Made by a program: the position numbers and the translations under genes. This document shows, in pieces, positions 1-64,000 of a stretch of DNA of 64,000 nt. Under the pieces are notes generated by a model. That model worked only from the letters and a program-made list of their open reading frames with translations. It was not told where the DNA came from and searched no databases. Positions within the stretch are counted from its first letter, which is position 1; the number at the start of each line of letters is the position of its first letter. The stretch comes from an uncultured Clostridia bacterium. Lineage in GTDB: Bacteria; Bacillota; Clostridia; Christensenellales; UBA1242. The stretch lies in NCBI GenBank assembly GCA_934754355.1, contig CAKVID010000006.1:2004-66003 (forward strand), in the 5' to 3' direction.

Positions 1-2
1 TA

Positions 3-2219
3 GCAGCGGGTGCAGCCTGTGCATTCACTGGGAATAATATTTGGGTTAATGCGCCCTTGATTGGAGTTGATGGCGCTCTTAATTACCAGACAATGACATC
101 TAGTGGTTTCTGGGGAGTGATACATGAATTTAATCATCATTTCCAAAGTTATGGAATTGCTGAATATTTGGAAGTGACTAACAATGCTACAAGTCTACTT
201 AGTTATGTCTCTTATACAAATATTTCGGCAAATAGAACTGAAGAAGATAATTCTTTGACGGGTTGGAATAGGTATACCAATCCTATTAGAAGTCTAAGAG
301 AAACAATATCTAATGGAAAAATTGGTCAAACAACACTTAATATTTATGCTGACATTATTCATTCTTTTGGTGTAGAAAAATTTATATTGGCAACACAAAT
401 AAAGGCAAACGACCATACCGTTGATGGGTGGTTTGAAGCATTGTGTGAAGCAACGCATTATGATATGTCATACTACTTTGAAGAATTGCTTGGACATACA
501 ATTTCAAGTGAATTAAAGGCTAAGTATAACGGGGTATATCCTATGTATGTTCCTGTAGCGACACTATACCAAAGTGGAAGAAATTTTGTATTTGATGGCG
601 CTCAGAATTTCATCAAAACTGTAAGACCATATGTGATAACTCGTGGAGAAAAATATACATTTGATTTTGAAAAATATACGGCTATACCAGATGGTTTTGA
701 TTTTGAAATTGTAAATATTGCTACTCCGCAAAGCGGGACCTTAACTAAAGTATCTGACAAAAAGTATGACTATATTGCCGATTATTCGGTAAATAGTGAC
801 AATTTTACAGTTGAAATTAAATTAATTAATGATACAGTAAAGACTAAAAATATTACTTTCACAATTGATTTGGCTTTCAAATATCCATTACCAACTAGTA
901 CAAAATATACTTATGATAGTAATAAATATACTAGTGTAGATGATGCTGTTAAAGAGGATTTTGAAGGGTATACAAATAAAAATATTTCTTATTCAAGAAC
1001 TACATTTCTTAATGGTATTGGAGCAAAACAAATTGGTGTAGTAGAAGGAATGTTATACATACCTAATACTGCTAAATATACAATTTGTTTAAGAGCAGGA
1101 AGAGGCAAGCATGCACTATATCTATCTTATGATGGAATTAATTATGATAAAGTACTTTCATTTGAAGGAGATAAAGGTGGCTTTGAAATAGGTAACGGAC
1201 ATACAATTAATTTGGATTTGCAAAAGGGTAGTCATTTGTGGTATAAGCAAGTTACTATTAGTAATGGGCATTCAGATGCATTTACAGAATTGGGGTGGAG
1301 TGTAGATGAAAATACTCCAGTTAAAATACTTGGTAATTATTTGTATAATAGCAAATCTGAAGGTTATGTAGAGTATAACTTTGAAAGTGAAGAATTATTT
1401 GAGAAAAAATATTTATACTCAGATATGACGGTATATATTAGTAACAATGAAGGTAGCAATGTTGTGTATGCTAATACCCCATCATGGGATAATACAACTA
1501 GTGTGGGAAATATTATTGACGGCAATGAAGAAACTGTGTACCATACACAAAGAAACAATTTTGTGTCAAAAGATAATCCGGTTGAAATAGTTGTTGATTT
1601 GAAGACTGAAAAAATCTATAATAATCTGCTAATTATTAATAGAAAGAGCGGAACTATTCATATGCCAGTTGAATTTAATTTGTATAGCAGTAGCGATAAT
1701 GAAAATTGGCAATTGTTAGGCCGTTATGCTGGTCTTGATTATTCGGGATATACACTTAGTGTATCGTTTGAAGAAAGAGCATTTAGATATTACAAAATTA
1801 TTATTACTGATACAGACGCTCACATAAATAGCACATACAATAAATATGTAAGCATTGCTGAATTGCAGATGAGATTTGTTGTAGGTAAAGCAAGACAATA
1901 TTCATTGGATTTACTTGATTTCTATGGCTTCCAAGTAGATAATAAATTACTAGGTTCTTTTGGATATGTTATTAAAGGCAGTGGATATATTAATTATTCT
2001 TATACGGGTAAAGACTTCCTTCTATACACCAAAGGTGATAATGATTGTAAATTAAAAATTACAATTGATGGAAAGTCCCATGAAACCACAATTAGTGGCG
2101 ATGGCTCAAAGAAAATTAATTTGATTGCAAGTAATTTGAGTAATCGAGAACATGATATTAAAATAGAAGTATTAAGAGGGGTACTGGTTGTAGATAGTTT
2201 TGCAATCGCAAGTGATTAA
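3..2219 (+). CDS. M60-like (enhancin-type) zinc metallopeptidase with a C-terminal discoidin/F5-8 type C-like region; 5' end cut by the window
   Basis: The frame is open from base 3, so the TTG at 57 is probably internal. HEXXH zinc motif (VIHEFNHHFQ) is followed by acidic residues. The C-terminal 'NIIDGNEETVYHTQRN' block looks like a discoidin-type carbohydrate-binding domain. Confidence 0.6.
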   Translation, partial: AAGAACAFTGNNIWVNAPLIGVDGALNYQTMTSSGFWGVIHEFNHHFQSYGIAEYLEVTNNATSLLSYVSYTNISANRTEEDNSLTGWNRYTNPIRSLRETISNGKIGQTTLNIYADIIHSFGVEKFILATQIKANDHTVDGWFEALCEATHYDMSYYFEELLGHTISSELKAKYNGVYPMYVPVATLYQSGRNFVFDGAQNFIKTVRPYVITRGEKYTFDFEKYTAIPDGFDFEIVNIATPQSGTLTKVSDKKYDYIADYSVNSDNFTVEIKLINDTVKTKNITFTIDLAFKYPLPTSTKYTYDSNKYTSVDDAVKEDFEGYTNKNISYSRTTFLNGIGAKQIGVVEGMLYIPNTAKYTICLRAGRGKHALYLSYDGINYDKVLSFEGDKGGFEIGNGHTINLDLQKGSHLWYKQVTISNGHSDAFTELGWSVDENTPVKILGNYLYNSKSEGYVEYNFESEELFEKKYLYSDMTVYISNNEGSNVVYANTPSWDNTTSVGNIIDGNEETVYHTQRNNFVSKDNPVEIVVDLKTEKIYNNLLIINRKSGTIHMPVEFNLYSSSDNENWQLLGRYAGLDYSGYTLSVSFEERAFRYYKIIITDTDAHINSTYNKYVSIAELQMRFVVGKARQYSLDLLDFYGFQVDNKLLGSFGYVIKGSGYINYSYTGKDFLLYTKGDNDCKLKITIDGKSHETTISGDGSKKINLIASNLSNREHDIKIEVLRGVLVVDSFAIASD

Positions 2220-2226
2220 AATAAAA

Positions 2227-2280
2227 AACACTTTGCTATTTAATCTATAAATGATTATTTCAAAGTGTTTTTTTATTTTT
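2227..2280. terminator. Hairpin flanked by an A-run and a T-run; bidirectional terminator between convergent genes
   Basis: aacactttg (2227-2235) pairs with caaagtgtt (2261-2269), followed by a T-run. Confidence 0.6.
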
Positions 2281-2307
2281 TTATAAAATGTATATAATGC
2301 TAAATAA

Positions 2308-3456
2308 TTATTTTGCTTGTTTTTTCTTTTCTATTACTTCAAACATCATTTGTTCCATTTTTTTCATGCATTCTTCTTGTTTGAAAGTTTTGGAAGAATT
2401 AATATATTTATCCTCATATATTCTCTTTTCTTCGGGATTATCTAGCCAGTAATCTATTACTCTAGCCAAGTCGGCATAGTCTCTGCATTTGAATATGCAT
2501 TTGTCGTCTACTGCAAATTCTTTGGTTGCTGAAAGTTTGCTATCTGATACTATTGTTAATTTCCCACACGCTACTGCCTCTAAACAAGCAATACCTTCCA
2601 ATTCAATTTCAGCAGGGTGTACATACAAGTCGGAATAATTAAGAACATCTATAATTTCATTTCTGCCAAACAAACCAAAATGTGTATTGACTTTAAGTTT
2701 GTTGCTTAATTTTCTATAATATTTTTCTTTAGGGCCTTTGCCGGCAAGAATTAATTGTATGTTATCTTTGTGATGAGATAAATTAATAGCTTTGATTAGA
2801 GTATCTTGAGATTTTTCTCTTGCATATCTTCCGGTAGAAAGAATTACAATTTTGTCTTTCAAATTATCTGGTTTTGGAGTGTCTCTGCGTTCTACATAAC
2901 TATGAACCCCATTAGATATTACATAGCCTGGCGTTACTTTCTTGATACTGGTCTCGAAAATATCTCTAATAAATTGTGTTGGATAATGTATTCCGTCTAC
3001 ATATTGGAATTGATTTTTCCAAATATATTTATATACCAAATTGTTTGCATATTTTATTTTGTTTAATTTGAAATATGATGTAAAATTCTCAGCTTGCATA
3101 TGGAAACCTGCTGTTATTGGCAAATTTAATTCTCTGGCTATTCTGCAAGTACTTATTCCTAGGCTAAGCGGAACCATTATATGTACGATATCTGCACCAG
3201 TTAGTGCTTGTTTTATAATATCTTTATCTGGTTTAGCAAGTGTTACACCAACTTTGCTTACATATTTATTAAGAACCTTGCCAAAATTTAGATTGGGAAC
3301 TACATAGCAATTATCCAATCCTTTCTTATCTTGGTCTCCACACAAAATTCTTACAGTGTGTCCTTGTTTCTTTAGAAATCTTATTAAATTCATAGCGGCA
3401 ACGGTAGTTCCGTTGTTTTCTTCGCCTAGTACATCACAAACTATTGTTATTATCAT
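2308..3456 (-). CDS. GT4-family glycosyltransferase (glycolipid/diacylglycerol glycosyltransferase-like)
   Basis: 382 aa. The N-terminal 'GGTTVAAMNL..L...GH.V' and the C-terminal 'E..G...LEA.ACG' are typical of GT-B/GT4 enzymes. Confidence 0.7.
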   Translation of the reverse strand: MIITIVCDVLGEENNGTTVAAMNLIRFLKKQGHTVRILCGDQDKKGLDNCYVVPNLNFGKVLNKYVSKVGVTLAKPDKDIIKQALTGADIVHIMVPLSLGISTCRIARELNLPITAGFHMQAENFTSYFKLNKIKYANNLVYKYIWKNQFQYVDGIHYPTQFIRDIFETSIKKVTPGYVISNGVHSYVERRDTPKPDNLKDKIVILSTGRYAREKSQDTLIKAINLSHHKDNIQLILAGKGPKEKYYRKLSNKLKVNTHFGLFGRNEIIDVLNYSDLYVHPAEIELEGIACLEAVACGKLTIVSDSKLSATKEFAVDDKCIFKCRDYADLARVIDYWLDNPEEKRIYEDKYINSSKTFKQEECMKKMEQMMFEVIEKKKQAK

Positions 3457-3562
3457 AATTTATTTTATCCTAAGATGTAATTTTTTATTTTATTTCCATT
3501 ACATAATTAAATATATCTTTATGATTTTAGTTTAGCATATTTTGTCGAATTACAAAATAAAA

Positions 3563-3613
3563 ATTAGGCATAAATATAATTTATATTTTACAAATTACTG
3601 ATTTATGTCTAAT
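3563..3613 (-). terminator. Rho-independent terminator downstream of glmS
   Basis: attaggcataaat (3563-3575) pairs with atttatgtctaat (3601-3613) with one G-U. A T-run follows on the minus strand. Confidence 0.55.
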
Positions 3614-3647
3614 TTTTATTTATTAGTATTTAATTTTTTAAAGATTT

Positions 3648-5441
3648 TTATTCTACTGTTACGCTTTTTGCTAAATTTCTTGGTTTATCTGGATTGATGC
3701 CTTTGGTTGTTGATGTATAATATGCAAGCCATTGAAAGAATTTGATAGATGTCATAGGCATGATGTCTTCGCCCAAGTCATCTAAGTGAATATTTAAGTA
3801 GATATCATGTAATTTGTCTTGACTTATGTCTAGATTTGATACAACTACAATTTTGGCACCCCTAGCATATGCTTCGTGTGCTGCGTTTAGTGTTTTGTCT
3901 AGCAAATGTTTTTCGGTGGCTACTACAAATAAAATTGTATCGCTATCTACAAGTGCAAGAAATCCGTGTTTTAATTCTCCAGAAGGGTAAGCAGATGAAT
4001 TGATATAAGTTATTTCTTTCAATTTCAAACTTGCTTCTTCGGCTGTGATATAATCGGTGTCTCTGCCAATAAAGAATACATTGCTTGCAGAAGTAAGTTT
4101 AGTGGATAATTCTTTGATTTGGTCAAAGTAATTATCTGATGTCAATAAAAATTTGGATAGATTTTCTAGTGCCTTGTAATCTTTATTAAATTTAATTGTG
4201 GCTAGATAATTGGCAAATAAATATAATACAGAGATTTGAGCGGTATAGGCTTTGGTTGATGCTACGGCAAGTTCAGGTCCTGCACAAACAGGGAATATAT
4301 AATCACTATTTTTGGCAAGTGTGCTATATAGTACATTAGTTAAAGCGATTGTGTGAGTATTATTTGCTTTAACAATTTCTAATGCTCCCAAAGTATCTGC
4401 AGTCTCTCCGCTTTGGCTTACAAATATGGCTAAAGTATCTTTATCTATTATTGGATTGGAGTATCTAAATTCGCTAGCGATGTATGCAGAAGATTTAATT
4501 CTTGCATATTTTTCTAACATTCTGGCACCCATCAATGCTGCGTGATAGGCTGTTCCACAACCAATTAAAATTATATTATTTATGCTTTCTAATTCATTGG
4601 TGTTTAATTTCTCGAATACTTTGCTATCTTGGTAAGTTGAAATTAATCTATTGATTACATCTTTTTCCTGAGATATCTCTTTTTGCATAAAATGACTATA
4701 ATTTCCAAGTCCAGCATCTTCTACTTCAAAATTCATCTTGGTGGAAGTTTTGTCAATAGGTATAAGATTATTGTCAAAAAACTCTATTGTATTTTCAGTA
4801 ATGCGGGCATACTCTTTATTATTTAAGGTATAGTACTCAGTACATTTGCCTACAAAACATATGGGGTCGCTTGCTATATAATTGCCGTTACTTCCATATG
4901 CTACATATAGAGGGCTTTCATTTCTGGCTACACAAATCTCGTGGGGATTGTGTGTAGATATTACTGCTAAAGCGTAACTTCCTATTAGTTTATCACAAGC
5001 AAATTTAAGTGCTTCCAAACTATTATGTTTATTTGAAACTTGAAGTAAGTGAGCGATAGTTTCGGTGTCTGTTTCGCTCTTAAAATTAATATTGTGATTT
5101 TGAATTAAATCGTTTTTTAAGGGTAAGTAATTCTCTATAATTCCATTGTGAACAATTGCCCAATTTCCGTCTTGGCTTAAATGAGGGTGGGCGTTAATTG
5201 AATTTGCTTTGCCATGAGTTGCCCATCTAGTATGTGCTATACCGCATGAATTAGTAACGGGAAAACCTAATATGTTTTCAAGATTGCTAACAGCGCCTGC
5301 GCTTTTGATAACTTCAATACTATTATTATTAATGCAGGCTATTCCTGCTGAGTCGTAACCTCTATATTCTACTCCTTTGATCAATTGTAATAATTCTGTT
5401 TTTGAATTTTCTTTGCCTATATATCCTGCTATTCCACACAT
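3648..5441 (-). CDS. glmS: Glutamine--fructose-6-phosphate aminotransferase
   Basis: 597 aa with N-terminal MCGI(A)GY nucleophile Cys, two SIS domains and the canonical C-terminal ...KSVTVE. Confidence 0.97.
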   Translation of the reverse strand: MCGIAGYIGKENSKTELLQLIKGVEYRGYDSAGIACINNNSIEVIKSAGAVSNLENILGFPVTNSCGIAHTRWATHGKANSINAHPHLSQDGNWAIVHNGIIENYLPLKNDLIQNHNINFKSETDTETIAHLLQVSNKHNSLEALKFACDKLIGSYALAVISTHNPHEICVARNESPLYVAYGSNGNYIASDPICFVGKCTEYYTLNNKEYARITENTIEFFDNNLIPIDKTSTKMNFEVEDAGLGNYSHFMQKEISQEKDVINRLISTYQDSKVFEKLNTNELESINNIILIGCGTAYHAALMGARMLEKYARIKSSAYIASEFRYSNPIIDKDTLAIFVSQSGETADTLGALEIVKANNTHTIALTNVLYSTLAKNSDYIFPVCAGPELAVASTKAYTAQISVLYLFANYLATIKFNKDYKALENLSKFLLTSDNYFDQIKELSTKLTSASNVFFIGRDTDYITAEEASLKLKEITYINSSAYPSGELKHGFLALVDSDTILFVVATEKHLLDKTLNAAHEAYARGAKIVVVSNLDISQDKLHDIYLNIHLDDLGEDIMPMTSIKFFQWLAYYTSTTKGINPDKPRNLAKSVTVE

Positions 5442-5444
5442 ATT

Positions 5445-6761
5445 TTATTCTCCATCAATGTCATATACTATTTGTTCTATTTCTTTGGCGTGTTTGGTTG
5501 CGATATCCAAATCTTTGCATTCAACCATAATTCTTATTTTTGGTTCTGTGCCAGAGACTCTAACCATAATTCTTGCGTCGTCGCCTAGTTCTTTCTCAGT
5601 TTGGTCTACTTTATCCATAAGTTTGGCGCTGTTGATAATTTTGACTTTATCTGATACTATACAGTCTATATTGCATTGAGGGTATAAATTTGCGTGTGCA
5701 AGTATGCTTATTTTTTGTTTGGTTCTTACCATCATTTCAGCAATCTTGATGCCAGATAGAATGCCGTCTCCGGTGCTTGCAAATTCTCTGAAAATAATGT
5801 GTCCAGATTTTTCTCCACCAAGACTTAAGCCTTCTTCTTCCATTTTGGCAATTACATATTTGTCTCCAATGTCTGTGCGGATTAATTTGATGCCTTCTTT
5901 CTCCAAATCTTTTTCTAATCCCATATTAGTGTGTCTTGTGCCAACAACGGTGTTTTTGGCAAGTGCATTTTGGCTTTTTAAATATTTGGCAAGCATAAAA
6001 ATAATTACATCGCCGTCAATAATATTACCGTTTTCGTCACAAGCGATAATTCTATCTGCATCGCCATCGAATGCAAAACCAACATCTGCTTTGTATTTTC
6101 TGACTGCTTTCGCCATAACTTCTGGGTGCATAGAACCGCAATTGTCATTTATGAATGCACCCTCGTTGCGACAATTGGTTGCAATAACTTTGGCTCCCAA
6201 TGCTCGGAATACGGCAGGAGCAATTTTGTGAGCAGCGCCATTGCTACCATCTAATAAGATTGTAAGCGAAGACAAATCTTCTTTGCAACAACTGATTAAA
6301 TGTTCTTCGTATAATTTAACCAAAGAGAAGTCTTGACTATAATTACCAATATTAGGATAGTCGTTGTGTGTTTCATGAATAAATTTTCTCTCTAATGCTT
6401 CTTCTTTTTTATCGCTTAATTTAATTCCGTTAGTGTCAAATATTTTAATTCCGTTATATTCCGCTGGATTGTGTGAAGCACTTACGACTGCTCCGAAATC
6501 TACGCTGGTTTTCTCTGTGATATATGCAATACCTGGCGTTGTGCAAACACCTATATCTATTACATCTGCTCCTGCGGTCATTGCTCCTGTGGAAAATGCT
6601 GAGGTTAGAAAGGTTCTAGTTGTACGAGTGTCACCTCCAATTAATATTGTTGCTTTGTCTTTGTTTGTAGCAACAGCATTGCCACATTTGAATGCTAAAT
6701 CGTATGTAAGATAGTTATTAACAACTCCTCTTATTCCGTCTGTTCCAAAAAAAACTCCCAT
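5445..6761 (-). CDS. glmM: Phosphoglucosamine mutase
   Basis: 438 aa with the active-site SASHNPAEYNGIK and the metal loop FDGDADR. It lies 3 nt upstream of glmS. Confidence 0.95.
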   Translation of the reverse strand: MGVFFGTDGIRGVVNNYLTYDLAFKCGNAVATNKDKATILIGGDTRTTRTFLTSAFSTGAMTAGADVIDIGVCTTPGIAYITEKTSVDFGAVVSASHNPAEYNGIKIFDTNGIKLSDKKEEALERKFIHETHNDYPNIGNYSQDFSLVKLYEEHLISCCKEDLSSLTILLDGSNGAAHKIAPAVFRALGAKVIATNCRNEGAFINDNCGSMHPEVMAKAVRKYKADVGFAFDGDADRIIACDENGNIIDGDVIIFMLAKYLKSQNALAKNTVVGTRHTNMGLEKDLEKEGIKLIRTDIGDKYVIAKMEEEGLSLGGEKSGHIIFREFASTGDGILSGIKIAEMMVRTKQKISILAHANLYPQCNIDCIVSDKVKIINSAKLMDKVDQTEKELGDDARIMVRVSGTEPKIRIMVECKDLDIATKHAKEIEQIVYDIDGE

Positions 6762-6763
6762 TT

Positions 6764-7402
6764 TTATTTTATCTCCGTTTTATATTTTTTTGCATACTCA
6801 GTTTTAACTGTTTCTCTAACTCTTCCTATAACAAAATCAAATGGATTTGTGTCTATGGTGATAGTTGTGCCTGCGCAAATGTAACTGTCATCGGCAATAT
6901 TTACAGGGGCAACTACATTTACATTGCTTCCGATAAAACAATTGTTGCCAACTTTTGACCTTGATTTGCTTTTGCCGTTGTAATTAACAAATATTGCACC
7001 GCAACCAATGTTACAATCTTTGCCAATGTCTGCATCTCCTATGTATGCTAGATGTGAAGCCTTGCTTCCATCTCCAATATTTGAATTCTTAATTTCTACA
7101 AAGTTGCCAATTTTGCAATTGCTTCCAATAGTGCTATTTGGCCTAAGTCTAGAGAATGGACCAATGCTAGTTTTTTCTGCGATTGTACTGGCTTCTATGT
7201 AACTATGGTCAATTGTGCAATCATTAGATACTCTGCAATCAACTATGTAATTATTAGGCATAAGTACAACATTGTCTCCAATTACTGTATTACCCTTAAT
7301 AATGTTATTTGGGTGAATAATTACATTTTTTCCAAATTGAACTGTATCATCTATGAATACAGTGTTTTCGCCAATTATTGTTGGCTGATTTTCTTCTTTC
7401 AT
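6764..7402 (-). CDS. Left-handed beta-helix acetyltransferase equivalent to the C-terminal (GlcN-1-P acetyltransferase) half of GlmU only
   Basis: 'NFVEIKNSNIGDGSKASHLAYIGDADIG..CNIG.G.I..NY.G..K....VG...FIGSN..VVAPV.I' matches the GlmU C-terminal domain. I place the start at the ATG at 7402, with AAAAAGGAG 8 nt upstream. There is no uridylyltransferase domain, because in-frame stops lie upstream of 7462. Confidence 0.8.
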   Translation of the reverse strand: MKEENQPTIIGENTVFIDDTVQFGKNVIIHPNNIIKGNTVIGDNVVLMPNNYIVDCRVSNDCTIDHSYIEASTIAEKTSIGPFSRLRPNSTIGSNCKIGNFVEIKNSNIGDGSKASHLAYIGDADIGKDCNIGCGAIFVNYNGKSKSRSKVGNNCFIGSNVNVVAPVNIADDSYICAGTTITIDTNPFDFVIGRVRETVKTEYAKKYKTEIK

Positions 7403-7900
7403 ATTTATAAACTCCTTTTTAGTTGCAATAATTATTATATATTTAACCATTATAAAAAGCAAATATAATGTATGAAAATTTCAAAATATTGTACCTGTTT
7501 TTAATAGTTTTTTAGTGATTTTGTATCTGTTTTACGAAATAAAGCCGTTTTTTATAAATTCATAATTTTAAAAAGTGATACCTCTTTTGTAAATATTTTA
7601 TGGTATTATTTTCCAAAATGTGTGTGTTTTGAAAAAATATTACATAATAACTTAATTTATTTGTTGTGTGGTTATTCTCTTTATAATATTCTGGATTTTT
7701 CTTATATTGTGACTGCTATTTGCAATAAAAAGAATATAAAATAAATTCGATTAAAGTTACACCATAAGATTAATTGGGTCTTGTCTTTGATTAACGATGT
7801 GTAACTCATGTCTTAAATTTAATAAATTAAAATTGTATTTTAGATTGATTGATTAAAAATTTAAGAGTGGTATTTGTAGATATTAATTGCTTGTGATAAT

Positions 7901-7950
7901 AAAAAAGACAAGATTAGAAATTAAAACTGTGTCTTAAAATCTATCTTGTC
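7901..7950 (-). terminator. Rho-independent terminator after the 142-aa gene
   Basis: On the minus strand GACAAGAT...ATCTTGTC (7943-7950 / 7907-7914) is followed by TTTTTT. Confidence 0.7.
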
Positions 7951-7954
7951 GTAT

Positions 7955-8383
7955 TTACATATTTTTTTGATTGTCAAGCAATTCTTGTAATTGTTCTATT
8001 GGTAGTGGTTGGTCTCTGAATTTATCTGGAACAGTATTTACAAGCCAACTTGGGTCAAACTTTGAAATAGGTATAGCATACTCAACTTGATTAGTTGTAT
8101 CTGTATCGTAGTTGTGAGGTTCATAATAACCTATCCCTCTGTGGAAAAGTAATTTTGTTCTGGGGATATCAAATGAACAGAAGTAAAATTCATTATCATA
8201 ATCTCTATATAAAACTCTTATGTCAAGTAATCCCGATAAATCTTTGAAAAAGTGTAAGTAGTGGGACTTACTGTAGCGATGGTTATTGAATGGTGTTCTA
8301 TGAAATTTACTTCCGATATCTTCGCTTTGACCGCTAGTGATTTTATTCAATTCTTCTAAACTTAGATATCTATAAACTAACAT
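7955..8383 (-). CDS. Hypothetical protein, 142 aa; possible small R-S-E type ADP-ribosyltransferase-like toxin
   Basis: The ordered motifs VYRY (aa 3-6), FCSF (about aa 68-71) and NQVEYAIP (about aa 98-105) resemble the aromatic-R / STS / QxE-phi-x-phi-P pattern of C3-like ARTs. This rests on motifs only. Confidence 0.3.
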   Translation of the reverse strand: MLVYRYLSLEELNKITSGQSEDIGSKFHRTPFNNHRYSKSHYLHFFKDLSGLLDIRVLYRDYDNEFYFCSFDIPRTKLLFHRGIGYYEPHNYDTDTTNQVEYAIPISKFDPSWLVNTVPDKFRDQPLPIEQLQELLDNQKNM

Positions 8384-8392
8384 TTTATTTGC

Positions 8393-9127
8393 CTACATAT
8401 TGAAGTCTTCAGGTAGAGAAATTCCAAGTTCTTCGTTGGGATAAGGGGATATTGCTCGAATATCTATATCTCTTTCGTCAATTGCAGACATTATACTACC
8501 ATATAAATCTACAACTGCATCTAGCATTCCATGTGCCAAAGAATAATACTTTAAATCTTGATTGCCTCTGCATTGCTCACGATGTTTGAATGCTGAAAAT
8601 TTGTAATCAAACAATGTGTCAAGTGATTTTTTATCGGCAAATTCTTGTAGAGAATTTCCTTCGCTGACTTTTTTATTTCTTATCTCTAATCTGTCTTTTA
8701 ATAATTTGGGTGCAACATGTTTTATAAAAAATTCGTATAAAGAATATTTGTCTTTAACAATATCTTCAGCGTTGAAATATTGATTTTCTAAATTTTGAGA
8801 TACAAATTCCTCAATAATTCTCTCTGGAAGATTGTTGTACTCATCAATTTGCTGTTCGTTATTGCCTAGAGGCAAATCAATAAAATCTCTATCTTTATTA
8901 GCAAGAGTAATTTTTCCAGAATATATGGCGTCATCTCCTACATATTGTGGCATTCCGGCATACACAAAATTGAAGGCTTCTTTGTAGTCTTTAATTCCGC
9001 AAGTTTTCATTTTTTTATTGAATTCAGTGTCGTAAGATTTCTTATCTATCGGCAAGTATCCATCGGCAATTGCAATTGCCATAATTAATGCGTTTTCGTT
9101 TTGAATATCTAAATCAGACTTTTTCAT
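8393..9127 (-). CDS. Hypothetical protein, about 244 aa, co-operonic with the 142-aa gene (9-nt gap)
   Basis: Long ORF with GGGGTGGGA 3-4 nt upstream of the ATG at 9127. The track's GTG at 9136 is probably too early. I recognised no domain. Confidence 0.6.
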   Translation of the reverse strand: MKKSDLDIQNENALIMAIAIADGYLPIDKKSYDTEFNKKMKTCGIKDYKEAFNFVYAGMPQYVGDDAIYSGKITLANKDRDFIDLPLGNNEQQIDEYNNLPERIIEEFVSQNLENQYFNAEDIVKDKYSLYEFFIKHVAPKLLKDRLEIRNKKVSEGNSLQEFADKKSLDTLFDYKFSAFKHREQCRGNQDLKYYSLAHGMLDAVVDLYGSIMSAIDERDIDIRAISPYPNEELGISLPEDFNM

Positions 9128-9345
9128 ATTTCCCACCCCAAATATTATTTATTATAAATTGTAACATATGAAATTTAAAAATTCAATAGGCTTTGACAAA
9201 ATACATTATTTTACTTTTTGAATTATGATTATAATGCGTCTAATTTATTATTGTGATTAATTATCTTATTAAAATGAATTATTCTATTGACAGTTTGTCT
9301 AAATATGTAGTAAAATGTAGGTAATTTATTCGTGGGGTGGTAGTT

Positions 9346-10305
9346 ATGAATTCTAAATTTCAATCTAATTTGAGAAAATTGGCTCAAAATTATTCTCAAA
9401 AACAAATCGCTATTAAAACGGGTTTTTCTCAATCTAGTATTAATAATTATTTATCTGGTAGTAGTGACCCGTCAATTCAATTTGTAATTGCCCTTAAAGA
9501 TGCTTTTGGAATAAGTGTAGATGACTTCTTGTTTTCAGATTTTCAAGTAGAAGATCAAGTGTCTTATGAGCAGTTCTTGGGTAATTATATTATATATTAT
9601 TACAATAATAGTTCATACAAAGGTGAGGTTCATACCAATATTACAAATACCCTTAATTATGGTGTGCTTAGTGTGTATAGGAAAGATGGCTTTGATGGGG
9701 ATATTAAAGTCTCGGCAACTTTTTTTAAAGATAAGATAAGTGCAGTAAAATTATTGAAATTGCTTAATTCAAGTGAAAATAGTGCTGATGATTTTTTCAA
9801 AAATGCAGAGAATGTGTACGATGGAGAAATTTCTTGCACTGATCAAAGTTTATTTTTTATACTTTCTAACAAAGATAATTTTGATAAGTGTTTTATAATA
9901 CTTAATAATCCTCCAACCAAACAAAAGTACATTGGTGGAGTTGGCACGGTTAATTCTATTGCTAGAGGAAGAGAACATAATCCTTGTGTGCAATTCATTA
10001 TTCTTTCCAAGAAGATAATTGATGTACCAGATGGAGAATTATATAATATCTTGAAATTTGAAGATTATACTGTAAGTCTGGATTATGCAATTAAAGATAC
10101 TATAGATTTATTCAAAAGATTGTATGCAGAAAAAAATGAGTTGTCTATAGAATTGAGTGAAACACAGAAACTAGCAATTGTAAGAAATAAATTAGAATAT
10201 TATTTTAATGATATTTTGAGTGCAAATACTTTCAGATTTGCCAAAGTTTCTAATAAAGAAGATGATGGAATTTATAAACTAATTAAGGAGGGAATTGATG
10301 TCTGA
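9346..10305 (+). CDS. XRE-family helix-turn-helix protein with an uncharacterised C-terminal domain of about 250 aa
   Basis: 'LRKLAQNYSQKQIAIKTGFSQSSINNYLSG...PSIQFVIALKDAFGISVDDFL' is a classic HTH_XRE. It is divergent from the 8393 operon and its end overlaps the next gene by 11 nt. Confidence 0.8.
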   Translation: MNSKFQSNLRKLAQNYSQKQIAIKTGFSQSSINNYLSGSSDPSIQFVIALKDAFGISVDDFLFSDFQVEDQVSYEQFLGNYIIYYYNNSSYKGEVHTNITNTLNYGVLSVYRKDGFDGDIKVSATFFKDKISAVKLLKLLNSSENSADDFFKNAENVYDGEISCTDQSLFFILSNKDNFDKCFIILNNPPTKQKYIGGVGTVNSIARGREHNPCVQFIILSKKIIDVPDGELYNILKFEDYTVSLDYAIKDTIDLFKRLYAEKNELSIELSETQKLAIVRNKLEYYFNDILSANTFRFAKVSNKEDDGIYKLIKEGIDV

Positions 10306-11728
10306 CTTAATTGATGAGAGATTTAATCTAATACTTGATAAAGCAAAACAAAATTATTTGCCTACAGATATAATTAGTAAAGCCTATCAGAAAGCAAGAA
10401 CTCTTCACAAAGAACAATTAAGAAAAGATGGAACTCCATATATTAGTCACCCTGTAGAAGTTGCGTTAATTCTAGCAAAATTAGATTTTGATGAGAATGT
10501 AATTTGCGGAGCATTGCTTCATGATACAATTGAAGATTGTGGATACACTCCTGAACAGATGAAAAAAGATTTCAATAGTGCAATTTTTGAATTGGTAGAT
10601 TGTGTAAGTGCAATTGACAATACAAAGTATGTTTTTGACAAAAACAATATATATGAAGACGAAAACTTTGTAAAATCATCTGCCGAAGAACAAACATTTA
10701 TTAAATTAATAAGTCTAGGCAAAAAGAACCCTTGTGGATTTGCAATAAAATTTGCAGATAGATTACACAATTTAAGAACGATAAATTGTTTCGATTATTC
10801 TAAGCAATTAGAGAAAGTGAGAGAGACGGAGAAATGGGTTATTCCAATTGCTAAGGCATTAAAATCGGAGTACTTCTATAGGGCTATTAAAAATGAATGC
10901 TTTAAGATTGTAAATAAATATAGTGGCAGGCAGTATTTTGAAGCGTATGAGAGTTATCATAATGCAAACAAAAAGACTATTGAGAAATTAAATATTGACT
11001 TGAAAGAAATATTTGCAGGAACGCCAATTACTACAATTAAAATTAAGAATGTTAGAGAGTATAAAGTCTTTGAAGATTTGAAGAGGATTAATAAATTTAT
11101 AGATATATCCCAAGCCTCTCAAGGACAAATTATAAGAGTTACAAATTATAATATATATTTACTTTACAAAGATGTAAGTCATACAACTGCTATTATGGAA
11201 GTTTTGGATAGTTTGTCTAGAACAAAGATGAAAGTTATTGATGCCAAGATTGGTGGATTTACAGATAAGGTGTATTTGCAATTTCAAGATAACTTCTATA
11301 ATAAATTCAATATTTACATAATGAGCGAGAGTGAATATCAGATAACCAAAGTTGGAACTCTTGATGGGCAAAATCTAGATAGAATTGATGAAGATAATAT
11401 TAACAATCTTGAAGAAGAATTAATCAAAATAAAAACTAGGTCTAATGAAGTTAAGTATATTGCAAAGAATAGTACCGTTTTGGATTTTGCATTTAAAATT
11501 CACAAAGATATCGGGTTTGCTTTCAAATACGCAATAATTAATGATGGTAAAACTAAATTTCCACCTTACACCAAAATTAATAATAATGATAAAGTGGAAA
11601 TAATTGTAGATAAAGATATCAATGGTAATTTGATTGTTAATGCTAAATTAAGATGGCTTGCATATGTTAATACCGAACTTGCCAAGAAAATACTTATCAA
11701 ATATTTTGAAGAAAAGTTAGTTCGATGA
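10295..11728 (+). CDS. RelA/SpoT-homologue with intact HD hydrolase domain, degenerate synthetase-like middle region and TGS domain (hydrolase-only RSH)
   Basis: HD motifs present: 'SHPVEVALILA...ALLHDTIEDCG' and 'FADRLHNLRTI'. TGS-like 'STVLDFAFKIHKDIGFAFKYAIINDGK...INNNDKVEI'. The middle region aligns by position with a SYNTH domain but lacks DxxGxR, GYxSxH and E-x-Q-x-R-T (it reads NYNIYLLY, GGFTDKVY and FNIYIMSESEY instead). Confidence 0.7.
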   Translation: MMSDLIDERFNLILDKAKQNYLPTDIISKAYQKARTLHKEQLRKDGTPYISHPVEVALILAKLDFDENVICGALLHDTIEDCGYTPEQMKKDFNSAIFELVDCVSAIDNTKYVFDKNNIYEDENFVKSSAEEQTFIKLISLGKKNPCGFAIKFADRLHNLRTINCFDYSKQLEKVRETEKWVIPIAKALKSEYFYRAIKNECFKIVNKYSGRQYFEAYESYHNANKKTIEKLNIDLKEIFAGTPITTIKIKNVREYKVFEDLKRINKFIDISQASQGQIIRVTNYNIYLLYKDVSHTTAIMEVLDSLSRTKMKVIDAKIGGFTDKVYLQFQDNFYNKFNIYIMSESEYQITKVGTLDGQNLDRIDEDNINNLEEELIKIKTRSNEVKYIAKNSTVLDFAFKIHKDIGFAFKYAIINDGKTKFPPYTKINNNDKVEIIVDKDINGNLIVNAKLRWLAYVNTELAKKILIKYFEEKLVR

Positions 11729-11743
11729 GGAAAGGAGAAAATT

Positions 11744-12229
11744 ATGAATTTAGTAGAAAAAGTAAAAACTTTAGCAAAAGATAATAAAGTATATCTTTAT
11801 TTTGATATGGACGGCACTTGTGTAGAATACAAAAGTGGGGAAATAGATTTGATTAAAGGGAATGCAAAAGATTTCTTCCTAACCAAAAGGCCATTATTTT
11901 CAATTCTTAAAATTATGGAAGATTTGGCAAATACAGAGAATGTAATTGTAGGGATATTATCTAATTGCTATTTTGATGAGCAGAAACAAGACAAAATTAC
12001 TTGGCTACAAAAATATGCACCATTTATTAAAAGAGAAAATATTAACATAATAGTGCTTAATAATGAGATTTACACTCAAGACACTAAGGATTATTTGAAG
12101 CCAAATTTACTTAAAAAATTACATAACGATACAACATATGTATATTTGATAGAAGATAACCATCAAATTTTGAAAGCAACAAGAAAAAGTGGACTAAATG
12201 GCGAACATATAAGCACACTTATTAGTTGA
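11744..12229 (+). CDS. HAD-superfamily phosphatase, NT5C (5'(3')-deoxyribonucleotidase)-like
   Basis: 161 aa with the motif I 'YLYFDMDGTCVEY' (DxDGT). The size and layout fit the small NT5C-type nucleotidases. It lies 15 nt after the RSH gene. Confidence 0.5.
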   Translation: MNLVEKVKTLAKDNKVYLYFDMDGTCVEYKSGEIDLIKGNAKDFFLTKRPLFSILKIMEDLANTENVIVGILSNCYFDEQKQDKITWLQKYAPFIKRENINIIVLNNEIYTQDTKDYLKPNLLKKLHNDTTYVYLIEDNHQILKATRKSGLNGEHISTLIS

Positions 12230-12303
12230 TGATATTAAAAATCAATTCATATTGTTGTTTAATGTGTTATACTAAAAAAAATATTATGACTGCATTAACA
12301 AAC

Positions 12304-12339
12304 AAAAAAATTCCTTAAATTTTATTAAGGAATTTTTTT
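12304..12339. terminator. Bidirectional hairpin terminator
   Basis: aattcctta (12309-12317) pairs with taaggaatt (12326-12334), with an A-run on one side and a T-run on the other. Confidence 0.65.
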
Positions 12340-12468
12340 AATATTAATCGTCTAAGTTTATATTTTCAAATAAAGCACTACTATCTAGGATATATCCTTG
12401 ATTTGAAATGGTGTAAAAAGACGAGTTTAAAAATATGTTTATTTTTAGAATATGATGTTAAGACTTTA

Positions 12469-13377
12469 TTATTGTTCAAGCAAAGACATAAGCGCATTTT
12501 TTTCATCTTGGTCTATTTTTATATTATTTGCTATAAAATCTTGAATAGCACAGCCGACAGCTAAATCTTTATTAAAGTATTGTTTATACACATTTATATC
12601 ATAAAAATCGTCTTGAGATTTTCTTTGCTTTGTAAAAAATTCTAGTATTTTTCTTAAGACATAGAAATCTAGGTCGGGGTTATCCGTAAATAGCATTTCA
12701 TATATGAGCGAATTTATTTTTGTATAATTCCATTTCTTAATAAAATATTGCATTGTTTGATTTTCATAATCATCAACTGCGACTAGGCTTTGGCTACTAT
12801 TGTCTATAAAACATTTTTTGCCATTCATATCATAAAACATATCGTCATTTTCATTGATTTTGTAGTTGCCAAAGTCAATGAGATAAATTCCACCATCATA
12901 TACTATATTAGATTTTGTTAAATCTAATAGTCTTATACCTGCTTGACTTATTAGTTCAACATCATTTGCAAGAATGGATAATTCTTCAATAAAATGAGAC
13001 ATGGGGTCGTTTAATACATTTTTTGCATTGGATATGTATTTCATTGTAAACCCAACAAGTTTATCGTCTTGAAATAATTTTTGTTTAGGCATAAGAATTC
13101 TAGAAGTTTTCAGTGAAGCAAGATAATCTAATTCATCTGCTGTTTTATGTGTAAATCTGTAATTATCTCTAAAGATTTTATATGTTAGATTGTCATCGTG
13201 ATAAACAAGCACTTCTGAACCGTCAGAACTTAATAAATTTAAAGTATCGATATCAATTTTTTGACCGTCATCTGTAACAAGATTGCCTTGTGTTAACACA
13301 TCTTTATTTTCTTCGTTTTGCGTCTTGTGCCATTCATTAAATTTTAAAACTTCATTTTTAATGTCATCGGTTAACAT
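12469..13377 (-). CDS. Protein-kinase-like fold protein (ePK-like catalytic loop and DFG)
   Basis: 302 aa. 'LLDLTKSNIVYDGG.IYLIDFGN' corresponds to the (H)RDLKxxN catalytic loop plus DFG. 'LTYKIFR' is a candidate VAIK lysine strand. RBS AAGGAA lies upstream of the ATG at 13377. Confidence 0.55.
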   Translation of the reverse strand: MLTDDIKNEVLKFNEWHKTQNEENKDVLTQGNLVTDDGQKIDIDTLNLLSSDGSEVLVYHDDNLTYKIFRDNYRFTHKTADELDYLASLKTSRILMPKQKLFQDDKLVGFTMKYISNAKNVLNDPMSHFIEELSILANDVELISQAGIRLLDLTKSNIVYDGGIYLIDFGNYKINENDDMFYDMNGKKCFIDNSSQSLVAVDDYENQTMQYFIKKWNYTKINSLIYEMLFTDNPDLDFYVLRKILEFFTKQRKSQDDFYDINVYKQYFNKDLAVGCAIQDFIANNIKIDQDEKNALMSLLEQ

Positions 13378-13411
13378 TTATAATTTCCTTATATTTATTT
13401 GTGCGTACTTA

Positions 13412-13522
13412 GCGGGAGAGTAATCTAAATATCTCGTGTGGAAGCACGAGTACAAAGCGGAACGCGGGTTCGTGAGTGAAACTCACATGAGATGAAATCT
13501 CATAAACTCCCGCAATAAGAAG
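13412..13522 (-). ncRNA. Copy A of a ~107-nt structured repeat (multi-hairpin, closed by GCGGGAG/CTCCCGC); 5' leader of the kinase-like gene
   Basis: Nearly identical to 13843-13949. Hairpins are CTCGTG/CACGAG, GAAC/GTTC, GTGAG/CTCAC and ATGAGAT/ATCTCAT. It lies between the minus-strand promoter (13530-13558) and the start codon at 13377. Strand is assigned from the promoter and gene context. Confidence 0.5.
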
Positions 13523-13529
13523 TATAGTG

Positions 13530-13558
13530 ATTATAGCACGAATTTTTTACACTTGCAA
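13530..13558 (-). promoter_or_regulatory. Sigma-A-type promoter reading toward copy A and the kinase-like gene
   Basis: The minus strand reads TTGCAA (13558-13553), 17 nt, TATAAT (13535-13530). Confidence 0.6.
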
Positions 13559-13804
13559 TATTTATTCTAAAATAAACAAGTGAGACTAATTTTTAATGAT
13601 ATTGGCGTTGCCAATGATATTGACCGAGGGCAATGAAATTACTCACTTCGTTTGTAATGATATAAAATTGAACCTTTACTTTTGTACTAGCAAAAATATC
13701 GTTGCGTAGCAATATCATTCGCATTAGCGAATATCTCTGAAACGTAAGGATCAATTTCATTGTAAACAAAAAGAAAAGCCAATAAGACTTTCCTTCTTGT
13801 TTAC

Positions 13805-13824
13805 TTGGTGGACGTGGCGGGAGT
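13805..13824 (-). repeat. Direct duplicate of the last 20 nt of the tmRNA gene (att-like scar)
   Basis: tggtggacgtggcgggagtt at 13805-13824 is identical to 14004-14023. In RNA sense this is AACTCCCGCCACGTCCACCA, the 3' T-stem plus acceptor plus CCA. Both copies have the same orientation. Confidence 0.85.
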
Positions 13825-13842
13825 TGTCTATTTAGATACTCT

Positions 13843-13949
13843 GGGAGTAATCTAAATATCTCGTGTGGAAGCACGAGTACAAAGCGGAACGCGGGTTCGT
13901 GAGTAAAACTCACATGAGATGAAATCTCATAAACTCCCGCAATAAGAAG
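13843..13949 (-). repeat. Copy B of the ~107-nt structured repeat (an extended form starts at 13818)
   Basis: Differs from copy A by one loop substitution (gtgagtGaaactcac vs gtgagtAaaactcac). It also has an extra TATTTAGAT/ATCTAAATA hairpin between two GGGAG direct repeats. The closing stem can use GCGGGAG at 13818-13824. Confidence 0.7.
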
Positions 13950-13960
13950 AGTGTTGAATT

Positions 13961-13989
13961 AAAAACACAAGGTTAGAAAAACACTTGTG
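13961..13989 (-). terminator. Terminator of ssrA
   Basis: On the minus strand CACAAG...CTTGTG is followed by TTTTT, just 3' of the tmRNA CCA end. Confidence 0.6.
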
Positions 13990-14003
13990 ATTGAAATTAA
14001 GAA

Positions 14004-14368
14004 TGGTGGACGTGGCGGGAGTTGAACCCGCGTCCATATATCCTGCAAACAACTTTCTACATAATTAGTTGCATTTTATTTAGAGTGGTGGAGAATATAT
14101 ACTTGCAACAAAACTCTATTCTCACCGCACAAAAATTTAGTTACAAAGTTGCCTTTGTGCCAACAAATTTTGCACCGCTATTTAATTTGATGCTTGCTTT
14201 TGACCAGTAGCGAAATCAAGGCAAACACGCTCTACTGCTAAACTTACGCAGCTAAAGCAAGTTCAGATTTACTATCTGCAGTTAAATTTAATTTTGAACC
14301 TATAACGCAGTTCAACCGTTATGCTTTTTTGTTCACACTAGAGTATATGTCGAAACCAATACACGCCC
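14004..14368 (-). ncRNA. ssrA: tmRNA (transfer-messenger RNA)
   Basis: The 5' GGGCGUG pairs with the 3' CACGUCC-ACCA, including G3-U. The 5' region has GGUUUCGACA. The T-arm is GCGGGUUCAACUCCCGC. An internal tag frame at 14279-14244 reads GCA...GCG TAA = ADSKSELALAA*. It lies immediately downstream of smpB. Confidence 0.93.
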
Positions 14369-14374
14369 ATAAAA

Positions 14375-14821
14375 TTATCTGTACTTTTTTAGTTCTCGCT
14401 CGGTTTCTCTCTTGATATCTTTCTCTGCCAATGTCTTCTTTTTGTCGTATAAATGTTTGCCTTTGGCAAGAGCAATTTCAATTTTTATTAGGTTGTCTTT
14501 AAGATATATCTTAAGAGGAACACAGGTAAAGCCTTTTTCTTGGGTTTTACTAATTAATTTGGCAATTTCGCTAGAGTTAAGAAGCAATTTTCTACTTCTT
14601 TTCTCATCTAATTTGTCTATAGTTGCATCTTTGTAATTAGAGATATGCATATTCTTTATAAATGCTTCATTGTGGCTAAATGTGATGAAACTATCTTTGA
14701 GATTAGTATGTCCAAGTCTTATAGACTTAACTTCACTTCCTGCAAGTACAATTCCTGCTTCAAAAGTAGATATGATGAAATAATCAAAATAGGCTTTCTT
14801 GTTGGTAGCAATAATTTTCAT
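14375..14821 (-). CDS. smpB: SsrA-binding protein
   Basis: 'KIIATNKKAYFDYFI...GSEVKS.R' is the typical SmpB N-terminus. The start is at 14821, with AAAGGAG 7 nt upstream. Confidence 0.93.
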   Translation of the reverse strand: MKIIATNKKAYFDYFIISTFEAGIVLAGSEVKSIRLGHTNLKDSFITFSHNEAFIKNMHISNYKDATIDKLDEKRSRKLLLNSSEIAKLISKTQEKGFTCVPLKIYLKDNLIKIEIALAKGKHLYDKKKTLAEKDIKRETERELKKYR

Positions 14822-15192
14822 TTTTATCTCCTTTATTTTGCAGTAATTAGATTTTAACACACTTGATGATTTTTTTCAATGAGATTGATGATTTTTTATT
14901 AAAATTAATAAAGATTTGTGTAAAAATAATTAACTTTTTTTGAAATAGGTATTGAAAAATAATGCAAAATAGTATAAACTAATATTGCTTTTGACGCATA
15001 TTTTGCAAAAAAATGTGAATTTTATTCCAAAAAGTATTCAAATGTTTTGCAAAATATTGTATAATATATATAATCTAAAATATAGATGAAATTCAATTTT
15101 AGATTGTACATGCTAAAATTTTGATATTATAGTCAGACTACATGGTGGGTAGTTTGCAAAATTAAAATTAGTTTGAAAGTGAGGGGTATTTT

Positions 15193-16980
15193 ATGGGAGC
15201 AGTTATTGGTATTATTTTGGATATTTTGGCAATTCTAGCAATAATAGTATTTGGATCTTTTATTGTTGTTCTTATTGCTGATTTAATTCTATGTATGTTT
15301 GATAATCACGAGGGAATTATTTTCAATAGAAAGAAGAAATCTTCTACAGAAGAAAGTATTGAAGAAACTAGTACAACTGTTAAGAAAGATGATATTGTAG
15401 TATATTCTAACCAATCCAATCCAAATGGAACTATTGAGACAAAAACAAAGACTGAGAAAGTTGACGGCGAAGTTGTAAGTGAAATAGACTTTGATAAAGC
15501 AGTTGAAGAACAACAAGCATTGAATAGAAAGAGAAATATGGAGAATGCTCCTATTGTTAATGAAGAAGAGCAAAAACCAGTTCAAAGACCAACTCCAAAG
15601 CCAGAACCAAAACCAAAGAAAGAAGACGATGGATTTTGGGATATTGACGAAGACCAAGACTTCAAAGATTTGCTTGATGAAGTAATCAAAGAGGCTAAGG
15701 GTAGTGACAAAAAACAAAAAGAAGTTGTTGTTGAAGAGAAGAAAGAAAGCGAAGAAGACAAATTAGCAAAAGAACAACAAAAGAAAGAACTAGAAGAACT
15801 AAAACAACTAAAAGAGCAACAACAAAAAGAACTTGAAGAATTCAAACAAATGAAAGAAGACTTTGCAAGAGAGAAAGAAGAACAACTTGCTCTTTACAAA
15901 GACAATCTAGACAAACTAAAAGCAGAAGAACTAGATAAATTAAAACAAGAAATTGTTGCTGAACAAGAGAAATTACAACAAGAAAGAGAAAAACTAGAAA
16001 ATAAACAAGAAGAATTAGAAGAAAAGAAAAATTCTGAAACTGTAGGCACTGAAAGAGAAGAGATTGTTAAAGAAACAATTATAAGAGACGAAGAAGAAAT
16101 CAACAAATTGAAATTCAAAAACTTAGTTAGAATGAATAATCGTCTAAGCAGAATTATTAGAGATACAGAGAAATTACAAGACCAAAAGCAAAAAGAATTG
16201 GTTAAGAAAGAATTAGAAAAGAAAAAATTACTAGCCGAAGAACAAGAAGAGAAACTTAGAGAACAAGAAAGAAGAATTGAAATTCAGAGACAAAACCAAG
16301 AAAGACTTGCAAAACAAGCCGAAGCACTAAGAAGAAGAAATGAAATCAATAGAAAATTACAAGAAGTTAGCAAGAAGGCTGGTAAGTATAAATTAGATAA
16401 TACTAAGGTTAAAGTAGTCAAAGAAACAGATCACAATAATCATCATGTAGTTGAAGAAGTTGTTACAACTGTTGAAGAGACTATTCCGGGAACGGATACA
16501 GTAATTAAGACGGTAGAGAAAGAACCTATCAAAGCTGCCCCAACTCCAATTTTTGAGAAAGCATATTATGAGCAAAAATTAGTTGAACTAGATAATGAAT
16601 TGAAAGAAGCAGAGAAAGAACTTAGAGTTAATAAATCTGAATATATTCCACTAACTAGAATTCATAAAGCATATGCTAGAGACAGTGAAAAATTGCGTAA
16701 GAAAGAAATCCAAGTAGCAAAACAGAAAGTTGCTTTGTATGGTGTTAATTCCAAAAATGTTGACCCAGCAAAGAAAGCAAAACTAGATGAAAATTTGGCA
16801 TCACTTTCTGAACTAAAAGATAGTGTAGAGCATTGTGAAGAAGTTATCAGAAAGAATAAAGATAGATATCCTGTTCTAGAGAAAAACAATAAACTTCTAA
16901 ATAAACAAGTTGATAGAATTAATGATGATATCAAGACTTGTGAGAAAGCAATCTCTTATTACAATAAGAAACAAAAATAA
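15193..16980 (+). CDS. Membrane-anchored, highly charged (E/K-rich) coiled-coil protein
   Basis: 595 aa with an N-terminal TM helix (AVIGIILDILAILAIIVFGSFIVVLIADLIL) followed by long EEK/KEL heptad-like low-complexity sequence. RBS GTGAGGGG. Confidence 0.7.
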   Translation: MGAVIGIILDILAILAIIVFGSFIVVLIADLILCMFDNHEGIIFNRKKKSSTEESIEETSTTVKKDDIVVYSNQSNPNGTIETKTKTEKVDGEVVSEIDFDKAVEEQQALNRKRNMENAPIVNEEEQKPVQRPTPKPEPKPKKEDDGFWDIDEDQDFKDLLDEVIKEAKGSDKKQKEVVVEEKKESEEDKLAKEQQKKELEELKQLKEQQQKELEEFKQMKEDFAREKEEQLALYKDNLDKLKAEELDKLKQEIVAEQEKLQQEREKLENKQEELEEKKNSETVGTEREEIVKETIIRDEEEINKLKFKNLVRMNNRLSRIIRDTEKLQDQKQKELVKKELEKKKLLAEEQEEKLREQERRIEIQRQNQERLAKQAEALRRRNEINRKLQEVSKKAGKYKLDNTKVKVVKETDHNNHHVVEEVVTTVEETIPGTDTVIKTVEKEPIKAAPTPIFEKAYYEQKLVELDNELKEAEKELRVNKSEYIPLTRIHKAYARDSEKLRKKEIQVAKQKVALYGVNSKNVDPAKKAKLDENLASLSELKDSVEHCEEVIRKNKDRYPVLEKNNKLLNKQVDRINDDIKTCEKAISYYNKKQK

Positions 16981-17012
16981 TTAATTTGATTATATAGATT
17001 GATTATAAAAAA

Positions 17013-17042
17013 AGCCAAGTTTAGTTTACTTGGCTTTTTTTG
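17013..17042 (+). terminator. Rho-independent terminator
   Basis: agccaagt...acttggct followed by a T-run. Confidence 0.75.
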
Positions 17043-17149
17043 TGCATAGAAAAATCTAATTATTGTGTCATTAATTTATTTGGTTCAAAAAATATATTTA
17101 AAAATTATTTAGCGAGTATAAAAAATAAAAAAACTGTGCAACTATTTTC

Positions 17150-17415
17150 GATGGTGCAGTCGCAAATATTCTGTAGCAATTCGCTCCTTCAAAGCACCCT
17201 TATGGCACATACCTTAAATCTTTTTAATGCTGCTTCATTCCTGACCTGACATGGTTCAAAGCAAGATATTGCATAAGACCTTGATATCATCACTTCAATA
17301 CTATAGAAGTACTTACTCTGCATTAACACCTAGAATAGTGTTCGGCTCCGCATATAGTGGGTTTCGGATACAGGGCACCACTAACTCCCCGCTTAGCACA
17401 GTACAAGTATTATAT
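17150..17415 (-). ncRNA. ffs: Signal recognition particle RNA, long Bacillus-type (with Alu domain)
   Basis: The minus strand contains GUCAGGUCAGGAAUGAAGCAGC (complement of 17229-17250), which is the domain IV motif. The 5' region GUGCUAAGCGGGGAGUUAGUGGUGCCCUGUA closely resembles B. subtilis scRNA. The ends are approximate. Confidence 0.85.
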
Positions 17416-17538
17416 CAAAGATTACTCTTTTTTGCAACATTTTAAGCATTAAGATATAATAATTTTTGTTAATTTAATTTGTCGAATAGAACAATTTATG
17501 TTAAACTACAATATACATATAATAAATAAGAGGGAATT

Positions 17539-18270
17539 ATGCCGGATTTTACAGAAAATGCAAAAAGATTTATCACTTGCTATAATCAAATAGATCAATC
17601 GCTTAGATCTCAGTATGATTTAAGTAAGAGTAGTAGTTATACTGAAGTTATTAGAAGGTCATCTAGAATGAATGCTTTTGTGAAGAAATATGAAGATCAA
17701 TTGATAGACTATGGAAGACTTAGAAATGCAATTGTACATTCCTTCAACGAAAGCATGGTTATAGCCGAACCTCATACAGATGTTGTAGAAGAATACGAAA
17801 GACTATCCAAAGTTATTTGTACTCCGCCTCTTGCAGTGGATACAGTTTGCAATAAAGACATTCATACAATTACTAGCGATATTATGTTAAATCAAGTAAT
17901 ACAGAATATCTACAAGACGGGTATTAGTAATTGGCCAGTATACAAAGATGGAATGCTGATTGGTGTGGCTAATTCTAGGAAACTTATCAAGGAAATTGGT
18001 AAAAAAATATATGAGAAGAGAGATATAAATGAATATCTAGAAAATACCAAGATTGAAGACGCAATAAGTAATTTTGGCGAAGATAATTATTATACTATTG
18101 CTAATAAAAATGTAACTCTAGATAAGATTTTGCAATTATTCTCTGAGAATAGAAAATTGAGTTTGATAGTAATAACCGAGAGTGGAAGTTTGCTAGAACA
18201 ACCAATAGGGGTTGTTGCCATTGCAGATATCATGGACGTGAATAAAATTCTGGATAATTATAATAATTAA
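17539..18270 (+). CDS. CBS-pair domain protein with an N-terminal HEPN-like (RNxxxH) domain
   Basis: 243 aa. The N-terminal ~100 aa contain 'YGRLRNAIVHS', an Rx4-6H HEPN-type signature. The C-terminal part ('SNWPVYKDGMLIGV...', '...LIVITESGSLLEQPIGVVAIADIM') is a CBS pair. Confidence 0.55.
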   Translation: MPDFTENAKRFITCYNQIDQSLRSQYDLSKSSSYTEVIRRSSRMNAFVKKYEDQLIDYGRLRNAIVHSFNESMVIAEPHTDVVEEYERLSKVICTPPLAVDTVCNKDIHTITSDIMLNQVIQNIYKTGISNWPVYKDGMLIGVANSRKLIKEIGKKIYEKRDINEYLENTKIEDAISNFGEDNYYTIANKNVTLDKILQLFSENRKLSLIVITESGSLLEQPIGVVAIADIMDVNKILDNYNN

Positions 18271-18329
18271 ACTTGACAATAATATGCATTTGTTGTATAT
18301 TGAAAGTGTTCAAATATGAACGAGCAAAA

Positions 18330-18596
18330 AAAACGATAATAAAGGACATGCTTATCTTTGAAAAACTTTACAGAGAGCAAACATATGGTGAGAGTTTGCA
18401 AGTGTAGTAGAAGAATGTTGTAGTTTTCTCAAGTATCACCTTTTAGTTGATGGACTGAAAATTGATTAAGTTCATTCGGGTTTCTCCCGTTATAGGGATA
18501 GTATGTGTTGGCATATGACTTACAAAAAACTTGAATTTAATTGTATGTAGAAGGTTTTTTTTGGAAGCGTACTGCTCAACCTTCTACATTTTTTTT
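18330..18596 (+). promoter_or_regulatory. T-box-like leader (Ile specifier) with intrinsic terminator upstream of ileS
   Basis: Stem I motifs are AGAGAG (18372-18377) and GGTGAGA (18387-18393), with an AGTA box. The candidate specifier is ATC-A at 18435-18438. The terminator is tgtagaaggtt (18546-18556) / aaccttctaca (18578-18588) plus T8. I could not see a canonical GGUGGNACCGCG T-box core. Confidence 0.55.
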
Positions 18597-18612
18597 GAAT
18601 TTGGAGGGAATA

Positions 18613-21600
18613 ATGAAAAAACAAGATATTAAGCCAAATTTGGTGGCTAACGAATTAGAGATTTTGAAATTCTGGGAAGAGAACAAAGTCTTTGAGAAAA
18701 TGAAAGAGCAGAATAAGAAGACTGGCAAATACTTTGCAACAATGGACGGCCCTATTACTGCTAACGGAATGACAATGGGTCTTCATCATGCTTTCGGAAG
18801 ATCTTTGAAAGACGCAATGATTAAATTTAGAGCAATCAATGGCTATGATATGCATTACCAGAATGGTTTTGACGCACAAGGTCTTTGGGTAGAGGTTAAT
18901 GCTGAGAAAGATTTGGGACTTAATTCTAAGAAAGACATTGAGAAATATGGAATAGATAAATTTACTGAATTCTGTATGAACAAAGTTAAAACTTGTGCAT
19001 CTAAAATGACCGAGCAATCTATAAGACTTGGTCAAATGATGGACTGGGATAACTCTTACTTTACTAATTCGGATACTAATATTGAGACAATTTGGTATTT
19101 CTTGAAGACTTGCAAGGAGAAGGGTTGGTTGATAGAAAAATATAGACCAATGCCTTGGTGTACAAGATGTGGAACAAGTCTATCTGAACACGAAATGAGT
19201 GATGCTGATGCTTATCGTAATGATACTTGTCAAGCAGTATTTATTAAACTTCCTGTAATCAATGAAAACTTCAAAATGCTAGTATGGACAACCACTCCTT
19301 GGACACTTTCTAGTAATGTTGCGATTGCTGTTAATCCTGAACTTAAATATTCTATATGTAGAGTTAAATCTGATGATAAATTAATTTGTGTATGTTCTAC
19401 TGCAACTAAAGTATTGAAAGATGATTTGATTAGTGTAGAAAAAGAAGTAATGGGAAGTGAATTAGTAGGCAAAGCGTATGAGACTTGCTTTGAAGAATTG
19501 CCACTACAAAATTTTGTACACAAAATAGTTGCATGGGATCAAGTTGATGCAACCGAAGGTGCTGGCTCTGTGCATATCGCTCCTGGTTGTGGTGCAGAAG
19601 ACTTTGAATTAGGTCAGAGTATTGGGCTTCCTAATATTTGTCCTATTGATGAAGGCGGAATTTTCTACGATAACTTTGGTTTCTTATCTGGACTTGATGC
19701 CAACAAAGATGAAACTAGAGATTTGGTTTTTGCTGAACTAGAGAAGAGAGGCAAATTGTATTATCATCATGCATATACTCATAGATATCCTCATTGTTGG
19801 AGATGCAAAAGTCCAATATTATTTAGACTTATCAAAGAATGGGCTATTTCTATGGACGAACTTCGCCCAATGCTAATAAGTGAAGCAAAAAAGGTTGAAT
19901 GGCAACCAGCATTCTATGAGAAAAGAATGATAGATTGGCTAACAAATATGGGAGATTGGTCTATTTCTAGAAAGAGATACTATGGACTTCCTCTTCCTAT
20001 TTATGTTTGTGATTGTGGAGAGATTACCGTTGTAGGAAGCAAGAAAGAATTGAAAGATTTGGCAGTTGAACCAAGCAAAGTAGATAAACTTCCACACTTA
20101 CATCGTCCATACATTGATGAAGTTAAAATCAAATGCCCTCATTGTGGCAAACCGGTTGAAAGAATTAAAGATGTAGGCGATTGTTGGCTAGATGCTGGTA
20201 TTGCTCCATTTAGTACTAATAAATATTTTGAAGATAGAGAATTCTGGGAGAAGAATTATCCTGCAGAATGTGTAATTGAGATGAAAGAACAGATAAGACT
20301 ATGGTTCTATTCAATGCTAGTAATGGGTGTTGCTTTGACTGGTAAATCTCCTTATAAGAAAGTATCTACTTATGGCTCACTTCTTGCTCAAGATGGCAAG
20401 AAATTATCTAAGAGTAGTCCTAATAATATTCCGCTAAATGAAGCATTTGAAAATATCGGTGCAGATGTTATAAGATATACATTCTGTGCTACTAATCCAC
20501 AGAGTGATGTAATATTCAGTTATTCATCAACTGATGAAGTTAGAAGAAGACTTTTAGGACTATGGAATATATTTGTGTTCTTCAATACTTATGCAATTAT
20601 AGATAATCCAAAATTAGATGGATTTGAGCCAAAGAAAGAAGAATTGAATATAACAGACAAGTGGTTGATTGCTAGAACTAATGAATTTGCTACTAAATGC
20701 AAAGGATATTATGAAGAAGTTAAAACTTGCGAAGTTGTAAGTGAATTTGAGAAATTTGTAGATGAATTATCTAATTGGTATATTAGAGTCAATCGTAGAA
20801 GATTTTGGAAATCTCAAGAAGATAGCGATAAATTAAATGCATATTTCTGTTTGGAGTATGCTATCAAAAATATTTGTATGGTTATGTACCCTATAATGCC
20901 ATTTATGATGGAATATATGTGGCAAAACCAAGTAAGAGAAGTAGAGAAGAATGCAAGCCTTAGTGTAATGATGTCTGGATTTAAGATTGCTACTTATTCG
21001 ATTGAAGATAATAGCGTATTAGATAAGACTAATATTGTAAGGTCAATTATTGCTTCTGGTTTGAAATTAAGAAATGAAAATAATCTAAAAGTAAAACAAC
21101 CTCTAAAGAAAGCATTTGTAATTAGTCCAAATAGCAATACACTTACTGCAATTGAAGACTATAAGACAATTATCGAAGAAGAATTGAATATCAAAGAAAT
21201 TGAACTTAGTGATGATGTAGAAACATTCAATCTTCACTTCTTGACACTTAATTTCCGTAATGCTGGAAAGGTGCTAAAAGGTGATGTTCAGAAGATGAAG
21301 GTTGAACTTGAGAATACTACTGACGAGAAAATGGAAGAGTATGTCAAAGAGTTAGATGGCGGCACGGTTAATATAAATAACTTTGGAGAAATGCCAAGTG
21401 ATTTATTTATTAAGAATTCTAAACCAAGACCAGATTTTATTATGACAAGCGAAGACAATGTTACAGTTGTTCTAGATATCACTCTTGATGAAGATTTAAT
21501 TGATGAAGGTCTACTTCGTGAGATTATCCGTAATGCACAAGTATTAAGGAAAGAAGCAAATTTTGAAATAGACGATAGAATTGATATAACAATTATGTCT

Positions 21601-21765
21601 AATGACGACAAAGTTCAAGAAATTATCAATAATAATGCAGACAAAATTAAATCAGAAGTATTGGCAAATTCGTTTAATGAGAAAACTTTTGATGCAGATA
21701 TAAAAAAGGAAGTTGAAATTGGAGACGGCTACAAAGTTAATTTTGCTCTAAGAGTTAGTAAGTAA
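18613..21765 (+). CDS. ileS: Isoleucine--tRNA ligase (long, type-2-like form)
   Basis: The HIGH-type motif is 'GLHHAFGR' and the KMSKS-type motif is 'KLSKS'. The start is at 18613 behind GGAGGG; the track's TTG at 18541 lies inside the leader terminator. About 1050 aa. Confidence 0.95.
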   Translation: MKKQDIKPNLVANELEILKFWEENKVFEKMKEQNKKTGKYFATMDGPITANGMTMGLHHAFGRSLKDAMIKFRAINGYDMHYQNGFDAQGLWVEVNAEKDLGLNSKKDIEKYGIDKFTEFCMNKVKTCASKMTEQSIRLGQMMDWDNSYFTNSDTNIETIWYFLKTCKEKGWLIEKYRPMPWCTRCGTSLSEHEMSDADAYRNDTCQAVFIKLPVINENFKMLVWTTTPWTLSSNVAIAVNPELKYSICRVKSDDKLICVCSTATKVLKDDLISVEKEVMGSELVGKAYETCFEELPLQNFVHKIVAWDQVDATEGAGSVHIAPGCGAEDFELGQSIGLPNICPIDEGGIFYDNFGFLSGLDANKDETRDLVFAELEKRGKLYYHHAYTHRYPHCWRCKSPILFRLIKEWAISMDELRPMLISEAKKVEWQPAFYEKRMIDWLTNMGDWSISRKRYYGLPLPIYVCDCGEITVVGSKKELKDLAVEPSKVDKLPHLHRPYIDEVKIKCPHCGKPVERIKDVGDCWLDAGIAPFSTNKYFEDREFWEKNYPAECVIEMKEQIRLWFYSMLVMGVALTGKSPYKKVSTYGSLLAQDGKKLSKSSPNNIPLNEAFENIGADVIRYTFCATNPQSDVIFSYSSTDEVRRRLLGLWNIFVFFNTYAIIDNPKLDGFEPKKEELNITDKWLIARTNEFATKCKGYYEEVKTCEVVSEFEKFVDELSNWYIRVNRRRFWKSQEDSDKLNAYFCLEYAIKNICMVMYPIMPFMMEYMWQNQVREVEKNASLSVMMSGFKIATYSIEDNSVLDKTNIVRSIIASGLKLRNENNLKVKQPLKKAFVISPNSNTLTAIEDYKTIIEEELNIKEIELSDDVETFNLHFLTLNFRNAGKVLKGDVQKMKVELENTTDEKMEEYVKELDGGTVNINNFGEMPSDLFIKNSKPRPDFIMTSEDNVTVVLDITLDEDLIDEGLLREIIRNAQVLRKEANFEIDDRIDITIMSNDDKVQEIINNNADKIKSEVLANSFNEKTFDADIKKEVEIGDGYKVNFALRVSK

Positions 21766-21791
21766 TTAATAAAAAGACACCAAATTAATTA

Positions 21792-22184
21792 TTAGTTTGG
21801 TGTCTTTTTATTATTTTTGCAATTTTCGCATAATCCATAAATTACAACATTATTTTCATCAATATCAAAATTATATTTATGGGATAATTGATGATTAATT
21901 TTGTGATAAGGGCAATAATCTAATTTAATTTCAGCATGACAACGCTTACACTTTAGATAATGACAGTGGTCGTCTATATTAAGTGTGTATAGTGCAGTGC
22001 CTTTCTGGTCGCTTGCTTTGATTACAATATTTTCTCTTGTAAATGCCTCAAGTGTTCTATAAATAGATGATAGCGTTATATTTTCATCTTTCAATTGATT
22101 ATATATTTCAGCGGGAGTAAGTGGGGTACTAGCGTGACTAAGGGTTTCTTTTACTCGCTGTCTAGTCTTGGTGTTTTTTAACAT
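21792..22184 (-). CDS. zur: Fur-family metalloregulator, probably Zur
   Basis: 130 aa with a winged-helix N-terminus and CxxC pairs ('CKRCH', 'CENC'). It is divergent from a zinc ABC operon that carries a 7-1-7 box. Confidence 0.8.
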   Translation of the reverse strand: MLKNTKTRQRVKETLSHASTPLTPAEIYNQLKDENITLSSIYRTLEAFTRENIVIKASDQKGTALYTLNIDDHCHYLKCKRCHAEIKLDYCPYHKINHQLSHKYNFDIDENNVVIYGLCENCKNNKKTPN

Positions 22185-22336
22185 TATTGTTATCCTTTTA
22201 CAAATATATTTTATCCATTTAATTTAGAATTGTTTATATGTTTCAATTATTTTTCTAATATATTCTAAAATATTCAATTAATTTTGTCAATAAGACTTGA
22301 CATCTTGCATAAATTAAACTATATTATTGTAGTAAT

Positions 22337-22351
22337 TGCGAATAATTCGCA
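22337..22351. promoter_or_regulatory. Perfect 7-1-7 inverted repeat, candidate Zur box
   Basis: TGCGAAT-A-ATTCGCA lies in the zur/znuA divergent intergenic region, in the same format as Bacillus Fur/Zur/PerR boxes. A half-site-like 'aatgcgaat' occurs again at about 22367-22375. Confidence 0.7.
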
Positions 22352-22390
22352 TTTAGATGAATTTCAAATGCGAATGACTTGCATTTGTTG

Positions 22391-23365
22391 ATGATTATGA
22401 AGAGATATGTGAAAGTTATTTTAGCAAGTTTAATGATTGTGATAATGCTTGTAGGTGGGGGATACTCTATCTATTATTTTTCCAAACCTAGTGAAGATAA
22501 GATGGTAGTAACAACAATATTTCCTATATATGATATCACAAGAGAAATAATGGGCGATGACAAAGATATTATGTTGCTTGAAGATACGGGAGTTGATATT
22601 CATAATTTCAATCCATCTCTAAGAGAGAGTATGCATATAAGGAATGCCGATTTATTTATCTACATTGGTGGCAGTAGTGATAAATGGGTGGGAGATTTGT
22701 TACAATTGAAGACATCAGATAGTTTCCACTCGCTTAATTTATTTGATAGTATAGAGAAATTAGAAGAGAGTGATGAGGGAATAGCTGATGACCATCATGA
22801 TAAAGACCACCATCATGATGAAGACATAGAATATGATGAACATATCTGGTTAAGCGTTAAAAATATGATAAAGATGACAGACACCATATGTAATAATCTT
22901 TGTCAAGTGTATCCTGATAGAAGAGAAACTTTTGTAAATAACGCAAATGCATATATAGATAAATTAAAAGCACTAGATTTGGAGTATTACAATAATTGTC
23001 ATGGCAAAACTAACAAATTAATTTTTGCAGATAGATTTCCATTCTTATATTTAACCAAAGATTATAATCTTAATTATTATGCTTGCTTCAAGGGGTGTTC
23101 AACAGAGAGTGAAGCCACTTACGAAGTTAAGAGGAAAGTGATAGACGAGATAAATAATAACGATGTCAATTATATATTAGTATTAGAAAACTCTAACCAG
23201 ACACTAGCAGAGAGTATTCTTAGTAATTCTAAATGCAAGAAGGGAGTGGAGATTTTGATACTTAATTCTTGTCAAAGTGTAACTGCAATTGACGCCAAAC
23301 ATTTATCTATGTTAAGTATTATGCAAGAGAACTTGGAAGTATTAAAGAAGGTATTAGACAAATGA
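22391..23365 (+). CDS. znuA: Zinc ABC transporter substrate-binding lipoprotein-like protein (ZnuA/AdcA family)
   Basis: The His/Asp-rich loop 'DDHHDKDHHHDEDIEYDEHIW' is typical of ZnuA. There is an N-terminal TM/signal segment. The start is uncertain (ATG at 22391 or 22397). Confidence 0.85.
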   Translation: MIMKRYVKVILASLMIVIMLVGGGYSIYYFSKPSEDKMVVTTIFPIYDITREIMGDDKDIMLLEDTGVDIHNFNPSLRESMHIRNADLFIYIGGSSDKWVGDLLQLKTSDSFHSLNLFDSIEKLEESDEGIADDHHDKDHHHDEDIEYDEHIWLSVKNMIKMTDTICNNLCQVYPDRRETFVNNANAYIDKLKALDLEYYNNCHGKTNKLIFADRFPFLYLTKDYNLNYYACFKGCSTESEATYEVKRKVIDEINNNDVNYILVLENSNQTLAESILSNSKCKKGVEILILNSCQSVTAIDAKHLSMLSIMQENLEVLKKVLDK

Positions 23366-24066
23366 GTATATTTGAATGTAAGAAATTGAGTGTAGGCTAC
23401 GGAGAGAAAGTGGTATGCAAAGACATAAATTTTGCCTTAGAGAAGGGACAATATTTGTGTATAATAGGTGAGAATGGTTCGGGTAAGAGTACACTTATCA
23501 AGACAATTCTTGGTATTCAAAAAAGTCTATCGGGCAAGATTACTTTTGATAAAAACTTCAAAAAAAATAGAGTGGGATATTTGCCACAACAGAATGATTT
23601 GCAGAAAGACTTTCCAGCGACTGTTGGCGAAGTTGTAATGTCAGGGTTTGTAAGTGCAATGGGGCTTAGACCATTTTATAAAAAGAGTGAAAAAGATAAG
23701 GCAATAGAGATAATGAAATATCTAGGAATAGATAATTTCTATAAGACAAGTTTCAGAGAATTATCTGGTGGACAGCAGCAGAGGGTACTGTTAGCAAGGG
23801 CTTTGTGTGCAACAGATGAAATTCTATTCTTGGACGAGCCTACTAATGCTTTGGACGCTAGGTCTATAAATAAATTCTATAGTTTACTCAAAGACCTAAA
23901 TAATTCGGGCATGACAATTGTAATGGTTTCTCATAATATTGATAAAGTTATGGAGTATGCAACTCATATTGTCTATCTTAAAAATTCTATGACTTTTGCA
24001 GGTTCAAAAGAAGAATTTGAAAGTAGTGATATTGCAAAATCACTAAAGGTGGGTGAAAGCAAATGA
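23362..24066 (+). CDS. znuC: Zinc ABC transporter ATP-binding protein
   Basis: Walker A is GENGSGKST, the signature is LSGGQQQR and Walker B is ILFLDEP. It overlaps znuA by 4 nt. Confidence 0.9.
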   Translation: MSIFECKKLSVGYGEKVVCKDINFALEKGQYLCIIGENGSGKSTLIKTILGIQKSLSGKITFDKNFKKNRVGYLPQQNDLQKDFPATVGEVVMSGFVSAMGLRPFYKKSEKDKAIEIMKYLGIDNFYKTSFRELSGGQQQRVLLARALCATDEILFLDEPTNALDARSINKFYSLLKDLNNSGMTIVMVSHNIDKVMEYATHIVYLKNSMTFAGSKEEFESSDIAKSLKVGESK

Positions 24067-24923
24067 GTATTTGGACAGAATTATCTTATTGTCTGCAAGA
24101 CGAGACAATAATTAGGTCTTTGATAGTAGGCGGGCTTATTGCTCTATGTTGTGCAATACTTGGTGTTATTCTTGTACTAAAAAGATATGCTATGATTGGA
24201 GATGGTTTGTCTCATGTGGCTTTTGGTGCAATGACGATTGCTACGGTTTTAACTCTGGCAGATATGTATTTTATGTTGCCAATAACAATTATTGTAGCAA
24301 TACTACTTATTCGTCTTACAAATAAAGGAAAAGTGAAAAATGATAGTGCTATAGCAATGTTGTCTGTAGGTTCACTTGCTTTTGGATATTTGATAGTTAA
24401 TTTATTCTCAACATCGGCTAATATTAGCGGAGATGTATGTAGCACATTATTTGGTTCAACTTCTATCCTTACACTTAGCACTCTTGATGTGTGGATTTGT
24501 GTGGGTTTAACTCTTGTGGTTTTGGTTTATTTTATATTTTTCCATAATAAAATATTTGCTATGACATTTGATGAAGACTTTGCCAAGTCTACTGGTGTAA
24601 AAACTGCTATTTATAATAATATAATGGCGGTAATTATTGGAGTGGTTATAGTCCTTGCTATGAAATTAGTTGGGTCTCTACTTATATCTGCCTTGATAGT
24701 ATTTCCAGCACTTAGTGCAATTAGATTGTTTAAATCTTACAAGATGGTTATAATATTCTCAAGTATAATAAGTGTATTTAATGCATTGATAGGAATAATG
24801 TTATCTCTTGTTTTGGGAGATAGGGGAACTCCTGTTGGGGCAACAATTGTTGTTATTAATATTTTCGTTTATTTCATATGTTGGCTAGTAGATATAATAA
24901 TTCATAATGTAAAGAGGGCATAA
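24063..24923 (+). CDS. znuB: Zinc ABC transporter permease
   Basis: 286 aa, polytopic, ABC-3 family-like. It overlaps znuC by 4 nt. Confidence 0.85.
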   Translation: MSIWTELSYCLQDETIIRSLIVGGLIALCCAILGVILVLKRYAMIGDGLSHVAFGAMTIATVLTLADMYFMLPITIIVAILLIRLTNKGKVKNDSAIAMLSVGSLAFGYLIVNLFSTSANISGDVCSTLFGSTSILTLSTLDVWICVGLTLVVLVYFIFFHNKIFAMTFDEDFAKSTGVKTAIYNNIMAVIIGVVIVLAMKLVGSLLISALIVFPALSAIRLFKSYKMVIIFSSIISVFNALIGIMLSLVLGDRGTPVGATIVVINIFVYFICWLVDIIIHNVKRA

Positions 24924-24925
24924 GT

Positions 24926-25309
24926 ATGAGAAAAATTTGGAAAAATTGTGTACTTTTTGTTGCAATTGTGCTAATATGTATTACAATAACTGCATGTGGC
25001 GGAAGTACTAGGATTAATTATGATTTGACGGCAAGTGATACTTATGCTACTTCAACTATTCGGAATATTGAGAAAGACCCATATAAATATAGTGGCAAGA
25101 CTATTAAAGTGCGTGGGAAATTAAATGGCAGTAGTAGTTATTATACTCTAAATGAGAATGCAAGTTGTTGTAATTGGGCGTTTGAAGTAAAAATGGACAA
25201 TGTAACACCTCCAAAGAGTGGAACTAATGTTACAATTACAGGTAAGTGTGTAGTAGAGAAGATAAATGGTCGTACATCGTGGTATGTAAATGTAAGTAAG
25301 ATTAATTGA
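24926..25309 (+). CDS. Small lipoprotein of unknown function at the end of the zinc operon
   Basis: Signal peptide with the lipobox ITAC-G. 127 aa. It starts 2 nt after znuB. Confidence 0.6.
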   Translation: MRKIWKNCVLFVAIVLICITITACGGSTRINYDLTASDTYATSTIRNIEKDPYKYSGKTIKVRGKLNGSSSYYTLNENASCCNWAFEVKMDNVTPPKSGTNVTITGKCVVEKINGRTSWYVNVSKIN

Positions 25310-25322
25310 TTAGGAGTAAACA

Positions 25323-26015
25323 ATGGAAGAATTGAATGTAGTGTATGAAGACAATCACATAATTGTGGTTATTAAGCCTCAGAATATACCTACTCAAGAA
25401 GATGATAGCAAAGACAAAGATTTGCTAACTATGGTCAAAGAATATATCAAAATTAAAGAAAATAAGCTGGGCAATGTATATGTTGGACTTGTGCATAGAC
25501 TAGATAGACCAACAGGTGGACTTATGGTTTTTGCCAAGACTAGCAAGGCTGCAAGTAGACTTACTCAAGAAATGCATACAGGCGACTTTAAGAAGAGATA
25601 TCTAACAGTAGTAGTTGGCAAGCCTAGAGATAAGAGAGCCAAACTTGTAAATTATCTAATGAAGAATGCTAGAACTAATACTGTTCAAGTAGTTCCAGAA
25701 CTTACTACTAATGCCAAAAGAGCCGAACTTGAATATCAAGTACTTGATGAGAAAGAGAAAGTCTCTTTGGTGGAAGTACAATTGTTAACTGGAAGAAGTC
25801 ATCAGATAAGAGTGCAAATGAAACATATTGGTTGTCCAGTTTATGGCGATGTTAAGTATGGTGGAGATAGTCTTGCAAAGGGGCATAATCTAGCACTATG
25901 GGCATATGAACTAAAATTTATACACCCAACAACCAAAGAAAATATGACTTTCAAATGCTATCCTCCAGAAGATATTGTTCCTTGGAATGTATTTAATCTA
26001 AATATTGTTAAATAA
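25323..26015 (+). CDS. RluA-family pseudouridine synthase (no S4 domain)
   Basis: The catalytic motif is 'HRLDRPTGGLMVFA', with 'GRSHQIRVQM'. Confidence 0.85.
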   Translation: MEELNVVYEDNHIIVVIKPQNIPTQEDDSKDKDLLTMVKEYIKIKENKLGNVYVGLVHRLDRPTGGLMVFAKTSKAASRLTQEMHTGDFKKRYLTVVVGKPRDKRAKLVNYLMKNARTNTVQVVPELTTNAKRAELEYQVLDEKEKVSLVEVQLLTGRSHQIRVQMKHIGCPVYGDVKYGGDSLAKGHNLALWAYELKFIHPTTKENMTFKCYPPEDIVPWNVFNLNIVK

Positions 26016-26024
26016 ATAAAAAAA

Positions 26025-26050
26025 GTGAGCCAATTACGGCTCACTTTTTT
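26025..26050 (+). terminator. Rho-independent terminator
   Basis: gtgagcc...ggctcac plus TTTTTT. Confidence 0.75.
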
Positions 26051-26126
26051 GGTGTAAGAATACACCAGTAAAGGAAAAATGTTTTATAGGGAAATTGTTA
26101 TAGAATAACAATTGTTTTTGTTGGTT

Positions 26127-27755
26127 TTACATTCCGTATGCGTTAGGTATAGCGTTGGGGTCTTTTACATTGATTTTGTCTTCAATATCGCACACTAGAA
26201 CTTCGGTTGTAAGAAGTGTAGATGCTACACTTCCAGCATTTTCAAGTGCTGAACGAGTTACTTTTGTTGGGTCAATAATTCCTTGCTCTATCATGTCTAC
26301 ATACTCATTTGTTAATGCATTATAGCCATAATTTTTAGATTTATTTTGTAGAATATTGTTGATTACTACTCCGCCATCTATTCCGGCATTCTGTGTAATC
26401 ATTTTAATTGGAGCATACAAAGATTTTAAAACTATCTCTGCACCAGTTTTTTCGTCTCCGCTTAATGTTTTTGCTAATTTCTCTACGCTTTCTACGCAAT
26501 TAATTAGAGCAATTCCGCCTCCACATACAATGCCTTCTTGTGTGGCACTTTTGGTGGCTTCAATAGCGTCTTCAATACGCAGTTTCTTTTCTTGCATTTC
26601 TACTTCGGTGGCGCTTCCTACATAAATAACGGCAATGCCTCCTATAAGTTTTGCAAGTCTTTCTTGCAAACGATTTTTGTCAAATTCATTATCGCAAGTA
26701 TCTATTTGACCCTTGATTTCATTTACTCTATTTTGAATACTATCGTGAGTACCAGCACCACCAGATATAGTTGTGCTATCTTTGGTTACTTTGATATTGG
26801 TTGCATAACCTAATTTGGATATATCTGTGTCTTTTAGTTCAAAACCTAATTCATCGCATATAAATGTGCCGTGGGTTAGAACTGCAATGTCTTCACACAA
26901 TGCTTTACGCTTATCTGCGTATGCAGGGGCTTTGACAGCAACGACATTTAATGCTCCTCTTAATTTATTAAGCACAAGAGTGCTAAGAACTTCATTTTCT
27001 ATATCTTCGGCAATTATTAGTAGTCCTTTGCCACTTTGTGAAACTGCTTCAAGAACCCCAATAATGTCTCCTAAATTTTTAATCTTTTTGTCTGTAATTA
27101 AAATGTAAGCATCATTTAGCAAACATTCCATTTTGTCTGTATTAGTAACCATGTAAGGGGATAGATAACCTCTATCAAATTGCATTCCTTCTACTATTTT
27201 TAGTTCTGTCTTTAGAGTTTTGCTTTCTTCTACTGTAATTACTCCATCTCTGCCTACTTTCTCAAAGCCTTCGGCAATAAGTCTACCTATTTCTTCATCT
27301 CCAGCACTAATTGATGCTACTTGGAATATTTCTTTGGTGCTAGAAACTGGAATGGAGATTTCTTTCAGATGATTGGTTGCTACTTCAATTCCTTTCTGAA
27401 TACCTTTTCTAAGTATAACAGGATTTGCTCCAGCGGTATAATTCTTGATACCCTCACTTACAATACTTTCGGCAAGAATACACGCTGTTGTTGTTCCATC
27501 TCCTGCTATTTCATTGGTTCTAATACTTACTTCCTTGATTAAATTTGCGCCCATGTTTTCATATGGGTCAGGAAGAGATATTTCTTTGGCAATTGTCACT
27601 CCATCATTTGTAATAAGTGGTGTGGCAAATTTTCTATCTAATACTACATTTCTTCCTTTTGGTCCAAGAGTTATTTTAACTGCACTGGTTAATTTTTTAA
27701 CTCCTGCTTCTAATTTTTTGATTGCTTCAAATCCGCTAATTATTTGTTTTGACAT
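26127..27755 (-). CDS. groL: Chaperonin GroEL
   Basis: 542 aa with 'AGDGTTTA', 'VEGMQFDRGY' and a C-terminal ...YGM. Confidence 0.97.
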   Translation of the reverse strand: MSKQIISGFEAIKKLEAGVKKLTSAVKITLGPKGRNVVLDRKFATPLITNDGVTIAKEISLPDPYENMGANLIKEVSIRTNEIAGDGTTTACILAESIVSEGIKNYTAGANPVILRKGIQKGIEVATNHLKEISIPVSSTKEIFQVASISAGDEEIGRLIAEGFEKVGRDGVITVEESKTLKTELKIVEGMQFDRGYLSPYMVTNTDKMECLLNDAYILITDKKIKNLGDIIGVLEAVSQSGKGLLIIAEDIENEVLSTLVLNKLRGALNVVAVKAPAYADKRKALCEDIAVLTHGTFICDELGFELKDTDISKLGYATNIKVTKDSTTISGGAGTHDSIQNRVNEIKGQIDTCDNEFDKNRLQERLAKLIGGIAVIYVGSATEVEMQEKKLRIEDAIEATKSATQEGIVCGGGIALINCVESVEKLAKTLSGDEKTGAEIVLKSLYAPIKMITQNAGIDGGVVINNILQNKSKNYGYNALTNEYVDMIEQGIIDPTKVTRSALENAGSVASTLLTTEVLVCDIEDKINVKDPNAIPNAYGM

Positions 27756-27769
27756 TTGTACTTATCTCC

Positions 27770-28051
27770 TTATTTTTCAATTATTGCTAAAATATCTTTT
27801 TCTTTGATAATGGTGTAAATTTGATTACCAATTTTGAATTCATTTCCATTAAACTTATTGAAAATTACTTGGTCGCCAAGTTTTACTTCAAATTCCACAT
27901 CTTTGCCGTCTAATTTTCCAGTACCAAGAGCAACAACTTCGCTAATTTCTGGTTGCTTGGCTATTTCTGGTAGAATTATATTGCCAATTTTTTCGTTTTT
28001 GACTGGAAGAGTTTTGACTACAACTCTATCAAATAATGGTTTTAATTTCAT
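27770..28051 (-). CDS. groS: Co-chaperonin GroES
   Basis: 93 aa beginning 'MKLKPLFDRVVVK', 14 nt upstream of groEL. Confidence 0.95.
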   Translation of the reverse strand: MKLKPLFDRVVVKTLPVKNEKIGNIILPEIAKQPEISEVVALGTGKLDGKDVEFEVKLGDQVIFNKFNGNEFKIGNQIYTIIKEKDILAIIEK

Positions 28052-28123
28052 ACTTTTCTCCTTATGTATTATTTAGTTTACAAAAATCATAAGCAAAATC
28101 CAAAATCCAATTGTATTTATTTT

Positions 28124-28152
28124 TTGTCATGTTATGCAAAGTTTTGTATAAT
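28124..28152 (+). promoter_or_regulatory. Sigma-A-type promoter
   Basis: TTGTCA (28124-28129), 17 nt, TATAAT (28147-28152). Confidence 0.55.
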
Positions 28153-28289
28153 TTGTAAGTTTAACTAATATATATAAATTAAATAATGTGCATAACGGCA
28201 AACAAAAAATAAAAGGCAAAGTGAGATGAACTTTTGTCTTTTGAAAATTTTTGTATACTAATTATATTTTTGTTATAGCACACGCTAAT

Positions 28290-29120
28290 ATGGAGATTGC
28301 AACTTTTATGCCAAAAAATTTATATTATGAAGATGTTAAAATTATAAAAAGACCATTTAAAGCCAAATTTAGACGATTTTTATTTTTATTTTCTATGATA
28401 TTTGTGGTGGTAGGTGTGGTTTTTGCTTCTATATTTTTGAGCAAAGCACTGGCTGTAGGAAATATCACAACCGCTATTGTATATGGTGGCAAAGATGTTA
28501 AGATTGCCAAACAACAAATATATCTAGTAACCTTGGGTAAGTATGATAATTATGATGACGCTGAGAAAGTAGCACTTGGTTCAACTATACAAGGTGCTAG
28601 TGGCTTTATTTGGTTAATAGATAAAGATTATTATGTTGTGGGTAATGCATATAGGAATGGCGATGACGCTAATGTTGTCAAGAAAAATTTGCAATCATCT
28701 AACTATGATATTGAAGTAATTGAGATGACATTTCCAAAAATTAATATGAATTTTGATGACTTTGAGAGCAAGGAAGTATCCAAAATTAAGAAAGCGTTTG
28801 AATTTATTGATGATATTTATGATAATCTATATAATTACTCAATTAAATTTGATAAAGGAGAGATTAATAACTTTGCCGTTTGTAGTAATATTAGTAGTAT
28901 AAGAGGGGAATGTAAAGTTCAAATTTCGGGTATACAGGGCTTACTTATGAATAAAAATTCTGATAATCTTCAGAAATTAATTAATTGTCTAACTAAATTA
29001 GATGAAATTCTAAATGTTGCAATACTTAAAACTATAGATAATTCTTCAACAAATTATTCTTTGAAAAATTCAATAGTAAGCATAATGTACGAGAAATATA
29101 ATTTATACAAGTCTTTGTAA
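28290..29120 (+). CDS. Single-pass membrane protein with a SPOR-like peptidoglycan-binding domain
   Basis: The TM helix is 'FLFLFSMIFVVVGVVFASIFL'. 'IYLVTLGKYDNYDDAEKVA.....GASGFIW.IDKDYYVVGNAYRNGDDANVVKKNL' fits the SPOR beta-alpha-beta-beta repeat pattern. The start is uncertain (28290 or 28308). Confidence 0.5.
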   Translation: MEIATFMPKNLYYEDVKIIKRPFKAKFRRFLFLFSMIFVVVGVVFASIFLSKALAVGNITTAIVYGGKDVKIAKQQIYLVTLGKYDNYDDAEKVALGSTIQGASGFIWLIDKDYYVVGNAYRNGDDANVVKKNLQSSNYDIEVIEMTFPKINMNFDDFESKEVSKIKKAFEFIDDIYDNLYNYSIKFDKGEINNFAVCSNISSIRGECKVQISGIQGLLMNKNSDNLQKLINCLTKLDEILNVAILKTIDNSSTNYSLKNSIVSIMYEKYNLYKSL

Positions 29121-29251
29121 CATTGATATTTTTGGTAACTTTTGTCGGCATTTTAAAGTTTTGGTACTTAATTATTTTGGAATTTTGCAAGTTTAATGTA
29201 TAATCAATGTGTAAGATTATTTTTACACATTTTTTTGAAGTTGAGAAATTG

Positions 29252-29755
29252 ATGAAGAAGAGAACAAGTTATATTATTATTGGCATTACGATAGTTGTAG
29301 GAATAATTTTGGATTTGGTGACCAAGGCTTATTTTGCTGAATACTTCAGTGTTCATTCCGAAGATATTGTAGTTATCCCAAATTTCTTTATATTTACATT
29401 CTTAAAAAATACTGGTGCTGCATATGGAATTTTTGGAGATAGTACAGTGATGTTATCTATTGTATCTATCTTATTTGTAATTACATTTATTATTTATGAT
29501 ATTTTCAATCATCAGAATAATATATGGTATTCTTTGGGAATAGGGCTTATTATTAGCGGTGCAATTGGTAATCTAGTAGATAGATTATTTCTAGGCTATG
29601 TTAGAGATTTTATTAGTCTTAGAATTTTCAATTTTGTATTTAATTTAGCAGATTTATTTATAACTATAGGAGTTATATGTTTTCTAATTTATTTAATAAT
29701 TAATATTGTAAAAGAGAAAAAGGGCAAAGATGGAGTGGAAAATAACAAAAGATAA
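29252..29755 (+). CDS. lspA: Lipoprotein signal peptidase II
   Basis: Motifs 'NTGAAYG', 'GNLVDRLFLGYVRDF' and 'FNLADLFI'. The probable start is MKKRTSY at 29252. Confidence 0.9.
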   Translation: MKKRTSYIIIGITIVVGIILDLVTKAYFAEYFSVHSEDIVVIPNFFIFTFLKNTGAAYGIFGDSTVMLSIVSILFVITFIIYDIFNHQNNIWYSLGIGLIISGAIGNLVDRLFLGYVRDFISLRIFNFVFNLADLFITIGVICFLIYLIINIVKEKKGKDGVENNKR

Positions 29756-30650
29756 TGTTGGGCGTAGACTGGATATATTTTTGCAGAATGAATTTCAAGA
29801 CAAAACTAGGTCTCATATTAAACACTGGATAGATAATGCAGATGTGCTTGTAAATGGCAAGGCTGTTAAAGCAGGGTATTCACTTAGAGAAAATGATATA
29901 ATTAATCTGGGCGAGATAGAGGAGAAAGTTTTATCCGCTAAGCCACAAGATATTCCTATAGATATTGTGTATGAAGATGAAGACTTGGCGGTTATTAATA
30001 AGCCACAGGGAATGGTTGTACACCCAGCAATTAATAATTACGATGGAACGCTGGTTAATGCACTTATGTATAAATTAGATAGTCTTAGTAGTATAAATGG
30101 CGTAATTAGACCGGGAATAGTACATCGACTAGATAAAGATACATCGGGATTATTGGTTATAGCCAAGAATGATAATGCTCATGTATCACTTAGTAATCAA
30201 ATAGCGACTAAAGAATGCAAGCGTATTTATTGGGCTTTGGTTGATGGGGTTGTTAAGAGTGATGGCGAGATAAAAACTCTAATTGGTAGAGATAAGAAAA
30301 ATAGACTTAAAATGGCAGTAACAAATGATGGCAAAGTAGCAGAAACAATGTATAGGGTATTAGAAGTGCTTGGCAATTATACTTTGGTGGAATTTGAATT
30401 GAAAACGGGAAGAACTCATCAAATAAGAGTTCATAGCGCGTATTTGCATCACCCAATTGTTGGAGATAAACTATATAATAACAATAAATGCAAATTCAAT
30501 CTCAATGGACAATTGCTACACGCAAAGAAATTGATTCTAACACACCCGAGGACTAATAAACTTATGACATTTGAGTGTGAATTGCCCGATTACTTTAAAA
30601 AAGTTCTTATTAATCTAAATTCTAAATTTGTAGATAGTAACTGTAAATAA
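29730..30650 (+). CDS. rluD: 23S rRNA pseudouridine synthase RluD-type (S4 domain plus catalytic domain)
   Basis: The N-terminal S4-like region is 'RLDIFL...SRSHIKHWI...V.VNGK', with 'HRLDKDTSGLLVIAKN' and 'GRTHQIRVH'. It overlaps lspA by 26 nt. Confidence 0.9.
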   Translation: MEWKITKDNVGRRLDIFLQNEFQDKTRSHIKHWIDNADVLVNGKAVKAGYSLRENDIINLGEIEEKVLSAKPQDIPIDIVYEDEDLAVINKPQGMVVHPAINNYDGTLVNALMYKLDSLSSINGVIRPGIVHRLDKDTSGLLVIAKNDNAHVSLSNQIATKECKRIYWALVDGVVKSDGEIKTLIGRDKKNRLKMAVTNDGKVAETMYRVLEVLGNYTLVEFELKTGRTHQIRVHSAYLHHPIVGDKLYNNNKCKFNLNGQLLHAKKLILTHPRTNKLMTFECELPDYFKKVLINLNSKFVDSNCK

Positions 30651-30683
30651 ATTATAAAATATTATTAAAAGGAGATAAAAATT

Positions 30684-30950
30684 ATGGCAAAAAATACTGG
30701 AGGAATGAGTTGGAGAGGATTTTTTAATCTACTTGCATTTATATCTGTTGTTTGTATTGGACTAGCATTTACAATAGGCAAAATAGGTGGCGGAAATTTG
30801 GCAAGTTCATTAAGACAAGTATCTGATATATTGGCATATTGTATAGTTGCAATTTCATCATTTTTCTTTGCTTACAATCGTAGACATTGGGCTTACTTTG
30901 TAGTTTGGGTAGTTTGTGTAGCATTAATAATTGTGTTTATGATAATCTAG
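30684..30950 (+). CDS. Small membrane protein (88 aa, 3 predicted TM segments)
   Basis: RBS AAGGAGA with 7-nt spacing. Three hydrophobic helices. No family recognised. Confidence 0.65.
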   Translation: MAKNTGGMSWRGFFNLLAFISVVCIGLAFTIGKIGGGNLASSLRQVSDILAYCIVAISSFFFAYNRRHWAYFVVWVVCVALIIVFMII

Positions 30951-30953
30951 GAG

Positions 30954-31431
30954 TTTCATACAAAGTAGTCTGCAAGACACCTTGATATGAAACGACGACG
31001 ATTGCCAGCAACCTGTATCAACGAAGTGGATACATATGACGAAGTCATAGCCAACAGAGTTGGGGGTTGGCTGGTATAATATGAGAAGTTCATATATATC
31101 AAATGATGATGTAGTCTGTAAGACACCTTGATATGAAACGACGACGATTGCCAGCAACCTGTATCAACGAAGTGGATACTTGTGACGAAAGTCACGACCA
31201 ACAGAGTTGGAGGTTGGCTGGTATAATGAGAAAGTAAAGTTTTTATGCAGTAAAAAATATCATAGTCTGCAAGACACCTTGATATGAAACGACGAAGATT
31301 GCCGGCAACCTGTATCAACGAAGTGGATACATATGACGAAGTCATAGCCAACAGAGTTGGAGGTTGGCTGGTATAATATGAGAAGTTCATATATATCAAA
31401 TGATGATGATGTAGTCTGCAAGACACCTTGA
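30954..31431 (+). repeat. Tandem array of 3 full copies plus 1 partial copy of a ~147-151-nt structured RNA-like element
   Basis: The copies are at 30954-31080, 31089-31227 and 31257-31377, with a partial copy at 31386-31431. The 'tagtctg' landmarks at 30966/31112/31263/31412 give periods of 146/151/149. See the findings for the fold and covariation. Confidence 0.85.
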
Positions 31432-31460
31432 AAATTTTAAAATTTTTAGGTATGTAACTT

Positions 31461-31805
31461 ATGAAGAAATTTTTACAAGATTTTTTTAAGAGCAAACTTA
31501 ATATAATATTATTTGTATTGCAAACGCTTGCAATAATCTTTGTGTGTTTGGCAAGCATTTGGAATTTAGCAGTTATGTTTGTTCTTATTTTTGAAGGATT
31601 ATTCTTTATAGTGTTTGGTATCAAAAATTTGCAGAAAAATAAAAAACTTGATGAACAACTAGAATTGTTAAGTAAAATAAGTATTGAGAATATTGATATG
31701 CAGAGAGAATGCAAGAGAAATAATCTAATCAAAAAATCAAATGTCTTTACATCAATCATTTATTTTTTGATGGGAGTAATGCTTCTAATTGTTGCAATAA
31801 TTTGA
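31461..31805 (+). CDS. Small membrane protein (114 aa, about 3 TM)
   Basis: Coherent hydrophobic helices separated by a charged loop (NLQKNKKLDEQLELLSK...). The RBS is weak. I prefer it over the overlapping minus-strand ORF. Confidence 0.5.
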   Translation: MKKFLQDFFKSKLNIILFVLQTLAIIFVCLASIWNLAVMFVLIFEGLFFIVFGIKNLQKNKKLDEQLELLSKISIENIDMQRECKRNNLIKKSNVFTSIIYFLMGVMLLIVAII

Positions 31806-31826
31806 CTTTATTTATTGACATAAAGG

Positions 31827-31855
31827 TTGCATATCGGTTATTTGTGTGGTATAAT
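31827..31855 (+). promoter_or_regulatory. Sigma-A-type promoter upstream of tig
   Basis: TTGCAT (31827-31832), 17 nt, TATAAT (31850-31855), with a TG extended -10. Confidence 0.55.
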
Positions 31856-31894
31856 AATGTAGTTTAACTAGTATATTGTTTAAGGAGAAATTTA

Positions 31895-33172
31895 ATGAAA
31901 TACGATATAAAAAAATTAGAAAATAAAAATCTTCAATTGAAGTTGGAACTAGACGCTAAAGAATGGGACGATTTGGTTGAAGAAGCATATAATAAAAACA
32001 AAGGTAAATATAAAGTAGAAGGCTTTAGAGCAGGCAAAGCACCAAGAAAAATTATTGAGAAGATGTATGGTCCACATATTTTCTTTGAAGATGCTATTGT
32101 TGAAGGCTTCAACAAACATTACACTGAAATTCTAGACAAAGATAAATCTATCGACCCTATTGATAGTCCAGATTTGAGTGTAGAGAAATTAGACGATAGT
32201 GGTATTACAATTGTTGCTGAAATTCCAGTAAGACCAGAAGTTAAATTGGGTGCTTATACAGGACTTAAGATTAGTGTAGAACCTAAAGAAGTAACAGATA
32301 AAGATGTAGAAGACGAATTGAAGAGAGTTCAAATACAAAATACAAGACTTGTTGAGAAAGATGGCACTATCGAGAATGGAGATGTTGCCAATATTGATTT
32401 CAAGGGAAGTACTGATGGAGAATACTTTGAGGGTGGTTCTGCAGAGGGTTTTGATTTGGAAATTGGAAGCCATAGTTTCATAGATAACTTTGAGGACCAA
32501 TTAATTGGTCTTAAGGCTGGCGATAGCAAAGATGTAATGGTTAAATTTCCAGAAGATTATCAAGCAGAGAATTTGAAAGGCAAAGATGCTAAGTTTGAAG
32601 TAAAAGTTAATGCTGTTAAAGTTAAAGAATTGCCAGAAATCAATGACGAATTAGCAAGCAATGTTTCTGAATTTGAAACTCTTGAAGAATATAAGAAACA
32701 TATCAAAGAACACCTAGGCGAACACGCCAAAGAAGATGCTAAAGTTCAAACAGAGAACAAAATCATTGATGAAATCGTAAGAACAATGGAATGCGATGTT
32801 CCAGAAATTATGATAAAGAGAGAACTTGATGCAATTATGCAAGATATGGAATATAGACTAATGTATCAAGGTGCTAATTTGGAAGCATACGCTAAGTATT
32901 TGAATACAACTGTAGACAAACTTAGAGAAGAAAGACATGACGATGCTTTGAAGAGCGTTAAGATTAGACTTGCATTGCAAGAAATTCTTAAAAATGAGAA
33001 ATTTGACGTAAATGATGAAGATGTAAATAAATATATCGAAAATATTGCAAAAAGAGTAAATAAATCGGTTGAAGAGTATAAAACTTCTCTTACTGATGAA
33101 AGATTGAATTACATAAGAAACGAAATTCTTATGAATAAACTACTTGAATTTTTGGTTGAAAAGAATAAATAA
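31895..33172 (+). CDS. tig: Trigger factor
   Basis: 425 aa with '[17 protein letters not shown]' (the ribosome-binding GFRxGxxP signature) and a central FKBP-like domain. Confidence 0.95.
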
Positions 33173-33183
33173 TTGGAGATAAT

Positions 33184-33768
33184 ATGTTAATACCTTATGT
33201 TGTTGACCAAACAAACTCTGGAGAAAGAAGTTACGATATTTATTCTAGACTTCTAGAAGATAGAATTGTATTTATTTCTGGCGAAATAGATGACGCTAGT
33301 GCTAATACAATTGTTGCTGAACTTATTTATTTGGAAGCAAAGAATCCTGAGAAAGATATATGTGTATATATAAATAGTCCGGGTGGCAGTGTTACTGCTG
33401 GAATGGCAATTTATGATACTATGAAGTATGTTAAATGTGATGTATCTACAATTTGTATTGGACTTGCTGCATCAATGGGTGCATTCTTGCTTGCTGCAGG
33501 AACTAAAGGTAAGAGATTTTGTCTGCCAAATAGTGAAGTAATGATACATCAACCTCTAGGCGGTGCACAAGGACAGGCAAGTGATATTGAAATTACTGCT
33601 AATCACATATTGAAAACTAAGAAGAAAATGACTGAAATGCTAGCAAAGAATTGCGGTCAGAGTATCAAGAAAGTTGAGAAAGATGTTGATAGAGATTATT
33701 TTATGACAGCAGAAGAAGCAGTTGCTTATGGATTGGTGGATAAGGTTATCACTAGAGGTTCTAAGTAA
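33184..33768 (+). CDS. clpP: ATP-dependent Clp protease proteolytic subunit
   Basis: 194 aa with '[11 protein letters not shown]', the catalytic '[11 protein letters not shown]' Ser and 'MIHQPLGG' His. Confidence 0.97.
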
Positions 33769-33837
33769 TTATTTGATTTTATGTACTATGCAATTTTATA
33801 TTTACTTGCATAGTACTTTTTGAATTAAAGGAGATAT

Positions 33838-35142
33838 ATGGATAAAGATTTAGACAAAATAATTATGGAATGTTCTTTTTGCGGGAGAAATCAATTAGAA
33901 ACAAAGAATATGATAACCAGCCCAGATGGCTCTTCGTTTATTTGTGAAGATTGTGTGGCAATTTGTAGCGAAATGCTTGCTAAGACCAAAAGAGGCGTGG
34001 GTAATGCTAAAATTGCTCTTCCAACTCCAAGTGAATTGAAAAAAATGCTTGACGAATATGTTATTGGCCAAGACGAAGCAAAGAGAGTTCTATCTGTTGC
34101 TGTATATAATCATTATAAGAGAATTAACTATAATATAGACATGCAGAACTCCGATAAAGAAAATGAGGCATTGGATTTGGATAAGAGTAATGTCCTACTT
34201 ATTGGACCTACTGGAAGTGGTAAAACTATGCTTGCAAGAATACTTGCTAAAATACTAGAAGTGCCGTTTGCTACTGCTGATGCTACAACACTTACTGAGG
34301 CGGGCTATGTGGGCGAAGATGTAGAGAATGTTCTACTAAAACTAATTCAAAATGCCAATTACGATATTAAGAAAGCTGAACAAGGTATAATTTATATTGA
34401 TGAAATAGATAAAATTACTAGGAAATCGGAAAATCCTAGTATTACTAGAGATGTAAGTGGAGAAGGTGTACAACAAGCACTTCTTAAAATTATTGAGAGT
34501 ACTGTGGCTAATGTTCCTCCTCAAGGCGGAAGAAAACACCCTCAACAAGAATTATTGCAAATAGATACTAAGAATATTTTATTTATTTGTGGTGGTGCTT
34601 TCGTTGGACTAGACAAAATCATTGAGAAGAGATTTAATAAATCATCACTTGGCTTCAATAGTGATATAGAAGTAACTGAGAAGAAAACAAGCGAATTAAT
34701 CAAAGAAATTCAGCCACAAGATTTAATCAAATTTGGCTTAATCCCCGAATTTGTAGGAAGACTACCTATAGTTGTAGGACTTGATGAATTGACTGAAGAC
34801 GCATTGGTTAAGATAATGACAGAGCCTAAGAATGCTATTGTTAAGCAGTATAAGACAATGTTCAAACTTGATGGAGTAGAATTGAACATAGAGAGCGAAG
34901 CGGTAAGGGCGGTAGCAAAGAAAGCAATGAAATTGAAGACTGGTGCAAGAGGCCTTAGAACTATTATGGAAGACATAATGTTGGACATAATGTTTGCAAC
35001 ACCAGATGATAGAACAATATCTAAAATAACTGTTACTAAAGATACTGTTAACGGTGGTACACCAATTATTGAACACAAGAAAATTGAAACCAAAAAAGGC
35101 GATAATATTTCAGAAGATAAGATAAACGAAAAAACGGCATAA
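33838..35142 (+). CDS. clpX: ATP-dependent Clp protease ATP-binding subunit ClpX
   Basis: N-terminal zinc finger CSFCG...CEDC, Walker A GPTGSGKT, '[10 protein letters not shown]' and '[11 protein letters not shown]'. Confidence 0.97.
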
Positions 35143-35169
35143 AGTTTTTTCGAGGGGGTATAAAAATAT

Positions 35170-35751
35170 ATGGAAATCAAGAGCGCAAAGTTTATTACTA
35201 GTGCTACTAGTATTAATAAAAATATAGAAGAATATAAGTCAATTGCTTTCGTTGGTAGAAGTAATGTTGGCAAAAGTTCGCTTATTAATATGCTAGTATG
35301 TAATTCTAAACTTTGCAAGACCAGTTCTACACCGGGAAGAACTAGGCTTATAAATTATTTTCTTATCAATGATGAAGTATATTTTGTAGATTTGCCCGGT
35401 TATGGCTATGCTAAGGCTAGCAAGGTAGAAGTGGATAGTTGGCAAGCAATGATAGAGCCTTTCTTGGTAGAGAATGAGAATTTGAAATGTGTATGTATGC
35501 TAGTAGATAGCAGAATTGAACCAACTAATCAAGATAAACAAATGATGAAATTCTTGAATTACTATAGAATTCCTTTTATAATTATTGCTACTAAATGCGA
35601 TAAATTTGGCAAAAGTCAAATAAAACCTCAAATGTTAAAAATAGCAAATTCACTGGGCGTTGGCAAAGATAATGTATTGCCAAGTTCTAGTGATACAAAG
35701 TATGGCAGACTAGAAATTCTAGCCAAACTTGACCAATTCCTAAATTATTAA
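35170..35751 (+). CDS. engB: Ribosome-biogenesis GTPase EngB/YsxC
   Basis: G1 'GRSNVGKSSLIN', 'TPGRT' and G3 'DLPGYGYA'. Conserved position after clpX. Confidence 0.92.
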   Translation: MEIKSAKFITSATSINKNIEEYKSIAFVGRSNVGKSSLINMLVCNSKLCKTSSTPGRTRLINYFLINDEVYFVDLPGYGYAKASKVEVDSWQAMIEPFLVENENLKCVCMLVDSRIEPTNQDKQMMKFLNYYRIPFIIIATKCDKFGKSQIKPQMLKIANSLGVGKDNVLPSSSDTKYGRLEILAKLDQFLNY

Positions 35752-35981
35752 TTGATAATAAATTAAATACATCAAAATAAATAATGTTATTTCTTATAGC
35801 TCAAAATGGGCTACAAATATTGTATTTAATTGGGGTTATAGATTGAGATATTGTGCAGGGATTGAGTTAGCAGAATTTGCTATTAGGCACATGTAAATTT
35901 ACTAAAAATTTAATATTTTTTGTAACATATTAGATAAAAATGACATATATATTACCATACAATCTTTTAAGGAGGTAAATT

Positions 35982-36656
35982 ATGTCGTTTTTTTCCGGAA
36001 ATAGACAAGGTTGTAACCCAGGGCCAATAACTGGCAATCCTTTACAAGGATTATGTGAAAAAGCTTGTATTCAAACAAGAAAAGTTTTTGATGCTTGTAT
36101 GAAACAAATTCAGATGGACGGAACTTCGGTAACTCTAACTAATCAAGTGCCTCAAAATCCTACTGCGCCATTAACATTTGTGGGGTGTTCTACACAAACA
36201 CAAGATGTTACAATAAATAATTTGGTGGTAGATAGATTTGAAGATAAGCCATGCTTTGCCAGAGTTACAGGGAATGTAAGTATTCCAATTGTGGTAAGTT
36301 ATACTGATTCGACAGGTGTAGCGGGGAGTGGTATTGGTATAATAACAATACCTATTGATGTTGTCTTGTATGTACCTCAACCATCAATTATTCCTTATCA
36401 AGTAACGGCTTTTGCTAATGCTATTTGTTCGGGTGGTGCTTTTGTAGAAGGTTCTACCTTCACAATTAATCCATGTATTACACTAATCATCAGAGTAATT
36501 GTTGATGCGGAACTACTAATTCCTACATACGGATATTGTCAAATTCCACCTTGCCAAGATTACACTCAAGATGTATGTAGTGGCTATTTTGACTTGCCTT
36601 TGTATCCTGCTCAACAACCAGTTAATCCACCAACTCAAATAAATATTAATAACTAA
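35982..36656 (+). CDS. Hypothetical Cys-containing protein (224 aa), possibly a spore-surface structural protein
   Basis: Strong RBS AAGGAGG. The N-terminus 'SGNRQGCNPGP' is weakly related to the NNxCGCN motif of two other genes in the window. It is beta-rich with a Pro/Gln-rich C-terminus. No family recognised. Confidence 0.6.
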   Translation: MSFFSGNRQGCNPGPITGNPLQGLCEKACIQTRKVFDACMKQIQMDGTSVTLTNQVPQNPTAPLTFVGCSTQTQDVTINNLVVDRFEDKPCFARVTGNVSIPIVVSYTDSTGVAGSGIGIITIPIDVVLYVPQPSIIPYQVTAFANAICSGGAFVEGSTFTINPCITLIIRVIVDAELLIPTYGYCQIPPCQDYTQDVCSGYFDLPLYPAQQPVNPPTQININN

Positions 36657-36812
36657 TTTGTGGGTTTAATCTAGAACTTAGTACTAATTCTTTTTAGAAA
36701 AAGTTTATTGGCATATCAGATTATTTATTTGATATGCTTTTTTTATTGCTATTGGTGTGTAAATTCTTGTAAAACGGGCTATATTTTGTTAAAATATACT
36801 TAGGAGAAAAGA

Positions 36813-37508
36813 ATGAAAGTATTTGCTATAAGTGATTTCCATTTAAGTATAAATAATCCTAAGCCTATGGATATTTTTGGTCCGTCTTGGGAGAATTATC
36901 TAGATAAAATAATAACCGATTGGGAAGAGAGAGTAACTGATGAAGATATTGTATTAATTCCCGGAGATTTATCTTGGGCTATGAAATTTGAAGAAGCAAA
37001 GCCAGACCTAGACTTTATCTGTAATTTAAAAGGCAAGAAAGTAATACTTAAAGGCAACCATGATTATTGGTGGAGTAGTATTAGTGAACTTAGGGGATAT
37101 TTGTATAATAATACTTATGCTATTCAAAATGATGCGATTAAACTAGGTAATTATGTAATATGTGGCTCTAGAGGTTGGGTAGCAGAAGATAATGGCTTTA
37201 AGAGCGAGCAAGATGAGAAAATCTACAAAAGAGAACTGATAAGAATGGAATTGTCTCTAAAAAATGCAATGACTTTGAAGAGTGATGAAGATAAAGTTAT
37301 TGTTATTACTCATTATCCGCCATTTAATTATAGGATGGAATATAATGAAATGATTGCGCTTTTTGAGAAATACAAAGTAAATTATGTGGTGTATGGACAC
37401 TTGCATAATGAAGATATCAAACAAAAATTGACTTTTGAAAGAAACGGGATAAAATATTATTTAACTTCTTGCGATTTGGTGGGAAATAAACTAATTAAAA
37501 TTGAATAA
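36813..37508 (+). CDS. Calcineurin-like metallophosphoesterase
   Basis: Motifs 'AISDFHL', 'PGDLSW', 'GNHDYWW' and 'VYGHLH'. Confidence 0.85.
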   Translation: MKVFAISDFHLSINNPKPMDIFGPSWENYLDKIITDWEERVTDEDIVLIPGDLSWAMKFEEAKPDLDFICNLKGKKVILKGNHDYWWSSISELRGYLYNNTYAIQNDAIKLGNYVICGSRGWVAEDNGFKSEQDEKIYKRELIRMELSLKNAMTLKSDEDKVIVITHYPPFNYRMEYNEMIALFEKYKVNYVVYGHLHNEDIKQKLTFERNGIKYYLTSCDLVGNKLIKIE

Positions 37509-37617
37509 CTAAATTTTATGTTAATACTGAAGATGTTGACAACTTAGAAAAAAGACCGATGAAAATTAAATATCATCGGTCTTTTTTCTATTCTAATTGT
37601 ATTTATAAATTCTAGAC

Positions 37618-38571
37618 TTATAATTCTTTTTCTTCATTTGATAAATTATTATCTAATGCTTTGTTTATGTAAAGATGTTCAGTTGCAAGCATTCTTTTGC
37701 TAAATAAATCGACAAGGTTGGTTACATCTCCTGTTTTAATTGCTTTATTGATTGCTGCACAATATTCGTCTCTATTCTTGGCTTTGATTGTAATTGTAGG
37801 ATATCCATGTTTAACTAGTTCATAATTAGATAATAGTCTTGCAGTTCTACCATTACCATCTGCAAAAGGGTGAATACGGATAAATTCAGCATGGAATATT
37901 GCTGCTCTAATAATAGGGTGCAATCCTTCAGATTCATTATTGTACCAATTAAGTAGGTTTTCTAGTTCACTATCAACTTTTGCTCCGCTTGTTAAACACA
38001 AATCTACTCCATTAAGTCTAGCAATAGGACAGTAATATGCCGAACGATATCTACCATATTTTGTGCCTAATATATGACAATTAAGATGGTCGGCGATAAA
38101 TTCGGCAGTTAGAGGAATATTTTGATTTTTCCTACTTGCTCTATTTGCTCGTCTTGCTTCATTAATCATCTCACTAATTGCGGCGAAGTGACCAGTAGTT
38201 TCTATATAATGTTCTTCATTGGTATTTGGGTCAAAAACTAGGATATTAGTATTTCTTAAATAATTCAAGTATTCTTCTGGTAAATAACTATCATATGGCT
38301 CATCAGTTGGTATTTTGAAATCTGGCTCTTCCTTGGGCTTATCAAATCCAAAACTACTAGTAGAGTGTAAAACACGAATATCTGGTCTTTCTAAGAATTC
38401 TTCGATATCTTTAAAGGTATCTATGCCTTCAATTCTGTCGCTTTGGGATACAAAGTCTAAGTCAATTATAGAATTTAATTCTTTTCTAAAAGTAGGTGGA
38501 ATTTCAGATACTTTATCTTTTAGAGTATCTATCTCATTAAAATTTCTATATTTACAATCATATTCTTGCAT
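37618..38571 (-). CDS. Fic-family protein (AMPylase-type), class II with an internal inhibitory helix
   Basis: The Fic motif is 'HPFADGNGRTARL'. The upstream 'SDRIEG' matches the (S/T)xxxE(G/N) inhibitory motif. The likely start is at 38571, behind GGAGA. Confidence 0.85.
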   Translation of the reverse strand: MQEYDCKYRNFNEIDTLKDKVSEIPPTFRKELNSIIDLDFVSQSDRIEGIDTFKDIEEFLERPDIRVLHSTSSFGFDKPKEEPDFKIPTDEPYDSYLPEEYLNYLRNTNILVFDPNTNEEHYIETTGHFAAISEMINEARRANRASRKNQNIPLTAEFIADHLNCHILGTKYGRYRSAYYCPIARLNGVDLCLTSGAKVDSELENLLNWYNNESEGLHPIIRAAIFHAEFIRIHPFADGNGRTARLLSNYELVKHGYPTITIKAKNRDEYCAAINKAIKTGDVTNLVDLFSKRMLATEHLYINKALDNNLSNEEKEL

Positions 38572-38849
38572 AACAATTATCTCCATATATTTATTTATAT
38601 ATTATATCACAAATATTGATAGCATTCAATACTAAATAAAATGTATTTTATACATTTTTGGTTTGCCAATCTGCATGCTTATATAAATGTTTGTATATGA
38701 ATTTTTATTAAATTTATACACAAATTCAAAATAGTTATAAAAATATAATTATGCATAAATATAAGTTTTGCATTAAAACATATGTTTTAGAAAATATATA
38801 ATACTTATGTAAAATAGTCAATTTTTGCATATGAATGCAGAATTTTGGG

Positions 38850-39009
38850 TTATTCACAATGTGGATAACTTGTGATTATTTATGCAAAAATGTGTTTATA
38901 ATTTTGAAAAATGGCAGTAAAATATTTTGAAATATTCAACTTATAATGTATAATTATAAGCGTAAAGAGTTAAATTTATTTTTGCATTGTGAATTTTACT
39001 TGTGAATAC
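38850..39009. promoter_or_regulatory. Cluster of DnaA-box-like 9-mers (TTATNCACA) upstream of rsmH
   Basis: ttattcaca at 38850-38858. tgtggataa at 38860-38868 is a perfect box on the opposite strand. Weaker boxes are tgtgattat at 38871-38879, tgtgaattt at 38988-38996 and tgtgaatac at 39001-39009. Confidence 0.45.
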
Positions 39010-39092
39010 TCTTTGAAAAAAATGATTGTTTATGCATAGAATTTATGAGTGTGTTAATATATGTATAGGCAAGAATATGGAGTGATTAGTAA

Positions 39093-40040
39093 ATGGAAGA
39101 AACATTTGAAAATAATTTTAAACACACTCCAGTAATGCTTGATGAATGCTTGACCGCACTGAATATTAAATCTGACGGAATATATGTAGATGGAACTCTT
39201 GGTGGAGGCGGGCATAGTGGTGAAATACTCAAAAGGCTGACGACTGGAAAACTTATAGCATTTGATAAAGACCAAGATGCTCTAAATTCAACAAAAGTGA
39301 AATTACAGAAATACTCAGATAAGATTACTTATATCAAAGATGACTTCAAAAATATGTATGAAGATATAAATAATCTAGGTATAGGTGGTGTAGATGGCAT
39401 ACTTTTGGATTTAGGAGTAAGTAGTTATCAAATAGATACGGCGGACAGGGGATTTTCGTATAGATTTGATGCTAGACTAGATATGCGAATGGATAGAGAC
39501 AATCCACTTAGCGCATATGAAGTAGTTAATACTTATTCTAAAGAGGACTTAATAAGAATACTTTATAATTATGGGGAAGAGAGTTTTTCTAAGCAAATTG
39601 TGGCTAAAATTATAGAGGCAAGAGAAGAAAAACCTATTGAGACAACTGGTGAATTAACACGCTTGATAGAGAGTGCTATTCCAAAGAAATTTTGGACACG
39701 AGGCAGTGTTGCCAAGAAAACTTTTCAAGCAATAAGGATAGAAGTAAATAAAGAATTAGAGGGATTGGAAGATGCTATAAATAAAATGATAGACCTTCTT
39801 AATCCACAAGGAAGACTTGCAATTATTACATTTCATTCTCTAGAGGATAGAATTGTTAAAAATGTTTTCAAAGAACATTCAATTGATTGTATTTGTGATA
39901 AAACACTTCCATTTTGTGTATGTAATCACAAATCAGATGTAATAATTGTAAATAAGAAACCAATTGAGGCAAGTGCAGAAGAATTAAAAAGAAATAGCAG
40001 AAGCAGTAGTGCTAAATTGAGAGTTTTGCAGAAAAAATGA
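39093..40040 (+). CDS. rsmH: 16S rRNA (cytosine1402-N4)-methyltransferase
   Basis: Motifs 'HTPVML.E', 'DGTLGGGGHS', 'LLDLGVSS.Q.D...RGFS' and 'FHSLEDRIVK'. Confidence 0.95.
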   Translation: MEETFENNFKHTPVMLDECLTALNIKSDGIYVDGTLGGGGHSGEILKRLTTGKLIAFDKDQDALNSTKVKLQKYSDKITYIKDDFKNMYEDINNLGIGGVDGILLDLGVSSYQIDTADRGFSYRFDARLDMRMDRDNPLSAYEVVNTYSKEDLIRILYNYGEESFSKQIVAKIIEAREEKPIETTGELTRLIESAIPKKFWTRGSVAKKTFQAIRIEVNKELEGLEDAINKMIDLLNPQGRLAIITFHSLEDRIVKNVFKEHSIDCICDKTLPFCVCNHKSDVIIVNKKPIEASAEELKRNSRSSSAKLRVLQKK

Positions 40041-40058
40041 TAAATGGAGGGAAAGAGT

Positions 40059-40643
40059 ATGAGTGCATATGGCAAAGTATCGTTTAATGATAGTGATGTA
40101 GCAAGAGAAGTAGTTTCTAGTGATGCTACTCCAAATTCAGTGGTTGAAGAGCAAGTAAGTAAATTCGATAATAATTACGCAACTAACGAAAAATTGCAAG
40201 AATTATATAATGAATTTGACAAAATTACTCTTGACCAAGATAAATTAAAAGAATATACACAAATAAAGACTAATGCTGTGGCAAAGAAAGTGCCATTTAG
40301 ATTGGCATTGACTATGGCTACTACATTGATAGTTACAGTACTTTTGATATTTTTGTGCGTATATAATATTTTTGTCATAAACGGAATGACTAGCAACATA
40401 AATTATTTGCAAGAAGAAGTTGTTTCGGCAGAGTATGACTTGACTAAGGCCCAGGGTTTGTACGATAATTTGACAAGTACTGATAATATTAAAAATGAAT
40501 TAACTGATATGGAATATTCAGAAATACCTTCTTCAAATATAGTGGCTGTGAATGTTCCAGAGAGTGTGGAGGTTAAAGATTTACAAGGTCAGACCAACTG
40601 GTTTGATGCTGTATGTAATTTTCTCAGCCGAATTTTCGGGTAG
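40059..40643 (+). CDS. ftsL: FtsL-like cell-division protein (single TM plus coiled coil, long N-terminal tail)
   Basis: It sits between rsmH and the pbp gene. It has a central TM helix (LALTMATTLIVTVLLIFLCVYNIFVI). RBS GGAGGG precedes the ATG at 40059. Confidence 0.6.
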   Translation: MSAYGKVSFNDSDVAREVVSSDATPNSVVEEQVSKFDNNYATNEKLQELYNEFDKITLDQDKLKEYTQIKTNAVAKKVPFRLALTMATTLIVTVLLIFLCVYNIFVINGMTSNINYLQEEVVSAEYDLTKAQGLYDNLTSTDNIKNELTDMEYSEIPSSNIVAVNVPESVEVKDLQGQTNWFDAVCNFLSRIFG

Positions 40644-40649
40644 GGTAAA

Positions 40650-42566
40650 ATGCAAAAAAATAATTCAATATTTTCTCTAACAAAAAGATTACTAGCGGTA
40701 TTTCTGCTAGTGTCTTTTGTTTTTTTGATTGTAATTATAAGGCTAGCGTATGTTCAATTTGTTAAGGGTAAATGGCTACAGGCTAAAGCCCAAGAACAAT
40801 GGCTTCGAGAACTGCCTCTTAATTCTAAGCGTGGAGAAATAAGGGACACTAATGGAGTGGTGCTTGCTACTAATTATTCTACTTATGATATTTATGTAAG
40901 GCCAAGCATGGTAGAAGATGAGAAAGAAGTAACACGCACTCTTTGTAGTGTTTTGAATTTGAATTTTGATAATATTTATAAAAAAGTTACAGATAGGCTA
41001 GTTAGCGAGAGTTTGATAAAATTGCAAGTGACCAAAGAAAAAGCAAACGAAATAAAAAGTAAAAATTTGAAAGGAATTCTATTTAGTGAGAATAATTCTA
41101 GGTACTATCCATATAATTCTGCACTTACTCAAGTATTAGGCTTTACAACAATAGATAATGTAGGACAGGCGGGACTTGAGGCCTATTATGATAAATATTT
41201 AACTGGTGTTAAAGGCTATGTTTTGGAAGAGAGTGATGTTAAGGGTGTGAAGATTGAGAATACACTTGCAACATATGTGCCAAGTATTCCCGGACTTAAT
41301 TTGGAATTAACTATAGATATGAATATTCAGAAATTTACTGAAGATGCTTTGTCTCTACTTATGGAAGAGCAAATCCCTAAGAAAGCAAGTGCGATAGTTA
41401 TGAATCCACATAATGGAGAGATTGTAGCAATGGCCACTATGCCAAATTTTGACCTTAATAATGTGCCCAGAAATGATGTATCTAAACTTATGGAAACTGT
41501 CAAAAATATCAATATTGTAGATGTGTATGAACCGGGTTCTACTTTCAAATGTATTACTATGGCTAATTCAATTGATGAGGGTGTGGCACAACTTTCTAAT
41601 ACTTTTTATGACCCCGGTTATAGAATTGTAGATGGAGAGAAAATTAAGTGTTGGAAATTAACAGGGCATGGACATCAGACATTAAGTCAAGGATTATGCA
41701 ATAGTTGTAATAGCGTATTTATAGACTTGGCGCTAAGACTTGGCAAAGATAGAATGTATGAGATGTTTGAGAAATTTGGTCTTGGTGCTACTCTTGGAAT
41801 AGATTTCTTGGGTGAGAGTGCGGGTATTATAATGAACTATAATAATTCCAAAATTGTTGATGTGGCTAGAATGGGCTTTGGTCAAGCGGTTGCAACAACG
41901 CCTATACAATTAATATCTGCTATTTGCAGTATTGTAAATGGTGGCAAATTATATAAACCATATTTTGTAAAAAATATTGTAGATAGTAATGGAAATGTTG
42001 TATCGCAGACAAGTCCACAAGTAATCAAAGAAACTATTTCGAAAAATACAAGTGAAATAATGAAGACGATGATGGAAGATGTAATCAAACAATATAGTGG
42101 TTACTATGCGTTCATTCCGGGATATCATGTTGGTGGTAAAACTGGTACTAGCCAAAAGTATGCGGGAAGCAAACTTAGTGGAGAGTATATTGCTTCATTT
42201 GTTGGAACATTCCCTGCAGATAATCCTGATTATGTTGTATTAATAGTTGTAGATGAACCGGGTGGTGCTAGTTACTATGGAAGTATAGCGGCAACTCCAT
42301 ATGCAAAGAAAATAATAGAAAATATAATAAAGTACAAAAATTATAAACCAAGTGAAGATTTGATAGAAGATACGATTAAGCAAAATGAATTTGTATTAAT
42401 GCCCGATTGTGTGGGGCTAAATATTTATGATGCTGTAGCAAAATGTGAGAGTGTGGGCTTGCAAGTAGAGATACAGGGAGATGGAAAAATTATAAAATCT
42501 CAGTTCCCAGCACCAAGTAGCGAAGTTATAAAAAATGGCATAGTGATGATAGATACTGAAAAATAA
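40650..42566 (+). CDS. Class B penicillin-binding protein (PBP2B/SpoVD-type) with a C-terminal PASTA domain
   Basis: It has a PBP dimerisation domain and transpeptidase motifs 'STFK', 'SCN' and 'KTGT'. The C-terminal 'MPDCVGLNIYDAVAKCESVGLQVEIQGDG' is a PASTA domain. Confidence 0.9.
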   Translation: MQKNNSIFSLTKRLLAVFLLVSFVFLIVIIRLAYVQFVKGKWLQAKAQEQWLRELPLNSKRGEIRDTNGVVLATNYSTYDIYVRPSMVEDEKEVTRTLCSVLNLNFDNIYKKVTDRLVSESLIKLQVTKEKANEIKSKNLKGILFSENNSRYYPYNSALTQVLGFTTIDNVGQAGLEAYYDKYLTGVKGYVLEESDVKGVKIENTLATYVPSIPGLNLELTIDMNIQKFTEDALSLLMEEQIPKKASAIVMNPHNGEIVAMATMPNFDLNNVPRNDVSKLMETVKNINIVDVYEPGSTFKCITMANSIDEGVAQLSNTFYDPGYRIVDGEKIKCWKLTGHGHQTLSQGLCNSCNSVFIDLALRLGKDRMYEMFEKFGLGATLGIDFLGESAGIIMNYNNSKIVDVARMGFGQAVATTPIQLISAICSIVNGGKLYKPYFVKNIVDSNGNVVSQTSPQVIKETISKNTSEIMKTMMEDVIKQYSGYYAFIPGYHVGGKTGTSQKYAGSKLSGEYIASFVGTFPADNPDYVVLIVVDEPGGASYYGSIAATPYAKKIIENIIKYKNYKPSEDLIEDTIKQNEFVLMPDCVGLNIYDAVAKCESVGLQVEIQGDGKIIKSQFPAPSSEVIKNGIVMIDTEK

Positions 42567-42724
42567 AACAATATAAAATATAATGTCGTATTATAGAATT
42601 TTGTTATTTTTATATTTGTCAAAAAATGTCTTTATGGTTCTTTTGTGTAGTGGAAGTAATACAATAATTATAATTAAATAATTTAATTAAATAATTGTAT
42701 ATAATAAAAGGGAGTGAGTTATTT

Positions 42725-44161
42725 GTGAGACTAAAAAAGATACTTAAAAATTTGGATATATTGGAAAGTAAAAATTTCAAAGATTATAATATAAAAGCAA
42801 TAACTCACATCTCTAAAGATGTAATCAAAGATAGTATTTTTATATGTATTAAAGGCAATAATTTCAATGGCAATGATTATATAATTGATGTTATAAAGAG
42901 TGGGGCTAAATGTATTGTGACCGAAGAAGAATGTAATGCTACAAATGTATGTGTGATTAGAGTAAAAGATGTAAGACTGGCAATGAGTGTGCTTGCTAAA
43001 AATTTCTATAATAATGCTTGTGATAGCATGCAAATTATTGGAATAATTGGAACTTGTGGCAAAACATCTACATCTATGATAATTGCCAAATTTTTACAAA
43101 ATTCTGACAATAACATAGGCGTTATTGGCACAAACGGAATATTTATAGGAGACATTAAGTTAGATAATAAATTCACAACTCCCGACCCTCTAGAATTGCA
43201 TTATATATTCTATCAAATGAAATTATTGGGCGTAAAAACAGTTGTAATGGAAGTAAGTGCGCAAGCAATTTATTTGAATAAAATGTATGGCGTTAAATTA
43301 GATATTGGAGTATTTACTAATATATCTGAAGAACATTTGGATTTCTTTGGAACAATAGAAAAATATGCAAGATGTAAGATGGACTATTTTGATTTATCCA
43401 ATATGAAAGAGTGTGTTGTTAATGTAGATGATTTCTATGGAATGGAAATAGCATACAAAACCAAAGTTCCATGTGTTAGTTATGCTGTAAAAAATCCTGC
43501 TAATTCATTTGCATTAGATATACAAATAGATATTAATTCTACTAAATTTACTGCTAATATTTTGGATAATATTATTAAGGTAGATAGTAAATTAGTAGGA
43601 GACTTTAATGTATATAATATTTTGGCTGCTATGACGGTGGCTAAGATGCTGGGAGTTAGTTGCGAAGATATTGGTAATAAAATAAATTCTATAAATGGCA
43701 TTGCGGGAAGACTGAATTTCTTTGAGAAAAATGGCAAACAAATAATTGTAGATTTTGCACATACTCCCGATAGTTTTGATAAAACACTAGCTTTTGTGAA
43801 AAAATTTTGTAGAGGCAGGCTTATTACTCTTTTTGGTTGCGTAGGATATAGTGACCAAGAAAAAAGATATCAAATGGGTGCCATAGCAGATAAATATTCT
43901 GATGAAATAATACTGAGTGTAGATAATAGAGGTAATACTTTATTTGAAGATATTTGTGCGGATATTATAACTGGAATTAGTCATGCAAAGTACACTTTAA
44001 TTGAAGATAGAAAAGCTGCTATTAAAAGTGGGATAGAGAAATTATCTAGTGGGGATATTCTATGTATACTTGGTAAGGGTGCAGAGGACTTCCAGAAAAT
44101 TGGAGACGAGAGAATTCCTTATAGTGATTTACAAGTTGTTGAAGAATATATTAAAGGATAA
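42725..44161 (+). CDS. murE: UDP-N-acetylmuramoyl-L-alanyl-D-glutamate--diamino-acid ligase
   Basis: 'GIIGTCGKTST' P-loop with a Mur ligase middle and C-terminal domain. The GTG start at 42725 follows AAGGGAG. I could not settle the amino-acid specificity (mDAP or Lys). Confidence 0.88.
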   Translation: MRLKKILKNLDILESKNFKDYNIKAITHISKDVIKDSIFICIKGNNFNGNDYIIDVIKSGAKCIVTEEECNATNVCVIRVKDVRLAMSVLAKNFYNNACDSMQIIGIIGTCGKTSTSMIIAKFLQNSDNNIGVIGTNGIFIGDIKLDNKFTTPDPLELHYIFYQMKLLGVKTVVMEVSAQAIYLNKMYGVKLDIGVFTNISEEHLDFFGTIEKYARCKMDYFDLSNMKECVVNVDDFYGMEIAYKTKVPCVSYAVKNPANSFALDIQIDINSTKFTANILDNIIKVDSKLVGDFNVYNILAAMTVAKMLGVSCEDIGNKINSINGIAGRLNFFEKNGKQIIVDFAHTPDSFDKTLAFVKKFCRGRLITLFGCVGYSDQEKRYQMGAIADKYSDEIILSVDNRGNTLFEDICADIITGISHAKYTLIEDRKAAIKSGIEKLSSGDILCILGKGAEDFQKIGDERIPYSDLQVVEEYIKG

Positions 44162-44164
44162 ATT

Positions 44165-45145
44165 ATGAAATATGGTTTGCTTAATTTGTGCTTATGCTTG
44201 ATTGTATCGGCAATCATTGCACCATTTATAATTAAGTGGTTGCACAAATTAAAATTTGGACAAAATATTTTAATATATGTTGAGAAGCATAAATCCAAAA
44301 GTGGTACTGCTACAATGGGAGGAATTATATTTATAATTTCTTCTTTTGTGGGATACTTTGTCTTTTATTCCAAGCATAATATGTTGGCAACAACTTCAAT
44401 GCTTAGTTTTCTATTTTTTGGAATACTTGGATTTCTAGATGATTATATCAAGATAAAATACAAACAAAATGAAGGGCTTAAACCTTATCAAAAAATGCTT
44501 GGGCAATTGGGGATTGCTATAGTGCTTGCAATATTTGTGTACAAATCAGATTTAATTGGTAGTACTTGTAATATTCCATTTTCTAATAGTACGATTGATT
44601 TGGGAATATGGATAATTCCATTTGTAATAATTGTATATTTAGCAATAGTTAATTCTGTTAATTTAATTGATGGTCTTGATGGGTTGTGTTCTAGTGTGTC
44701 TTTTGTTGTGATTATGGTTATGTGTGTGCTTATTACGATTATCAATAAATCACTTGAGGGTGTAGCACTTCTCGAAAGTCAAAATTTAGTAATTGCAAGT
44801 CTTGGTGTTGCTGGCGGAGTGTTGGGGTTTCTTCTTTTCAATTCTTATCCGGCAAAAGTATTTATGGGGGATACTGGCTCGCTTGCATTGGGTGGAACTA
44901 TTGCTAGTCTAACTATTTTTTCAAGAAATTATTTCATGATAATGATAGTGGGTGTTATGTTTGTGCTTACTTCATTAAGTGTAATTTTACAAGTAGCCAG
45001 TTATAAATTAACTAAGAAGAGAATATTTAAAATGTCGCCATTGCATCACCACTTTGAACAAACAATGAGTGAAACTAAAGTGGTAACAATGTATATGATA
45101 GTGACAATTATTGTAGGCATATTGACAATAAGTTTGTATTTGTAG
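44165..45145 (+). CDS. mraY: Phospho-N-acetylmuramoyl-pentapeptide transferase
   Basis: Motifs 'GTATMGG', 'NLIDGLDGL', 'VFMGDTGSLALGG' and 'PLHHHFE'. Confidence 0.96.
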   Translation: MKYGLLNLCLCLIVSAIIAPFIIKWLHKLKFGQNILIYVEKHKSKSGTATMGGIIFIISSFVGYFVFYSKHNMLATTSMLSFLFFGILGFLDDYIKIKYKQNEGLKPYQKMLGQLGIAIVLAIFVYKSDLIGSTCNIPFSNSTIDLGIWIIPFVIIVYLAIVNSVNLIDGLDGLCSSVSFVVIMVMCVLITIINKSLEGVALLESQNLVIASLGVAGGVLGFLLFNSYPAKVFMGDTGSLALGGTIASLTIFSRNYFMIMIVGVMFVLTSLSVILQVASYKLTKKRIFKMSPLHHHFEQTMSETKVVTMYMIVTIIVGILTISLYL

Positions 45146-45157
45146 GAGTGGTTTATT

Positions 45158-46474
45158 ATGATATTTGATTATAAAAATATTTTAATTATGGGGTATGGAG
45201 AAAGCGGTAAGGCAGTCGAGAACATACTTAAAAGTCTAAATATAGAATACAAGATTTACGATAAATCTCATGGGGTAAATGGTGGGGGATATCTATGCAA
45301 ATTAAATAGGAAAATTATTTCTAATTTTGATTTGCTTGTTATTTCCCCGGGTATTAGTATTTATAACAAATATGTTGTAATGGCAGAGAGAATGGGAATA
45401 AAAGTGGTAGGAGAATTGGAATTTGGTTATTGGTTTACATCAAGTCCAGTGGTTGCTATTACTGGTACTAATGGTAAGACTACAACTACTTCTCTTATCA
45501 ATCAAATAATTGGTACTACTTATACTTGTGGGGCATTTGGAAATATTGGCATTCCACTTTGTAGAGCATACAAAAAGCCTATGGATTATTTAGTGTGTGA
45601 AGTAAGTTCATTCCAATTGGAAAGTACATATTCATTTAATCCATATATATCAATTATTTTAAATATTGCCGAAGACCATATAGATAGGCATAAGACATTT
45701 GAAAATTATATAAAATGCAAATTGGGATTACTTAAGAATTGTACTGAAAAGTCTCTAATTGTATTGAATGCTGATGATAAATTAATTATGGAAAGAACAG
45801 AGAATATCAAAGCAAAAAAATTCTATATATCCAAATATAAGAAAGTTAAAGGTGTATACATATTAGAAGATAAGATATATATCAACATAAAAAGCAAACC
45901 TTATGTCTTGTGTGAAACTAAAGAATTTGAACATTTGCTTACTGTTATGGAAGATGTACTGGCTAGTATTCTTGCTTGTAAACTTCTTCAAATAGAAGAT
46001 AATAAGATTATTGAAACAATCAAGAATTTTGAACTTGCTCCTCATCGAATGAAAGTTGTACTAGAAAAGAATGGCGTGAAATATATTGACGATAGCAAGA
46101 GTACTAATGTACATAGCACGCTTAATGCTTTAAGGGTTAGTGAAAGTGGAGTAGTGCTAATGCTTGGTGGAGAGGACAAAGACTTGAATTTTGATGATAT
46201 CTTTATTAAATACAAAGATAAAATCAATTATGTTATTGCGTTTGGGAAAGCAAGAAAGAAGATTGAGAAGAGTGCAAGTAAATGTGGCTTTGAAAATGTT
46301 AAGAGTTGTAAAACTTTTTATGAAGGAGTGAAAGCGGGATATGAAATTGCTAAAGAGAAAAATATTTTGCTTTTGTCGCCAGCGTGTGCTAGTTTTGATG
46401 AATTCAAAAGTTATAGTGAGAGAGGAGAAAAATTTGAAAAACTTGTAAAGGAATTATCTAATGCAAAAAGTTAA
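45158..46474 (+). CDS. murD: UDP-N-acetylmuramoylalanine--D-glutamate ligase
   Basis: 'ITGTNGKTTTT', position in the dcw cluster and 'DDSKSTN'. Confidence 0.93.
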   Translation: MIFDYKNILIMGYGESGKAVENILKSLNIEYKIYDKSHGVNGGGYLCKLNRKIISNFDLLVISPGISIYNKYVVMAERMGIKVVGELEFGYWFTSSPVVAITGTNGKTTTTSLINQIIGTTYTCGAFGNIGIPLCRAYKKPMDYLVCEVSSFQLESTYSFNPYISIILNIAEDHIDRHKTFENYIKCKLGLLKNCTEKSLIVLNADDKLIMERTENIKAKKFYISKYKKVKGVYILEDKIYINIKSKPYVLCETKEFEHLLTVMEDVLASILACKLLQIEDNKIIETIKNFELAPHRMKVVLEKNGVKYIDDSKSTNVHSTLNALRVSESGVVLMLGGEDKDLNFDDIFIKYKDKINYVIAFGKARKKIEKSASKCGFENVKSCKTFYEGVKAGYEIAKEKNILLLSPACASFDEFKSYSERGEKFEKLVKELSNAKS

Positions 46475-47621
46475 TAAATTGAGTTTGACAATTTTTATTA
46501 TTGTTACATTCTTATGTATATTTGGCATGGTCATGATTTACAGTGCTAGTTCTTATTCTAGTGATTTTCTTTATGGGGATAGTTTGCACTTTGTGAAGAA
46601 ACAAATATTTGGCTTTGTATTGGGCTTAGGATTTTTTGCAATTACATATTTTTTTGATTATCATAAGTACTACAAATTAAGATATTACATTATTATTGTA
46701 TCTCTTATTTTGCTTGGTTTGGTTTTTGTTCCCGGAATTGGAATATCTGCTAATGGCGCTAGGCGTTGGATTGGCTTCGCTGGACTTAATTTGCAGAGTA
46801 GTGAAGTTGCTAAATTTGGATTTGTAATCTTCTCTGCGTGCTACTTATCCAAAAATTATGAAAAGACCAAAACATTCAAAGGAATACTTCCTATTTTGAT
46901 TGCTGGCGGAATAATATGTTTATTTGTAATGCTTGAACCTAATATGAGTGTTACGATGTGTATTGGGCTAGTAATGATTTCTATGCTTGTAATTGGAGGG
47001 ATAAGTTTTAAACATTTTGCGTTGCTTGCAATTCCTGCACTTGCTTTGGTTGTTGTATTGATTGTAATAGAACCTTATAGATTTGATAGGCTTGTAGCCT
47101 TTATTAATCCCTGGGCAAATCCCAAAGAAGAGGGGTATCAATTAATACAATCTCTATATTCACTTGGAACTGGTGGTTTATTTGGAGTAGGACTTTTTAA
47201 TAGTAGACAGAAGTATTTATTCTTGCCATTTGCCGAAAGCGATTTTATTTTTGCTATCATAGGAGAAGAACTAGGGTTTGTAGGTGCAGTGTGTGTTCTT
47301 ATGGTGTATGTAGTGCTTATTGCATTAGGCATCAAAATTGCACTTAATGCTAAAGATAGATTGGGTGCTTATCTGGCTAGTGGAATTGTATCCGTTATAG
47401 CAATTCAATTATTAATAAATGTAGCCGTAGTAACAGGCTCAATTCCGCCAACAGGAATTCCTATGCCGTTTGTGTCGGCGGGTGGAACATCTTTAAGTGT
47501 ATTTATGGGGGCAATTGGAATTCTTTGCAATGTAGGCAGACAAAGTGAAAATACACAAAATGCATTTGTATTTATGAGATTTAATATATTCAAAGTAAAA
47601 CAAAATAAAGCAAGAAATTAG
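46461..47621 (+). CDS. ftsW: SEDS-family peptidoglycan polymerase FtsW/SpoVE
   Basis: 386 aa, polytopic, with 'QLIQSLYSLGTGGLFGVGL', 'ESDFIFAIIGEELG' and 'PFVSAGGTS'. Confidence 0.92.
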   Translation: MQKVNKLSLTIFIIVTFLCIFGMVMIYSASSYSSDFLYGDSLHFVKKQIFGFVLGLGFFAITYFFDYHKYYKLRYYIIIVSLILLGLVFVPGIGISANGARRWIGFAGLNLQSSEVAKFGFVIFSACYLSKNYEKTKTFKGILPILIAGGIICLFVMLEPNMSVTMCIGLVMISMLVIGGISFKHFALLAIPALALVVVLIVIEPYRFDRLVAFINPWANPKEEGYQLIQSLYSLGTGGLFGVGLFNSRQKYLFLPFAESDFIFAIIGEELGFVGAVCVLMVYVVLIALGIKIALNAKDRLGAYLASGIVSVIAIQLLINVAVVTGSIPPTGIPMPFVSAGGTSLSVFMGAIGILCNVGRQSENTQNAFVFMRFNIFKVKQNKARN

Positions 47622-47699
47622 CAAATTAAAGTGTTCTTTAAAATATTCAATGAATGAATTTAAGTAAAAAGAACCACAATAAATGATGAGTTATTAAAA

Positions 47700-47727
47700 A
47701 ACAGGGTGGGAAACTCTGTTTTTTTTG
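47700..47727 (+). terminator. Probable terminator after ftsW
   Basis: acaggg...ctctgt followed by T8. Confidence 0.5.
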
Positions 47728-47893
47728 TTAAAATATTATTGGACTTTATGTTTTATGGGGAATGAGAATGTGGGGCCTAAACATTTGAACAGTTGTATTT
47801 TGTATAAGTCAGTAATTTCGATTTTTTGTAAATATAAGAAAATTATTATTCAAAAATATATATTTATGTTATTATAAACTAAGGAGTTAATTT

Positions 47894-48388
47894 ATGAAAG
47901 AGAAAAGGGATTTGTACGATAAGAATGGTAATATAACTGGTTTGACATACTTTAAGGGAGATAAAATTCCACAAGGTTATTATCCAATGGTTGTAATGGT
48001 TTGTATTCAAAATAGTAAGGGTGAATTTTTAATGCAAAAAAGAGTTCCTCAAAAAGGTGGAGATTGGGGAGTTACGGGCGGACACCCAAAGGCTGGAGAA
48101 ACATCAGAACAGGGTATAGTTACGGAAGTTAGAGAAGAACTTGGAATAGATATTTCTAATAGACCCCTTGAAGTTTTTGCAGAGGGTTGTGATGGTAAAG
48201 ACTGCTTTAAGATGTATTATCTTAATGCTGATTTGGATATTGCAAAACTAACAATTCAAGAAGATGAATTAACAGAAGTTAGATGGTTTTCAATGCAAGA
48301 ACTACAAGACATGGTGGATAAAAACATACTAAATTCTGACCAAATAGAATGCTTCGTAAAATGTACGAATTATTTAAAAAATAAATAG
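47894..48388 (+). CDS. NUDIX hydrolase
   Basis: The Nudix box is 'GGHPKAGETSEQGIVTEVREELGI' (GX5EX7REUXEEXGU). Confidence 0.88.
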   Translation: MKEKRDLYDKNGNITGLTYFKGDKIPQGYYPMVVMVCIQNSKGEFLMQKRVPQKGGDWGVTGGHPKAGETSEQGIVTEVREELGIDISNRPLEVFAEGCDGKDCFKMYYLNADLDIAKLTIQEDELTEVRWFSMQELQDMVDKNILNSDQIECFVKCTNYLKNK

Positions 48389-48437
48389 TCTTGAATTGAA
48401 GATTTAGATTAGTGATACCAGTAAAGGAATAAATATT

Positions 48438-48998
48438 ATGTGTAAGAAATATAAAAAAATTGAAAATAAAGAAAAAGAACCTCAAAAAATGGTATATAAA
48501 ATATGTAAATATTGCAGTTGCAGATTTGAGAATAAGTCTGCAAAGTGTCCTGGTTGTGGTTCTAGGGATTATATATTAGAATATGTAGATGATCCAGATG
48601 GCAAAAATATTAAAGACATTGAATACAAGATTGTTGTGTGTCCTACTTGTGAAAAAATAAACTATTTGGGATCGAAAAAATGTGTAAAATGTGGCTCAAA
48701 TTTGCCAACGCAAAAAGACCTTGATACTAAAAGATTAAATCAATTAAAAGATAGCAATGGAAAAATAAATAGATATCCAGAAACAAAAGATAAAAGAATT
48801 GTGCTTGAATATTTAACAAGTAAATTTAGTAAAGATAAAAGATATTCTGAAAAAGAAGTAAATCAGATACTTGTAGATTGGATAAACTTTGTAGATTATA
48901 TAACTATTAGGCGAGATTTAATAGATGGTAATTACTTAAATAGAGAGTCTGATGGAAACTTTTATTGTGTAAGTGCCAAAAGTAATAAAAAAGAATAA
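48438..48998 (+). CDS. Zinc-ribbon protein with a C-terminal DUF2087-like domain
   Basis: There are four CxxC pairs (CKYCSC..CPGCG; CPTCE..CVKCG). The C-terminal 'RIVLEYL...F..DKRYSEKEVN.IL......DY.TIRR.LID...L.RE.DG..Y' matches my memory of DUF2087. Confidence 0.6.
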   Translation: MCKKYKKIENKEKEPQKMVYKICKYCSCRFENKSAKCPGCGSRDYILEYVDDPDGKNIKDIEYKIVVCPTCEKINYLGSKKCVKCGSNLPTQKDLDTKRLNQLKDSNGKINRYPETKDKRIVLEYLTSKFSKDKRYSEKEVNQILVDWINFVDYITIRRDLIDGNYLNRESDGNFYCVSAKSNKKE

Positions 48999-49238
48999 CA
49001 TGATGTTATTCTTTTTTTATCTGCTATTAACAAAATATTGCTTGCTCTCATATATTCTAAATATATATATAATTTATATTCATAGTTTTTCACATTAAAA
49101 TTTGGGATCAATCGGAACAAATGGCGAGAAAATTGTATATTATATAGCAAAGCGACTTTTTTATTTTAAATTGTTTGCTTTGAATACTTATATAAATTAA
49201 ATACAAAGATAAAATTCTAATTTTTTTAAAGGTGAAAA

Positions 49239-50495
49239 ATGGAAACATTATTTATAAATGGTGGAAGGCAACTGAACGGAAGTTTGGAAGTTGTTACCGC
49301 CAAAAATGCACTTTTGCCGATACTGGCTGGAAGCATTATTAATGAAGATAGTGTGATAATAAATAAAGTTGCCGAATTTTCTGATGTTTTATATATGATA
49401 AAAATCTTAGAAAGTTTGGGGAGTAAAACCAAACTTGAAGGGGATACTTTATATATAGACTCGTCTTCGGCAGATAAGTATGTGGTAAAAGATGAGTTTA
49501 CTAAGAAGGTTCGTTCAAGTGTCTTTATGTTGGGACCATTGCTTAGTAGATTTAAAAGAGCAAAAGTGTCGTATCCGGGTGGTTGTAATATTGGCAATCG
49601 ACCTATAAATTTACATATAAAAGGACTGCAAGGTCTAAATGTTAAGATAGAAGAAAAGCATGGATATATTATTTGCGATGGAAGAAATATGCGTGCTGGA
49701 GAAGTCCATCTAGACTTTCCTTCGGTTGGTGCTACCGAAAATTTGATGATGGCAAGTGTAAGACTATCTGGTGTTACAACCATTTACAATTGTGCAAGAG
49801 AACCAGAAATTGAAGATTTGCAAAATTTCTTGAATTCTATGGGTTGCAAAATTTCGGGAGCAGGAAGTAGTACTATTACAATTGTTGGTGTCAAGAATTT
49901 CAAGAAAACTACTTATACTCCAATCAAGGATAGAATTGTAGCGGGAACATATCTTATTGCTTGTGCAATGTGTGGCGGAAATATATTACTTAAAGGTTGT
50001 GAGAAGAAATATAATCAAGCACTTATTCAGAAATTAAAGGGTGCGGGTGCAGATATAATTGAGAAAGACAATAGTTTGCAAATAACCACTAAATCCAGGC
50101 TAAAAAGCATACCTTCAATTGAAACACAACCATATCCGGGATTTCCAACAGATTTGCAAAACCAAGTATTAACATTACAAACAATATCTAAAGGAACTAG
50201 TGTAATTGTAGAAAATTTATACGAGAGCAGATTTAAGATTTGCAATGAACTTTTTAAGATGGGTGCAGATATTACTCTTAAAGACCGTATGGCTATAATC
50301 AAAGGTGTAAATAAATTATACGGAGCAAATGTTGTTGCGTCAGATTTGCGAGGAGGGGCAGGTTTGGTTCTAGCGGGTTTGGTTGCAGAAGGGTATACAA
50401 CAATTGAAGATATTTACCATATAGATAGAGGTTACTTGTCTATAGAAGAAGATTTTTGTAAATTGAATGCGGAAATTAAGAGAAAAAAAGATTGA
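49239..50495 (+). CDS. murA: UDP-N-acetylglucosamine 1-carboxyvinyltransferase
   Basis: 418 aa with 'NGSLEV..AKNA.LPILA' and the active-site 'YPGGCNIGNRPINLH' (Cys). Confidence 0.95.
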   Translation: METLFINGGRQLNGSLEVVTAKNALLPILAGSIINEDSVIINKVAEFSDVLYMIKILESLGSKTKLEGDTLYIDSSSADKYVVKDEFTKKVRSSVFMLGPLLSRFKRAKVSYPGGCNIGNRPINLHIKGLQGLNVKIEEKHGYIICDGRNMRAGEVHLDFPSVGATENLMMASVRLSGVTTIYNCAREPEIEDLQNFLNSMGCKISGAGSSTITIVGVKNFKKTTYTPIKDRIVAGTYLIACAMCGGNILLKGCEKKYNQALIQKLKGAGADIIEKDNSLQITTKSRLKSIPSIETQPYPGFPTDLQNQVLTLQTISKGTSVIVENLYESRFKICNELFKMGADITLKDRMAIIKGVNKLYGANVVASDLRGGAGLVLAGLVAEGYTTIEDIYHIDRGYLSIEEDFCKLNAEIKRKKD

Positions 50496-50590
50496 TTGCT
50501 TTCAAATTTCTTGTAAATATTTTCTTTATTTGCTAAAATATGGATAATTCAATATAATATATTAAGACTTGAATTTGTAAAGTTAAAGGT

Positions 50591-51403
50591 ATGAAAAATA
50601 AAAAACTAATTGGATTTTTAATAGTTCTTATTTTCTTGACAGTACTGATAGTTATTAACAGTACACTTTTTACTTTGCAAAAAATAAGTGTTAATTGGCT
50701 AACAACCAAGTATAAATTGGAAACAATTAAAGATTATAAAATTGTTGATGGTATTGAGAAGGGGGAAAGTATCTTTCTTGTAAAAAAAGAAAGTATTGCT
50801 AATACTTTGGAAAAAAAATACCCATATTTAAGAGTTGTAAGTATTGAGACGAAATTTCCAAATAAATTGGTTATTCATAGTTCAGAAAGAGAAAGTTTAT
50901 ACGCAATCAAAATAACTGATGACGATTATGCTATTGTTGATGAATTAGGCAAAGTTTTGGAAAGATGTAATAGTTCGGTATTTGCTGGGTCTGAACTTGG
51001 TGCTAAGCCTATTAAAGTAATTTTAGATAATAATTTTGTTAATATTTTGCCTCAAGATTTGGAAGCGGGCAATATAATTAATAATGAATTTGTAGTTAAG
51101 GTCTTAACGCAAATATCTAAGTCTCTTAGAGAATCTAATTATATTCCAACTACTAGCAAAGGGGTATTTACATCTCTTGAAATAACAAATAAAGGCGAAG
51201 ATGTAGAATTATTCTTTAAAACTCGTAGTGGAATATCTATAGTAATCAAAAATGCAATGAAGTATACTACCGATATGTTGCTTCTAGGGCTAGAAAGATA
51301 TAATCACTTTCATCAAGAAGGTGTTGTTTCAGGTAGTGTTATAGTTGATTATAATAGTTCTCTTAAAAGCATTGTTGCTCGATATGAGCCAGAAAATTTG
51401 TAA
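50591..51403 (+). CDS. divIB: Cell-division protein DivIB/FtsQ (TM plus POTRA)
   Basis: N-terminal TM helix and POTRA-like 'LQKISVN...', located immediately upstream of ftsA. Confidence 0.7.
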   Translation: MKNKKLIGFLIVLIFLTVLIVINSTLFTLQKISVNWLTTKYKLETIKDYKIVDGIEKGESIFLVKKESIANTLEKKYPYLRVVSIETKFPNKLVIHSSERESLYAIKITDDDYAIVDELGKVLERCNSSVFAGSELGAKPIKVILDNNFVNILPQDLEAGNIINNEFVVKVLTQISKSLRESNYIPTTSKGVFTSLEITNKGEDVELFFKTRSGISIVIKNAMKYTTDMLLLGLERYNHFHQEGVVSGSVIVDYNSSLKSIVARYEPENL

Positions 51404-51584
51404 GATTGCCAAAGAATATAAAGATTTGGCAATCTTTTTTTATTTATTGTAATTATTTAGTTACAATAATCTTTTTTGCAAAATTAATCGAAAAGTTAAG
51501 TAAAGGATACAAAAAAATTTGACATATTTGTACTTTATTTATATACTTTAAATGTAATTATACTTTTGATAGGTTATACTTTTG

Positions 51585-52694
51585 ATGAAAGATATTGTAT
51601 CGGTAATGGACTTTGGTTCTTCTAGAATTACAGTTCTTACAGGAATGAAAGAAGTTAATAAAAGTTTTAAACTGCTATCTAGTGTGGATTTGGAGTATGA
51701 AGGCTTTGCAAATGGGGAATTTGTAGAACCAAATAATCTAAAAAGCCAGATTTCAAGCATTATAAATGATGTTGAGAAAGATTTGCAGAGTAAAATTGGT
51801 TTTTTATTTGTGGGAGTTCCTGCAGAGTTTTGTTTTTGTTATGAAAAAATACTTACTAAAACTTTTGCTAAAAACACCAGAATTACAAGTAGAATAATTG
51901 ATGAATTATTCTTAAATGATAATGAAGATAATCCTTATAAGACCCACACAGTAATTAATAAGTCTCCATTATATTATATCTTGAATGAAGATAATAGAAC
52001 TAATCACCCAGAAGGACAATTTGCCAATAAATTACAAGCAAAAACAAGTTATGTACTTGTCGAAAACAAATTCAAATTGCTAATCTCTGGAATATTGGAA
52101 GAGTGTGGTATTAAAAATTACGATTTCTTATCTAATTCTTTGGCAGAAGGAATATACTTGATAGATGAACACAAGAGATATGAGGGGGCAATACTAGTTG
52201 ATTGTGGATTTGTTACAACAAGTGTTTGTCAATTCTTGGGAGATGGCCTAGAAGAGATGAAGAGTTTTTCGATGGGTGGCGGATTTATAACCGCAGATTT
52301 ATCTAGAATACTAGAGATATCTTATGAAGAAGCCGAAGAATTGAAGAGCAAAGCAATTATTACTCTTAAACCACTTGGTGTGGATTTCTATGAATTGGAT
52401 AATGGCAAGAGATTTGGAGTAAAAAATGTAAATGATATAATCCTATGCAGACTAGATAAAATAATTGATATGGTCAAGACATGTTTGGGTGATTTTGAGG
52501 TACAATTACCTAATTATATACCTATTAATTTCACTGGTGGCGGTATTAATTATTTTGAAGGTATTAGCGATTATTTACGCAAAGAATTTGATAGACCTAT
52601 AGAATTAATAAAACCTAAAGCATTGCTTTATGCCAAACCAGATTTATCTAGTTCAATAAGTTTACTAAATATGGCAATTAACATATATAAATAA
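51585..52694 (+). CDS. ftsA: Cell-division protein FtsA (short form, about 369 aa)
   Basis: Actin-fold motifs '[12 protein letters not shown]', '[12 protein letters not shown]' and '[12 protein letters not shown]', adjacent to ftsZ. Confidence 0.85.
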
Positions 52695-52704
52695 GGAGAG
52701 ACAA

Positions 52705-53871
52705 ATGGAATTATTCAAAGATAATGAAATGCAAGAATTAGACGAAAATACACCTATTTGTAAAATTAAAGTAATTGGAATTGGTGGTGGCGGTAATAAC
52801 GCTGTAAATAGAATGATTTATGCTGATATTACTAGTGCTAGTTTCGTGGCTATTAATACAGATAAACAAGCATTGCTTATGTCAAAAGCGCCTAGTAGAT
52901 TGCAGATTGGAGAGAAATTAACTCGTGGACTTGGTGCAGGTGCAGACCCAGAAATAGGCAAGAAAGCGGCTGAAGAAAGTAGAGAATTAATAGAAGAAAT
53001 ACTTAAAGATACAGACCTTGTATTTGTAACTGCAGGTATGGGTGGTGGCACTGGAACTGGTGCTGCTCCAGTTGTTGCAAGCATTGCCAAAGAAATGGGA
53101 ATATTAACAATTGCAGTTGTAACCAAACCTTTCAGATTTGAAGGCAAGAAGAGAATGGAAAATGCTGAGAACGGCATTAAAGAACTAAAAAATGTTGTAG
53201 ATACTTTGGTTGTAATTCCAAATGATAAGTTACTAACAATAGTACCAAAAAATACACCTATTATTGAGGCTTTCAAGACGGCTGACGATGTATTGAGACA
53301 AGGTATTCAAGGTATTAGTGACTTGATTGTTACATCTAGTCTTATCAACCTGGACTTTGCTGATGTTAAGGCTATTATGAAGAATAAGGGTCTAGCACAC
53401 ATGGGCTTGGGTAGAGGCAAAGGCGAGAATAGAACTATTGAGGCTGTAAGACAAGCAGTATCTAGTCCATTACTTGAGACTACTATTGAGGGTGCTACTG
53501 GTATTATTCTTAATATTAAAGGCTCTCCAAACTTAACACTTGATGAAGTATATGAATCAGCAGATTTAGTAAAAGAAGTGGTTGACCCATCTTGTAATAT
53601 TATCTTTGGTAGTGGAATTGATCCAAAAATGGAAGATGAAGTTGAAATAACTGTAATTGCAACAGGATTTAGTGGTGGCACTGCTACAGACGAAATGAAA
53701 CAAGAAGTTAAGAGAAACATTGTTAATAACTATGCTGAAGAAGAACAAGAAACTAAAGCAGAACAAAATGTAAATTTGGAAGAACCAAAACAAAGTGCTC
53801 CAAGTAGTAGAGTAGAAGTTAATGATAGTGATATTCCATCATTTATAAAGAAATTAAAAAATAGATTTTAA
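52705..53871 (+). CDS. ftsZ: Cell-division GTPase FtsZ
   Basis: Motifs '[13 protein letters not shown]', '[13 protein letters not shown]' and 'NLDFADV', with a C-terminal conserved peptide 'DIPSFIKK'. Confidence 0.98.
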
Positions 53872-54021
53872 TTAATCAAAAAAAGAATAAACAAAATTGG
53901 TGTTTATTCTTTTTTTTATGCCTAAAAAGTACAGTTTAAATACTTATGTAATTAAATCGATTTTGCTAAAATTGTAAGTGAAATATTAAACTATGTGAAA
54001 GGAATTTGGGAGGTGGCAATA

Positions 54022-54861
54022 GTGATATTATATATAGAATATGTAATTCTAGATAATATGGTTGTCAACTATTTATTGCTTAGTTTAATTGGAATTACAA
54101 CTAAATGTAAATTAAATAGATTTCGCAAATTGTTATCAAGTGCTATTGGAACATTATTTGCTATCTTTCTTCCTTACATACTCAAGATTAAATGGCTAAT
54201 TCTTTTATATAAATTACTATGTGCTCTGCTTATGGTTTTATTTATCAAGAAATATAAGACTATTAGAAATTATTTTTGGTGCTTGGGTTTGCTATTTTTC
54301 TATACCTTTCTCTTTGGCGGATTTCTAATAGCGACATTGAGTTTACTAGGTGTTGAATATAATATGACGGGAATTTTGCTTTATAATTTTGAAGTCCCAA
54401 TAAGTATGTTTTTGATATTACTATATGTAATCTATTTGATAACAAAGAAAACGATATTTGTATTTAGCAAACAACTAAAAGCAAATAATTTTATACGAGA
54501 AATAACATTGATAGACAATAATGAGAAAGTAGAAGGTGTGGGATATTTTGATAGTGGAAATATGATTTGTAAGAGTGGTCATGCGGTTAATATAATATCT
54601 AGTGAATTATTCTTCAGATTATATAGAGATTATCCAATAGATAAATTATTATTAAATAATATTGATAACAATATTTTGAAAGATGCTAGTTACATAGAGA
54701 TAAATTCGTTGTCTAAAGGGCAAAAATATTTGTCTTTTAGAATAGATAAACTTGTAATTGAAAGTACTGAGTACGACAATGTATATATGGCTGTTGCATT
54801 CAAAAAATTCGAAAACTTTGATTGTATATTAAATTCTAAATTTGTAGGTGGAAAATTATGA
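54022..54861 (+). CDS. spoIIGA: Sporulation sigma-E factor-processing peptidase
   Basis: It has 5 N-terminal TM helices and the aspartic-protease signature 'GYFDSGN'. It lies directly upstream of sigE. The GTG at 54022 follows GGGAGGTGG. Confidence 0.85.
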   Translation: MILYIEYVILDNMVVNYLLLSLIGITTKCKLNRFRKLLSSAIGTLFAIFLPYILKIKWLILLYKLLCALLMVLFIKKYKTIRNYFWCLGLLFFYTFLFGGFLIATLSLLGVEYNMTGILLYNFEVPISMFLILLYVIYLITKKTIFVFSKQLKANNFIREITLIDNNEKVEGVGYFDSGNMICKSGHAVNIISSELFFRLYRDYPIDKLLLNNIDNNILKDASYIEINSLSKGQKYLSFRIDKLVIESTEYDNVYMAVAFKKFENFDCILNSKFVGGKL

Positions 54862-55592
54862 TAAAATGTAATTCTAAGATTTATAAAATGATGACTATGC
54901 TAAAAAGTATTTGGCAAAAAGTATTTAGGTCTAGAGATGAAGTATTGCTATATTTGTGCAATGGTGAAAGTTTGCCAGATATACTTAGTGAAGATGAAGA
55001 AACAAAATATATAGAAATGCTAAGTACAGAAAATAGTGAGTATGCTAAGCAGAAATTAATAGAACATAATTTGAGGCTTGTTGTGTATGTTGCCAAGAAA
55101 TTTCCTAATAGTGATGTAGATGTAGAAGATTTAATTTCAATTGGAAGCTTGGGATTGATTAAGGCTATAAATTCTTACAAAAGTGACAAGAATATAAAGA
55201 TAGCAACTTATGCTAGCAAATGTATAGAAAATGAAATTCTTATGTATTTAAGAAAGATAAGTAAACAAAAGCAAGTTGTGTCTCTAGATGAACCACTAAA
55301 TGTAGATAGTGAAGGAAATCAATTGGTGTTATTTGATTTACTTCCTAGCGAAAGTGATTGTCCACAAGAAGATATGGAGAGAAATACAGAGAAACAAATT
55401 TTGTGGAAAGTAATAAATAAACTAGGTTCTAGAGAAAAAGAAATCATGGTACTGAGATTTGGACTTTCTGGAGGAGAAGAATTAACTCAGAAAGAAGTAG
55501 CAGATAATCTAGGAATTAGTCAAAGTTATATTAGTAGACTAGAAAAGAAGATTGTTGTGCGAATAAAAAAAGAAATGACCAAACTTGCATAA
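54858..55592 (+). CDS. sigE: RNA polymerase sporulation sigma factor E (pro-sigma-E)
   Basis: An N-terminal pro-sequence is followed by 'LPDILSEDEE', region 2 'NLRLVVYVAKKF...DLISIGSLGLIKAI..Y' and region 4 'QKEVADNLGISQSYISRLEK'. Confidence 0.92.
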   Translation: MIKCNSKIYKMMTMLKSIWQKVFRSRDEVLLYLCNGESLPDILSEDEETKYIEMLSTENSEYAKQKLIEHNLRLVVYVAKKFPNSDVDVEDLISIGSLGLIKAINSYKSDKNIKIATYASKCIENEILMYLRKISKQKQVVSLDEPLNVDSEGNQLVLFDLLPSESDCPQEDMERNTEKQILWKVINKLGSREKEIMVLRFGLSGGEELTQKEVADNLGISQSYISRLEKKIVVRIKKEMTKLA

Positions 55593-55666
55593 AACATAAT
55601 TAAACATATATAATTTGTCAAAAATAATATACTTATTGTCAGATAATGTCGAATATATAACAAAAT

Positions 55667-55696
55667 GTATAATTTTAAAAATAAATGTGCAAAATA
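55667..55696 (+). promoter_or_regulatory. Possible forespore-type (sigma-F/G) promoter of sigG
   Basis: GTATA (55667-55671), 18 nt, CAAAATA (55690-55696). This only partly matches the GnATA-N17/18-CATnnTA consensus. Confidence 0.3.
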
Positions 55697-55725
55697 TTCC
55701 TAATCGCAAGATTGGGAGTTTTTTT

Positions 55726-56499
55726 ATGAATAGTAACAAAGTTGTAATTACTGGCATAGATACTAATTCTTTGCCAAAGTTAAGCGGAAAAGAACAAATG
55801 GAATTGATGTTAAAAATAAAGCAAGGAGATAGTGATGCTAGAGAAAAATTTGCGATTGCAAATATGAGACTTGTGCTTAGTGTGCTTCAAAGATTTAGAG
55901 GTAGATGCAATTACACAGATGATTTATTTCAAGTTGGTTGTGTTGGACTTATGAAGGCTATAGATAATTTTGATATTTCTCAAAATGTTAAATTTTCCAC
56001 CTATGCAGTTCCAATGATAATAGGAGAGATAAAGAGGTTCTTAAGAGATAATAATAGTGTAAGGGTTAGTAGAAGCCTAAGAGATACAGCATACAAAGTT
56101 TTGAAAGCACGAGAAGAATTAATCAAAAATAATAGTGAAGAACCTGATGTAGATATGGTGGCAGATTTTCTGCAAATACCAGTATCAGAAGTTGCTATTG
56201 CATTGGAGGCAATAAGTGAACCAATGTCTTTGTGTGACCCTGTGTATAATGACGGAGAAGATACTATTTATTTGATGGATCAAGTAAGCGATAGCAAAGA
56301 TTGTGAAGAGAAGTGGATAGAGAACCTAAATCTGAAAGACGCATTGTTAAAATTAAATGAAAGGGAAAAAGAAATTGTAAGATTAAGATATTATATTGGC
56401 AAGACGCAAATGGAAGTTTCGGAAGAGATAGGAATATCTCAAGCACAAGTAAGTAGATTAGAGAAGAATGCAATAAAAGAAATTAAAAAAGCATTCTAA
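55726..56499 (+). CDS. sigG: RNA polymerase sporulation sigma factor G
   Basis: 'NKVVITGIDTNSLPKLSGKEQMEL' and 'DSDAREKFAIANMRLVLSVLQRFRGR..YTDDLFQVGCVGLMKAIDNFD' closely parallel B. subtilis SigG. The start is at the ATG at 55726. Confidence 0.92.
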   Translation: MNSNKVVITGIDTNSLPKLSGKEQMELMLKIKQGDSDAREKFAIANMRLVLSVLQRFRGRCNYTDDLFQVGCVGLMKAIDNFDISQNVKFSTYAVPMIIGEIKRFLRDNNSVRVSRSLRDTAYKVLKAREELIKNNSEEPDVDMVADFLQIPVSEVAIALEAISEPMSLCDPVYNDGEDTIYLMDQVSDSKDCEEKWIENLNLKDALLKLNEREKEIVRLRYYIGKTQMEVSEEIGISQAQVSRLEKNAIKEIKKAF

Positions 56500-56500
56500 T

Positions 56501-56540
56501 AAAAAAATCCTCTAATCATTAAAATTAGAGGATTACTAAA
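56501..56540. terminator. Bidirectional terminator between sigG and the convergent gene
   Basis: atcctctaat (56507-56516) pairs with attagaggat (56524-56533), preceded by an A-run. Confidence 0.7.
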
Positions 56541-56541
56541 A

Positions 56542-57093
56542 TTATTTTTTCTTAATGTCGACTATATAATTTATTTGTTTTTCGTCTCTTAAGAATGTAA
56601 TTATTTTATTTAAGTTTTCTATGTTTTCTTGAATTTTATTAATTATGTATGCTGAATTATTTCCAATTTTGATGTAAATAAAATTATCTGTCTCAACAAT
56701 TGAATAAATCATGTCGTATGAATAAGTACATTCTTCAATTCCCATAGGAGAAGTAACTAGTACTTTGTAATTGTTCTTGTTGAATTGGAAAGTGAAAACA
56801 GGATTGGTTGCAATAAATTTATTGGAGTGATAAGCCTTGCTTGCTGCGTTAGTTAAAATTCTATCGATTAAAACTAAGAATAATATTCCAATAACCAGTA
56901 GCGATACAATAAAAGCGATGTCAATTATTAAGTCATCTATTACGAGAGGCTCAAAGAGACAGGAAACAGCGTCTGATACAGCTAGAATTATGAAGATAAT
57001 TCCTATTGCTCTGTAAATTGCTTTTATTTTCTTCTGTGAATATAAAAAGTATTTCAAGAAATTATCGTAAGTCATTTGGGTTGAAATTTCCAT
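56542..57093 (-). CDS. YcxB-like membrane protein
   Basis: Two central TM helices are followed by a 'Y.I....F.YI......AYII.K' C-terminal region as in YcxB-family proteins. The start is at 57093, behind AGGAG. Confidence 0.55.
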   Translation of the reverse strand: MEISTQMTYDNFLKYFLYSQKKIKAIYRAIGIIFIILAVSDAVSCLFEPLVIDDLIIDIAFIVSLLVIGILFLVLIDRILTNAASKAYHSNKFIATNPVFTFQFNKNNYKVLVTSPMGIEECTYSYDMIYSIVETDNFIYIKIGNNSAYIINKIQENIENLNKIITFLRDEKQINYIVDIKKK

Positions 57094-57386
57094 ATAAACT
57101 CCTAAATGTTTTATTTTTGATATAAAGTCCAAACAAGGTTATCCGTTAAAACCTTGATTGAATTGATGATTATATTATTATTCTATTAGCAATCATATTT
57201 TAGGTAAATATATAGTGCTCTGCATAAATAATATAGCATATAATATACATCATATTTTTATTATACAATTACTTGAAAGAAAAGTGAAACTTATTTAATA
57301 GAAAAATGTAATATTTATTAAATATTAGTTTAAAAAAATTTATTGCGAAAAATTAAAAACTTTTTATAAAAAATTGCAAAAAGCAG

Positions 57387-57415
57387 TTGACAAAAAAAAA
57401 TTATTAACATATAAT
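57387..57415 (+). promoter_or_regulatory. Consensus sigma-A promoter for the tRNA gene
   Basis: TTGACA (57387-57392), 17 nt, TATAAT (57410-57415). Confidence 0.7.
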
Positions 57416-57426
57416 AGTCGTGTTAT

Positions 57427-57501
57427 TCCTCAATAGCTCAATGGTGGAGCAACCGGCTGTTAACCGGTAGGTTGTAGGTTCGAGCCCTACTTGAGGAGCC
57501 A
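57427..57501 (+). tRNA. tRNA-Asn (GTT), CCA encoded
   Basis: The acceptor is TCCTCAA/TTGAGGA and the D-arm is AGCTCAATGGTGGAGC. The anticodon stem ACCGG/CCGGT carries the loop CTGTTAA. The T-arm is GTAGGTTCGAGCCCTAC. The discriminator is G, followed by CCA. Confidence 0.95.
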
Positions 57502-57515
57502 AAACCACAATATAT

Positions 57516-57551
57516 AGTGTTTAGAAGTTACTTCTAGACACTATTTTTTTT
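57516..57551 (+). terminator. Rho-independent terminator after tRNA-Asn
   Basis: A 12-bp stem agtgtttagaag/cttctagacact followed by a T-run. Confidence 0.8.
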
Positions 57552-57710
57552 ATAAATCATTTTTAAATAATTTTTTCTTGTGTCAAAAATTGTGTCAGAA
57601 AATAAAAAAAGATAAAGTTAATTACAAGATTATTAAATCTTCTGTTGCTTTATCTTTTTTTATTTTATTGTATTCGTCAATATTAATACAGTAATTTATT
57701 TTTTATAATC

Positions 57711-58052
57711 CTAACCTTGTGAGCCGGTTGGTCCTTGCGGTATTGTTAGATTTAATACAAAGTTGGGTGCGTTTCCTGTTATACTTGCGGCTGCTTGTGT
57801 TCCGGGATCTCCAGTTGTTACTGTTCCAATTGTGATAACTGGAGTCTCGCCGTCAACACCATCTTCTCCTGCTGGACCGATAGGTCCGGTTGGTCCCGTC
57901 GGCCCTGTAGGACCAGTTGCACCTGTAGGTCCGGTAGGGCCTGTTGCTCCACGCTGGCGTCTTGCCAATATATTGGCGAGTGTATTCTCATCTATATTAA
58001 TTTGTTGTCCTCTGCCATTACAACCACAACGATTATTCCAATACAATATCAT
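57711..58052 (-). CDS. Collagen-like triple-helix repeat protein (BclA-like small exosporium/surface protein candidate)
   Basis: About 15 uninterrupted G-X-Y triplets ([34 protein letters not shown]). RBS GGAGG lies 5 nt before the ATG at 58052. The N-terminus is [15 protein letters not shown]. The region is locally GC-rich. Confidence 0.8.
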
Positions 58053-58234
58053 TTGTGCCTCCAATACATTTTAGTATTATTACATTCTATTCATTTAATA
58101 TTTTATTTGTTAAATAAAATAATTGTGATAGTTGGAAGTATAGAGTGTTGAGTATTTTATATGCTCACAATAAATGTTTTATTTGACAAAAATCGACATA
58201 TATTGTATTATAATTAAGTATACGGAGATAAGTT

Positions 58235-58573
58235 ATGAAATCTAGCAAATGCACTTCGTGTGGTGCAAATATTGAAATTGATACAACAAAGAAAAATTTT
58301 ACTTGTCCTTATTGTGGAACTCATTTTATAAATGATGATAAAGATAGTAAAAATGAAGAAAAAAATGATGCAGAAGTAATGAGTAGCAAAGTACGAGAGC
58401 AATTTGATTATAGCGATGGGGAATATCCGGAGTATGTGCATGGTACAAGGCCTACCGTTAATATAATTTTTGCTGTAATACTTGCTTGTTTCTATTTCTT
58501 TCCTGCAATAATTTATGTTTTGGCGGTGCTTGCTAGACAACATGTATGGGACGAATATCACAAAAGAAAATAA
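58235..58573 (+). CDS. Zinc-ribbon membrane protein (112 aa)
   Basis: An N-terminal CxxC...CxxC ribbon (CTSCG...CPYCG) is followed by a charged linker and a C-terminal TM helix. RBS GGAGA. Confidence 0.65.
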   Translation: MKSSKCTSCGANIEIDTTKKNFTCPYCGTHFINDDKDSKNEEKNDAEVMSSKVREQFDYSDGEYPEYVHGTRPTVNIIFAVILACFYFFPAIIYVLAVLARQHVWDEYHKRK

Positions 58574-58621
58574 TTATTTGGAATTTTGTACAAAATATAT
58601 TAGATGAAAAAGGGAAATAAA

Positions 58622-59050
58622 ATGATAGTACTAGCCTATGACCATGGAGCATATGAAATGTTCCAAAAGATTAAACTATATTTAAAGAAAAATAATCTGG
58701 ATTATATTGAATTTGCCAGCAAAGAATACGATGCTCTAGATAATTTCTCGTCTTTTGCAAAAAGTGCAAATAATGAAGTTATCAAGGGAAATATTGGAAT
58801 TTATGGCTGTAGGTCGGGGATTGGTATGAGTATGGCTAGCAATAGAAAGAAAGGCATTAGAGGAGCGCTATGTATTCAGCCAATATTTGCTGAAATGTCT
58901 AGAAAACATAACGATGCTAATGTGTGTATACTTCCTTGCGACTATATTTGTTACAAGAGAGCAATTAGAATAATAAATACATTTCTAAATACTCAATTCT
59001 TGGGTGGTAAATACCAAAAAAGAGTAGAAGAATTGGACGAAATAGAATAA
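58622..59050 (+). CDS. rpiB: RpiB/LacA/LacB-family sugar-phosphate isomerase (ribose-5-phosphate isomerase B-like)
   Basis: Motifs 'IVLAYDHGAYEM', 'GIYGCRSGIGMSMASNRKKGIRGALC' and 'HNDANVCILP'. The start at 58622 follows AAAGGGA. Confidence 0.85.
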   Translation: MIVLAYDHGAYEMFQKIKLYLKKNNLDYIEFASKEYDALDNFSSFAKSANNEVIKGNIGIYGCRSGIGMSMASNRKKGIRGALCIQPIFAEMSRKHNDANVCILPCDYICYKRAIRIINTFLNTQFLGGKYQKRVEELDEIE

Positions 59051-59117
59051 ACAAAAATACAATTTCATATATTCTTAATAACTTTAATGGTTTGTAAATT
59101 GGACGGTTAAAAAGAAT

Positions 59118-59798
59118 ATGTTGAAATTGTTTTTTTTATTAGTGGCTGTTATCTGTATGTCTTCTTGCCAAAATAAGTACGAAAATTTGCTTGAAAACAA
59201 TACATCGGAGATTAGGCAATATTTGTTTGAAGGCAAAAGTGAAAATATTTCTGCTAGTTTGATTATTGGTATGCGAGAAAAAAATTATATTGTCAATGGA
59301 TACTCTGGAGAGTTAATAGAGTTTGGAGTACTATCTTTTGATGTCTCTAAATGTGATAAAATAGATAGTGGCGCAAGTAACTTTATTTTGTTTGTTGGTA
59401 CAGATAAATTTGAAGGGAGTTTGCAAGAAAATCCATTTGACAAAACCCTAGTTGCAGATATTAAAAAAATTATAGATTGTAATAAAAAAGTGATTGCAAG
59501 AATTATATCCAAAGATTACGAACAAGATATTGAATTAAAATGTGTAAATTCCAAATGGAAAGTAAATGCTGATGATGTGTACAAAATAGTTGCTAAAAAA
59601 TTGAAAAAAGAAATTTCTGCATTTGTAATCAAAAATAATTTTGAAGGAGAAGTGTATATCAAGATTATTAATGATGCGGATATAAATGTGGGAGATTATT
59701 ATTGGTTTGTAAACATTGTTGGAAGGGGTGGTAGTAGACTATCGGCAATAATTTCTCCTAATAATAGTGAAATTTTAGCAATTAATAATTATACTTAA
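59118..59798 (+). CDS. Lipoprotein of unknown function
   Basis: Signal peptide with the lipobox 'CMSSC'. 226 aa. Confidence 0.6.
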   Translation: MLKLFFLLVAVICMSSCQNKYENLLENNTSEIRQYLFEGKSENISASLIIGMREKNYIVNGYSGELIEFGVLSFDVSKCDKIDSGASNFILFVGTDKFEGSLQENPFDKTLVADIKKIIDCNKKVIARIISKDYEQDIELKCVNSKWKVNADDVYKIVAKKLKKEISAFVIKNNFEGEVYIKIINDADINVGDYYWFVNIVGRGGSRLSAIISPNNSEILAINNYT

Positions 59799-59872
59799 GA
59801 ATATCTAAATTTAGCGGAAAATTGAACTTTGCATAATAGTTATGCATAGTACATATTTTATAAAAATAGGTA

Positions 59873-59902
59873 TTGACAATTTGCCCTTATATGTGGTATA
59901 AT
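59873..59902 (+). promoter_or_regulatory. Strong sigma-A promoter (extended -10) for the micro-ORF
   Basis: TTGACA (59873-59878), 18 nt, TATAAT (59897-59902), preceded by TGg. Confidence 0.65.
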
Positions 59903-59952
59903 ATATGTGTTATGGGTTTGAAAGATAAATTCAAACGAGGGGGATAAATATT

Positions 59953-60015
59953 ATGGGAGTTATACTTGCAACAGGTCTAGGCATTATGATGGTTGCTATT
60001 ATGTGCTTGAAATAA
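59953..60015 (+). CDS. 20-aa hydrophobic micro-protein MGVILATGLGIMMVAIMCLK (absent from the ORF track)
   Basis: The ATG is preceded by GAGGGGGA with 8-nt spacing. It has its own promoter and terminator and codes for a single TM-like helix. Confidence 0.55.
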   Translation: MGVILATGLGIMMVAIMCLK

Positions 60016-60040
60016 GTCTAGAATAGTTTTATAAAAATTT

Positions 60041-60099
60041 AATCAACAAATTGTTTGTTAAAAATAATAAAGATAACAAATGATTTGTTGATTTTTTTT
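60041..60099 (+). terminator. Long-stem rho-independent terminator after the micro-ORF
   Basis: aatcaacaaat (60041-60051) pairs with atttgttgatt (60083-60093), followed by a T-run. Confidence 0.75.
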
Positions 60100-60166
60100 G
60101 TCGCATTTGTTAATATATGGGTATAAATGTATAGATATTATGTGGTAGGCAAAGAAGGAAGAGAAG

Positions 60167-60958
60167 ATGAATTACAAAAAAATTATATTAACCTGTGTTC
60201 TATGGACGCTTACAGTTCTAATTGTACTTAGTGCAATTCTAGGGTGTGTAATGTTTTTTGCCTTTCCAAAAAATTTAGGGGATTTCTTCTACAACTTGGG
60301 TAGTGATGGAATAGCATCTTCACTATATATGCGAGTTTATGAGAAAGACCACGATATTTATTACTGCTACAAGTCTCTAAATATTGAAATTAGCAAAGGC
60401 AATAATGCTAGAATTATTAAATTGTACGATGCTTTTGTTAGTGATGAAAATATGGAAGACTTCATGTCTCAATTAAAGACAAGAAATGAAAATCTAAATA
60501 TTGGAGTATTAGAAAAGAGTGCTATTCTTAATGAAGAGGATTATCTAAAAAATAGATATATTAAGGCACTTATAAATACTAATGAAGTGGGCAAGGCGTA
60601 TTCTGTAGCATTAGATGCTTTCAAATCTTACAAAACTTTTGATTTGAGAAATCAAGGGGTATATGCAATTTATCAATTTATAAATATTGATGGCTATAAT
60701 GATTTCAATTCTAGTCCAGCGGGATATACTAGCAATCTAATAACTTCTATCAAAGAATACTTCGATTTGAGTATAGAAACATTTAATAATAGCAAAACAT
60801 TCAGTACAAATTTAGACAAAGCATATTTGATATCTCTAGGCAATAGAATTATTCAAGTTGGTCAAAATATTAATAAGATATGTAATGATGAAGAAATAAC
60901 AGCAAGCAATAATGTGAAAATGGAAAATATTAATAATTACATAAAGGAAATTTTATGA
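60167..60958 (+). CDS. Membrane-anchored hypothetical protein (263 aa), translationally coupled to hflX
   Basis: N-terminal TM helix and a helical repeat-like remainder. Its stop overlaps the hflX start (ATGA). Confidence 0.6.
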   Translation: MNYKKIILTCVLWTLTVLIVLSAILGCVMFFAFPKNLGDFFYNLGSDGIASSLYMRVYEKDHDIYYCYKSLNIEISKGNNARIIKLYDAFVSDENMEDFMSQLKTRNENLNIGVLEKSAILNEEDYLKNRYIKALINTNEVGKAYSVALDAFKSYKTFDLRNQGVYAIYQFINIDGYNDFNSSPAGYTSNLITSIKEYFDLSIETFNNSKTFSTNLDKAYLISLGNRIIQVGQNINKICNDEEITASNNVKMENINNYIKEIL

Positions 60959-62607
60959 ATATTCCAGAAAAATTAAAGAAAGGATTAAAATCAAGTCTAG
61001 AAAATTTGGAAAATAAACAATTTGATAAGACTTTATTTATTGATGATGAGATACTTAGAACTATTTGTGATGTAAGTGAGAAATCTAATTACGAAGTATC
61101 TCTAATAATTGATAGAAAGGGTAATATTGTAGATGTGTCGTGTGGAGACAAAAATTCGGCTTCACATTCTTTGGCTGTTTCTGATAAAAAGGGATATTCG
61201 GGACTTAGACTTATTCATACTCACCCAAACGCAAGTAGTACACTTAGTCCGATGGATTTGGCATTCTTGAAAAATAACAAAATGGATTGTGTGTGCGCTG
61301 TATCTATAAAAAATGGCGAGGCTTATGATGCACAGATTGGATATTTCCTTGGGGATAAGGTAACTTATGTGAATTGCCACGATTGTAGATATATCAATAA
61401 ATATGGATTACTGGAAAAAATTGCTGAATGTGAGAAAGAATACGAAGAATATACCAAGAACTTAAATAGTGAGCCAGAGCAAAGGGCTATACTTGTCAAA
61501 GTATCTCTAAGCCAAAAAGACAATATTCAAAATGACCTAGAAGAATTAGAAAATCTAGCAAAAACAGCGGGAATTGTTACAGTTGATAAGATTTCACAAT
61601 TTAGACCAAAGCCAGATACAACTTATTTTATAGGTAAAGGTAAAATAGACTTAATCAAAGAAATGATACAGTTGACTGAGGCAAATTTAGTAATATTTGA
61701 TAACGAACTTAGTGGCAGTAAATTAAGCAATATTTCTAATGCTTTGAATGTGAAAGTAATAGATAGAAGTATGTTAATCCTAGATATTTTCGCAGGGCGT
61801 GCAAGGACTAACGAGGGTAAATTGCAAGTAGAATTAGCCCAACTTAAATATTCTCTTCCAAGACTTGGCTCTTATCTAGAGAGTAGTGGTAGATTTGGTG
61901 GCGGAGTTGGAATGCGTGGCCCGGGCGAAACCAAATTAGAATTAAATAGACGAATTGTTGAACAAAATATTCAGAAAAAGACAGAGGAACTTAAGAAATT
62001 AAAACAAATAAGGTCACTTAATAGAGAGAGTAGAATGAGAAATTCTAAACCTACTATTTCTATTGTTGGCTACACTAATTCTGGCAAAAGTACTCTTCTT
62101 AATCTTCTTGCCAAGAGTGATGTGTATGTAAAAAATGAACTTTTTGCAACTCTTGATACAACCACAAGAAATGTATGGCTAGGAGATGGCAAAGAAGTAT
62201 TGATGACAGATACTGTTGGGTTTATAAGCAACCTTCCACACGAATTTATAGAGGCATTTGCCAGCACGCTAGAAGAATGTAAGTATTCAGACCTAATACT
62301 ACATGTTGTGGATATTAGTGATAGTAATTATAACGAACATATTGCAGTTACTAATAAAGTACTAAACAATCTTAATTGTGTTAGTCCTGTAATAATGGTC
62401 TTTAATAAATGCGACAATTTGAAAATAAGAGATACAAGAAATCCACTAATAAATGACCAAAATATATATAAAGATGAAATGATAGAGAAAATAACAAATG
62501 ATTATAATGGTCAGAAAATTGCTTTCGTTTCGGCAAAGACTAACGAGGGTATAGATAATTTAAAAAATCTAATTGTGGATTACTTTGAAAATAATTCAAA
62601 CAAATAA
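60955..62607 (+). CDS. hflX: GTPase HflX with an N-terminal JAB/MPN (JAMM-motif) extension
   Basis: The HflX N-domain/linker has 'FIGKGK' and 'LQVELAQLKY.LPRL'. G1 is 'GYTNSGKSTLLN' and G3 is 'DTVGFI'. Residues 1 to about 165 contain 'IHTHPNASSTLSPMD', which is exactly H-x-H-x7-S-x2-D. Confidence 0.88.
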   Translation: MNIPEKLKKGLKSSLENLENKQFDKTLFIDDEILRTICDVSEKSNYEVSLIIDRKGNIVDVSCGDKNSASHSLAVSDKKGYSGLRLIHTHPNASSTLSPMDLAFLKNNKMDCVCAVSIKNGEAYDAQIGYFLGDKVTYVNCHDCRYINKYGLLEKIAECEKEYEEYTKNLNSEPEQRAILVKVSLSQKDNIQNDLEELENLAKTAGIVTVDKISQFRPKPDTTYFIGKGKIDLIKEMIQLTEANLVIFDNELSGSKLSNISNALNVKVIDRSMLILDIFAGRARTNEGKLQVELAQLKYSLPRLGSYLESSGRFGGGVGMRGPGETKLELNRRIVEQNIQKKTEELKKLKQIRSLNRESRMRNSKPTISIVGYTNSGKSTLLNLLAKSDVYVKNELFATLDTTTRNVWLGDGKEVLMTDTVGFISNLPHEFIEAFASTLEECKYSDLILHVVDISDSNYNEHIAVTNKVLNNLNCVSPVIMVFNKCDNLKIRDTRNPLINDQNIYKDEMIEKITNDYNGQKIAFVSAKTNEGIDNLKNLIVDYFENNSNK

Positions 62608-62786
62608 TCAAATATTTATAAAAATTTTTAAATGGTTGTAACACTTTTTGTTGATGCTTAGTATTATGAAGTAGAAAGCAAAAAAACTAATTGCTTTCAA
62701 ATAATTATATATGCTAGCACTATTATAATTAATTAAAATTACATAAATTGAAATTTGTAAAAATAATTAATTAGGAGGAAAACAAT

Positions 62787-62990
62787 ATGTTTGGAAATAA
62801 TTGTGGTTGTAACCATGGAATTGGTAATGTAGGAATGGGCAAAGGTAACAATTGTTGCTGTTTATTGCTTCTTTTAATGCTTTGTGGCTGTAATGGTTTT
62901 GGTGGCGGAGAAGATAACTGCTGCTGGAATATTATCTTATTACTTTTAATTCTTAATTGTTGTGGCTGTGGCAACGGTTTAGGTTGCTAA
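62787..62990 (+). CDS. Cys/Gly/Asn/Leu-rich 67-aa mini-protein with an internal duplication (YjcZ-like sporulation peptide candidate)
   Basis: A perfect RBS AGGAGGA lies 7 nt upstream. The sequence has two [G/N/C-rich]-[CC..LLLLL]-[CGCNG] modules and is followed by a terminator. Confidence 0.65.
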   Translation: MFGNNCGCNHGIGNVGMGKGNNCCCLLLLLMLCGCNGFGGGEDNCCWNIILLLLILNCCGCGNGLGC

Positions 62991-63028
62991 TATTTTAATA
63001 AAAATCTACTACTCCTATAGTCTTTTGA

Positions 63029-63056
63029 AGCCCTTGACTTTTCGAGGGCTTTTTTA
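63029..63056 (+). terminator. Rho-independent terminator
   Basis: agcccttg...cgagggct followed by TTTTT. Confidence 0.75.
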
Positions 63057-63245
63057 TTGCAAAAATAATTGGAAAAAATTTACAAAAAAATTTACATATT
63101 TTGGAAATGCCTACACATACTAGAAATAACGAAAAAGGGAAGTCAAAGAAATTGAAATATTTGTAATATATAGTTGACAAAAGCACAAAAAAATAATAAA
63201 CTAAATTCGTTAATATTATAGTTAATAGGGAGAAATTTTACAATT

Positions 63246-64000
63246 ATGAAAGACAAGAAGAAGATTATCGTACCTTTGTTACTTGCTGGTGTAACTGCTA
63301 CTGGTGTTGTTGCTAATATATCTCAAGTACAACAAATTAGTGTTCAGGCAGAAGAAAATGGAATTACAGATGTAGTCGGTGCTGAAATTAAAGTAGATCG
63401 TTTTCGTTCTAAGAATAGTGAAGGTACTCTACAATATACTGATACTTTCAAGGTAGGAGACGAAGTTTATTTGCCAAAAGTTACTTTGGGAGATGGCTTG
63501 GTTGACGGAACTGACGGTGTTAAAGTTGTGTACAAAATTAAGAAAGACAAGAAAGAATTTGAACCAACTGAAGAAACTATTGGTAGCGAAAAAGTATATC
63601 ACTTCAAGGCTAGTTATCAAGGATATTACAATGTAACTATTGCTGTAGAGAAAGAAGGCAAAGTAACAACTACTCTTAAAAACTTATCTGTTTTTGTAGA
63701 GAGAGAAGATGCTACAATCAAACTTCCAACTAACAGCGAATATGTTATTCCTGCTAAGATGCCTAAAAACCAAGATGGTTTGAAAATTCCTGCACCAAGT
63801 GTTGTTTATGACAAAACTACTGATGGCAAGACCAAAGAAGTAGAAGAGAAAGCAAACGCTTTGACTAGTGGTTCTCTAAATGTTTACCTTGTTACTCCTA
63901 CTACTGAAGTAGCATTGACATTAGATAGCACTGGCTCGTATTATGCAGTTGATAAAGCAAATCTAGCAACAGTGGGAACATATCAAGTTGTATACGAATA
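63246..64000 (+). CDS. Secreted/cell-surface protein, 3' end beyond the window (not in the ORF track)
   Basis: The ATG at 63246 follows GGGAGA. The signal peptide is MKDKKKIIVPLLLAGVTATGVVANI. The frame stays open to base 64000 and the composition is beta-rich. Confidence 0.65.
   Translation, partial: MKDKKKIIVPLLLAGVTATGVVANISQVQQISVQAEENGITDVVGAEIKVDRFRSKNSEGTLQYTDTFKVGDEVYLPKVTLGDGLVDGTDGVKVVYKIKKDKKEFEPTEETIGSEKVYHFKASYQGYYNVTIAVEKEGKVTTTLKNLSVFVEREDATIKLPTNSEYVIPAKMPKNQDGLKIPAPSVVYDKTTDGKTKEVEEKANALTSGSLNVYLVTPTTEVALTLDSTGSYYAVDKANLATVGTYQVVYE

Follow-up and report, generated by a model that had tools for sequence, protein, structure and literature searches.

What adjoins the tmRNA gene (ssrA) of an uncultured, low-GC gut Clostridia lineage, labeled Christensenellales by the sources: one integrated island, or an assembly of parts with different origins? 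The 64,000-nucleotide stretch analyzed here (the window) holds a block of six protein genes beside ssrA, here called hyp142, hyp247, XRE322, RSH477, NT161, and kin302. A first-pass annotation had described them as two hypotheticals, an XRE regulator, a hydrolase-only RSH, a small nucleotidase, and a kinase-like protein, a description that gene content and domain matches bear out, and had read the whole 7.5–13.9 kb interval as one fixed or decayed island, and as the likeliest place in the window for an undescribed multigene system. We consider it probable, instead, that the 3′ end of ssrA is a plasticity zone, put together from modules that each have a history of their own and marked by att-type footprints without an integrase; the six genes have at least four such histories.

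A variable zone beside ssrA

On one side of the block lie glmS, glmM, and a hexapeptide-repeat LbH acetyltransferase (6764..7462, minus strand) whose gene heads the LbH-glmM-glmS operon. This protein matches only the C-terminal half of GlmU, covering profile positions 244–447 of 447 in the NCBIfam GlmU equivalog with a Pfam Hexapep match, and recurs in a 212–213-aa form in two relatives (L020 and L029). The adjoining 492-bp AT-rich intergenic stretch (7463..7954) is the point where synteny with relatives breaks, the window having the glm operon where L001 and L002 have rnr; neither rnr nor secG is in the window. On the other side are ssrA (14004..14368, minus strand; ARAGORN, Rfam RF00023 136.8 bits), with the tag peptide ADSKSELALAA, and smpB (14375..14860, minus strand; Pfam SmpB E=9e-57). 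An intrinsic terminator hairpin for ssrA, read from the sequence at 13966..13989 on the minus strand with a T-run after it on that strand, has compensatory variants in L001–L003, L005, and L006.

All relatives compared are metagenome assemblies, one of which (L016, at 1.3x coverage) may be chimeric. Each related species has different genes adjoining ssrA. For example, L004 is empty, running tmRNA-terminator-rnr with nothing between; L001 and L002 have 6.4–7.7 kb between tmRNA and rnr, comprising GNATs, a P-loop kinase, YgjV, and an RSH-XRE pair; and L003 carries a gene set that differs from theirs. The gene order of the window recurs in the sister species L020 and the conspecific L029. Variable presence of the block, which the first-pass annotation had anticipated, is seen in the empty L004 site and the other cargo of L001–L003; the XRE-RSH pair is found lineage-wide.

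Such a pattern invites the view that the entire interval is a tmRNA-integrated island, its six genes making up one or several uncharacterized conflict or defense modules. The position beside ssrA, an att-like repeat, several unannotated genes, and the lack of the block at the homologous L004 site all fit, and RSH hydrolases, nucleotidases, and kinases, each present here, are gene types met in conflict systems. We judge this view very unlikely nevertheless, and separate gene distributions have already largely refuted it. Gene presence does not co-vary, with NT161 and kin302 traveling without RSH in L031, which speaks equally against one multigene system; XRE-RSH sits in housekeeping contexts away from ssrA; and the perfect repeat brackets just 177 bp. 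On the block proteins PADLOC matched no defense model, giving generic HTH similarity only, and there was no match in phage or plasmid collections. Composition is native, the block genes falling inside ~1.5 SD of the window's 54 genes in both GC and GC3. The six block proteins and the flanking proteins scanned contain no integrase or excisionase domain, in agreement with the earlier description.

An old XRE-RSH operon and two orphan neighbors

XRE322 (9337..10305, plus strand; Pfam HTH_3 PF01381, E=1e-10) is the first gene of a conserved two-gene operon, and its true start is probably at 9346, giving a 319-aa form. An N-terminal HTH_3 domain is followed by a middle domain rich in beta structure, then by a C-terminal part that is modeled poorly; the AF2 model has a mean pLDDT of 64, with values of ~75–87 across most of residues 82–209, and Foldseek returned HTH matches only, plus weak lipocalin/LolA-like ones at E ~0.01. 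Its homologues (n=426) are each ~320 aa. RSH477 (10295..11728, plus strand; Pfam HD_4 E=6e-22, TGS E=6e-12) starts ahead of the XRE stop, with an overlap of 11 nt. Pfam detects no RelA_SpoT synthetase domain in it, HDTIED is intact in a PDB alignment with Rel/RelA HD domains, and the HD catalytic motifs are invariant across the family alignment. More than 120 clusters of relatives, at 59–91% identity, are all ~475 aa with HD_4 and TGS.

Among Christensenellales-like gut Clostridia, conservation of the pair extends to more than 100 protein clusters. In L021, L023, and L025 the two genes are adjacent with the same short overlap, the gene after the pair differs each time, and the neighbors are tRNA synthetases, ParAB, MetK, GAPDH, U32 peptidase, or PolA. 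Because it is conserved lineage-wide and set among housekeeping genes, the pair is not island cargo; by these comparisons it is a translationally coupled operon of the lineage, placed far from ssrA in other genomes, and would be old and vertically inherited.

As in the long RSH enzymes (Rel/SpoT), the HD domain of RSH477 has HDxxED and associated motifs intact and is followed by a synthetase-sized middle region, then TGS. Unlike them, RSH477 has no detectable synthetase domain or motifs, ends just after TGS without helical, zinc-finger, or ACT/RRM regions, and in every case has a 320-aa XRE-HTH protein as its translationally coupled partner. The 2011 RSH survey (PMC3153485) counts among long RSHs some monofunctional hydrolases whose synthetase domain is inactive; in the portions searched, neither an RSH477-like architecture nor an XRE partner was found. 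We infer that RSH477 is Rel-derived, its (p)ppGpp-type HD hydrolase site and TGS kept, its synthetase region dead, and its C-terminal regulatory domains lost, and that it would serve as a dedicated alarmone pyrophosphohydrolase. XRE322 probably autoregulates the operon, and its beta-rich domain may bind RSH477 or a small ligand.

Two orphans complete this half of the block. hyp142 (7955..8383, minus strand) matches nothing in Pfam, NCBIfam, PHROG, or PADLOC and is restricted to the window's species, being present in L029 and absent from L020. hyp247 (8393..9136, minus strand), divergent from the XRE gene and likewise without a family match, keeps its relative position at 68% aa identity in L020 and 40–42% in L001/L002, and is frameshifted in L029. 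It is a fast-evolving neighbor of the XRE gene, and the two orphans make up the fast-evolving or species-specific part of the mosaic.

A nucleotidase-kinase cassette exchanged between species

NT161 (11744..12229, plus strand; 161 aa) resembles small HAD-type, NT5C-like phosphatases: it has a DMDGT motif, scores 23.9 bits against Pfam NT5C (cut-off 24.8), and matches PHROG families of polynucleotide kinase/phosphatase and deoxyribonucleotidase. Between it and the convergent kin302 lies a perfect 15-bp inverted repeat (12304..12339), which can be read as a bidirectional terminator. kin302 (12469..13377, minus strand) is an atypical small kinase of Bud32/RIO/PolyVal type, with an NCBIfam Bud32 domain match at E=1.7e-5, readable DLTKSN and DFG motifs, and a best PDB match to the Bud32 part of Kae1-Bud32 at E=0.027. 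With Bud32/RIO-type kinases and the Kinase-PolyVal domain, a domain of mobile-element polyvalent proteins, it shares a small kinase core, the beta3 lysine, and DFG, and its D-x4-N catalytic loop, DLTKSN, resembles the HGDLTTSN of Bud32. It scores far under the family cut-offs, however, lacks a Kae1 neighbor, has an extra 45 aa at the N terminus and a ~120-aa C-terminal helical region, and is limited to a handful of gut Clostridia and mobile contexts. Only six close clusters exist, and a profile search gave 239 representatives, mostly unannotated 220-aa proteins. One homologue, at 63% identity, adjoins a truncated tyrosine-integrase remnant in an integrated element with a run of mobile-element genes, including a Rep protein and a serine recombinase. 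Enzymatic roles for the block proteins are suggested by such domain and motif matches.

NT161 and kin302 occur together in L020, L029, L030, and L031, the last arranged tmRNA-element-kin302-NT161 with no RSH behind. Sliding identity, edge alignments, and per-segment identities against L020 delimit a tract at 11660..13833 that is 95–99.4% identical in nucleotides between these sister species, against a core-gene background of 78–84%. It contains NT161 (99.4%), kin302 (96.7%), a structured element (copy A, 95.4%), and an att copy. This profile indicates that a 2.2-kb kinase/nucleotidase tract was recently exchanged between the two species. NT161, kin302, one copy of the structured element, and att remnants would travel as a 2.2-kb cargo cassette. 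Its left crossover falls in the 3′-terminal part of the RSH gene, as expected of homologous recombination, and its right edge just beyond the tmRNA-3′-end repeat. That right edge may match the att copy by chance.

The same profile bears on whether the block is simply ordinary core chromosome of the genus, its repeats a local duplication artifact without mobility. Lineage-wide XRE-RSH, native composition, and the gene order common to L020 and L029 would suit that account, but the empty L004 site, the different cargo of L001–L003, a tract 95–99% identical between species otherwise at 78–84%, and presence polymorphism of both hyp142 and a 427-bp unit do not, and we hold it to be extremely improbable; the inter-species identity profile already contradicts it.

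Tandem repeats of the tmRNA 3′ end

The tmRNA 3′ end (14004–14024) recurs at 13806..13826 as an exact duplicate of 21 nt, for which 0 matches are expected by chance; the duplicate runs from the T-loop to CCA, where identity stops exactly. The first-pass annotation had seen it as 20 nt and had reported no second distal att copy, and we likewise found none; it had not noted that a 105-nt repeat is present in two copies, 99% identical (13418–13522 and 13845–13949). Because the perfect repeat is only 177 bp from ssrA, it does not bracket the block, and all six genes fall outside the span between att copies. The notion of ssrA as an island site survives in part: the zone is variable and accessory-rich, att-type footprints are present, and L004 is empty, but no gene is enclosed. 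A degenerate third copy, tgtgcgtacttagcgggag, directly upstream of kin302 at about 13400..13418, is too divergent for ungapped search and was deduced from intermediate forms in L016, L029, and L020.

Right after the displaced tmRNA 3′ end, a long hairpin read from the sequence (13762..13804) is kept in L002 and L003 and is probably a former ssrA terminator. A short-hairpin cluster (13578..13762), also kept in L002 and L003, has two inverted sets with AATGAWATT motifs between hairpins and contains 5 of the window's 11 matches to that motif. It scores 31.0 and 29.8 bits against the Gut-1 RNA motif (Rfam RF01706), under the gathering score of 50. Gut-1 is described as "human gut only," function unknown (Weinberg et al. 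2010, PMC2864571); the cluster shares its three short hairpins, (U)GAAAU-like spacers, and human-gut type of organism, but has two copies in inverted orientation and the spacer AATGAWATT.

Read outward from ssrA, the array comprises a core (in the tmRNA), terminator, element B, the perfect core, the hairpin and Gut-1-like cluster, element A, and the degenerate core. The layout tmRNA-terminator-element-repeat is common to L002/L017, L003, and L005 and decayed in L001, L006, and L016; L006 has two units in tandem, and what is missing from the conspecifics L029 and L030 is precisely the 427-bp unit. This polymorphism could also be explained by simple homologous recombination between the two copies of the 105-nt repeat.

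Islands that target t(m)RNA genes have an identity block from T-loop to CCA (Islander, PMC4383910; Dehalococcoides ssrA islands, PMC3146451), and the ssrA-specific islands of Dehalococcoides show tandem ssrA 3′-end repeats (PMC3146451). The window locus is alike in its intact target gene, exact direct repeat over the same span, tandem copies in graded decay, and gene content that varies by ssrA among relatives. It differs in having no integrase, repeat intervals of only 177 and ~390 bp without a protein gene inside, and all six protein genes outside them.

We read the array as probable tandem accretion of miniature att-bounded units, of 198 and ~400 bp, none of which carries a recombinase. Units of this size are far below any known integrative element. 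They can be compared with the CIMEs of streptococci, cis-mobilizable, att-flanked remnants without recombination genes. As in CIMEs, att-type repeats flank DNA devoid of integrase and excisionase, and arrays form by accretion at one site; the window units, by contrast, are ten-fold smaller, contain a conserved folded element with a stem that mimics the T-arm of the target, and are only putatively mobilized. Mobilization of such CIME-like units would depend on a tyrosine integrase acting in trans, its gene either located elsewhere or lost in the meantime. No integrase was found at about a dozen related loci, and thus the repeats are tied to no recombinase.

A conserved folded element opposite ssrA

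The structured element is ~118 nt long, lies on the strand opposite ssrA, and is kept in more than eight species. Of its two copies, A (13411..13528, plus strand; spanning one copy of the 105-nt repeat) scores 135.5 bits with CM R1 and folds with z=−4.8, and B (13838..13955, plus strand), backed by covariation, scores 134.4 bits. Copy B consists of a hairpin (P1) and a three-way junction, which is closed by a stem that copies the T-stem of the tmRNA; with the linker (13827–13844) and the duplicate, further helices Px and P0 are possible. We read this conserved and previously undescribed folded element either as the arm of a miniature integrative unit that lacks an integrase or as an antisense RNA.

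On the second reading, the repeat and element would be no integration scar but a functional gene for an antisense RNA, transcribed convergently with ssrA. In a transcript starting near 13,580, a stretch of 21 nt with perfect complementarity to the mature tmRNA 3′ end would be followed by a folded domain. The T-arm-like strand would either mask the complementary segment (P0) or pair internally (P2), so that the RNA could sequester the acceptor end of the tmRNA, or sense it. Much of the sequence evidence is in keeping with this. Compensatory changes affect 12 of 22 base pairs, and paired cells reach 98.1%, vs 85.9% in shuffles (0/500) and 28–55% in slid controls, in an alignment that was itself fitted to the model. 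Four G-U cells fit the strand opposite ssrA and none the ssrA strand, tetraloops are GNRA on that opposite strand, and the fold of 13578–13960 is strong (z=−6.2). The T-arm-like stem and adjacent repeat also change in concert with each species' tmRNA: in L005 the T-stem is GCGAG/CUCGC, not GCGGG/CCCGC, and repeat and element stem carry the identical change, just as CAAC/CAAT and CAC/CGT/CAT variants match the own tmRNA of the window, L002, and L003. The window, L005, L002, and L003 all retain a P0 helix of 8–9 bp. A divergent promoter-like pair (13530..13573; 10/12 matches each) has one member facing kin302 through copy A and the other, at 13546–13573, facing the hairpin cluster and element B.

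Yet the promoter matches are consensus-level only and show no clear conservation. Copies of the repeat are of two kinds, perfect ones and heavily decayed ones (L001, L006, L016, copy A), as young and old integrations would be. The element is wholly absent from L004, which is just as close a relative. The L020 repeat departs at two positions from that species' own tmRNA, presumably because it was brought in with the transferred tract. On balance we find an antisense gene unlikely, and favor the integrative-unit reading, under which the element would be a conserved arm beside the core. The element's compensatory changes, its pattern of G-U pairs, and its GNRA loops suggest that selection acts on a single strand in folded form, something that a simple protein-binding DNA arm leaves unexplained.

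A variable site beside ssrA, but no single island

Six genes lying between the glm operon and ssrA had been grouped by the first-pass annotation into a single fixed or decayed island of 7.5-13.9 kb, and proposed as a candidate for an undescribed multi-gene system. ORF calling and family scans bear out the gene list. On one side the genes are flanked by glmS, glmM and a GlmU-C-terminal-like acetyltransferase, and on the other by ssrA (14004-14368, minus strand) and smpB. The genome is low in GC (about 31%). Within the species-representative genome set it is most closely related to MAGs of uncultured gut Clostridia, whose SmpB reaches no more than 81% identity, and homologues of the block proteins carry the source labels "Christensenellales" or "Clostridia".

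Across the smpB-ssrA loci of related species, the ancestral neighbor of ssrA is the convergent cluster pgk-tpi-gpmI-secG-rnr. In one relative (L004), ssrA and rnr are separated by only a terminator and about 100 bp, representing an empty site. Two others (L001 and L002) carry 6.4-7.7 kb at this position—GNAT acetyltransferases, a P-loop kinase and a YgjV-like membrane protein, then RSH, XRE, a small ORF and a hyp247 homologue—and a further relative (L003) holds yet another gene set. An empty site in one genome and differing cargo in the others mark the ssrA-adjacent site as a hot spot. Variable presence among relatives, the comparison by which the annotation proposed to check its island, is thus borne out, and extends to a 427-bp unit missing from both conspecific genomes (L029 and L030). 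What did not survive is the notion of one accessory block: the site varies, but the six genes do not behave as a unit. Nor do they deviate in composition: measured against the window's 54 genes, all six fall within about 1.5 SD in both GC and GC3.

The duplication of the tmRNA 3' end is real, and amounts to an exact 21/21-nt direct repeat (13806-13826 versus 14004-14024) beside a complete tmRNA gene. A regenerated target gene with its displaced 3' fragment as a direct repeat is a feature shared with Islander-type t(m)RNA islands. Such islands, however, need a tyrosine integrase gene inside, and carry their cargo between the regenerated end and the displaced fragment. As the annotation had stated, no integrase domain occurs in the six block proteins or the scanned flanking proteins, and none was found among the related-locus genes that were scanned or bore Pfam labels. 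The perfect core copies are 177 bp apart, with about 390 bp to a degenerate copy, and no gene is so placed; a distal att copy is likewise absent, no further core occurring in 7000-13400 beyond chance. By the Islander criterion (PMC4383910), the "islands" defined by these spacings and by the lack of another core in the block are therefore gene-less. Hot spot and repeats resemble known ssrA islands (PMC3146451, PMC4383910), but integrase and bracketed cargo do not accompany them here. The arrangement does share one feature with CIME-like elements, att copies flanking DNA devoid of recombination genes; such an element would be excised or mobilized by the integrase of a related element.

A defense role fares no better. 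PADLOC-DB 2.0 returned weak, HTH-level matches to XRE322 and none for the other five proteins, and no system-level match to the six emerged from PADLOC, PHROG or NCBIfam scans, leaving the proposed multi-gene system unsupported. Odd genes and an att-like repeat beside ssrA do not automatically make one island or defense system; here, the repeat brackets no gene.

Two features of the flanks deserve mention. The LbH acetyltransferase of the glm operon (6764-7462, minus strand; L020 6779-7420; L029 9603-10241) comprises only the C-terminal hexapeptide half of GlmU, matching profile positions 244-447. Truncation of glmU by an island was rejected, because this LbH-only form (212-232 aa in the three genomes) is kept in the sister species L020 and in L029, with no ORF remnant upstream; the uridyltransferase half must lie at another locus or have been replaced. 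Adjoining smpB is a 595-aa ORF (15193-16980, plus strand) in which A exceeds T to an extreme degree (AT skew up to 0.50). No Pfam domain is recorded for its L020 and L029 homologues, and identity falls from 87% in L020 to 68-70% in L001-L004 and about 52-54% in L005-L007.

An old operon pairing an HTH protein with a hydrolase-only RSH

XRE322 (9337-10305, plus strand) and RSH477 (10295-11728, plus strand) form an old, vertically inherited operon rather than island cargo. Homologues of RSH477 fall into more than 120 clusters at 59-91% identity, all of about 475 aa and with HD_4 and TGS domains; those of XRE322 number 426, at about 320 aa. In three further loci (L021, L023 and L025) the two genes adjoin with the same short overlap, remote from any tmRNA gene and with a different next gene each time; their neighbors there include tRNA synthetase, parAB, metK, GAPDH, U32 peptidase or polA genes. 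A protein with an SduA_C (Shedu-type) domain is encoded about 5 kb downstream of the pair at L021 16740-17777, and has no link to the pair elsewhere.

Most likely, the operon encodes a predicted dedicated alarmone hydrolase together with its own HTH regulator or partner. RSH477 shares the catalytic HD...ED motifs of the hydrolase domain of long RSH proteins (Rel, SpoT, RelA): HD_4 is matched at E=6e-22, its HDTIED motif aligns with the Rel/RelA HD domain, and the HD motifs are invariant in 20 family members. A RelA_SpoT synthetase domain gave no Pfam match at E<=0.01, the middle region is without synthetase motifs, and the protein reaches 169.5 bits with the NCBIfam spoT_relA model, whose cut-off is 499. 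ACT and RRM domains are missing since the protein ends at residue 477, shortly after the TGS domain (377-437). RSH477 is thus akin to hydrolase-only long RSHs, but differs in having neither synthetase nor C-terminal domains and in its obligate HTH partner; this architecture does not appear in the searched passages of a survey of RSH proteins (PMC3153485). It differs, too, from small alarmone hydrolases (SAHs), single-domain HD proteins that as toxSAS antitoxins adjoin a SAS toxin: RSH477 is a 477-aa protein bearing TGS and no synthetase gene lies next to the RSH in the window or in L020-L025. An AF2 model of XRE322 comprises an HTH and a beta-rich domain with no significant structural match, the search having returned HTH matches and non-significant lipocalin/LolA-like matches only. 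The pairing of an HTH protein with a hydrolase-only Rel derivative that retains TGS is lineage-wide and unstudied, and bears on (p)ppGpp control in small-genome gut anaerobes.

The two orphan genes beside the operon have narrower distributions and no family or structure match. For hyp247 (8393-9136, minus strand), identity is 68% in L020 and 40-42% in L001/L002; in conspecific L029 (7870-8609) a frameshift splits the gene between neighbors that are 99% identical, and hyp247 is therefore dispensable. Its neighbor hyp142 (7955-8383, minus strand) is confined to the window's species; its likeness to a PDB "Dandelion" entry (E=0.25-0.58) was treated as chance.

A recently transferred cassette of kinase-like and phosphatase-like genes

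The sister species L020 has the same gene order as the window, with core genes 78-84% identical. From about 11,660 to about 13,833, however, identity rises to 95-99.4% over a tract spanning NT161, kin302, structured element copy A, a hairpin cluster and the 21-nt repeat; in conspecific L029, identity is 96.5-99.5% over the whole length. The profile documents a clean and recent transfer between species of uncultured gut Clostridia, involving a 2.2-kb cassette of kinase-like and phosphatase-like genes. On its left the tract starts within the terminal 70 nt of the RSH coding sequence (11660-11728), and the conserved RSH 3' end was therefore probably the homologous-recombination anchor of the exchange. 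Because the repeat in L020 matches the window's tmRNA rather than its own, the sequences suggest a window-like lineage as the donor. In a third species (L031) the order is tmRNA-element-kin302-NT161, with no RSH behind.

The product of kin302 (12469-13377, minus strand) is rare, with only 6 close clusters. It carries the hallmarks of a generic protein-kinase-like fold—a D-x4-N catalytic loop, DFG and the beta3 Lys—and D152, K155, N157, D168-F169-G170 and K67 are invariant in a 7-member alignment. Beyond these catalytic motifs, affinities to Bud32, RIO and PolyVal are weak; the Bud32 (KEOPS kinase) equivalog model scores 24.4 bits against a cut-off of 125, and Bud32 pairs with Kae1, whereas kin302 neighbors NT161 and the structured element. 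Its AF2 model (pLDDT 40) was unusable and was left out of the fold search. A 63%-identical homologue (L026 6299-7120; loci L026, L027 and L028) directly follows a 104-aa ORF (L026 5917-6231) that starts with the catalytic motif from the C-terminus of a tyrosine recombinase, a remnant reading LLGHRDVKTTANIYSH. Both lie in a stretch of mobile-element genes that encode Fic, HTH_26, a SNIPE/T5orf172 nuclease, a Rep protein and a large serine recombinase; tRNA-Lys is close to the end with the serine recombinase. No relatives of kin302 were found in the IMG/VR scan, and neither kin302 nor the cassette had a match in phage or plasmid BLAST searches.

NT161 (11744-12229, plus strand) has a DMDGT motif (HAD DxDxT), and scores 23.9 bits against Pfam NT5C (cut-off 24.8). 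It is convergent with kin302, with a perfect 15-bp inverted repeat between them; the two are co-transferred cargo, not an operon.

An array of tmRNA ends and a structured element

Outward from ssrA, core 1 (the tmRNA 3' end, 14004-14024) is succeeded by the ssrA terminator hairpin, element copy B (13838-13955, on the opposite strand), an 18-nt linker and the perfect core 2 (13806-13826), and then by a long hairpin, an AATGAWATT-spaced hairpin cluster, element copy A (13411-13528, plus strand), the degenerate core 3 (about 13400-13418) and kin302. The elements contain two 99%-identical 105-nt repeats (13418-13522 and 13845-13949) that the first-pass annotation missed. Simple tandem duplication was rejected as the origin of the element and core repeats because their spacings differ: the element recurs after 427 bp, the core after 198 bp. 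It is exactly the 427-bp unit that L029 and L030 lack. The layout of tmRNA, terminator, element and core recurs in L002/L017, L003 and L005, and in decayed form in L001, L006 and L016. In L006 (10812-12189), a more distant relative, the set of tmRNA 3' end, terminator and element occurs twice in tandem, ahead of a 2'-5' RNA ligase-superfamily (2H phosphoesterase) gene and then rnr.

Within the hairpin cluster, an inverted pair of matches to Gut-1 RNA (RF01706; 13578-13644, plus strand, and 13691-13762, minus strand) scores 31.0 and 29.8 bits, below the Rfam gathering threshold of 50 bits and hence short of family membership. Five of the 11 AATGAWATT matches in the 64-kb window fall inside these 167 bp, and L002 and L003 keep the cluster behind their displaced tmRNA end. 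Possible identities are an RNA and an array of iterons or arm sites, and the cluster may supply a genomic home for the orphan Gut-1 motif.

A covariance model of the structured element, built from ten copies, recovers it nowhere but just 3' of ssrA, and in every case on the opposite strand; its matches include the diverged copies of L005 and L006. The 105-nt element matched nothing in an Rfam E-value scan; its core gave 0 matches in IMG/VR and only 4 in a metagenome scan, two of which (L018, L019) are chance 19-22-mers. In the alignment fitted to this model, 98.1% of pairing cells are satisfied; shuffled versions reach 85.9% (0/500) and slid controls 28-55%. Double changes occur at 12 of 22 pairs. 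Four G-U cells and GNRA loops favor the strand opposite to ssrA. The closing stem and loop ends of the three-way junction, GGAACGCGGGTTC[38 nt]AACTCCCGC, are those of the tmRNA T-arm, GGACGCGGGTTCAACTCCCGCC, with two hairpins inserted. The unit of roughly 140 nt opens with the tmRNA 3' end in reverse complement and continues into a folded domain closed by a split T-arm. Where the tmRNA T-stem has changed to GCGAG/CTCGC, in L005, the same change appears in the repeat and in both strands of the element stem; CAAC/CAAT and CAC/CGT/CAT variants likewise follow each species' own tmRNA in the window, L002 and L003. As an alternative to its internal stem, the element can use its 3' strand to form an 8-9-bp helix (P0) with the reverse complement of the repeat.

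What the element may be

We consider it an evenly balanced question whether the element is the arm beside the core of miniature, integrase-less, att-bounded units. Such small units would accrete at ssrA and be moved in trans. Consistent with this are repeats that are either perfect or decayed, an identity block spanning T-loop to CCA, tandem units whose presence is polymorphic and which are absent in L004, and the linkage of a kin302 homologue to mobile elements. A putative antisense RNA directed to the tmRNA 3' end is an unlikely alternative in our estimation, toward which structural covariation, strand bias, a promoter-like site at 13546-13573 and a strong predicted fold all point. Mobile miniature units and an antisense RNA are not mutually exclusive.

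A bolder proposal, which we advance tentatively and with more doubt than conviction, is that the ~140-nt unit represents a new class of functional nucleic-acid element co-evolving with tmRNA and that, separately, the XRE-RSH(HD-TGS) pair represents a new regulatory arrangement for alarmone hydrolysis across an order of gut Clostridia. Two forms of the unit are possible. It may be a putative trans-acting antisense RNA that masks or senses the acceptor/T-arm end of tmRNA, with a built-in P0/P2 switch; or it may be a folded single-stranded attP, like integron attC or CTX-phage sites, by which tiny recombinase-less units use ssrA. An element absent from Rfam that tracks T-arm changes offers a testable link to the regulation of trans-translation or to minimal-element use of the ssrA site, and it and the XRE-RSH operon are the worthwhile leads from this locus.

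The 21-nt core itself is more widely distributed. Scanning IMG/VR recovered it on 26 contigs (L032-L057), none bearing the structured element and mostly in phage-encoded tmRNA genes with other tags. Many phage tmRNA genes share the lineage's tmRNA 3' end exactly and encode tag peptides quite unlike its own; several of these genes lie inside large phage tRNA arrays.

Follow-up and report, generated by a model that had tools for sequence, protein, structure and literature searches.

Hydrolase-only long RSH proteins are known from the Moraxellaceae, where SpoT[Hs] of A. baumannii (7qpr) combines an active-looking HD domain with a dead pseudo-synthetase domain and a TGS domain and is paired with a synthetase-only RelA[hS]; in this protein, the pseudo-synthetase, Core and TGS form a scaffold for the HD site, and the helical, ZFD and RRM/ACT domains tune hydrolysis (PMC9974481). 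Some Bacillus strains, six in all, encode a divergent long RSH, RshC[HS], in addition to Rel, and no XRE partner is reported for it (Atkinson et al. 2011, PMC3153485). Small alarmone hydrolases (SAHs: Mesh1, RelH, PaSpo and the toxSAS antitoxins) are single-domain proteins of about 180–200 aa, linked to toxSAS as antitoxins. Plant RSH1 is a long RSH that acts as a hydrolase, its synthetase being inactivated.

The RSH protein described here, encoded in a 64,000-nt stretch of clostridial DNA that was analysed as a whole (hereafter the window), is a truncated [Hs] long RSH with an obligate XRE-domain partner. It shares with SpoT[Hs] the long-RSH architecture of an active-looking HD domain, a dead pseudo-synthetase and TGS, and an [hS] Rel analogous to RelA[hS] was found on the contig of one relative. 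In contrast to SpoT[Hs], which is proteobacterial and for which no XRE partner has been described, it is clostridial, is always accompanied by an XRE-family protein, and lacks the helical, ZFD and RRM/ACT domains. It resembles RshC[HS] as a divergent long RSH, but RshC has a recognisable synthetase domain (PMC3153485), whereas the window RSH has no Pfam RelA_SpoT match and all its synthetase catalytic residues are replaced. The HD_4-type 3'-pyrophosphohydrolase fold and its catalytic residues are shared with SAHs, from which the protein differs in having three domains and 476 aa, in the lack of a toxSAS neighbour and in an HD domain closer to Rel than to SAHs (PDB E-values of 1e-30 and 1e-12, respectively). 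Plant RSH1, a eukaryotic plastid protein, is unlike it in having a recognisable synthetase domain, a TGS/ACT tail and no XRE partner. As for the partner, it has the N-terminal Cro/C1-type HTH of XRE regulators with C-terminal sensor domains (RstR/SinR/ImmR-like), but carries an unmatched domain of 250 aa, is accompanied by no ImmA/IrrE-type protease and is always paired with an RSH. No description of this XRE–RSH family was found in the literature searched, and database entries for its members say no more at present than 'HD domain-containing protein' or 'helix-turn-helix transcriptional regulator'.

Transcription unit and encoded proteins

Three genes on the + strand form a single transcription unit: an XRE-family gene (9346–10305, 319 aa), the RSH gene (10298–11728, 476 aa) and a gene for a HAD-superfamily phosphatase (11744–12229, 161 aa). 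A predicted Sigma-70-type promoter (9287–9316, + strand; TTGACA, 18 nt, TAAAAT; 11 of 12 consensus positions) lies 30 nt 5' of the XRE ATG, and its –35 box, TTGACA, is the top-enriched 6-mer 5' of the XRE gene in the 58 species loci compared. A search of the same promoters for an XRE operator gave about 2-fold enrichment of TGATAA-type 6-mers and TGATA-N-TATCA palindromes in 4 of 58, a signal too weak to call.

The initial annotation had placed the XRE start at ATG 9346 and the HAD gene 15 nt past the RSH stop, and these positions, together with its other reading-frame coordinates, hold. Its proposal of translational coupling between the XRE and RSH genes also stands, but the size of the overlap had to be corrected. 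ATG 10298, which agrees with the 476-aa gene calls, is the likely RSH start, and the overlap with the XRE stop (10298–10305, + strand; ATGTCTGA) is therefore 8 nt and not 11. The RSH Shine-Dalgarno sequence AAGGAGG is located at 10286, within the XRE codons K-E-G, and overlap or near-abutment of the two genes is kept across the family loci. The HAD gene has its own Shine-Dalgarno sequence (AGGAG), and no terminator was found between it and the RSH gene. The unit is likely ended by an AT-rich 15-bp hairpin with A/T runs on both sides (12304–12339; MFE of –13.5 kcal/mol on the + strand and –15.6 kcal/mol on the – strand, z of –7.2 and –6.1, respectively), which is likely a bidirectional terminator common to the convergent gene at 12469–13377. 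This AT-rich structure was overlooked by a GC-based terminator scan.

Pfam searches with the RSH protein identified HD_4 (residues 30–180, E 6e-22) and TGS (residues 377–437, E 6e-12), while RelA_SpoT (PF04607) gave no match even at E 0.01. With domain coordinates numbered from TTG 10295, the HD domain spans about nt 10382–10834, the pseudo-synthetase about nt 10877–11353, the Core-like linker about nt 11354–11422, TGS about nt 11423–11605 and a terminal helix about nt 11654–11722, all on the + strand. The HD signatures are present as R43, H52, H76-D77, E80-D81 and D155-R156-L-H-N159; in RelSeq numbering, we take the metal-binding and catalytic residues of this domain to be R44, H53, H77-D78, E81-D82, D144 and N148. 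Across the family, conservation is complete or reaches at least 90% at R43, H52, H76, D77, E80, D81, D155, R156 and N159, and the HD..ED and DRLxN motifs are kept in all 57 full-length proteins of the window's clade (62 species). Outside the family, the closest likeness of this domain is the HD domain of full-length Rel. Several regex-based calls of a 'dead HD' among family members proved false on alignment, as they were due to motif variants.

The middle domain, as modelled with AlphaFold (pLDDT 91.4, pTM 0.84 for the whole protein), retains the synthetase fold. The best Foldseek match of the model was full-length A. baumannii SpoT (7qpr, E 5e-22); N-terminal halves of Rel proteins were aligned over about 360 columns with a TM of up to 0.76, and the SAS RelP was also matched. 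When the protein was aligned to 10 canonical Rels with MAFFT, it emerged that none of the synthetase catalytic residues is left unreplaced (G240->I, R241->K, K243->V, S247->K, K251->D, D264->T/A, R269->Y, Y308->F, S310->D/G, H312->V, E324->N, Q326->Y and R328->M). With the fold kept in the model, no PF04607 match and all catalytic motifs gone, the domain is therefore a pseudo-synthetase. The protein ends at residue 476–477, about 30 aa (one helix) after TGS, and so is without the helical/ZFD/ACT region; family proteins of about 475 aa all end at this same place. Mean pairwise identity within the family is highest in HD and TGS (44–45%) and lowest in the pseudo-synthetase (22%), and the TGS motif TxLDFAFxxH (xxTxLDFAFxIHxxxG) is conserved. 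The view first taken of this gene, that it encodes a long RSH with intact HD and TGS, no ZFD/ACT region and lost synthetase motifs, thus agrees with the Pfam matches, the residues, the C-terminus and the alignment.

The XRE protein, of which an identical (100%) 319-aa copy exists in the database, contains HTH_3 at residues 12–64 (E 1e-10; nt 9370–9528). For its C-terminal part of about 250 aa (nt ~9553–10302), no match was obtained in Pfam, NCBIfam, PHROG, PADLOC, PDB or BFVD, in line with the earlier description of an XRE protein with an unknown C-terminal domain: Pfam and NCBIfam match the HTH alone, BFVD returned HTH proteins only and a PDB profile search HTH only. Altogether, 426 XRE partner proteins were found. 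Three motifs are invariant (YYYNNxSYKGEVH, NPPxxxxYxGGxGxxNxxxRGREHNPC and FRFxKxSNxxDD). The AlphaFold pLDDT of 72 is moderate for this domain, its only PDB Foldseek matches, to lipocalin/FABP/LolA-like barrels, are weak (E about 1e-2, TM about 0.4), and it is assigned to no fold.

Conservation, context and the synthetase counterpart

The XRE gene is directly upstream of the RSH gene in all 58 species loci with upstream DNA, down to 38% identity, and also in five distant relatives (36, 27, 28, 24 and 25% identity). The conserved unit consists of two chromosomal genes, XRE and RSH. A survey of neighbourhoods had been suggested in the initial annotation, and the XRE half of its expectation was borne out, as was its remark that this is not the standard layout around Rel; the proposed conservation of a three-gene operon was not, the HAD gene being absent from the 62 other species loci. 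In the GTDB collection, the pair occurs in 62 species genomes, mostly one per contig, and one genome carries the pair twice, as paralogues (L032 and L046). Evolution of the XRE and RSH proteins is slow and runs in parallel, and the gene order around the pair is stable inside sub-clades. The family is large, as a search of 50%-identity representatives yielded about 110 proteins with E<1e-30, canonical Rels being the minority among them. In one distant subgroup (P0199, P0212, P0222 and P0249), D81 and the metal-binding D155 are lost while TGS and the XRE partner are kept, and the core function of the family may therefore not be hydrolysis.

The flanks of the pair include aminoacyl-tRNA synthetase (aaRS) and sporulation genes. 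In 11 of the 62 loci, the pair directly adjoins an aaRS gene; the five kinds seen there are CysS, TrpS, Asp/Asn-RS, TyrS and one class II-like gene, and locus L063 adds SerS and LeuS. In several loci the aaRS gene begins 1–10 nt past the module, too close to have its own T-box leader, and so would share the promoter of the module. The window copy itself adjoins a tmRNA-linked variable region, and the window genome belongs to gut Clostridia.

A candidate synthetase counterpart was found in locus L024, where the XRE–[Hs] pair is followed, 5 kb downstream on the same contig, by recJ-rel. The HD motifs of this recJ-linked Rel are gone, and RQKHFYSVYKK, YDLVAMRV and NGYQS are intact. Its full-length metagenome relatives (7 loci, about 700 aa) are all pseudo-HD, as are its 27 closest database relatives (40–78% identity, many of them fragments); the synthetase is intact wherever that region is present, and one of the genes, which is split (L159), has an AH/RIS/ACT tail. 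[Hs] and [hS] are found together on one contig, L024. In a metagenome scan, the pair was near an [hS] Rel in 0 of 80 loci, and the adjacency in L024 is therefore incidental, while co-residence in one genome stands. The finding of a Rel whose hydrolase is dead and whose synthetase is intact beside XRE–[Hs] points to a division of labour like that of RelA and SpoT, which would have arisen independently in Clostridia. On this view, the window's own genome would also contain an [hS] Rel; within the 64-kb window, an HMM built from 10 canonical Rels identified no synthetase-domain ORF among six-frame ORFs, and no gene is common to the [hS] Rel loci and the window. A 720-aa ORF (57–2219) considered as a candidate Rel encodes an M60 peptidase instead.

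Role of the XRE–RSH pair

The best explanation, to which we assign a probability of about 0.55, is that the module is an alarmone hydrolase complementing an [hS] Rel, with the XRE protein as a dedicated partner and the HAD phosphatase as a passenger. The RSH protein is most likely a Mn2+-dependent (p)ppGpp 3'-pyrophosphohydrolase, although its substrate could instead be (p)ppApp, pGpp or other. The pseudo-synthetase, Core-like linker and TGS probably play a scaffold or regulatory part, by analogy with the hydrolase-only SpoT of Acinetobacter. The protein would provide the alarmone breakdown lost by the RelA-like, recJ-linked [hS] Rel (pseudo-HD, intact synthetase), and with an [Hs] breaker and an [hS] maker the stringent response would thus be split, as it is between RelA and SpoT in Proteobacteria. 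The HTH of the XRE protein probably autoregulates the strong promoter of the module, and the protein may bind RSH, taking the place of the lost helical/ZFD/RRM region, or alternatively may bind a small ligand via its invariant Gly/Arg-rich motifs. Taken in this way, the pair resembles SpoT as an "off switch" of the starvation alarm and does not look like a phage-defence device. If this holds, a bifunctional Rel would have been divided into an [hS] maker and an [Hs] breaker on a second, independent occasion, which offers a natural comparison of how long RSHs partition their activities. The breaker would define a minimal hydrolase unit composed of HD, pseudo-synthetase, Core and TGS, which does without the domains (helical, ZFD and RRM) by which SpoT is tuned. 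The strictly co-inherited XRE protein would be a candidate for a new RSH regulator or a Gram-positive alarmone-linked transcription factor.

In another reading, RSH would be mainly a sensor: it would bind an alarmone with its HD pocket, uncharged tRNA with its TGS domain, or both, and would control DNA binding by the XRE protein, so that a starvation signal would pass directly to transcription and hydrolysis would be secondary or, in some lineages, lost. Such a role is consistent with TGS being the most universally kept domain, which survives with the XRE partner even in the distant subgroup whose HD site is damaged, with strict pairing and translational coupling of the two genes at identities as low as 24%, with an XRE C-terminal domain conserved as well as the enzyme (including its Gly/Arg-rich motifs) and with the aaRS genes lying within 1–10 nt of the module. 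We consider it unlikely, as the full catalytic HD set in 57/57 proteins of the window's clade argues for real turnover and the operator signal (4/58 promoters) is weak. A broader proposal, also considered unlikely, is that Clostridia independently re-invented the RelA/SpoT split, that the hydrolase lost its ribosome-binding tail and came to work as an obligate two-protein machine with the XRE protein, and that the latter senses the alarmone or uncharged-tRNA status through RSH and relays it to promoters, including those of co-transcribed aaRS genes. In Firmicutes, RNA polymerase is not known to be bound by (p)ppGpp; a relay of this kind would link the stringent response of these bacteria to transcription directly through proteins.

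Two further readings invoke toxSAS systems. It may be a toxin–antitoxin, defence or counter-defence module, with the XRE protein as antitoxin or repressor and the HD-TGS protein as effector or as antidote to a toxSAS or phage-triggered alarmone. The layout is indeed like that of type II systems (HTH gene first, overlapping stop and start, strong own promoter), two pairs occur in one genome, the window copy is next to the tmRNA-linked region, and some distant members adjoin integrase/SprT, DUF4011 helicase or RloB-AAA_15 genes, which gives these loci the look of variable or defence islands. Nevertheless, no synthetase-domain ORF was present within 6 kb of the pair in 61 of the 62 loci, and the single match was the recJ-linked long RSH. 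The RSH family had no member among 2.9 million viral contigs, the one full-length match (L070) being a canonical Rel according to the synthetase HMM, the XRE C-terminal domain had no match in phage and plasmid collections, and PADLOC matched generic HTH models only. The distribution over 62 GTDB species genomes, mostly one per contig, with stable synteny in sub-clades and aaRS or sporulation flanks, the slow, in-step evolution of both proteins, and the size (319 aa) and strong domain conservation of the supposed antitoxin also argue against such a module, which we regard as quite improbable. The idea of a counter-defence device or toxSAS antitoxin put forward at the outset is accordingly not supported, but the 'signal-clearing' part of that proposal fits a housekeeping, SpoT-like role.

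The tRNA 3' end is pyrophosphorylated by toxSAS of the CapRel/FaRel2 type, and the TGS motif DFAxxIH contacts the tRNA CCA end in RelA/Rel–ribosome structures. The RSH protein could thus be imagined to repair tRNA ends, TGS docking the 3' CCA and HD stripping the 3'-pyrophosphate, with free alarmones not degraded. It has both an intact HD domain of the alarmone 3'-pyrophosphohydrolase type and a TGS domain with DFAxxIH, and the pair is enriched beside aaRS genes; moreover, SAH antitoxins reportedly reverse tRNA pyrophosphorylation (PMC11782079). This reading appears very improbable, given that no toxSAS is nearby, that TGS of SpoT[Hs] is a scaffold unable to bind tRNA (PMC9974481) and that the compact model (pTM 0.84) fits such a scaffold role.

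The HAD phosphatase gene

Motif I (DxDxT) of the 161-aa HAD protein is clear (FDMDGT), and its Pfam scores are below the cut-offs (NT5C, 23.9 bits versus 24.8; PNK3P, 19.6 versus 22), so the protein is NT5C/PNKP-like at sub-threshold level. It was found only in the same species and in a 91%-identical species; there was no ortholog in any of the 62 other species loci, no phage match and no PDB sequence relative. Under the hydrolase reading it would be a recent, species-level co-transcribed passenger outside the conserved mechanism, which may dephosphorylate nucleotide products. A HAD-like gene is also present downstream of the pair in L032 and L044, and, having no detectable similarity to the window protein, it reflects a non-orthologous recurrence. 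Since unrelated HAD genes of this kind recur beside the pair in two further lineages, some link between HAD phosphatases and the pair may exist.

Locus organisation and the RSH protein

The XRE gene (9346-10305), the RSH gene (10298-11728) and the HAD gene (11744-12229), all on the plus strand, lie in chromosomal DNA (G+C content of the window, 30%), flanked on the left by glmS, glmM and a hexapeptide transferase gene (3648-7462, minus strand) and on the right by tmRNA/SmpB (14004-14860, minus strand). A near-consensus promoter (TTGACA-18-TAAAAT, 9287-9316) precedes XRE. The start of RSH and the stop of XRE overlap by 8 nt, the AAGGAGG sequence ahead of the RSH ATG being embedded in the final XRE codons, while HAD, which has an SD sequence of its own, follows RSH after 15 nt. 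An AT-rich hairpin of 15 bp (12304-12339), facing the convergent gene, ends the unit. The initial annotation described these coordinates and features correctly, apart from the RSH start, which was moved from TTG 10295 to ATG 10298, as the latter agrees with the 476-aa gene calls of public assemblies. Two genes of 142 and 247 aa, divergent from XRE (7955-9136, minus strand), had no match in any library; the longer one is also found upstream of the XRE-RSH pair in four related loci (L001, L002, L007 and L011) and the shorter one in L001.

Pfam recognised HD_4 and TGS in the RSH protein and no RelA_SpoT domain, and the NCBIfam model spoT_relA aligned with the N-terminal third alone, with a score far under the cut-off. 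The top PDB sequence matches were the HD domains of Rel/RelA (E 1e-30 to 1e-18), with much weaker scores for small alarmone hydrolases. The AlphaFold model (71-sequence alignment) was confident (pLDDT 91.4, pTM 0.84). Its best Foldseek match was the full-length SpoT of A. baumannii, a hydrolase-only long RSH; N-terminal halves of Rel were aligned over ~360 columns (TM up to 0.76), and the middle domain matched the small synthetase RelP. On the strength of these matches, residues ~195-353 are predicted to retain the nucleotidyltransferase (SYNTH) fold.

Alignment by MAFFT to ten canonical Rels showed all catalytic and substrate-binding positions of the four SYNTH motifs to be replaced throughout the family, with the hydrophobic pattern of the domain kept. 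Applied to all 131 full-length representatives, a regular expression for these motifs recovered canonical Rels (control) and no family member. The HD catalytic set was invariant or nearly so, and intact in 57 of the 57 full-length clade proteins. Conservation was highest in HD and TGS and lowest in the pseudo-synthetase. The chain stops one helix beyond TGS, which is the truncation point described for Bacillus RshC (PMC3153485). These features bear out the initial view of a hydrolase-only long RSH (hereafter [Hs], hydrolase intact and synthetase dead; [hS] is the reverse).

The XRE partner and the extent of the family

With over 120 clusters at 59-91% identity, the RSH family is large. A library clustered at 50% identity yielded ~110 representatives at E<1e-30, mostly family members with a few canonical Rels. 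All members checked by Pfam (n = 10) carried HD_4 and TGS without SYNTH, and some family members had N- or C-terminal extensions. The sources of the relatives are named as uncultured Christensenellales or 'Candidatus Onthoplasma'-like gut Clostridia.

When one genome per species was scanned, 62 loci (L001-L062) were recovered, and in all 58 with upstream DNA an XRE gene lay directly upstream of RSH. XRE identity follows RSH identity across loci, from 83% down to 38%, and a full-length partner also precedes distant relatives whose RSHs are 36, 27, 28, 24 and 25% identical. The partner has ~320-380 aa throughout and combines a Cro/C1 HTH with a ~250-aa domain whose invariant motifs include RGREHNPC and FRFAKxSNKEDD. 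The XRE-RSH feature is real and non-random. Beyond the HTH, the ~250-aa domain had no match in Pfam, NCBIfam, PHROGs, PADLOC or BFVD, nor in the PDB by sequence profile or Foldseek. The AlphaFold model of XRE was of moderate quality (pLDDT 72), and the segments with pLDDT below 50 (89-100, 207-213 and 291-311) fall in the same places as the invariant motifs; they may be binding surfaces that need a partner or ligand to become ordered.

The RSH is a previously undescribed long-RSH variant of the [Hs] type, cut off after TGS and with an obligate XRE-domain partner. No description of such a pair was found in the literature searched; the 2011 RSH classification (PMC3153485) describes no such group, and RshC, XRE and TGS did not turn up in term searches of the text of its 2020 update.

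Palindromes of the form TGATA-N(3-5)-TATCA were seen upstream of the promoter -35 box ahead of XRE in 4 of 58 loci (L008, L018, L036 and L045) versus ~0.6 expected, with TGATAA 6-mers enriched ~2-fold, and could possibly represent an operator. One contig of 'Candidatus Onthoplasma faecipullorum' (DWVI01000002.1) holds two paralogous pairs, L032 and L046, 76 kb apart, whose RSHs are 59% and 52% identical to that of the window.

A complementary Rel and the role of the pair

In L024, whose [Hs] protein is 59% identical to the RSH of the window, the same contig carries, 5 kb downstream of the pair, recJ (783 aa) overlapping a long RSH of the [hS] type (L024:10200-13420). This Rel has AYVLFQ in place of HD..ED and FATILYD in place of ADRLHN, with SYNTH motifs intact. 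None of the 27 database proteins closest to it (40-78% identity; many are fragments) has the HD motifs, and seven full-length metagenome relatives (~700 aa) combine a pseudo-HD with an intact SYNTH. The relatives L159-L167 also belong to this type; a single recJ-linked relative, L159, whose gene is split in two, showed RelA_AH, RIS and ACT domains. The L024 contig and the pseudo-HD relatives suggest that at least part of the lineage combines a Rel[hS] at the ancestral recJ-rel site with an XRE-coupled [Hs] elsewhere. The same logic is found in Moraxellaceae, which have RelA and a SpoT[Hs] whose pseudo-SYNTH, Core and TGS keep the HD site in the active state (PMC9974481). Judged from sequence, the [Hs] protein most likely serves as the alarmone-degrading side of a stringent response split between two enzymes. 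Two other loci (L156:6001-7431 and L158:6001-7437) have, at the recJ-rel position, an RSH of a third kind with 476-478 aa; it combines an intact SYNTH with a pseudo-HD and ends after its TGS domain, and about 39 such proteins were among the matches listed.

The genes flanking the pair vary between sub-clades and are stable inside each. An aminoacyl-tRNA synthetase (aaRS) gene (CysS, TrpS, Asp/Asn-RS, TyrS or a class II-like gene) directly adjoins the pair in 11 of the 62 loci (L002, L008, L012, L020, L023, L024, L027, L029-L031 and L043), well under one being estimated by chance if aaRS genes make up ~1.5% of a genome, and in a further relative, L063, the pair sits between serS and leuS. Some of these genes begin just 10 nt downstream of the pair, where a separate T-box leader would not fit. 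In Firmicutes, canonical rel genes are likewise located among aaRS genes. This context argues for a housekeeping function and not for defence or for the counter-defence module considered initially. Within 6 kb of the pair, 61 of the 62 loci lacked any ORF with a SYNTH domain and therefore any toxSAS, the exception being L024 with its recJ-linked Rel. A scan of viral contigs returned single-domain hydrolases and canonical Rels only, the XRE C-terminal domain was absent from phage and plasmid collections, and PADLOC recognised the HTH alone.

Two other readings are kept alive by divergent members, by unusual neighbours and by the genome with two pairs. In a distant subgroup of the family (P0199, P0212, P0222 and P0249), D81 is replaced by H or R, and D155, a metal ligand, by G, with TGS motif and XRE partner both retained, as would suit a sensor-regulator in which hydrolysis is dispensable. 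A defence-type origin of the pair is less likely than this. It would fit the surroundings of P0212 (L243:2953-8013; XRE/RSH overlap of 20 nt), where a pentapeptide-repeat protein of 853 aa is encoded 11 nt downstream and genes for RloB and AAA_15/21 are close by, and those of other distant members, which adjoin an integrase and SprT or a DUF4011 helicase.

HAD-type neighbours and the tmRNA-linked repeats

The three genes had been described as one operon. Searched by tblastn, the 62 species loci gave no counterpart of the window's HAD. HAD and the convergent gene (12469-13377, minus strand) are confined to the same species and a 91%-identical relative, so the three-gene operon is a species-level arrangement. 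The convergent gene encodes a 302-aa protein with weak similarity to Bud32/RIO-type kinases (TIGR03724, E 2e-5; PDB 8unk, E 0.008) and no Pfam match.

Other HAD-type genes, not orthologous to the window's HAD, recur beside the pair. In L032 and L044, a 370-376-aa HAD_PNKP-like protein begins 1 nt after RSH or overlaps it by 4 nt, respectively; the HAD_PNKP-like domain (motif GIDIDDT) is N-terminal. By eye, the C-terminal part contains a HIT-like HVHFWVMP motif, and a shorter paralogue of this part was found a few genes further on. In eight loci of a distant sub-clade, a 269-aa HAD-type gene (motif I and a GDGxxD motif) is divergent from XRE. These three independent cases exceed the expectation at ~0.5-1% HAD among ORFs, a crude estimate, and are regarded as a lead.

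HAD and the Bud32-like gene lie between the conserved pair and a duplicated end of the tmRNA gene (14004-14368, minus strand), where an exact 21-nt direct repeat, TGGTGGACGTGGCGGGAGTTG (13806-13826 and 14004-14024), copies the 3' end of the gene. No such repeat is expected by chance, and this one has the look of an att-like scar from the integration of an element at ssrA. Given their limitation to the same and a near-identical species, both genes may be cargo of this element. The duplicated end is flanked by two copies, 99% identical, of a 105-nt repeat (13418-13522 and 13845-13949), which matched no Rfam family at the gathering score and folds as a closed junction of four stems (MFE -34.9 kcal/mol, z -4.3). 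Between these copies lie two sub-threshold matches to Gut-1 RNA (RF01706) in opposite orientation (13578-13644, plus, and 13691-13762, minus), with bit scores of 29.8 and 31 where the gathering score is 50.

Follow-up and report, generated by a model that had tools for sequence, protein, structure and literature searches.

The spacer between two small membrane-protein genes of an uncultured gut bacterium holds a tandem array of a hairpin-rich, promoter-like module of ~148 bp. The module occupies this site in a single species, is assembled in one to three units depending on the strain, and has a predicted fold that is more stable on the plus strand. We tentatively read the array, with slightly less than even confidence, as a young VNTR of a single lineage, lying in the spacer of a two-gene operon. 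As a sequence family the array is new and so far an orphan; as a kind of object it belongs with the structured intergenic tandem repeats, variable between strains, that are already known. The selected function of the array may be little or none, and the possibility of a neutral repeat has to be taken seriously. The window referred to below is the whole stretch of DNA that was analysed (64,000 nucleotides), and all coordinates are positions within it.

The array extends over positions 30965-31431 and consists of three full units and a 21-nt partial unit, with periods of 146, 151 and 149 nt. TRF called the region 30966-31431 with a period of 146, 3.1 copies and 83% matches, and a repeat search gave start-to-start distances of 146, 151 and 149 nt, with the 5' hairpin segment present four times. 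The 18-mer GTCTGNAAGACACCTTGA was observed 4 times against an expectation of 0.09, and the 22-mer of hairpin 1 was observed 3 times against an expectation of 0.00. The tandem array between two small membrane-protein genes, first described in a reading made from the sequence alone (the sequence-only reading), is thus real. The units have a G+C content of ~45% compared with 31% for the genome. Upstream, an 88-aa small membrane-protein gene (30684-30950, plus strand), taken from the ORF list and predicted as a gene in every strain contig, ends in a TAG stop codon 14 nt 5' of unit 1. Downstream lies the gene for a 114-aa small membrane protein (31461-31805, plus strand; ORF list). Neither the 88-aa nor the 114-aa protein matched a Pfam or NCBIfam family.

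The order of parts in the module is an extended -10 box (TGGTATAAT), a variable AT-rich spacer of ~30-35 nt, a 4-bp hairpin, an almost invariant single-stranded linker of 24 nt and a four-way junction of 74 nt, the 3' strand of which continues into the next -10 box. The core of unit 1 (30965-31080, plus strand), delimited by a covariance-model match of 144.6 bits, by its folds and by the promoter-box pattern, carries haplotype A of hairpin 2; it comprises the P1 hairpin (30968-30978), the single-stranded linker (30979-31002), the four-way junction (31003-31076) and TGGTATAAT (31072-31080). It is followed by an AT-rich spacer of type A (ATGAGAAGTTCATATATATCAAATGATGATG; 31081-31110, plus strand), defined by alignment, in which GAT repeats vary in number. 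The core of unit 2 (31111-31227, plus strand; covariance-model match of 143.7 bits, fold z of -5.65) carries haplotype B, in which hairpin 2 reads TTGTGAC-GAAA-GTCACGA and is 1 nt longer. Its P1 hairpin lies at 31114-31124, its four-way junction at 31149-31223 and its TGGTATAAT at 31219-31227, and a spacer of type B follows (GAGAAAGTAAAGTTTTTATGCAGTAAAAAATATCA; 31228-31261, plus strand; alignment). Unit 3 (core 31262-31377, plus strand; covariance-model match of 145 bits) is again of haplotype A, distinguished by the variants CCGGC and AGA, and has its P1 hairpin at 31265-31275, its four-way junction at 31300-31373 and TGGTATAAT at 31369-31377. The remaining plus-strand segment (31378-31431) is made up of a second copy of spacer A (31378-31410) and the constant 3' partial unit (31411-31431), which contains the P1 hairpin (31414-31424) and ACACCTTGA and gave a partial covariance-model match at 31411-31441. 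Unit 1 with its spacer and unit 3 with its spacer are 98% identical, so that the array is a recent higher-order duplication of a 297-nt two-unit block. Therefore, units 1-3 are not independent samples of the module.

The comparison with sister species bears most directly on the origin of the array. Via the downstream trigger-factor gene (tig), 80 syntenic loci were fetched from uncultured Christensenellales-like Clostridia; of the 22 closest, which were inspected, most have the 88-aa and 114-aa genes adjacent. Homologues of the 114-aa protein with 54-98% identity adjoin the 88-aa gene in relatives that lack the array. Neither nhmmer nor the covariance model R1, which was built from the units, found a match in the syntenic loci of 82 relatives (690 kb in total). 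In the closest species (L034 and L055, with a tig 91% identical) the two genes lie 40-43 nt apart and are separated by an unrelated spacer. Other relatives have unrelated spacers of 20-170 nt, some of them with a terminator and/or a promoter of their own, and the element is also absent in two further sister lineages, L142 and L143, in which the 114-aa protein is ~70% identical. Since the gene pair is kept where the element is missing, the array is a lineage-specific insertion into a plain operon spacer and not a conserved leader. The sister-species comparison is the decisive evidence.

Contigs of the same species, from independent gut metagenomes, were found by an exact match to the 88-aa protein or through 97-100% identical 114-aa proteins, and the element is at the same site in all of them. 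One full unit was assembled in L115-L118, L121 and L137, two full units in L119 and L135, and three in the window and in L114/L136. Several contigs terminate inside the array, so that some of the one-unit contigs may be collapsed short-read assemblies, since a unit exceeds the k-mer used in assembly. With this caveat of collapse, the array behaves as a VNTR, that is, an operon-spacer tandem repeat with an assembled unit number of 1-3 among strains, and it could be put to practical use in strain typing of this uncultured gut bacterium. The partial unit is present in all contigs with one, two or three units. A direct repeat of 20-22 nt, TAGTCTGNAAGACACCTTGA(TA), formed by the 5' end of unit 1 and the partial unit, therefore brackets even the one-unit form. 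Haplotype B is the unit of 4 of the 6 one-unit contigs (L115-L118), and the unit 2 allele of the window is identical to the single unit of L118. Core haplotypes A and B and spacers A and B occur in all combinations among strains, with the type B spacer following either a haplotype-A or a haplotype-B core in other strains, which points to recombination between units or between strains.

We then considered the fold of the module. In every unit, the MFE and centroid structures coincide and predict a 4-bp GUCU-GNA-AGAC hairpin, an unpaired 24-nt linker and a long-range helix that closes three hairpins, in agreement with the GTCT/AGAC hairpin, linker and three-hairpin helix that had been drawn from the sequence alone. 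The long-range helix is TTGCCAGCAACC/GGTTGGCTGG in DNA letters and UGCCAGCAACC/GGUUG-GCUGGUA in RNA letters, and junction nucleotides are nearly absent, with 0-2 unpaired nucleotides per junction strand. The z-scores of the whole-unit folds were -3.7, -4.5 and -2.7 for units 1, 2 and 3, respectively, and those of the four-way junction alone (77-78 nt) were -4.0, -5.7 and -4.1, with none of 200 shuffles equally stable. Both the z-scores and the shuffle test thus bear out the description of the unit as strongly structured. The four-way junction is built of nested inverted repeats and accordingly folds significantly on the minus strand too; computed with DNA parameters, its fold is just as good (z of -5.2 to -5.4). 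Nevertheless, the plus strand was more stable by 3.3-8.2 kcal/mol in all 11 alleles. Three polymorphisms are compatible with G-U pairs there and would give A-C mismatches on the minus strand, which upholds the proposal that plus-strand RNA is favoured. A further proposal, an outer stem formed anew from other sequence in every copy, did no better than chance overall. The duplex energies of the upstream segments with the shared TTGATATGAA segment, ranked against random 35-mers drawn from the AT-rich window, gave p = 0.01, 0.16 and 0.60 for units 1, 2 and 3, respectively, and with the complementarity of TTGATATGAA at chance level the outer stem P0 was dropped as a feature of the unit.

The allele set comprised 11 distinct cores with a mean identity of 96%. 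Among the 35 pairs of the consensus fold, 27 were invariant and a single one was changed on both sides, a true double change in hairpin 2 from A-U to G-C. The same hairpin-2 haplotype carries another double change, A70U/G87A, through which a pair is gained. Pair-breaking changes were present in 3 of the 11 alleles, indicating that the constraint on structure is not strict. The changes described from the sequence alone (TATGAC/GTCATA to TGTGAC/GTCACG, and CCAGC to CCGGC) are all present, but the double changes that preserve structure all belong to one linked switch of the hairpin-2 haplotype. This switch could reflect selection on an RNA hairpin or, equally, a template-switch mutation in a DNA palindrome; template switching creates apparent compensatory hairpin changes in a single event (PMC8794818). 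Searches for RNA motifs should allow for the possibility that tandem folds with apparent compensatory change are a young lineage-specific repeat.

An extended -10-like box, TGGTATAAT, was confirmed at the 3' end of each full unit (31072, 31219 and 31369). Within the window, a copy of TGNTATAAT lies 8 nt 5' of where the SRP RNA begins according to Rfam, and another lies 5' of tig, where it is accompanied by a TTGACA -35, which makes the box a credible promoter form in this organism. Across the window TGNTATAAT was found 14 times against 10 expected and is thus not enriched, and no recognisable -35 was found in the units. No intrinsic terminator was detected anywhere in 30400-32000, and transcripts started in the array should therefore reach the 114-aa gene. 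Plus-strand transcription of the array would be expected, both as a continuation from the 88-aa gene and with starts at the -10 box of each unit. A single-stranded DNA promoter or single-strand origin, and a DnaA box in GTGGATACA, were also considered and were dropped for lack of support.

To place the unit among known sequences, several collections were searched. Rfam 15 cmscan, run on the whole window at gathering thresholds and on 30600-31900 at E <= 10, returned nothing in the array, in line with the earlier statement that the motif fits no known RNA family; among the Rfam models, those for hammerhead, twister, twister-sister, pistol, hatchet and HDV ribozymes had no match in the array at E <= 10. 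The chance microRNA-like matches obtained at E <= 10 all lay outside the array. ARAGORN found no tRNA-like gene over 30000-32500. Three exact words searched against 185,579 GTDB species genomes gave scattered single chance matches that nhmmer and the covariance model rejected, one exact word against JGI metagenome contigs gave a chance match only, and three exact words against IMG/VR gave single chance matches only. Likewise, blastn in distant mode against phage and plasmid records produced no real match, and no local source sequence emerged when the unit was compared by blastn and tblastx with the masked window and the fetched loci L001-L113. Over the 64-kb window, R1 detected the array locus and no second locus. 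Weak R1 matches at 13.4-14.0 kb (E 0.3-2) belong to a different repeated element that is unrelated to the array unit. Guanidine-II-like ACGR loops, attC/dif sites, a ToxI-like antitoxin and tRNA-like processing signals were likewise discarded as candidates for want of support (no Rfam match, an unsuitable context or size, or no partner gene).

The filing of the array with structured, copy-variable intergenic repeats is by analogy and rests on behaviour, not homology. The BOX elements of Streptococcus pneumoniae and the REP/BIME elements of enterobacteria are intergenic structured repeats that are co-transcribed and can stabilise or punctuate mRNA. They resemble the array in being non-coding, hairpin-rich, intergenic or intra-operon, and strain-variable in the number of tandem sub-units. 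However, BOX and REP/BIME elements are common to related species and occur in tens to hundreds of dispersed copies per genome, whereas the array was seen at one locus in one species; they are also simple hairpins, whereas the array unit of ~148 nt has a four-way junction and a promoter-like box of its own. Dispersal in many copies per genome and occurrence in related genomes mark families of the REP, BOX, RUP, Correia and bcr1 kind alike; neither was seen for the array in the 64-kb window, the 690 kb of loci from relatives or the 185,579 species genomes. The MIRU-VNTR loci of Mycobacterium tuberculosis share with the array the position of tandem repeats in operon spacers and a strain-dependent copy number, but MIRU units measure 40-100 bp, occupy ~40 loci and are often short ORFs coupled to the flanking genes, whereas the array unit of 146-151 bp is out of frame, strongly folded and known from one locus. 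Correia elements of Neisseria and mobile promoters are, like the array, small non-coding insertions with an outward promoter and an inverted repeat that forms RNA structure. Unlike the array, for which none of these features was seen, Correia elements are bounded by terminal inverted repeats, duplicate a TA target and are highly dispersed.

By this analogy, we propose a mechanism in which the array would be co-transcribed on the plus strand with the flanking genes, and the RNA would fold into the four-way junction. The array may then act in cis, with its stable structure punctuating or stabilising the message as in REP/BIME, BOX and Correia elements, and each unit would re-supply a fresh promoter to the downstream 114-aa gene. 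Through unequal recombination between units, promoters and structures would be gained or lost, which might in turn affect how the 114-aa gene is expressed. The reading as a VNTR module draws on the insertion pattern, the copy number among strains, the plus-strand fold, the usage of TGNTATAAT, the lack of a terminator and the orphan status of the sequence. Against it stand the missing -35, the lack of enrichment of TGNTATAAT, the single locus in the 64-kb window, the pair-breaking alleles and the possible assembly collapse of some one-unit contigs.

The double changes in hairpin 2, if they reflect selection for an RNA that has a function of its own, would argue against a passive repeat. A bolder view is that the unit is a new four-way-junction ncRNA with its own promoter, which arose in or was acquired by one gut Christensenellales-like species very recently and is being amplified in tandem, hairpin 2 already displaying a haplotype replacement that preserves the structure. 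We consider this unlikely, yet a realistic possibility. If it is true, the birth of an RNA gene or cis-regulatory module and the expansion of its dosage would have been caught in the act. More generally, a transcribed and functional module would let a structured RNA and promoter element be observed, as is rarely possible, at its evolutionary start, in one species and at one locus, with a copy number that is still changing and two structure-preserving hairpin-2 haplotypes that are segregating.

The serious alternative of selfish or neutral DNA holds that the array is the footprint of a small non-autonomous or site-specifically integrated element, or a plain tandem duplication, with palindromes kept perfect by template switching and not by selection at the RNA level. 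Several of the results given above fit this view: the restriction to one species with a plain spacer at the site in relatives, the TAGTCTGNAAGACACCTTGA(TA) direct repeat that flanks the one-unit alleles, the ability of the junction to fold equally well as DNA, the tolerance of pair-breaking alleles, and the capacity of template switching to mimic compensatory hairpin changes. The loops C-GAA-G and C-GAAA-G are, moreover, those found in two DNA mini-hairpins of great stability, d(GCGAAGC) and d(GCGAAAGC). However, the unit ends have no terminal inverted repeats, the 64-kb window contains no second locus, and no copies were found in the 185,579 species genomes, the viral contigs or the plasmids. 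A target duplication of 20-22 nt is atypical of transposases, and the steady advantage of the plus strand, through G-U/G-T positions, is unexpected for a palindrome of double-stranded DNA. We therefore regard this reading as doubtful, though plausible enough to be kept in view beside that of a VNTR module.

Tandem genes for trans-acting sRNAs are another, rather unlikely, explanation. Each sRNA would start at the preceding TGGTATAAT, the linker ACACCUUGAUAUGAAACGACGAcGAU would provide the seed, the junction would form a 3' domain that stabilises the RNA, and copy number would set the dosage. Consistent with this, each unit has a single extended -10 box, from which the start would fall at the spacer before the core, and the SRP RNA in the same genome is preceded by the same type of box. 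The bias of the fold towards the plus strand and the GNRA-type GAAA loop of haplotype B point in the same direction. The linker was variable at 1 of its 24 positions among the 11 alleles, but this near-invariance carries little weight at an overall allele identity of 96%. No terminator or U-tract follows any unit, so that discrete sRNAs would need processing, and no homologue was found in other species, which is not usual for a regulatory sRNA that acts on targets. The head-to-tail arrangement of structured units of ~110-150 nt, each with a promoter (in the array, a promoter-like box), recalls LhrC1-5 of Listeria and the Qrr sRNAs; these have an intrinsic terminator each and are conserved across the genus, whereas neither feature was found for the array.

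The sequence-only reading had suggested tandem aptamers that sense a ligand or ion for the gene at 31461. In such a tandem riboswitch the junctions would be the aptamers and would control the 114-aa gene cooperatively. The position in the 5' leader of a membrane-protein gene and the compact multi-stem predicted fold are in keeping with this idea, and tandem aptamers do exist elsewhere, the glycine riboswitch being a known tandem aptamer system. The evidence gathered here makes this model very improbable. The element is not kept with the gene in any relative, and the number of assembled aptamers would be 1, 2 or 3 depending on the strain. An expression platform is missing as well: no terminator was found in 30400-32000, and the fold of the last partial unit with the start region, examined for sequestration of the SD by the ACACCUU segment, was not significant (z of -0.99). 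Moreover, transcription from the promoter-like box after each unit would leave out the units that precede the box, no match to an Rfam class was obtained even at E <= 10, and the junction offers almost no unpaired conserved nucleotides (0-2 per strand) for a binding pocket. The suggestion of ligand-sensing aptamers is therefore unsupported, and the case illustrates how quickly a sister-species comparison separates a riboswitch from a lineage-specific repeat. Glycine-type tandem riboswitches and ToxI arrays share with the array the placement of repeated structured RNA units directly 5' of a gene; unlike tandem riboswitches, the array has no Rfam match and is not conserved with the gene. ToxI repeats of ~36 nt (about 34-45 nt in type III systems) precede a ToxN/AbiQ-type endoribonuclease, whereas the units of ~148 nt precede a conserved membrane protein in a housekeeping context. 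Searches of Pfam and NCBIfam found no ToxN/AbiQ-type domain in the 114-aa protein, which is kept without the repeats in relatives.

The possibility that the array region is protein-coding, through a 267-aa minus-strand ORF (30956-31759) or a plus-strand 30-aa ORF in each unit (MKRRRLPATCINEVDTYDEVIANRVGGWLV, first start at 30988), is close to refuted. An open minus-strand frame runs through the entire array, a 229-aa product (P0001) has been called there, and the 3 differences between units 1 and 3 are all synonymous in the 30-aa frame. However, the 267-aa ORF is antisense to the conserved 114-aa gene, switches frame between units and has a length that tracks the number of units. The 30-aa ORF was dropped as a gene: it lacks homologues, no Shine-Dalgarno sequence precedes it, and haplotype B shifts its frame. 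Neither ORF matched a Pfam or NCBIfam family, and the six-frame translation contained no small hydrophobic ORF of the type I toxin kind (Sib/Ibs, Ldr/Rdl). With a 267-aa ORF that has no family and no homologue beyond the same locus, the earlier view of the unit as non-coding stands. To catch spurious ORFs overlying homologous repeats elsewhere, a six-frame pseudo-protein query was run against 5.8 billion proteins. The only match was P0001, a minus-strand ORF at the same locus that is the gene-caller product of one assembly and was judged spurious.

The 13.4-kb element, a repeated element separate from and not a relative of the array of folding units between the 88-aa and 114-aa genes, is G+C-rich, about 110 nt long and occurs as two folded copies at 13405-13525 (copy 1) and 13832-13950 (copy 2). 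The copies are 427 nt apart and 99% identical, and both fold strongly (z of -5.4 and -4.7) into hairpins with GAAA-type loops inside a closing helix, GCGGGAG/CUCCCGC. The element had no family in Rfam, and an exact-word scan of viral contigs gave no match. Since TGCTATAAT is located on the minus strand at 13538-13530, before copy 1, this copy may be a minus-strand sRNA gene.

The tmRNA gene (ssrA) was found on the minus strand at 14004-14368. Its 3' end, TGGTGGACGTGGCGGGAGTTG, is present twice, at 14005-14025 and at 13807-13827, and this second copy, approximately 200 nt away, fits the pattern expected of an integration event at ssrA. The 13.4-kb element, which neighbors the duplicated 3' end, contains ACGCGGGTTC and, further along, AACTCCCGC. 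Taken together, these two segments resemble a copy of the T-arm and acceptor end of tmRNA split in two.

Two matches to the Gut-1 RNA (RF01706) lie between copies 1 and 2 of the element, one on the plus strand (13578-13644) and one on the minus strand (13691-13762). Both are sub-threshold: their scores of 30-31 bits fall short of the gathering score, 50, and their E values are roughly 5e-4 to 9e-4. Each contains runs of short hairpins with UGAxAU between them.

In four loci of related species (L037, L038, L040 and L143), -10-like boxes lie very close to the start of the 114-aa gene homologue, no more than about 7-25 nt before its ATG, as in L037 (TGTGATATAAT-N9-ATG). This short spacing suggests that the mRNAs of this gene family are leaderless or carry a very short leader. 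In two related species, the 114-aa gene is separated by approximately 820 nt from the trigger-factor gene tig (L036, 3182-4000; L054, 3173-4000), and within this interval there appears to be a gene on the minus strand, one that the window and other relatives lack.
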